14,110 nt of DNA from Oligoflexus sp. (GTDB lineage Bacteria; Bdellovibrionota_B; Oligoflexia; Oligoflexales; Oligoflexaceae). This document shows, piece after piece, positions 1-14,110 of the stretch (its first letter is position 1; every line of letters begins with the position of its first letter). The notes below the pieces were generated by a model. That model did not search any database. It was given only the letters and a program-made list of their open reading frames with translations, and was not told the DNA's origin. The translations under genes were made by a program, and so were the position numbers. The stretch covers positions 1 through 14,110 of the forward strand of contig JBGSTX010000178.1 in NCBI GenBank assembly GCA_041736305.1, in the 5' to 3' direction.

Positions 1-411
1 AGCGCTCAATGGACTCAAAGAGCCTTCTGGAAAGCCAAGTAGAGTCTCCGCGCCAACCAAATTTATCCCGTTTGAAAGCAGATAGACTAGCAAAAGAGCC
101 GTCGAACCCCAGAGGATGACTCCCTGAAGAAAAGCTTCGCTCAGTCTCTCTCCATCAGATAAATAGCTCGCGGTGTAGCCTCCAGCAAACATCGAAGCGA
201 CGGTTAAGACAAACAGCCAGACCGGAGTGCCTCCTCCCTGCTGGTTCGCTTCCAAAGTTCCGGTGATGGCTGCTGCAAAGGATCCAATGACCATAAACAT
301 CGTCATGGCGACTAGGATCCCTCCAAGCGTAGCTCCCCAAGCGATACGACTTCGGACTTTCATTGCTTCGCTTTCAGCTGTTACATCTAGCATAAAGTCA
401 GGCTCCTGCAT
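1..411 (-). CDS. Multi-pass membrane protein, 3' end runs off the window (absent from the ORF track)
   Basis: Manual translation from ATG at 411 (in-frame TAA upstream at 429-427): MQEPDFMLDVTAESEAMKVRSRIAWGATLGGILVAMTMFMVIGSFAAAITG...WLFVLTVASMFAGGYTASYLS...AFLQGVILWGSTALLLVYLLSNG..., open to position 1. It has at least 3 hydrophobic segments and an 'RIxWGA..G' motif seen in uncharacterised small membrane proteins. Alternative ATGs at 393 and 363. Confidence 0.75.
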   Translation of the reverse strand, partial: MQEPDFMLDVTAESEAMKVRSRIAWGATLGGILVAMTMFMVIGSFAAAITGTLEANQQGGGTPVWLFVLTVASMFAGGYTASYLSDGERLSEAFLQGVILWGSTALLLVYLLSNGINLVGAETLLGFPEGSLSPLSA

Positions 412-471
412 GAACGATGGATATGTTTTAACCCGGGGGTCAACCTGGGTACACGGACAGGATGGACAAGC

Positions 472-858
472 ATGAAAAATCAGCCCTTCTCTCGACGCTT
501 CTCCTGGGCTCTGCAGGGAATCTGGGTGACTTGGCAGCGGGAGGCGAGTTTTCGCACGCATGTCGTCTGCCTAGGTCTTCTTATTGTCTTGGTCCTGTTG
601 GTCCAACCGAGCCTCATCTGGTGCGCTTTTCTGCTCTCGAGCTCTTCAGCTGTCCTCGTCACCGAGCTGCTCAACACAGCTCTAGAAGAGGCGATGGACC
701 TCATCCATCCGGAGCTACATCCCGTCGTTAAACGCATCAAAGACGGGGCAGCGGGTGCGGTGCTTATAGCCAGTGGGAGCGCAGTCGGCATTTTTTGCCT
801 TTTCCTTTGGGCCCACTTTCATAAGAGCTTTTTTTTAGCACAATATGAAACCCCCTGA
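472..858 (+). CDS. dgkA: Prokaryotic diacylglycerol kinase / undecaprenol kinase family (DgkA-like)
   Basis: 128 aa with three hydrophobic segments and the family motifs 'E.SFR.H', 'ELLNTALE...D' and 'KDGAAGAVLI'. Substrate (DAG vs undecaprenol) cannot be told from the sequence. Confidence 0.9.
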   Translation: MKNQPFSRRFSWALQGIWVTWQREASFRTHVVCLGLLIVLVLLVQPSLIWCAFLLSSSSAVLVTELLNTALEEAMDLIHPELHPVVKRIKDGAAGAVLIASGSAVGIFCLFLWAHFHKSFFLAQYETP

Positions 859-871
859 ATACATGTAGCCT

Positions 872-1873
872 TCAGCTAGGGAGGGTGTCCGCTTTAACAG
901 CCCCGCGCGTTCCTATAGGCTTCTGGGCTCCTACTGTAGAATCAGAGCGCGTTTGATGCTCAATTTCAGCGTTCAGTTCAGTGCCCAAGAGAACAGCGTA
1001 GGAAAGCATATAAAGCCAGAGAAGCAGAATCACGACCCCTGCTATACTGCCGTAAGTTTTGTTATAAGACCCAAAGCGGTCGACATAAAATGCCAAACCC
1101 AAAGAAGCCAGGAGAATGATCAGAGTCGCGGTCAAGGTCCCGATAGTAACCCAACGCCACTTAGGTTCAGCTCGAGATGGTCCGTATCGATTTAATATAG
1201 CCAAGCCTACGATGAATAGTGCCGCTAGGAGAGGCCAGCGCATCAGGAGCAAGAGTTCGTCGCGGAAACTAGTGAGACCAATAAAGTCGAGTACCACAGG
1301 CAAGATGGCAACCAAGGCAGCCGCAGAAATAACGGTAACGACTCCCCCCAGAGTCAGGAGCAGAGCCTGAGCCTGCAAGCGAAAGAAACCTCGCTTCTCC
1401 TCCTCATCGTAGGCGATGTTCATCCCTTGAATAAGTGATTTGGATCCGCTGGAAGCCGTCCAGAGCGCCACGACTATGCTGACGATCGCGCTGAGTCCGA
1501 GTTTGGTTCCAGAGTTGCTGCTGATCTTATGCATCTGCTCGGCTAGAAGCGCTGCAGCATCACGCGGCATAATTTCGTAGAGTGAGCTGATATGGGTCTC
1601 GACCTGAGTTGGATCAGCGAAGAGACCGTATATAGAAACCGTCGCGAGCAAGAGAGGGAAGAGGGAGAAAAGCGCATAATAGGCTATCGCAGCCGCCATG
1701 AGTCCAATCTGGTCAGAACTCACCTCGTTTTTGACTCGGATCAGGATCTCTTTCCAATCGGCCCACTTGAATTGCAGCGGGGAATTAGCATGGGGATAAT
1801 CAAGGGAAGGCCGCCTTTTGCGCTTGGAGTCATTTTTTGACTCAGTGTAGGGTATTGAAGGGCTGGTGCTCAT
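872..1873 (-). CDS. YihY/virulence factor BrkB family inner-membrane protein
   Basis: Motifs 'AAAIAYYALFSLFPLL', 'LWTASSG', 'N.AYD..E.R' and 'YNKTYGSIAGVVILLLWLY...LLG.ELNAE'. Start placed at ATG 1873 because AGGAGG precedes it; the track uses GTG 1891. Confidence 0.93.
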   Translation of the reverse strand: MSTSPSIPYTESKNDSKRKRRPSLDYPHANSPLQFKWADWKEILIRVKNEVSSDQIGLMAAAIAYYALFSLFPLLLATVSIYGLFADPTQVETHISSLYEIMPRDAAALLAEQMHKISSNSGTKLGLSAIVSIVVALWTASSGSKSLIQGMNIAYDEEEKRGFFRLQAQALLLTLGGVVTVISAAALVAILPVVLDFIGLTSFRDELLLLMRWPLLAALFIVGLAILNRYGPSRAEPKWRWVTIGTLTATLIILLASLGLAFYVDRFGSYNKTYGSIAGVVILLLWLYMLSYAVLLGTELNAEIEHQTRSDSTVGAQKPIGTRGAVKADTLPS

Positions 1874-1963
1874 AAATTCCTCCTGGGACACGCTTCAGAT
1901 CGAGTAAAAAGGGAAATTTGGCGCCGTTTTGACCTATTTCGCAGCTTACTCTCGAGCTTAGAT

Positions 1964-1980
1964 AGCAGAAGCGATGCCAA
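1964..1980 (-). promoter_or_regulatory. Putative sigma-54 -24/-12 promoter for the YihY-family gene
   Basis: Minus strand TTGGCATCGCTTCTGCT = GG-N10-GC, about 90 bp upstream of the ATG and in the correct orientation. Confidence 0.6.
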
Positions 1981-2006
1981 AATTCGGAAACGCGTAAAGA
2001 AAATAT

Positions 2007-2036
2007 AAAAAAAAGCACTCATCGAGCGATGAGTGC
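2007..2036 (-). terminator. Intrinsic terminator of the Lys-rich protein gene
   Basis: GCACTCATCG(2015-2024)/CGATGAGTGC(2027-2036) perfect inverted repeat followed by T8 on the minus strand, 26 bp after the stop codon. Confidence 0.85.
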
Positions 2037-2062
2037 CAAGATTAGACAGGTAGATCTATGGT

Positions 2063-2902
2063 TTAGGACTTCTTCGTTTTTTTCCGACCGCTGGTCTTTT
2101 TCTTAGCTCCAGCTCCACGGCTTTTGACTTTTGATTTTGCTTTGGCCTTAGAAGCTGGCTTTCTGGCCGTTTTTGCTTTGCCCTTACCCTTGGCTTTAGT
2201 GGGTTTGGACTTAGACTTTTTAGCTCCCTTGCTCTTCGATTTAGCAGGTGCTTTTTTACTTTTTGCTTTGGTTTTCGTCTTGGCTTTGGTTTTGGCCTTG
2301 CTTTTACTTTTACTCTTGCCTGCAGTTTTCTTCTTTGCCGTCTTAGCCTTCGACTTACGTTTCGCGCTCTTCACCGAGCTCTTCTTGGCCGGGGATTTCC
2401 GGGCTTTTTTGCTGGGTTTTTCGTCGTCATCGGTCTCTTCATCGGAGTCGGATGTTTCGTCTTCCTCATCATCGTCTGCCTCGGCCTCCTCATCCGCCTC
2501 ATCTTCGTCGGAATCATCGTCTTCTATATCTTCTTCATCGTCGCTATCATCCGCTTCTTCATTCTCGTCTGTGCTGTCGCTGCTCTCAGAATCTTCATCG
2601 TCACCTGCGGCCGAAGCCTTGCTTGACCAAGCCTGTCCGGCGGTGCTTAGAATGCTGTCAATCGCCGTCATGATTTTTTGTAGCTCGATGTCGAGGTGAG
2701 AGGGCTCATCGATTTCATTCAGAGATCCGATTATATACCGGACCCTGCTCTGAACCTCGTGCTCGAGTTGGCTGAGCAAATGCTCATAAGCTTCGACATG
2801 GGCATAGGACGCAAAAATCTTTTTGAGCTTATCGCCTATAGCCGGTTTCGTTTGTATCATCCGTTGCAGCAGTACTAGATAATTTTGCGAATCTAACTCC
2901 AT
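2063..2902 (-). CDS. Hypothetical protein: N-terminal helical-looking domain, acidic block and histone H1-like Lys/Ala/Ser tail
   Basis: About 100 aa of complex sequence, then 61 aa with 44 D/E and no K/R, then 118 aa with 56 K/R and no D/E. It has its own terminator. Start is ATG 2902 or TTG 2908. Confidence 0.85.
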   Translation of the reverse strand: MELDSQNYLVLLQRMIQTKPAIGDKLKKIFASYAHVEAYEHLLSQLEHEVQSRVRYIIGSLNEIDEPSHLDIELQKIMTAIDSILSTAGQAWSSKASAAGDDEDSESSDSTDENEEADDSDDEEDIEDDDSDEDEADEEAEADDDEEDETSDSDEETDDDEKPSKKARKSPAKKSSVKSAKRKSKAKTAKKKTAGKSKSKSKAKTKAKTKTKAKSKKAPAKSKSKGAKKSKSKPTKAKGKGKAKTARKPASKAKAKSKVKSRGAGAKKKTSGRKKTKKS

Positions 2903-2940
2903 AGTCAACCCCGAAGCGATGAAACCTTAAATTTAAAGCG

Positions 2941-2957
2941 TGCATGTAACACGCCGA
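2941..2957 (-). promoter_or_regulatory. Possible sigma-54 promoter for the Lys-rich protein gene
   Basis: Minus strand TCGGCGTGTTACATGCA = GG-N10-GC, about 40 bp upstream of the ATG; a weaker match to the TGGCAC-N5-TTGC consensus. Confidence 0.4.
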
Positions 2958-3269
2958 TGCTTCGCCAAGCAAACATCTTTAGTCAATCTACGCATGATCC
3001 GAGGGTATAATCAAGTTCTTGTGCGAGTATTTTCAAAGATCTACGCATTTTGCCACGAGCTTGCCGTTTGTCTTTCGCAAATTTTTAAATTCTCGAACTG
3101 CCCTGCAAAGCGCTCAGGGATTGGGTCCAAGATCCAAGCACATGAAAAAACCCACTGGGGACAAGCCCGAGGGATGGAGATAGGTCCACGGCTGAAAAGT
3201 CTCCTGCCTCTATAAAGACAGCCATTCAGATGTAGGTCAAGCGGAGCGGTAAGCTGCAAAGGGATATTG

Positions 3270-3286
3270 CTGGCAAGAAAAATGCA
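3270..3286 (+). promoter_or_regulatory. Putative sigma-54 promoter for the SDR-DUF2795 unit
   Basis: CTGGCAAGAAAAATGCA = GG-N10-GC, about 100 bp upstream of ATG 3385. Confidence 0.55.
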
Positions 3287-3384
3287 GAGACAGACCTTGA
3301 TCCCTTCGTGAGGCCAGTGATGCTTTTCAAGCATGTTCTGAAATACCCAATCGCTTTTTAATTTTCAGTTTGGGAGATGAGCGC

Positions 3385-4260
3385 ATGAGTCAAAATGAGA
3401 ACAATGAACACGAAGAAATCCATGCCGGGACAGTCGACGATCAGCAGCCTGGACGTGAATATTACATGCATCCTTCCCCTAAATTTGATGATGCCGCCTA
3501 TGTCGGCACAAGGAAACTCGCTGACCAGGTCGTCCTGATCACCGGTGGGGACAGCGGGATAGGCCGGGCCATCGCTGTTCTAGCAGCGAAGGAAGGGGCT
3601 GACATCGCCATTGTCTATCTCGACGAGCATCAGGACGCACAAGACACCAAACACATCGTCGAAGGCTATGGACGCCAGTGCCTGCTCATCGCAGGCGACG
3701 TTGGGGACGAAGCCTTTTGCAAGGAGGCAGTCCACCGAGCTGTTGAAGGGCTCGGTCGCTTAGACTGTATGATCCTCAACGCGGCCGAGCAACACCCCGT
3801 CGCCGACATTGCGGATATTTCCGCTGAACAGCTGGAAAGAACCTTCAGGACTAACATTTTTTCGCATTTCTATCTCACTAAAGCCGCTCTCGATCACCTC
3901 CACGTTGGTTCGACTATTATTACCTGCTCTTCCGTCAACGCCTACCGGGGCCACGATTCTTTGATCGATTACTCGGCTACCAAAGGAGCTATCACCGCAT
4001 TTACCCGCTCGCTGGCGCGGGCGCTGGTTAAGCGAGGGATCCGCGTTAATAGCGTTGCGCCTGGGCCCATCTGGACCCCACTGATTACCTCTACCTTCCC
4101 CCCCGAAGAAGTCGCATCATTCGGGCAAAACACACCGATGGGTCGGGCCGGAGAGCCGGTTGAAGTGGCGAAGTGCTTTATATTCTTAGCCTCGCATGAC
4201 TCGTCCTACCTCACCGGACAAACCCTGCACCCAGATGGTGGCATGTTCGTTACTAGCTGA
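3385..4260 (+). CDS. Short-chain dehydrogenase/reductase, general-stress YdaD/YhdF/YghA-like subgroup
   Basis: TGGDSGIG (TGxxxGxG), NAA, catalytic YSATK (YxxxK), 'RVNSVAPGPIWTP', and an N-terminal extension with QQPG. GGAG RBS at 3373-3376 supports ATG 3385. Confidence 0.93.
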   Translation: MSQNENNEHEEIHAGTVDDQQPGREYYMHPSPKFDDAAYVGTRKLADQVVLITGGDSGIGRAIAVLAAKEGADIAIVYLDEHQDAQDTKHIVEGYGRQCLLIAGDVGDEAFCKEAVHRAVEGLGRLDCMILNAAEQHPVADIADISAEQLERTFRTNIFSHFYLTKAALDHLHVGSTIITCSSVNAYRGHDSLIDYSATKGAITAFTRSLARALVKRGIRVNSVAPGPIWTPLITSTFPPEEVASFGQNTPMGRAGEPVEVAKCFIFLASHDSSYLTGQTLHPDGGMFVTS

Positions 4261-4285
4261 TAGGCCACTTTTTTGGGGGTTTGGC

Positions 4286-4516
4286 ATGCTTGGTGATATT
4301 GAACGCAGCAAGATTTGGCACTGGAAACGCTACCTTGAAGGACTACGCTACCCGGCCGTTAAAGAAGATATCCTGGTTAAAGCTCGACGAATGAATGCAC
4401 CGGCTGAAATGATCGACTTGCTGCTTGGCTCGCCGGAGCGGCGGTATGAGAAGGTGGAGGAGGTTCTTGAGCTTATTGAGGCTCTGGACGTGAGGAGAGA
4501 TCCGGAAGGCCGCTGA
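4286..4516 (+). CDS. DUF2795 domain-containing small protein
   Basis: 'YLEGLRYPAVKEDILVKARRMNAPAEMIDLLLGSPERRYEKVEEV' matches the DUF2795 pattern (L.G..YPA.K..L...A....A......L..LP...Y....EV). ATG 4286 is 25 bp after the SDR stop. Confidence 0.85.
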   Translation: MLGDIERSKIWHWKRYLEGLRYPAVKEDILVKARRMNAPAEMIDLLLGSPERRYEKVEEVLELIEALDVRRDPEGR

Positions 4517-4562
4517 ACTTGCAGCTTTTACTCCGGATTTGCTTGTATCTTGCACTGAAGAT

Positions 4563-4642
4563 GGGCTGGGGCTGGGGCTGGGTTTTGGTTCTCATTCGGG
4601 ACCTGGTTCGGGTTCGGGGTCTGGTTCGGGATCTAATTCGGG
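4563..4642 (+). repeat. G-rich simple repeats: GGGCTGGGGCTGGGGCTGGG plus five TTCGGG units
   Basis: G3CT-G4CT-G4CT-G3 at 4563-4582; TTCGGG at 4595, 4607, 4613, 4625 and 4637 (6/12-bp spacing). Confidence 0.85.
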
Positions 4643-4672
4643 ATCCAGCTGATAGCTGTGAGTTGATGGAGG

Positions 4673-4712
4673 AGGTAGAGATTTCTGATCTTTAGATCAG
4701 AGATCTCTACCT
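4673..4712. repeat. 40-bp near-perfect palindrome bounded by GTAG...CTAC (REP-like)
   Basis: AGGTAGAGATTTCTGATCT-TT-AGATCAGAGATCTCTACCT: 19-bp arms with a single T/G mismatch (4683/4702) and no poly-T tail on either strand. It overlaps the stop codon of the minus-strand gene. Confidence 0.85.
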
Positions 4713-5223
4713 ACCTACCCCCCTCGTAATTCCTAATCCTCTCTATCAACTTCGGACGAACCATATTCGTCCGATCCGGAATACCCAAAACATCCGCCAT
4801 CCTCAATAAATCCTCATCACTAAAACGATCAAACTCATTCCTCAAATCAAGAGGAATCGCCGGCGTAGGATCATGATGAGTCACCGGATCATGAATCTCC
4901 TCCGTAATCTGACCCACCGCCTCAAGCTGCGTATCCACCGACTCCGAACTGTAGTCGGAATCACCCAAAAGCCGGTCCTTACGCTCATAACTCCACGAAT
5001 CATCAGTATCCGCCGTACTACCACCCGAAACTATAGTATGACCCTTCAAAGCCATATCATCCCGATTCGCCATATGAGCCGTCTCCTCAAAAATCGTCTC
5101 CTGATCCTCCGAAAGCTCCTCACTATCCTGACCCAAACGCTCAGGAACACGACCCCCCTTCCCCTTAAACGATGCCCCGCTTTGACCGTGATTGCGTACC
5201 TTACTTACCTTCACTGTAGTCAT
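4711..5223 (-). CDS. Acidic hydrophilic protein with C-terminal Rho-termination-factor N-terminal-like (Rho_N/HeH) motif
   Basis: AGGAGG RBS before ATG 5223. The C-terminus 'FDRFSDEDLLRMADVLGIPDRTNMVRPKLIERIR' resembles the Rho_N pattern (L..MT..EL..LA..LGI.G.S.M.K..LI..I). The domain call is by eye. Confidence 0.75.
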   Translation of the reverse strand: MTTVKVSKVRNHGQSGASFKGKGGRVPERLGQDSEELSEDQETIFEETAHMANRDDMALKGHTIVSGGSTADTDDSWSYERKDRLLGDSDYSSESVDTQLEAVGQITEEIHDPVTHHDPTPAIPLDLRNEFDRFSDEDLLRMADVLGIPDRTNMVRPKLIERIRNYEGGR

Positions 5224-5461
5224 AAAACCTCCTGTTTGGCTGTCGCCCAAGCTCCACCAAAGAACATGCAAGAAGAATGCTATCACTCAGGATTTCTACG
5301 GAAAAGTTCTAGCTGAACCGCAGAATCAGCCAAGTTTGAAAATTAATAAACTACTGCGTAAAAAAAGCTTGCCTTAAATATGTCGCTCTGCCATATACGT
5401 CGAGCACCAAATCAAAATAGCATAGCAAATAAAACTCAAATCAGAACGATGGAGCTCCGAT

Positions 5462-6244
5462 ATGAAAGTTCAAACCATAAGCGCCTCCGCAATAATCGCT
5501 CTTGCTCTTGTAATCATCGGCTGCGGCAAAGATTCGAATAACAAAAAATCCTCTATAGACCCTGCACCAATCCCCAATAATGATAGCTTCTTCCCCGAAG
5601 ATCAGTTCGGCGATAATTCTGATGAATTCAACGGATCCTGCGGTCAATCACAAAATGGCTGCAATTCAGATTCGGATAGTCCCCGTCTTACTATCGTCTC
5701 TTCGCAATCTTGGCGCTACACAAACGCCAACCAAGCCCGCATCACAGAGTCTCCTGAAAGCTGCATCCAAAGCCTTAGCAGCAGTTCGAACGGCGTCGAT
5801 CTCAAACTCCGCAATATGGAAGTTCGCGCTGAATCAGATCGTTCAGGAGCTTCGGCCCGCTGCTTGATGCAGGCCAAAGTCCGCTATCCCAAAGGCTACT
5901 CTTTCGCAATCCGCAGAGTTCGTCTCACAGTCGATACCACTATCCGCTCAGGCGCTAGCGCTAGCTTCCAAGGATCCTATTCTGCTGTCGGGAGCACGAG
6001 CGTTGAAATGAGCCGATCTATTAATAAGAATGGAACCAGTTCCATAGTTATCGAAAAATCACTCAATAGCAGCGAATATGCTTGGTCGAGCTGTGACGGC
6101 GAAGGTACTTTGTCGGTCAATACCACCCTCAAGCTGCAAAGAAACGCAACTTTCTCCGGCGTCGATCCGAGTTCTATGGGAGATATCACGGTGAGCGATG
6201 AAGCTCCTTATCGAGTTGAGATCGTCTGGGCCAAGTGCAGCTGA
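5462..6244 (+). CDS. Lipoprotein with DUF4360-like domain
   Basis: Lipobox-like 'LVIIGC', a low-complexity linker, then 'ARC.M...VRYPKGYSFAI', 'GASA', 'WSSCDG...LSVNT.L.L' and terminal 'W.KC', resembling DUF4360. GGAG RBS at 5451-5454. Confidence 0.75.
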   Translation: MKVQTISASAIIALALVIIGCGKDSNNKKSSIDPAPIPNNDSFFPEDQFGDNSDEFNGSCGQSQNGCNSDSDSPRLTIVSSQSWRYTNANQARITESPESCIQSLSSSSNGVDLKLRNMEVRAESDRSGASARCLMQAKVRYPKGYSFAIRRVRLTVDTTIRSGASASFQGSYSAVGSTSVEMSRSINKNGTSSIVIEKSLNSSEYAWSSCDGEGTLSVNTTLKLQRNATFSGVDPSSMGDITVSDEAPYRVEIVWAKCS

Positions 6245-6258
6245 GACATTTAGCAAAT

Positions 6259-6291
6259 AAAAAAAGGCTAGCCGTTCGCTAGCCTTTTTTT
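6259..6291. terminator. Bidirectional intrinsic terminator
   Basis: A7-GGCTAGC-CGTTC-GCTAGCC-T7 between convergent genes. Confidence 0.92.
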
Positions 6292-6307
6292 GCTTTGAGG
6301 CCCAGCC

Positions 6308-6775
6308 TCAAGCAGTCTTATGATTGCCGAAGGGATCCATCTTAAATGGATCACCTAGACCCGCCAAGCCCTCTTCCCAAACTTTAATGTGAAGCGGATC
6401 GACCGAAAGCAGTTCGGCCCCAAGGAACACACGGAGAATCGTCCCCGTTTCGAGGGCAACTGAGCCCTCCTCTTTGCGCCTCACCACCACCTTGAGATGG
6501 ATAGGCCGGCGAAAGACACTGGATGACGTATCGATCGTGAGATTAAGGACGTCGCCTATCGAAAATGGAATATGGCCATAACCCAGATACTCAAGGCCAA
6601 CCCCCGAAGCAGAAACATTCGCAAGATTGAGCCAGAAACAGGCGCAACGCGATCGATCGTTTTTCACAATCGTCTTCACACCGTTGATGAGATTGAAGCG
6701 CTGAAAACGCGATTTCATGTGGTGATGTTTGTTTTGTCGCACAATTCGGCTTTCATGAAATGTCTGGTTTTTCAA
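6308..6775 (-). CDS. PilZ-like domain protein (start uncertain; may be GTG 6742 or ATG 6718)
   Basis: 'SRFQRF' followed by 'NVSASG' (D/NxSxxG) and a beta-rich pattern 'GDVLNLTI...LKVVVRR...GAEL'. Confidence 0.7.
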   Translation of the reverse strand: MKNQTFHESRIVRQNKHHHMKSRFQRFNLINGVKTIVKNDRSRCACFWLNLANVSASGVGLEYLGYGHIPFSIGDVLNLTIDTSSSVFRRPIHLKVVVRRKEEGSVALETGTILRVFLGAELLSVDPLHIKVWEEGLAGLGDPFKMDPFGNHKTA

Positions 6776-6784
6776 ACACTAAGT

Positions 6785-6811
6785 CTTTCGACTCATTTCC
6801 AGAAAGCTTGA
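6785..6811 (-). promoter_or_regulatory. Putative sigma-28 (FliA)-like promoter for the PilZ-like gene
   Basis: Minus strand TCAA-N15-GTCGAAAG, compared with the FliA consensus TAAA-N15-GCCGATAA. Confidence 0.5.
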
Positions 6812-7256
6812 AACCTAAATGGAACTTGGTGCAACGACGGGACAAAATACGATATCTCAATGCCCTCATCAAATGTTCAAGTTCGCCCACATCCGCATTT
6901 TTTCAATTCTGCCTTCAGGGTAGTTTTTTTCCGAGCATTTGGCTGAGACGCGGACGCTCCAAGCTGGCCCCTCCCCCAACAGGCGCGCAGTGAGCCCACT
7001 GCCTAAAAATCCGCTTGCACCGCTTAGCGCTGTTTTCATTAAGATTCCTGCTTTATGGGGAGTGGGGGTAGGCGCAAGATATTCGCCTTACTCTATGATT
7101 CTCAAGAGGAAAGCAAGCTGTCAACGGCCCAGGCATAGGACTGAGCCCTCGCGTGACACCCTGCAGCAGAATTGGTCACATTCGATAAATCCTGCCTTAC
7201 AGTAAATTTCGGCTAAACACCTGGACTTCTCTCCCTTTGCCCGGAGCCAGATGGGG

Positions 7257-7273
7257 CTGGCACCGCTCTTGCT
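7257..7273 (+). promoter_or_regulatory. Sigma-54 -24/-12 promoter for the trypsin-fold lipoprotein gene
   Basis: CTGGCACCGCTCTTGCT matches TGGCAC-N5-TTGC exactly, about 60 bp upstream of ATG 7334. Confidence 0.75.
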
Positions 7274-7333
7274 CTACTGAAGCCGAGATCGCCTCACTCT
7301 GTGGGGCACAGCTGAATAACTGGAGAGTTGCTC

Positions 7334-8413
7334 ATGTACCCACTGTTGAAGAAATCCTATTCCCCGCTGCTTCTAAGTCTTTCCTTAATCGGCACAGCTT
7401 GTCTTCCTGTCTCAAACAAAAGCGAAACCCAAGTAGTCAATGGCGACCCTAGTACCGACTTCGAAACGACCGTGAGTCTCAAGATCGAGAAAGAAAAAGT
7501 GATCGAGTACTGCGCGGGTGTGTTCGTACGAAGCAACCTGCTTTTAACATCAGGACTCTGTCTGGAAGGTGCTAAAACTGTAACTGTAAGCAATGACAGT
7601 GGCGTATTCAAAAACAATCCAGTTAGTTCGCAAAGCTTCAAGATCCATGGAAAATATACCTCCAAACTAGCCGAGAAGACTATCGACGGCCAGACTACCA
7701 CTTACCCCTATGTGCCCAATGAAAATATTTTCGCGGACATGGGTCTCGTTATCTTCCCTAAAGACACTGCACCAGCATCCATGATAGCCAACATCGCGAG
7801 CTCCGATTCTCTAGTTGGCGATAGCGTTTGGCTTGCCGGCTTTGGCGCTGTAAATAGTGCAGGAGAAGGCCGCGGCACGCGCCGCGTCGGCAAGAATAAA
7901 ATCGCTGAATTCTCCAGCGACGACTATAAGGTTATCAGCCTAAAGAATGAAAGAGATTCCAACGGAGCTCTCATGGGAGCTGGCGATAGGGGTGGACCGC
8001 TTTACAATGAAAAGAAAGAAATCATCGGTATCACTTCGACAAAGTCCAATAAAACCTCAACGGGCTACTACGCGAACGTCAGGTCTAGCCTCTCCATCAA
8101 GTTCGTACAAGAAGCTATGGGCGTTGTCAGCAGCTCATCGAATTCTAGCAACTCAGCAAACTCCAGCAACTCAGCAAACTCCAGCGCTTTAAGTCTCAGC
8201 AAGAGTTGTGAATTCGGCCAGATTACCGTAATAAAGTTCAAAGATGCCGGATCAAGTAAGGTTCTATCGGTGAATAGCTGTACGAATGTCACAGCTTCCT
8301 GCACCGAGGGTAATCTTCTTAATCTGAAGGCAAGTAATTCTTCGGCCTCTACTCTCATTTCGACAGCCGCTATCTGCGAAAAAATTCGTGATGAAATAGG
8401 TCGGACTCAGTGA
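7334..8413 (+). CDS. S1 (trypsin-fold) protease homologue lipoprotein, predicted catalytically inactive
   Basis: Lipobox-like 'LIGTAC', 'VVNG', 'CAG', 'LLTSGLC' (normally TAAHC), 'DMGLV', 'LAGFG', 'GDRGGPL' (normally GDSGGPL) and 'IIGITS', then a Ser/Asn linker and a 4-Cys C-terminal domain. GGAG RBS at 7322. Confidence 0.85.
   Translation: MYPLLKKSYSPLLLSLSLIGTACLPVSNKSETQVVNGDPSTDFETTVSLKIEKEKVIEYCAGVFVRSNLLLTSGLCLEGAKTVTVSNDSGVFKNNPVSSQSFKIHGKYTSKLAEKTIDGQTTTYPYVPNENIFADMGLVIFPKDTAPASMIANIASSDSLVGDSVWLAGFGAVNSAGEGRGTRRVGKNKIAEFSSDDYKVISLKNERDSNGALMGAGDRGGPLYNEKKEIIGITSTKSNKTSTGYYANVRSSLSIKFVQEAMGVVSSSSNSSNSANSSNSANSSALSLSKSCEFGQITVIKFKDAGSSKVLSVNSCTNVTASCTEGNLLNLKASNSSASTLISTAAICEKIRDEIGRTQ
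8147..8185 (+). repeat. In-frame 18-bp tandem duplication (SNSANS x2)
   Basis: AGCAACTCAGCAAACTCC at 8147-8164 and 8165-8182, plus a partial AGC. Confidence 0.9.
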
Positions 8414-8453
8414 TCGTTGAAATATCGCGACGTCGCTAGCCTGTCCCTTGGAT

Positions 8454-8495
8454 AAAAATACTAGACCCTCAGGAAAAAAACCTGAGGGTCTAGTA
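8454..8495. terminator. Perfect 15-bp-stem hairpin, terminator-like (T-tract only on the minus strand)
   Basis: TACTAGACCCTCAGG(8459-8473)-A7-CCTGAGGGTCTAGTA(8481-8495), preceded by A5 at 8454-8458. Confidence 0.65.
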
Positions 8496-8520
8496 CTATA
8501 CCCGCCCAAGATTCCTTAGC

Positions 8521-8547
8521 TCAAGTAGGCACTGCAGTCTCCGAATG
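8521..8547 (+). promoter_or_regulatory. Possible sigma-28-like promoter
   Basis: TCAA-N15-TCCGAATG, about 45 bp upstream of ATG 8592; same TCAAG...CGAA layout as at 6785-6811. Confidence 0.4.
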
Positions 8548-8591
8548 AACAGATATGGAGCTTTCGACTCGCATTCCCGGAGGTTGTTTGC

Positions 8592-9230
8592 ATGTGTCCC
8601 CTGGCTGCTCTAAAAAATCTCGATTCTTCGCAGAAAAGCGATAATTTAAGGTATGATCTTAGTTCCCATTTGAAGAGCTTGGGCGACAAAAGACCTTTCC
8701 GTAGCATCGCCACATCTATCACTCGTAATACGATAGTACTAGTTAGTATGGATGAAGCAGAACTAGGTTCTCAGCTAGCCCTCGACCTTGGCGGCAAATA
8801 CCTCATACTAGAGGTAGCAGAGTGTAATGCCGACCCCCAGCATGGAGCCATTTTCCACGTTCTGCTGCGGACAGGTAATCCTGCCTACCACTTGCCCAGT
8901 CTGTTGGAAGAACTTTTAGGTGAAGCTGCTAGCCATGCAGAACCTAAGCTAAGCTTTGAAATGCTGCGTGAAGCGATAGGCAGGGCGGGGAACCCCGATC
9001 GGGGCACAGTCAGAAACTTTGGGCTTGCCGCTCAGGAAGCTAGTCAAACTTCCTATATGATTCAGTACCGAGGCCACTCTCTGATCGTCTTGATGCCGAA
9101 TACTATCCAGCCCGCCAGCGTAATTCATTTCAGTGATGCCGAGGCCAAAGAGCATCTGGTCATCATGCTGCGAAAGAGGCTTAAAAAAGCCGACAGCCGT
9201 TGGGTCAAAATCTGGCCCGTTAGCGAATGA
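8592..9230 (+). CDS. Hypothetical cytoplasmic protein
   Basis: 212-aa ORF with normal composition filling the gap; GGAGG at 8579-8583. No family recognised. Confidence 0.7.
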   Translation: MCPLAALKNLDSSQKSDNLRYDLSSHLKSLGDKRPFRSIATSITRNTIVLVSMDEAELGSQLALDLGGKYLILEVAECNADPQHGAIFHVLLRTGNPAYHLPSLLEELLGEAASHAEPKLSFEMLREAIGRAGNPDRGTVRNFGLAAQEASQTSYMIQYRGHSLIVLMPNTIQPASVIHFSDAEAKEHLVIMLRKRLKKADSRWVKIWPVSE

Positions 9231-9234
9231 AGTC

Positions 9235-9705
9235 TTATTCCATCCGCTCGCCTCTGATGGTGTAAGCGATGCGATTGGGTAAGAACTGATGATCCTGATT
9301 GGGGCTCAGTATGAAAACTTTCAGCTGACGAACCACGGCTGGAGCTGCAGGCAAATCAGCCAGTGTCGCTTCGAAGATAACAAAATCAGGTCCAAATCCT
9401 AAAACTCCAAGACGACCTGGCTTGCCGGGAACGAAATTGAATTTTTGAGTAGCCTCGACGGAATAGCGAGAGAGGGAGACGATAAGCTCGTTAGAGACCT
9501 GAGCCACTACAAAAGGGTAGAGCTTTTCCCAGCTCTCCTGCTCCGAAGGGCTTACAATATAGGTTCCCTCTGAAAATACCCCTAGGCCCCAATTGAGACC
9601 ATAGCCTTCCGGAACGCGGTCGATAGCGGCTTGGCTGAAAGCTATAGATGAACCGCAAAGCAGAGCGCAAAAAAGCGAAATAACGCGAAGACTTAGGTTT
9701 CTCAC
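9235..9705 (-). CDS. Hypothetical secreted protein
   Basis: GTG start with GAGGAGG RBS and signal-peptide-like 'MRNLSLRVISLFCALLCGSSIAFS'. No family recognised. Confidence 0.78.
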   Translation of the reverse strand: MRNLSLRVISLFCALLCGSSIAFSQAAIDRVPEGYGLNWGLGVFSEGTYIVSPSEQESWEKLYPFVVAQVSNELIVSLSRYSVEATQKFNFVPGKPGRLGVLGFGPDFVIFEATLADLPAAPAVVRQLKVFILSPNQDHQFLPNRIAYTIRGERME

Positions 9706-9723
9706 GATGCAATCCTCCTCGAT

Positions 9724-9761
9724 TAAAAAGACTAGTCTTTTTAGCAGCCAAGTCTTTTTAG
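9724..9761. promoter_or_regulatory. Operator-like perfect 20-bp palindrome plus an extra half-site
   Basis: TAAAAAGACTAGTCTTTTTA at 9724-9743; AGTCTTTTTAG occurs at 9734-9744 and again at 9751-9761. Confidence 0.6.
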
Positions 9762-9878
9762 AACAAGTCCGGCAATTCGCACAGCTCTATCGCCTAAGAA
9801 AGCTACAAAGCAATAAATGCCGACCTGCGTACATTTGGCATTTTTCTGTTATAATAGAGATTTACTGGACTAGGCTAC

Positions 9879-9895
9879 TTGGCCCTGGCTTTGCA
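9879..9895 (+). promoter_or_regulatory. Putative sigma-54 promoter for the tandem lipoprotein genes
   Basis: TTGGCCCTGGCTTTGCA = TGGC-N7-TTGCA, about 48 bp upstream of ATG 9943. Confidence 0.65.
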
Positions 9896-9942
9896 TCTTT
9901 TTTGACGTGCAGCGCAAAGTGCCTATCGATGGAGTTTATTCG

Positions 9943-10572
9943 ATGAGATCGTTTTCACATGGCTTCATTTACTTAACTTGTGTTCTGAGTTTGAGTCTAG
10001 GTGCCTGCAAAGACAAAAAAAAGCCAGCGCCTAAGCCTGCCGCTAAAACAAATGAAGTGGTCGTTACCAAACCTACGGATCCGAGCGTAACAGACCCAGC
10101 GCAAGGCGCCACCGAAACGATCACTGCGGCCCAGAAAAGCTTTGTCGAGAAGGTCGCCAATAAAAAGTGGAGACTTTGCCGTGCATGGACCAGCACTAAG
10201 AGTGAGATTGTCGAGACGACTATGCGCGATCTAGACAACACCTATACCGAAACCCGTAGTGTTTATTCAAGTGGCGACTGCTCAGGAAACAAAATCCTCG
10301 GCAACGAATCCAATAAAACAGGTAAATTCATGATCGAAGGTGAAGCTACCGGGACTGATACCTGGAAGTTTAAGCTGATGCTCGAAGATTCCATAACACA
10401 CTTTAATATCATGGGCTTAGAAGGCGACAAACTTTATTTTGGCGAAGCTGATGACACGCACATGGGAACGGCCCAAGCAGGCGAGGCAGGACGTCCCATC
10501 AGACTCGATAAAGCTGAAGGCTATACTTCGGCTGGCAAAGAAGGATTATCGACCCGCTACAAGAAGAACTAA
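9943..10572 (+). CDS. Lipoprotein, paralogue A (two-Cys, GDKLYFG motif)
   Basis: GGAG RBS at 9931-9934, lipobox-like 'LSLGAC', a Pro/Thr-rich tether and a beta-rich domain. Confidence 0.82.
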   Translation: MRSFSHGFIYLTCVLSLSLGACKDKKKPAPKPAAKTNEVVVTKPTDPSVTDPAQGATETITAAQKSFVEKVANKKWRLCRAWTSTKSEIVETTMRDLDNTYTETRSVYSSGDCSGNKILGNESNKTGKFMIEGEATGTDTWKFKLMLEDSITHFNIMGLEGDKLYFGEADDTHMGTAQAGEAGRPIRLDKAEGYTSAGKEGLSTRYKKN

Positions 10573-10588
10573 ATCCCTTCTGCCATAA

Positions 10589-10632
10589 GGAAGTAGACTT
10601 CCGCTAATCCACTGGGACTTCCCAGTGGCTAC
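10589..10632. repeat. Two short intergenic hairpins; the second reads GTAG+hairpin on the minus strand (REP-like)
   Basis: GGAAGT-AG-ACTTCC (10589-10602); CCACTGGGA-CT-TCCCAGTGG (10609-10628) directly followed by CTAC (10629-10632). Confidence 0.55.
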
Positions 10633-10674
10633 CCCGATCCAGAATGAGTTGCCAAGAAGAAGCAGGAGAAATGA

Positions 10675-11286
10675 ATGCTGGTCAGCAAACTAAGTCCGCA
10701 AATTTTCACCCTCGTACTTCTCAGTGTGCTGACGATTCATTGTGTAAAAAAGCAAAAAGACAGCGCTTCGAATCCTGCACCGACTGTAGCGGGCGTACCC
10801 GTAACCCCTGCTGATAGATCGGGAGGTATCATCGCCAATTCGGCCGCAACTCGTCCCTCTCCCGATGATCTCGAGAAGTTCCGTCTAGCAGTCGTCGATA
10901 AAGAGTGGAAAATATGCTTCATCACCACCGAGATGAGTACGCAGATTGACCTTATATTGCGCAGCAATCGCAGCTGGAAGACGACGTCTCGTTCCTATGG
11001 AAGCAAGAACTGTGAAGGTAAAGTTCTGTCGACCGAGGGCGAAGAGGGAAACTATTCGATAGAAAGCCCGCGCATCGCCGGCCAGTTTCCGATCAATCTC
11101 ACGCGCACCAAAAGTACCCCTTTCTATGAAATAGCCACTTTACGCGGCGATAAGCTTTACTTCGGCAAGACCAACGATAGTCTCGATGGGTCAACGCCGG
11201 AAAAGCGGCCCAGTGAAATCGATAGTAGCAGTTATTACATGGCAACCGCCAAGCCCCCCATTCTGAAGCTAGACTTCCACAATTGA
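10675..11286 (+). CDS. Lipoprotein, paralogue B (two-Cys, GDKLYFG motif)
   Basis: AGGAG RBS and a hydrophobic leader ending 'LTIHC'; shares W..C, Y....C.G, GDKLYFG and RP...D motifs with paralogue A. Confidence 0.82.
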   Translation: MLVSKLSPQIFTLVLLSVLTIHCVKKQKDSASNPAPTVAGVPVTPADRSGGIIANSAATRPSPDDLEKFRLAVVDKEWKICFITTEMSTQIDLILRSNRSWKTTSRSYGSKNCEGKVLSTEGEEGNYSIESPRIAGQFPINLTRTKSTPFYEIATLRGDKLYFGKTNDSLDGSTPEKRPSEIDSSSYYMATAKPPILKLDFHN

Positions 11287-11328
11287 TCATCTATAGTCGC
11301 GGCTGGTCTCTCAGAAGACGGAGCCGCT

Positions 11329-13242
11329 ATGACTATTCTATCTGCATCCGAGCACTTCGCTCGTCTAAAAGAACTCCTCGAACTCGAAGCCGAAGCTGAA
11401 AAGGACGAGTTTCTAGCCAAACTCGCTGAGAACGGCGATCAAGCAGCTGCCGCCGAACGCAGCGGCACCTGTCTGCGAGCTCTCGAAGTCGAGGACTCCT
11501 TCGGCGGTCTCGGCGGGCGTTTTGTGCTCGAGCTTCGCAAAAAAGGGCGCGCGCCCTTGCCTTGGACCAAGCTCGATACCGGCAGCCCTATCGTCCTGCG
11601 CGAAGAGAGCAAAGGAGCCGAAGCGGTGCGGGGAGTGGTCGGGCAGCTGACAACTCACACCGTGCAATTAGTATTTGAAGACGAGCTACCCGAGGCCGAT
11701 GGTCTGCTCCGCATCGATCTCTCCTATCAGGACGCATCCCGAAAGCGTGAGCGCGAAGCCTTGAGCCGCGCTTCGAGTGCGAGCGACTCTCGACTACAGA
11801 GTCTGCGGGCCGTTCTCCTCGGAGCAGAGTCCCCTCGCTTCGATCAAACAAGCGTCGTCGAGAACTTTTTTAATCAAGGGCTCAATGAAGTACAGAAAGC
11901 TGCGGTAAGGCTGGCGATGGCGGCTAAGGATCTGGCTATAGTCCATGGCCCACCCGGGACCGGTAAAACCACCTGTCTGGTCGAGATCGTCCAACAGGCG
12001 CGGCGGCGCGGCGAAAAAGTGCTGGTCTGCGCGCCGAGTAATCTGGGAGTCGACAATCTCCTTGAGAAACTAGTAGAACGCGGCGAAAAACCCCTGCGCA
12101 TTGGTCATCCCGCCCGCGTGATGGAGCATCTTCGGCCGCATACCCTCGATTTACAGCTCGAAAAACATCCGGCCACCAAGCTCGCTAGACAGATGATGCG
12201 GGAGGCTGCCCAACTCTTCCGGCAAGCGGGTCGATACACGCGTGCTGCTCCCGAAAAGGGTTCCAAGCAAGCAGCCTATCGAGAGGCCCGGAGCCTGCTC
12301 GCCGATGCGCGGAAGCAAGAAGGCCAGGCTATCAGCAAAATACTCGATCAAGCGCCTATCGTCTGTGCGACAAATACCGGGCTCGATGCCTCTCTCATCG
12401 GCTCCAGGCGCTTCGACCTTCTGATTATAGACGAAGCCGCCCAAAGCACCGAGCCGAGCTCCTGGATACCTCTGCTTCGCGCAGGCCGCGTTGTACTGGG
12501 TGGCGATCACTGTCAGCTGCCGGCTACGGTTCGCTCAACGGCTGCGATGGAACGAGGTTACCAAATCAGTCTCATGGAGCGGCTCGTGGAACTCTATGGA
12601 GACTCTGTGACGAAAATGCTGCAGCTGCAGTATCGCATGCATGAAACGATCATGGCGTTTTCATCGATGACATTTTATGAAGGGAACTTGGCCGCCGCAG
12701 CCGAAGTCGCCCAGCACAAGCTCTCTGATCTCGGAGCCACGGTGTCGCTTGAGCGGCCGCTCTACTTTATCGATACTGCAGGAGCCGGATTTCAAGAAGA
12801 AAGTGCGACCGACGGAGGGAGTCGCTTCAACGAAAAAGAAGCCGTTTTACTCCTCGCGCAGATAGCCGATCTTATGCAAGGCGGGGTCCGAGCTGAACAC
12901 ATAGGTGTGATTTCACCCTATGCAGCCCAGGTCAGATTTCTCAAAGACCGACTGGCTGAAAGTGGCATCGAGGTCGACACGATCGACGGTTTTCAGGGGC
13001 GCGAGAAAGAAGTGATCCTGCTTTCCCTCGTGCGTTCGAACGATGATCAGGAAATCGGTTTTTTGAAGGAGCTTCGACGTTTAAACGTGGCTCTGACGCG
13101 AGCTAAACGCCTGCTCTTCGTCGTCGGTGACGGTGCGACGCTCGGAGTCCATCCCTTCTATCAGAGCTTTATTGCCTTCTGCGAAGCGCGGGCTGCCTAT
13201 GAAACTATCTGGGAGTTTGCGCCAGAACAGGTTCACCTTTAA
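11329..13242 (+). CDS. IGHMBP2/Upf1-like superfamily 1B DNA/RNA helicase
   Basis: Complete motif set: LNEVQ (Q motif), GPPGTGKT, APSN, DEAAQ, GDHCQL, QYRMH, SPYAAQV, TIDGFQGREKE and RRLNVALTRAK. The N-terminal 'LLELEAEAE' and barrel region are typical of the IGHMBP2 subgroup. Confidence 0.93.
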   Translation: MTILSASEHFARLKELLELEAEAEKDEFLAKLAENGDQAAAAERSGTCLRALEVEDSFGGLGGRFVLELRKKGRAPLPWTKLDTGSPIVLREESKGAEAVRGVVGQLTTHTVQLVFEDELPEADGLLRIDLSYQDASRKREREALSRASSASDSRLQSLRAVLLGAESPRFDQTSVVENFFNQGLNEVQKAAVRLAMAAKDLAIVHGPPGTGKTTCLVEIVQQARRRGEKVLVCAPSNLGVDNLLEKLVERGEKPLRIGHPARVMEHLRPHTLDLQLEKHPATKLARQMMREAAQLFRQAGRYTRAAPEKGSKQAAYREARSLLADARKQEGQAISKILDQAPIVCATNTGLDASLIGSRRFDLLIIDEAAQSTEPSSWIPLLRAGRVVLGGDHCQLPATVRSTAAMERGYQISLMERLVELYGDSVTKMLQLQYRMHETIMAFSSMTFYEGNLAAAAEVAQHKLSDLGATVSLERPLYFIDTAGAGFQEESATDGGSRFNEKEAVLLLAQIADLMQGGVRAEHIGVISPYAAQVRFLKDRLAESGIEVDTIDGFQGREKEVILLSLVRSNDDQEIGFLKELRRLNVALTRAKRLLFVVGDGATLGVHPFYQSFIAFCEARAAYETIWEFAPEQVHL

Positions 13243-13504
13243 GTTCAGCTTGCTTATTCAAGCTACGTCCTCCCGCTTGAAGCAGGAAATATAAGGCCCC
13301 CGCCGCAGCTAAGAGCAGGAAGAGGCTATATTCAGGCTGCCTCAGCAGCTCCAGGACTTTCAGCCCGAAAAAATTTCCGAGTAGGATCTGTGGTGCTACG
13401 CCACAGATGGAAGCTAAAGCGTAGGGTCGAAAGGTGACCCTGCAGCTCCCGGCTAGCAGGCTGGTGACGGTGTAAGGCGGGGTGGGGCCCAGCCGAAGAA
13501 TCCG
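13205..13504 (-). pseudogene. C-terminal fragment of a VTT/TVP38/DedA-family membrane protein
   Basis: 'ILRLGPTPPYTVTSLLAGSCRVTFRPYALASICGVAP' matches the VTT signature (RL.P..P....N..AG...V.F..Y.LAT..G..P). The upstream frame is unrelated, lacks the N-terminal half and a good RBS, and has an in-frame TGA at 13651. Confidence 0.6.
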
Positions 13505-13863
13505 CGGTCGGGACTGGTGGTTTCTTAAATTCCACTTCCATATTAATGCCTTATGATGGATCGGCAAGTGGTGCCAAAGAGTAGGCTGAAAAAGAGGGGG
13601 AATGCTAATCGCACGGCATCCCGCAGGTTTTATCTCACGCCTGCAGCGTCAAAGCCATTGGTAGAATTGCGCAAAATCGAGGTCCAGGGTGCTTCAGGAG
13701 CTTGCGATTAACATCGACGGCAAGTTTTTCAAATACCTATATAACGAGCGAAAATTTGCGTAGCGATAAATTCTTTCAAGAATTCTAAGAATTATGCCGA
13801 TAGGGAACCTAGCTCGGGATTATTCCGATATTTACGAAAGTAAGAATTTAGAGGGGAAGGACA

Positions 13864-14110
13864 GTGGCAGCCAACTACATTCTACACATGGCCTATCCTT
13901 TTTTTGCGCTGCTGATAGTGCTCGAATTTCATTTCTATAAAAAAAGGGGAATGCCCTTTCCGTTTCGGGAATCCATCGTATCCCTCATCATTGCCCTGAG
14001 TTATCAGTTCATAAATTATCAGGCTATTGGCTTACTTACGCCACTAAATGATTGGTTTTATCATCACAGTCTCTTTACTATCAGTAGCGATGACGTCTCG
14101 AGCTGGGTGC
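13864..14110 (+). CDS. Probable sterol desaturase / fatty acid hydroxylase family protein, 5' part only (absent from the ORF track)
   Basis: GTG 13864 after GAGGGGAAGG. Translation MAANYILHMAYPFFALLIVLEFHFYKKKGMPFPFRESIVSLIIALSYQFIN...WFYHHSLFTISSDDVSSWV resembles N-termini of alkylglycerol-monooxygenase-like proteins. The His boxes would lie beyond the window. Confidence 0.6.
   Translation, partial: MAANYILHMAYPFFALLIVLEFHFYKKRGMPFPFRESIVSLIIALSYQFINYQAIGLLTPLNDWFYHHSLFTISSDDVSSWV

What the first reader, a model, noticed from the sequence alone, without database searches (positions are those of the whole stretch)
4418..5760. Sharp local strand-composition flip centred on a GTAG...CTAC palindrome
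Seen (hand counts): the + strand is 86/120 G+T at 4561-4680, left of the 4673-4712 palindrome, and 39/120 G+T at 4711-4830, right of it. In the minus-strand gene 4711-5223, 155 of 171 codons end in G or T (142 of the 150 nearest the palindrome; 8 of the 16 exceptions are in the farthest ~20 codons). In DUF2795 (+), G/T-ending codons rise from 21/44 in the first part to 26/29 over 4418-4504. The next + gene (5462) shows the complementary bias: 63 of its first 100 codons end in A/C and only 7 in G. So each strand becomes G/T-rich as it approaches the palindrome 5'->3', and the effect fades with distance. The upstream SDR gene does not show it, so this is not genome-wide replichore skew. Inference: the mutational footprint of a site-anchored, strand-asymmetric process, such as repeated nicking or cleavage at the hairpin with resection and error-prone resynthesis, or a local fork stall. 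I know of no named system that explains this.
Basis: partly seen in the sequence, partly recalled or inferred. Interest (0 to 1): 0.8.

Follow-up and report, generated by a model that had tools for sequence, protein, structure and literature searches.

The report
Gene-sized strand-skew flip at hairpin
Two genes that run toward each other and meet at one hairpin each have a coding strand unusually rich in G and T, one of them at about 95% of its freely variable sites, which looks like the scar of one DNA strand being repeatedly left unpaired and is the strongest of several such sites in this bacterium.

Summary
The G+T/A+C flip is the largest in this 5.0-Mb draft genome. Its turning point falls on the hairpin loop (4693). 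The minus-strand gene 4711-5223 has 155 of 171 codons ending in G/T, the highest value among 3537 ORFs (genome mean 0.51, SD 0.04). It is a real, conserved gene. Relatives at 40-50% identity have normal codons. A ~97% identical strain from another study carries the same bias, and one contig crosses the site, so it is not an artefact.

The bias acts at the nucleotide level. Synonymous first positions of Leu and the amino-acid make-up of the unconstrained N-terminal tail also shift toward G/T. Ribosomal and chaperone genes are normal. The palindrome is single-copy, so it is not a REP element.

The locus is the extreme member of a class. Seven loci in this genome carry kb-scale third-position G/T "ramps" that rise 5'->3' along one strand and stop abruptly. 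Three stop just before tRNA or tmRNA genes. A weaker form appears upstream of tRNA genes in a complete related genome.

Best reading: C->T plus A->G pressure on a strand that is repeatedly single-stranded. What exposes that strand (R-loops or stalled transcription, fork stalling, breaks) is unresolved.

The parts
4286..4516 (+). DUF2795 gene (76 aa), converging on the hairpin. Codons 45-70 (4418-4495) end G/T in 24 of 26 cases; the last 7 codons are unbiased.
   Evidence: Pfam PF11387, E 8e-13. Third-position series. Counts.
4561..4672 (+). G/T-rich tract between DUF2795 and the hairpin. It holds (GGGCTG)x3.3, a four-run G-quadruplex-type motif at 4563-4582, and about 3 copies of the 12-nt unit GGTTCGGGATCT, with TTCGGG five times. 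Read on the minus strand it is C-rich and G-poor, and the RNA is unstructured.
   Evidence: 78% and 65% G+T in 60-nt windows. Tandem repeats. Motif positions. RNA fold -45.3 kcal/mol (+) against -13.0 (-). Contigs of strain X2 break at 4555/4611.
4673..4712 (.). Single-copy palindrome (19-nt arms, 1 mismatch, 2 nt between them). It forms a strong hairpin in transcripts of either strand and has no flanking U-tract. The skew turning point at 4693 lies in its loop. The last arm overlaps the stop codon of the minus gene.
   Evidence: I1. Fold -35.7 (z -6.5) and -34.2 kcal/mol. Only one copy in the genome at up to 8 mismatches. No terminator-like match here. Walk maximum. In strain X2, 4683 T>C makes the stem perfect.
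4711..5223 (-). Conserved 170-aa acidic protein of unknown family. 155/171 codons end G/T; for codons 18-170 the figure is 145/153 (95%). It has an AGGAGG ribosome-binding site, and the MT... start matches its homologues.
   Evidence: Homologues in 9 of 13 same-genus genomes, plus two proteins at 67% and 65% identity. No Pfam or PDB match.
5224..5461 (.). Divergent intergenic region, A/C-rich on the + strand (G+T 0.30-0.45 per 60 nt).
5462..6244 (+). DUF4360 lipoprotein gene. Its third positions are A/C-biased on its own coding strand (GT3 0.40, 16th lowest of 3537). The minus strand therefore stays G/T-rich through a gene of the opposite orientation.
   Evidence: Pfam PF14273, E 6e-15..
6308..8413 (.). 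Weak tail of the minus-strand G/T ramp. It covers a PilZ-like gene (-, GT3 0.60) and a trypsin-like protease gene (+, GT3 0.43). Values return to baseline beyond about 8.5 kb.
   Evidence: 5462-8413 referred to the minus strand: 495/868 = 0.57.

Best explanation
The flip is the meeting point of two convergent transcription units that share one hairpin: DUF2795 on the + strand and a conserved 170-aa gene on the - strand. In each unit, the strand that runs 5'->3' toward the hairpin has been pushed toward G and T. The push is a long-lasting excess of C->T and A->G changes on that strand, which is the signature of DNA that is repeatedly single-stranded and deaminated. It is the same pair of changes, at a comparable strength, as on the displaced strand of vertebrate mitochondrial DNA.

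Shown:
- The bias is real and heritable.
- It acts at the nucleotide level.
- It is confined to about 0.3 kb on the left and about 0.46 kb on the right at full strength, with a weak tail of about 3 kb on the right.
- It belongs to a class of ramp loci in this genome.

Inferred: the exposed strands are the non-template strands of the two genes, held open by R-loops or by RNA polymerases stalled at the shared hairpin and G-cluster tract. G-rich RNA on a C-rich template favours such hybrids, so the process would reinforce itself. That would explain why a few loci run away to extreme values while most genes stay normal.

A by-product is that any transcript crossing the hairpin from either side becomes C-rich, G-poor and unstructured, which is the kind of RNA that Rho loads on.
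For: - Magnitude and uniqueness.
- Not an artefact. An independent contig of run X1 spans 3300-5203 with 0 differences. Strain X2, from another study, is about 97% identical over the gene and keeps the bias. By my hand count it has roughly 151/171 G/T-ending codons.
- Lineage-specific. Eleven homologues at 26-50% identity have GT3 of 0.41-0.63.
- Nucleotide-level, transition-type pressure. Four-fold sites are G33 T32 A4 C2, against an expected 15.8/18.8/12.2/24.2, with the purine:pyrimidine ratio roughly kept. Leu is TTR 8 against CTR 0, where the genome share of TTR is 0.37.
- The variable N-tail has 11/42 residues with G/T-only first and second codon positions (G, V, F, W, C). The two closest homologues have 0/41 and 2/41.
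- Not expression or codon adaptation. Ribosomal-protein genes, EF-Tu, EF-G and GroEL have GT3 of 0.42-0.59.
- Synonymous sites are not frozen. 11 of 171 third positions differ from X2, against 8 of 171 in the neighbouring gene (hand count).
- The exceptions in the first 17 codons are mostly A-ending, which fits the genome-wide A-rich start of genes.
- The sense strands of both convergent genes are the G/T-rich ones.
- The left tract has G-clusters on the non-template strand.
- Class behaviour. Seven loci reach 78% or more over 120 third positions, with the same signature of G/(G+C) about equal to T/(T+A) at about 0.8.
- In the complete relative G006, ramps upstream of tRNA genes appear where the upstream genes are co-oriented with the tRNA. 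The mean is 0.57 in 12 such loci and 0.49 in 7 anti-oriented loci (hand means).
- Ramps follow tRNA orientation even for neighbours on opposite strands: L035 is 0.68 and L037 is 0.59, about 117 kb apart.
- Precedents seen: the mtDNA deamination gradient (PMC8565317, abstract) and the A->G excess on the non-transcribed strand (PMC2927911, passages).
Against: - No RNA data exist, so the transcription level, transcript ends and R-loops are all unobserved.
- The genes expected to be most transcribed show no bias. Transcription alone is therefore not enough, and the R-loop and self-reinforcement steps are untested additions.
- In this genome some ramps run through real genes of the opposite orientation. 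One example is the C185 alpha/beta-hydrolase (Pfam E 2e-25), whose own coding strand is A/C-rich. The window's right flank (DUF4360, protease) behaves the same way. Those genes' own transcription predicts the opposite sign.
- The RNase P RNA and 6S RNA loci show no ramp.
- Convergent gene ends in general are no more biased than tandem ones (0.517 against 0.516).
- The unbiased gap at 4496-4560 inside the left side is unexplained.
- The count of differences to X2 rests on a table cut at 40 rows.
Confidence: 0.4

Rival explanations
1. Replication-fork stalling. Forks moving leftward pause at the hairpin, the G-cluster tract or the head-on DUF2795 unit. The lagging-strand template behind the fork (the minus strand, to the right) stays single-stranded and deaminates. 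Uncoupling ahead of the fork exposes the plus strand on the left.
For: - The polarity is terminus-like, as this model predicts.
- The weak ramp of about 3 kb on the right ignores gene orientation.
- Other ramps also cross anti-oriented genes and stop at tRNA or tmRNA genes. These are known replication obstacles in other organisms (recalled; listings).
- The contig baseline is slightly G/T-rich on the minus strand.
Against: - In G006, ramps follow tRNA orientation. They occur on both strands within 117 kb, and only where the upstream genes are co-oriented.
- Baseline replication skew at third positions is close to zero in both genomes.
- The drop from 95% to about 60% within roughly 300 nt at the gene's 5' end is sharper than a gap-length distribution would give.
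- The fork direction in this contig is unknown.
Confidence: 0.15
2. Recurrent breakage at the palindrome, followed by 5'->3' resection. The two 3'-ended strands (plus on the left, minus on the right) stay single-stranded and deaminate.
For: - The polarity is right on both sides, and the turning point is centred on the hairpin loop.
- The decay with distance resembles resection tracts.
Against: - The stem is short (19-nt arms) and single-copy.
- The other ramp loci have no comparable palindrome at their sharp ends.
- The effect is very unequal on the two sides.
- Only fragments of IS200/RAYT-type HUH nuclease genes are present, none on this contig.
Confidence: 0.08
3. Selection on RNA or DNA composition instead of mutation. 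One example would be keeping whatever is transcribed past the hairpin C-rich and unstructured, giving a two-way Rho-dependent terminator and silencing antisense RNA.
For: - G/T third positions leave the mRNA fold normal (-152 against -159.5 +/- 9.2 kcal/mol). They make the antisense RNA far less structured (-92.6 against -157.6 +/- 12.0).
- The minus-strand RNA of 4555-4672 is unstructured (-13 against -45 kcal/mol).
- The hairpin has no U-tract.
Against: - About 80-100 nt would be enough for Rho (recalled), yet 460 nt are saturated.
- T over A is not needed for such a signal.
- Third-position divergence from strain X2 is not reduced.
- The N-tail amino acids shifted as well.
- Kb-long ramps through ordinary housekeeping genes (Tex, MTAP, MtnA, thioesterase) show the same signature.
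Confidence: 0.12
4. Translational codon selection. The gene would prefer G/U-ending codons for a special tRNA pool or a stress state.
For: The gene and DUF2795 look like small stress-type proteins (recalled impression only; no Pfam match for the 170-aa protein).
Against: - Synonymous first positions of Leu and non-coding flanks shift too.
- Neighbouring genes shift on the same DNA strand whatever their orientation.
- Highly expressed genes do not use these codons.
- Orthologues have normal codons.
Confidence: 0.03
5. Assembly or sequencing artefact, or the chromosomal terminus.
For: The assembly is a draft MAG of 392 contigs.
Against: - An independent contig bridges the site.
- A second study's strain shares the bias.
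- The protein is conserved and intact.
- The skew returns to baseline within about 4 kb, and six other loci behave alike. It is therefore not a unique genome-scale switch.
Confidence: 0.02

Closest known systems
Strand-displacement mutational gradient of vertebrate mitochondrial DNA (PMC8565317, abstract read)
   Same: Paired C->T and A->G pressure on the strand that stays single-stranded. The skew at synonymous sites is of comparable size (my recollection for mtDNA). The strength grades with position and is bounded by structured elements.
   Different: Here it is a patch of 0.5-5 kb inside a bacterial chromosome, not a whole replicon. The polarity is terminus-like on both sides of a hairpin. 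No displacement replication is known or implied.
[quoted passage not shown]
   Same: The G/T-rich strands are the sense strands of both convergent genes, and the substitution pair is the same.
   Different: The known effects are small and scale with expression. Here one gene reaches about 95% while ribosomal and chaperone genes are unaffected. The weak tail also crosses genes of the opposite orientation.
R-loop-prone G-rich regions (immunoglobulin switch regions, GC-skewed terminators in eukaryotes; recalled, review listings)
   Same: There are G-clusters on the non-template strand next to a transcript 3' end. The displaced strand is the substrate for deamination.
   Different: No deaminase enzyme is implied. 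This is a bacterial chromosome. R-loops here are inferred, not observed.
Replication-associated GC/TA skew and its switch at the terminus
   Same: The sign of the change across the site is the same (G/T-rich to A/C-rich on the + strand).
   Different: This skew is local, more than ten times stronger than the genome's baseline, and present at several loci. It is therefore not the terminus.
REP elements with RAYT (IS200-like HUH) nucleases
   Same: An extragenic palindrome sits at a convergent gene end.
   Different: The palindrome is single-copy in 5.0 Mb. Only fragments of Y1 transposase genes exist, and they lie elsewhere.

Membership tests
REP/RAYT repetitive extragenic palindromes | Many near-identical copies of the palindrome in the genome | tested here: not met
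   The 38-nt palindrome at up to 8 mismatches matches only itself. The 17-nt arms at up to 2 mismatches give no second palindrome.
REP/RAYT repetitive extragenic palindromes | A cognate Y1 (HUH) transposase-like gene | tested here: inconclusive
   PF01797 gives 4 partial matches at contig ends or with internal stops, none on this contig. The genome is 92.7% complete.
Chromosomal replication terminus | A single, genome-scale and persistent switch of strand skew | tested here: not met
   The skew decays to baseline within about 0.3 kb on the left and about 4 kb on the right. Six further loci show like ramps. A dif site was not searched for.
Intrinsic (bidirectional) terminator | A stable GC-rich hairpin followed by a U-tract, with an A-tract before it for two-way action | tested here: not met
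   The hairpin is strong (-35.7 and -34.2 kcal/mol). No T-run follows it on either strand, and the scan reports no site here.
Rho-dependent terminator (rut-type region) | A C-rich, G-poor, unstructured RNA of about 80 nt downstream of the gene | tested here: met
   The minus-strand RNA of 4555-4672 folds at -13 kcal/mol, no better than shuffles. The antisense RNA of the 170-aa gene is 5 SD less structured than recoded controls. Composition criteria are recalled. Dependence on Rho cannot be tested here.
Diversity-generating retroelement variable region | Adenine-specific differences to a template repeat, with a reverse transcriptase nearby | tested here: not met
   No direct repeat of the gene exists in 4100-5500. 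A and C are depleted equally, and at third positions. No RT search was run.
Transcription-associated mutational asymmetry | The sense (non-template) strand is enriched in G+T | tested here: met
   This holds for both convergent genes.
Transcription-associated mutational asymmetry | The effect scales with transcription level | tested here: inconclusive
   Ribosomal-protein genes, EF-Tu, EF-G and GroEL are normal. No RNA run holds this locus, so the expression of the two genes is unknown.
ssDNA deamination gradient (mtDNA type) | Paired C->T and A->G enrichment on one strand at neutral sites, graded with distance from an anchor | tested here: met
   G/(G+A) is 0.96 and T/(T+C) is 0.94 in the gene. 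Both are about 0.8 at the other ramp peaks. The direction of the mutations is inferred from composition, not observed.

The most novel reading that the evidence does not exclude
Oligoflexus-type bacteria carry discrete anchor sites. These include this hairpin plus G-cluster tract, several tRNA/tmRNA gene starts, and at least two unidentified sites. At each anchor one DNA strand is held single-stranded for hundreds to thousands of bases, often enough and for long enough to rewrite synonymous sites to mitochondrial-DNA-like skews. That would be a previously undescribed, site-anchored mutational process in bacterial chromosomes. Candidates are persistent R-loops, polymerase pile-ups, or unwinding or resection by a helicase or nuclease; this genome encodes a topoisomerase III-RecQ fusion according to an earlier, untested note of this scan. 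The ramps would then be natural recorders of where the process acts.
Probability: 0.3. Interest if true: 0.85.

Novelty: new variant of a known kind. Interest (0 to 1): 0.72.

Why it matters
Strand skews in bacteria are treated as weak, genome-wide marks of replication and, to a lesser degree, of transcription. Here a 460-bp stretch of an ordinary conserved gene has about 95% G/T at its free sites. That strength is otherwise familiar from vertebrate mitochondrial DNA. The same signature forms kb-long ramps at a handful of other loci, and upstream of tRNA genes in a relative.

If the cause is local single-strandedness, three things follow:
- Composition alone can map long-lived R-loops, polymerase or fork barriers in organisms that cannot be cultured.
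- Mutation pressure can differ roughly twenty-fold in its forward/backward ratio between neighbouring genes.
- Local mutation pressure, not selection, can dictate a gene's codon usage and even its amino-acid make-up. That matters for codon-based inference of expression and of horizontal transfer.

Five full-text searches listed no paper describing such local ramps in bacteria. I read only listings and the three papers cited.

Tried and rejected
- No RNA holder was listed for the locus, so nothing could be said about expression.
- Two metagenome scans and one genome-collection scan found no close relative with DNA. The only hit was one more 50%-identity homologue.
- Rfam, run at E<=1 on the window and six ramp loci, found only the known tRNAs and tmRNA. 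Nothing was found at the hairpin or at the C355 and C83 sharp ends.
- Pfam (E<=5) and PDB profile searches gave nothing for the 170-aa protein. My first impression of a Rho-N/SAP-like C-terminus is unsupported.
- A large degenerate inverted duplication across the palindrome, which would give the symmetry for free, was not found.
- A general effect of convergent gene ends was rejected (0.517 against 0.516). So was a general 3' rise within genes; deciles run only from 0.507 to 0.519.
- Highly transcribed stable RNA genes as a universal anchor were rejected. RNase P RNA and 6S RNA show no ramp.
- TTCGGG arrays and (GGGCTN)n repeats elsewhere (C142, C227) show no convincing ramp beside them.
- The long antisense ORF 4873-5316 is a by-product. 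If no sense codon ends in A, the codon-aligned antisense frame has no stops.
- Many hits of a six-frame G/T-periodicity scan were out-of-frame or low-complexity artefacts and were dropped. The A/C-rich extreme at C59 is a Pro/Gln/Thr repeat protein, so it is an amino-acid effect.
- The intergenic element and DUF2795 are not conserved in DNA in 13 same-genus genomes. DUF2795 has only distant homologues in 2 of them, so no comparative test of the hairpin was possible.
- One call of the earlier-findings tool failed on a word limit and was not repeated.
Full report
**Setting.** The window is the whole of contig C302 of a 5.02-Mb draft genome in 392 contigs. Earlier notes of this scan, and the record title of a homologue's contig, place it in or near Oligoflexus. 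The best-holding sequencing run is labelled a hot-springs metagenome.

The genes around the finding are as follows:
- an SDR gene (3370-4260, +);
- a 76-aa DUF2795 gene (4286-4516, +);
- a G/T-rich repeat tract (4561-4672);
- a palindrome (4673-4712);
- a 170-aa gene on the minus strand (4711-5223);
- a 238-bp divergent intergenic region;
- a DUF4360 lipoprotein gene (5462-6244, +);
- a PilZ-like gene (6308-6775, -);
- a trypsin-like protease gene (7328-8413, +).

- The minus gene has 155 of 171 codons ending in G or T. Beyond its first 17 codons the figure is 145 of 153.
- Among 3537 ORFs of at least 150 aa, the G/T share at third positions (GT3) averages 0.513 with SD 0.042. This gene is the maximum, and the next highest values are 0.75 and 0.74.
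- Given the genome's codon usage, 81 of its 164 synonymous-family codons should end in G/T. In fact 148 do (z 10.6).
- The flip in G+T content is the largest in the genome with 500-nt and with 400-nt windows.
- Large flips of the two signs are otherwise equally common (36 against 33).
- The cumulative (G+T)-(A+C) walk of the whole 14-kb window peaks at 4693, inside the 4-nt loop of the hairpin fold.
- A rise-and-fall of this size is reached at 11 of 4.7 million genome positions. The top site is C302:4695, and the best site on any other contig scores 190 against 222.

**It is not an artefact and the gene is real.**
- A contig assembled independently from run X1 covers 3300-5203 without a difference, so nothing is joined at the palindrome.
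- Run X2, from a different study, holds a strain with 14 listed differences in the 513-nt gene, and it carries the same biased gene.
- The protein has homologues in 9 of 13 genomes of the same genus at 40-50% identity.
- Two database proteins are 67% and 65% identical, with long invariant blocks and the same MT... start.
- It matches no Pfam family or solved structure.
- The eleven homologues for which DNA was available have ordinary codons (GT3 0.41-0.63) and different neighbours. The bias therefore arose in this lineage.

**The pressure acts on nucleotides, not on codons or translation.**
- At four-fold sites the gene has G33 T32 A4 C2, where 15.8/18.8/12.2/24.2 are expected. Purines stay purines and pyrimidines stay pyrimidines, as expected if C->T and A->G dominate.
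- The only synonymous first-position site that can respond does respond. All eight purine-ending Leu codons are TTR and none is CTR, while the genome share of TTR is 0.37.
- In the N-terminal tail, which is unconserved in the family, 11 of 42 residues are G, V, F, W or C, whose first two codon letters are all G/T. The two closest homologues have 0 of 41 and 2 of 41.
- Genes expected to be highly expressed (two ribosomal-protein clusters, EF-Tu, EF-G, two GroEL) have GT3 of 0.42-0.59.
- Third positions are not frozen. By my count, 11 of 171 differ from strain X2, against 8 of 171 in the first 171 codons of the neighbouring DUF4360 gene. Strong selection on these sites would predict clearly fewer. 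The caveat is that the table of differences is cut at 40 rows.
- The eight exceptions in the first 17 codons are five A-ending and three C-ending codons. Genome-wide, A-ending codons are enriched at gene starts, so ordinary selection at the start can explain them.

**The surroundings.**
- On the left, the plus strand is G/T-rich in two patches. One is codons 45-70 of DUF2795 (24 of 26 G/T-ending). The other is the repeat tract 4561-4672 (78% and 65% G+T per 60 nt). An unbiased gap of 65 nt lies between them.
- The tract contains (GGGCTG)x3.3, which is a G-quadruplex-type motif, and about three copies of a 12-nt unit. The contigs of strain X2 break there.
- On the right, beyond the gene, the minus strand stays mildly G/T-rich for about 3 kb whatever the gene orientation. 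Referred to the plus strand, GT3 is 0.40, 0.40 and 0.43 for DUF4360 (+), PilZ (-) and the protease (+), then about 0.48.
- The hairpin is very stable in either transcript (-35.7 and -34.2 kcal/mol) but has no U-tract.
- Past the hairpin each transcript turns C-rich and unstructured. The minus-strand RNA of 4555-4672 folds at -13 kcal/mol, against -45 for the plus strand.
- The antisense RNA of the 170-aa gene folds at -92.6 kcal/mol, against -157.6 +/- 12.0 for synonymous recodings. The mRNA itself is normal.
There is no REP/RAYT system here; only Y1-transposase fragments exist elsewhere.
- In X2 the one mismatch of the stem is a perfect pair (4683 T>C).

**The locus belongs to a class.** I scanned third positions of called ORFs, referred to the plus strand. 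Seven loci reach 78% G/T or more on one strand over 120 codons: C302, C54, C355, C32, C98, C185 and C83.
- In C54 the value climbs from about 0.5 to 0.95 over 3.7 kb through Tex, MTAP and a thioesterase gene, up to the contig end.
- In C355 it climbs to 0.9 and then flips to the other strand at about 8990.
- In C32, C98 and C185 the ramp stops just upstream of a co-oriented tRNA-Val, tRNA-Leu and tmRNA gene. C34 shows a weaker ramp that stops before tRNA-Pro.
- In all six loci where the end is visible, the G/T-rich strand runs 5'->3' toward the sharp end.
- The peaks share the window's signature, with G/(G+C) about equal to T/(T+A) at about 0.8.
- Some ramp genes are real genes of the opposite orientation. 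The C185 alpha/beta-hydrolase (Pfam E 2e-25) has an A/C-rich coding strand.
- Over all 37 tRNA/tmRNA genes, third-position G/T on the tRNA's strand is 0.54-0.58 in the 3.5 kb upstream and 0.49-0.51 downstream. The medians agree.
- In the complete genome of a relative (G006), 32 tRNA loci give 0.528 in the 2 kb upstream and 0.487 in the 2 kb downstream. The difference is positive in 22 of 32 loci.
- In G006 the ramps appear where the upstream genes are co-oriented with the tRNA. My means are 0.57 for 12 co-oriented loci and 0.49 for 7 anti-oriented loci.
- Two tRNA genes on opposite strands, 117 kb apart, each have a ramp on their own strand (L035 0.68, L037 0.59). Polarity therefore follows the gene, not one fork direction.
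- The RNase P RNA and 6S RNA loci have no ramp.
- Convergent gene ends in general are no more biased than tandem ones.

**Mechanism.** An excess of C->T and A->G on one strand is what deamination of single-stranded DNA produces. The best-documented case is the displaced strand of vertebrate mtDNA (PMC8565317, abstract). [quoted passage not shown] In the window, the G/T-rich strands are the sense strands of two genes that meet at one hairpin. The left tract has G-clusters on the non-template strand.

I therefore favour recurrent exposure of the non-template strands, through R-loops or through polymerases held up at the shared hairpin. G-rich RNA would make such hybrids more stable, so the process would feed itself (confidence 0.4). 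That step is inference. No RNA or R-loop data exist. Ribosomal genes are unaffected. Anti-oriented ramp genes contradict a role for each gene's own transcription.

The other readings are these:
- Fork stalling (0.15) explains orientation-independence, but not the G006 polarity or the sharp edge at the gene's start.
- Breakage at the palindrome with resection (0.08) has the right polarity, but rests on a short single-copy stem that the other loci lack.
- Selection for unstructured C-rich read-through RNA (0.12) fits the folding results. It does not fit the 460-nt saturation, the T-over-A excess, the amino-acid shift, or the kb-long ramps in housekeeping genes.
- Codon selection and artefact are nearly excluded.

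UDG is present, and endonuclease V was not found in this 92.7% complete genome. The latter is at most a hint.

**Comparison and novelty.** The kind of cause, strand-asymmetric mutation on exposed DNA, is well known. What I did not find described is its local, anchored form with near-saturating strength in a bacterial chromosome, or ramps before tRNA genes. Five full-text searches listed nothing of the sort; I read listings only, apart from the three papers cited. I class the finding as a new variant of a known kind.

Open points:
- the source of the single-strandedness;
- what anchors the ramps at C355, C83 and C54;
- whether other phyla show the same, which was not tested.

Noticed in passing
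G000 contigs C54:1-3732, C355:7000-11000, C32:19900-21120, C98:29000-34050, C185:800-6900, C83:8600-9700, C34:2000-5480; G006 tRNA loci L020-L051: Kb-scale ramps of G/T at third codon positions on one strand. They rise 5'->3' and end abruptly, several just upstream of tRNA or tmRNA genes. A weaker average effect shows upstream of tRNA genes in both genomes.
   Followed up: partly
window 4494-4652 (+): A second open frame overlaps the end of DUF2795 and runs through the repeat tract. It encodes GL and GS repeats and ends 20 nt before the hairpin. DUF2795 homologues in relatives are longer (111 and 125 aa) and have disordered tails. A frameshifted or alternative C-terminal tail is therefore possible.
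   Followed up: partly
window 4873-5316 (+): A 147-aa ORF lies antisense to the 170-aa gene. It is a by-product of the bias: sense codons that never end in A give an antisense frame without stop codons. It is not a gene.
   Followed up: yes
window 2063-2908 (-): This ORF encodes a protein with a long Asp/Glu run followed by a Lys/Ala/Ser-rich, histone-H1-like basic tail. It accounts for the AT skew of -0.68 at 2100-2500, which is an amino-acid effect and not part of the finding. It has no Pfam match.
   Followed up: partly
window 4714-4720: Strain X2 lacks 7 nt at the very end of the 170-aa gene. Its last residues and its stop codon must therefore differ from the window's.
   Followed up: no
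G000 C245:66-5164 and C385:5375-13602; C219 and C243: The assembly holds two similar but non-identical ribosomal-protein clusters and two GroEL-GroES pairs. Either the bin mixes two related strains or the genes are duplicated.
   Followed up: no
G000 C227:3-74: The contig starts with twelve copies of GGGCTA, the same type of G-rich hexamer as (GGGCTG)x3 at window 4563-4580. No clear ramp lies beside it.
   Followed up: partly
G000 C142:41233-41428: A tandem array of a 15-nt unit containing CCCGAA, in at least 14 copies, is open in all three frames of the minus strand. Whether it is coding is unclear.
   Followed up: no
G000, whole genome: No endonuclease V (PF04493) gene was found in the 92.7% complete genome. 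One UDG-family gene is present at C27:39303-39770.
   Followed up: no
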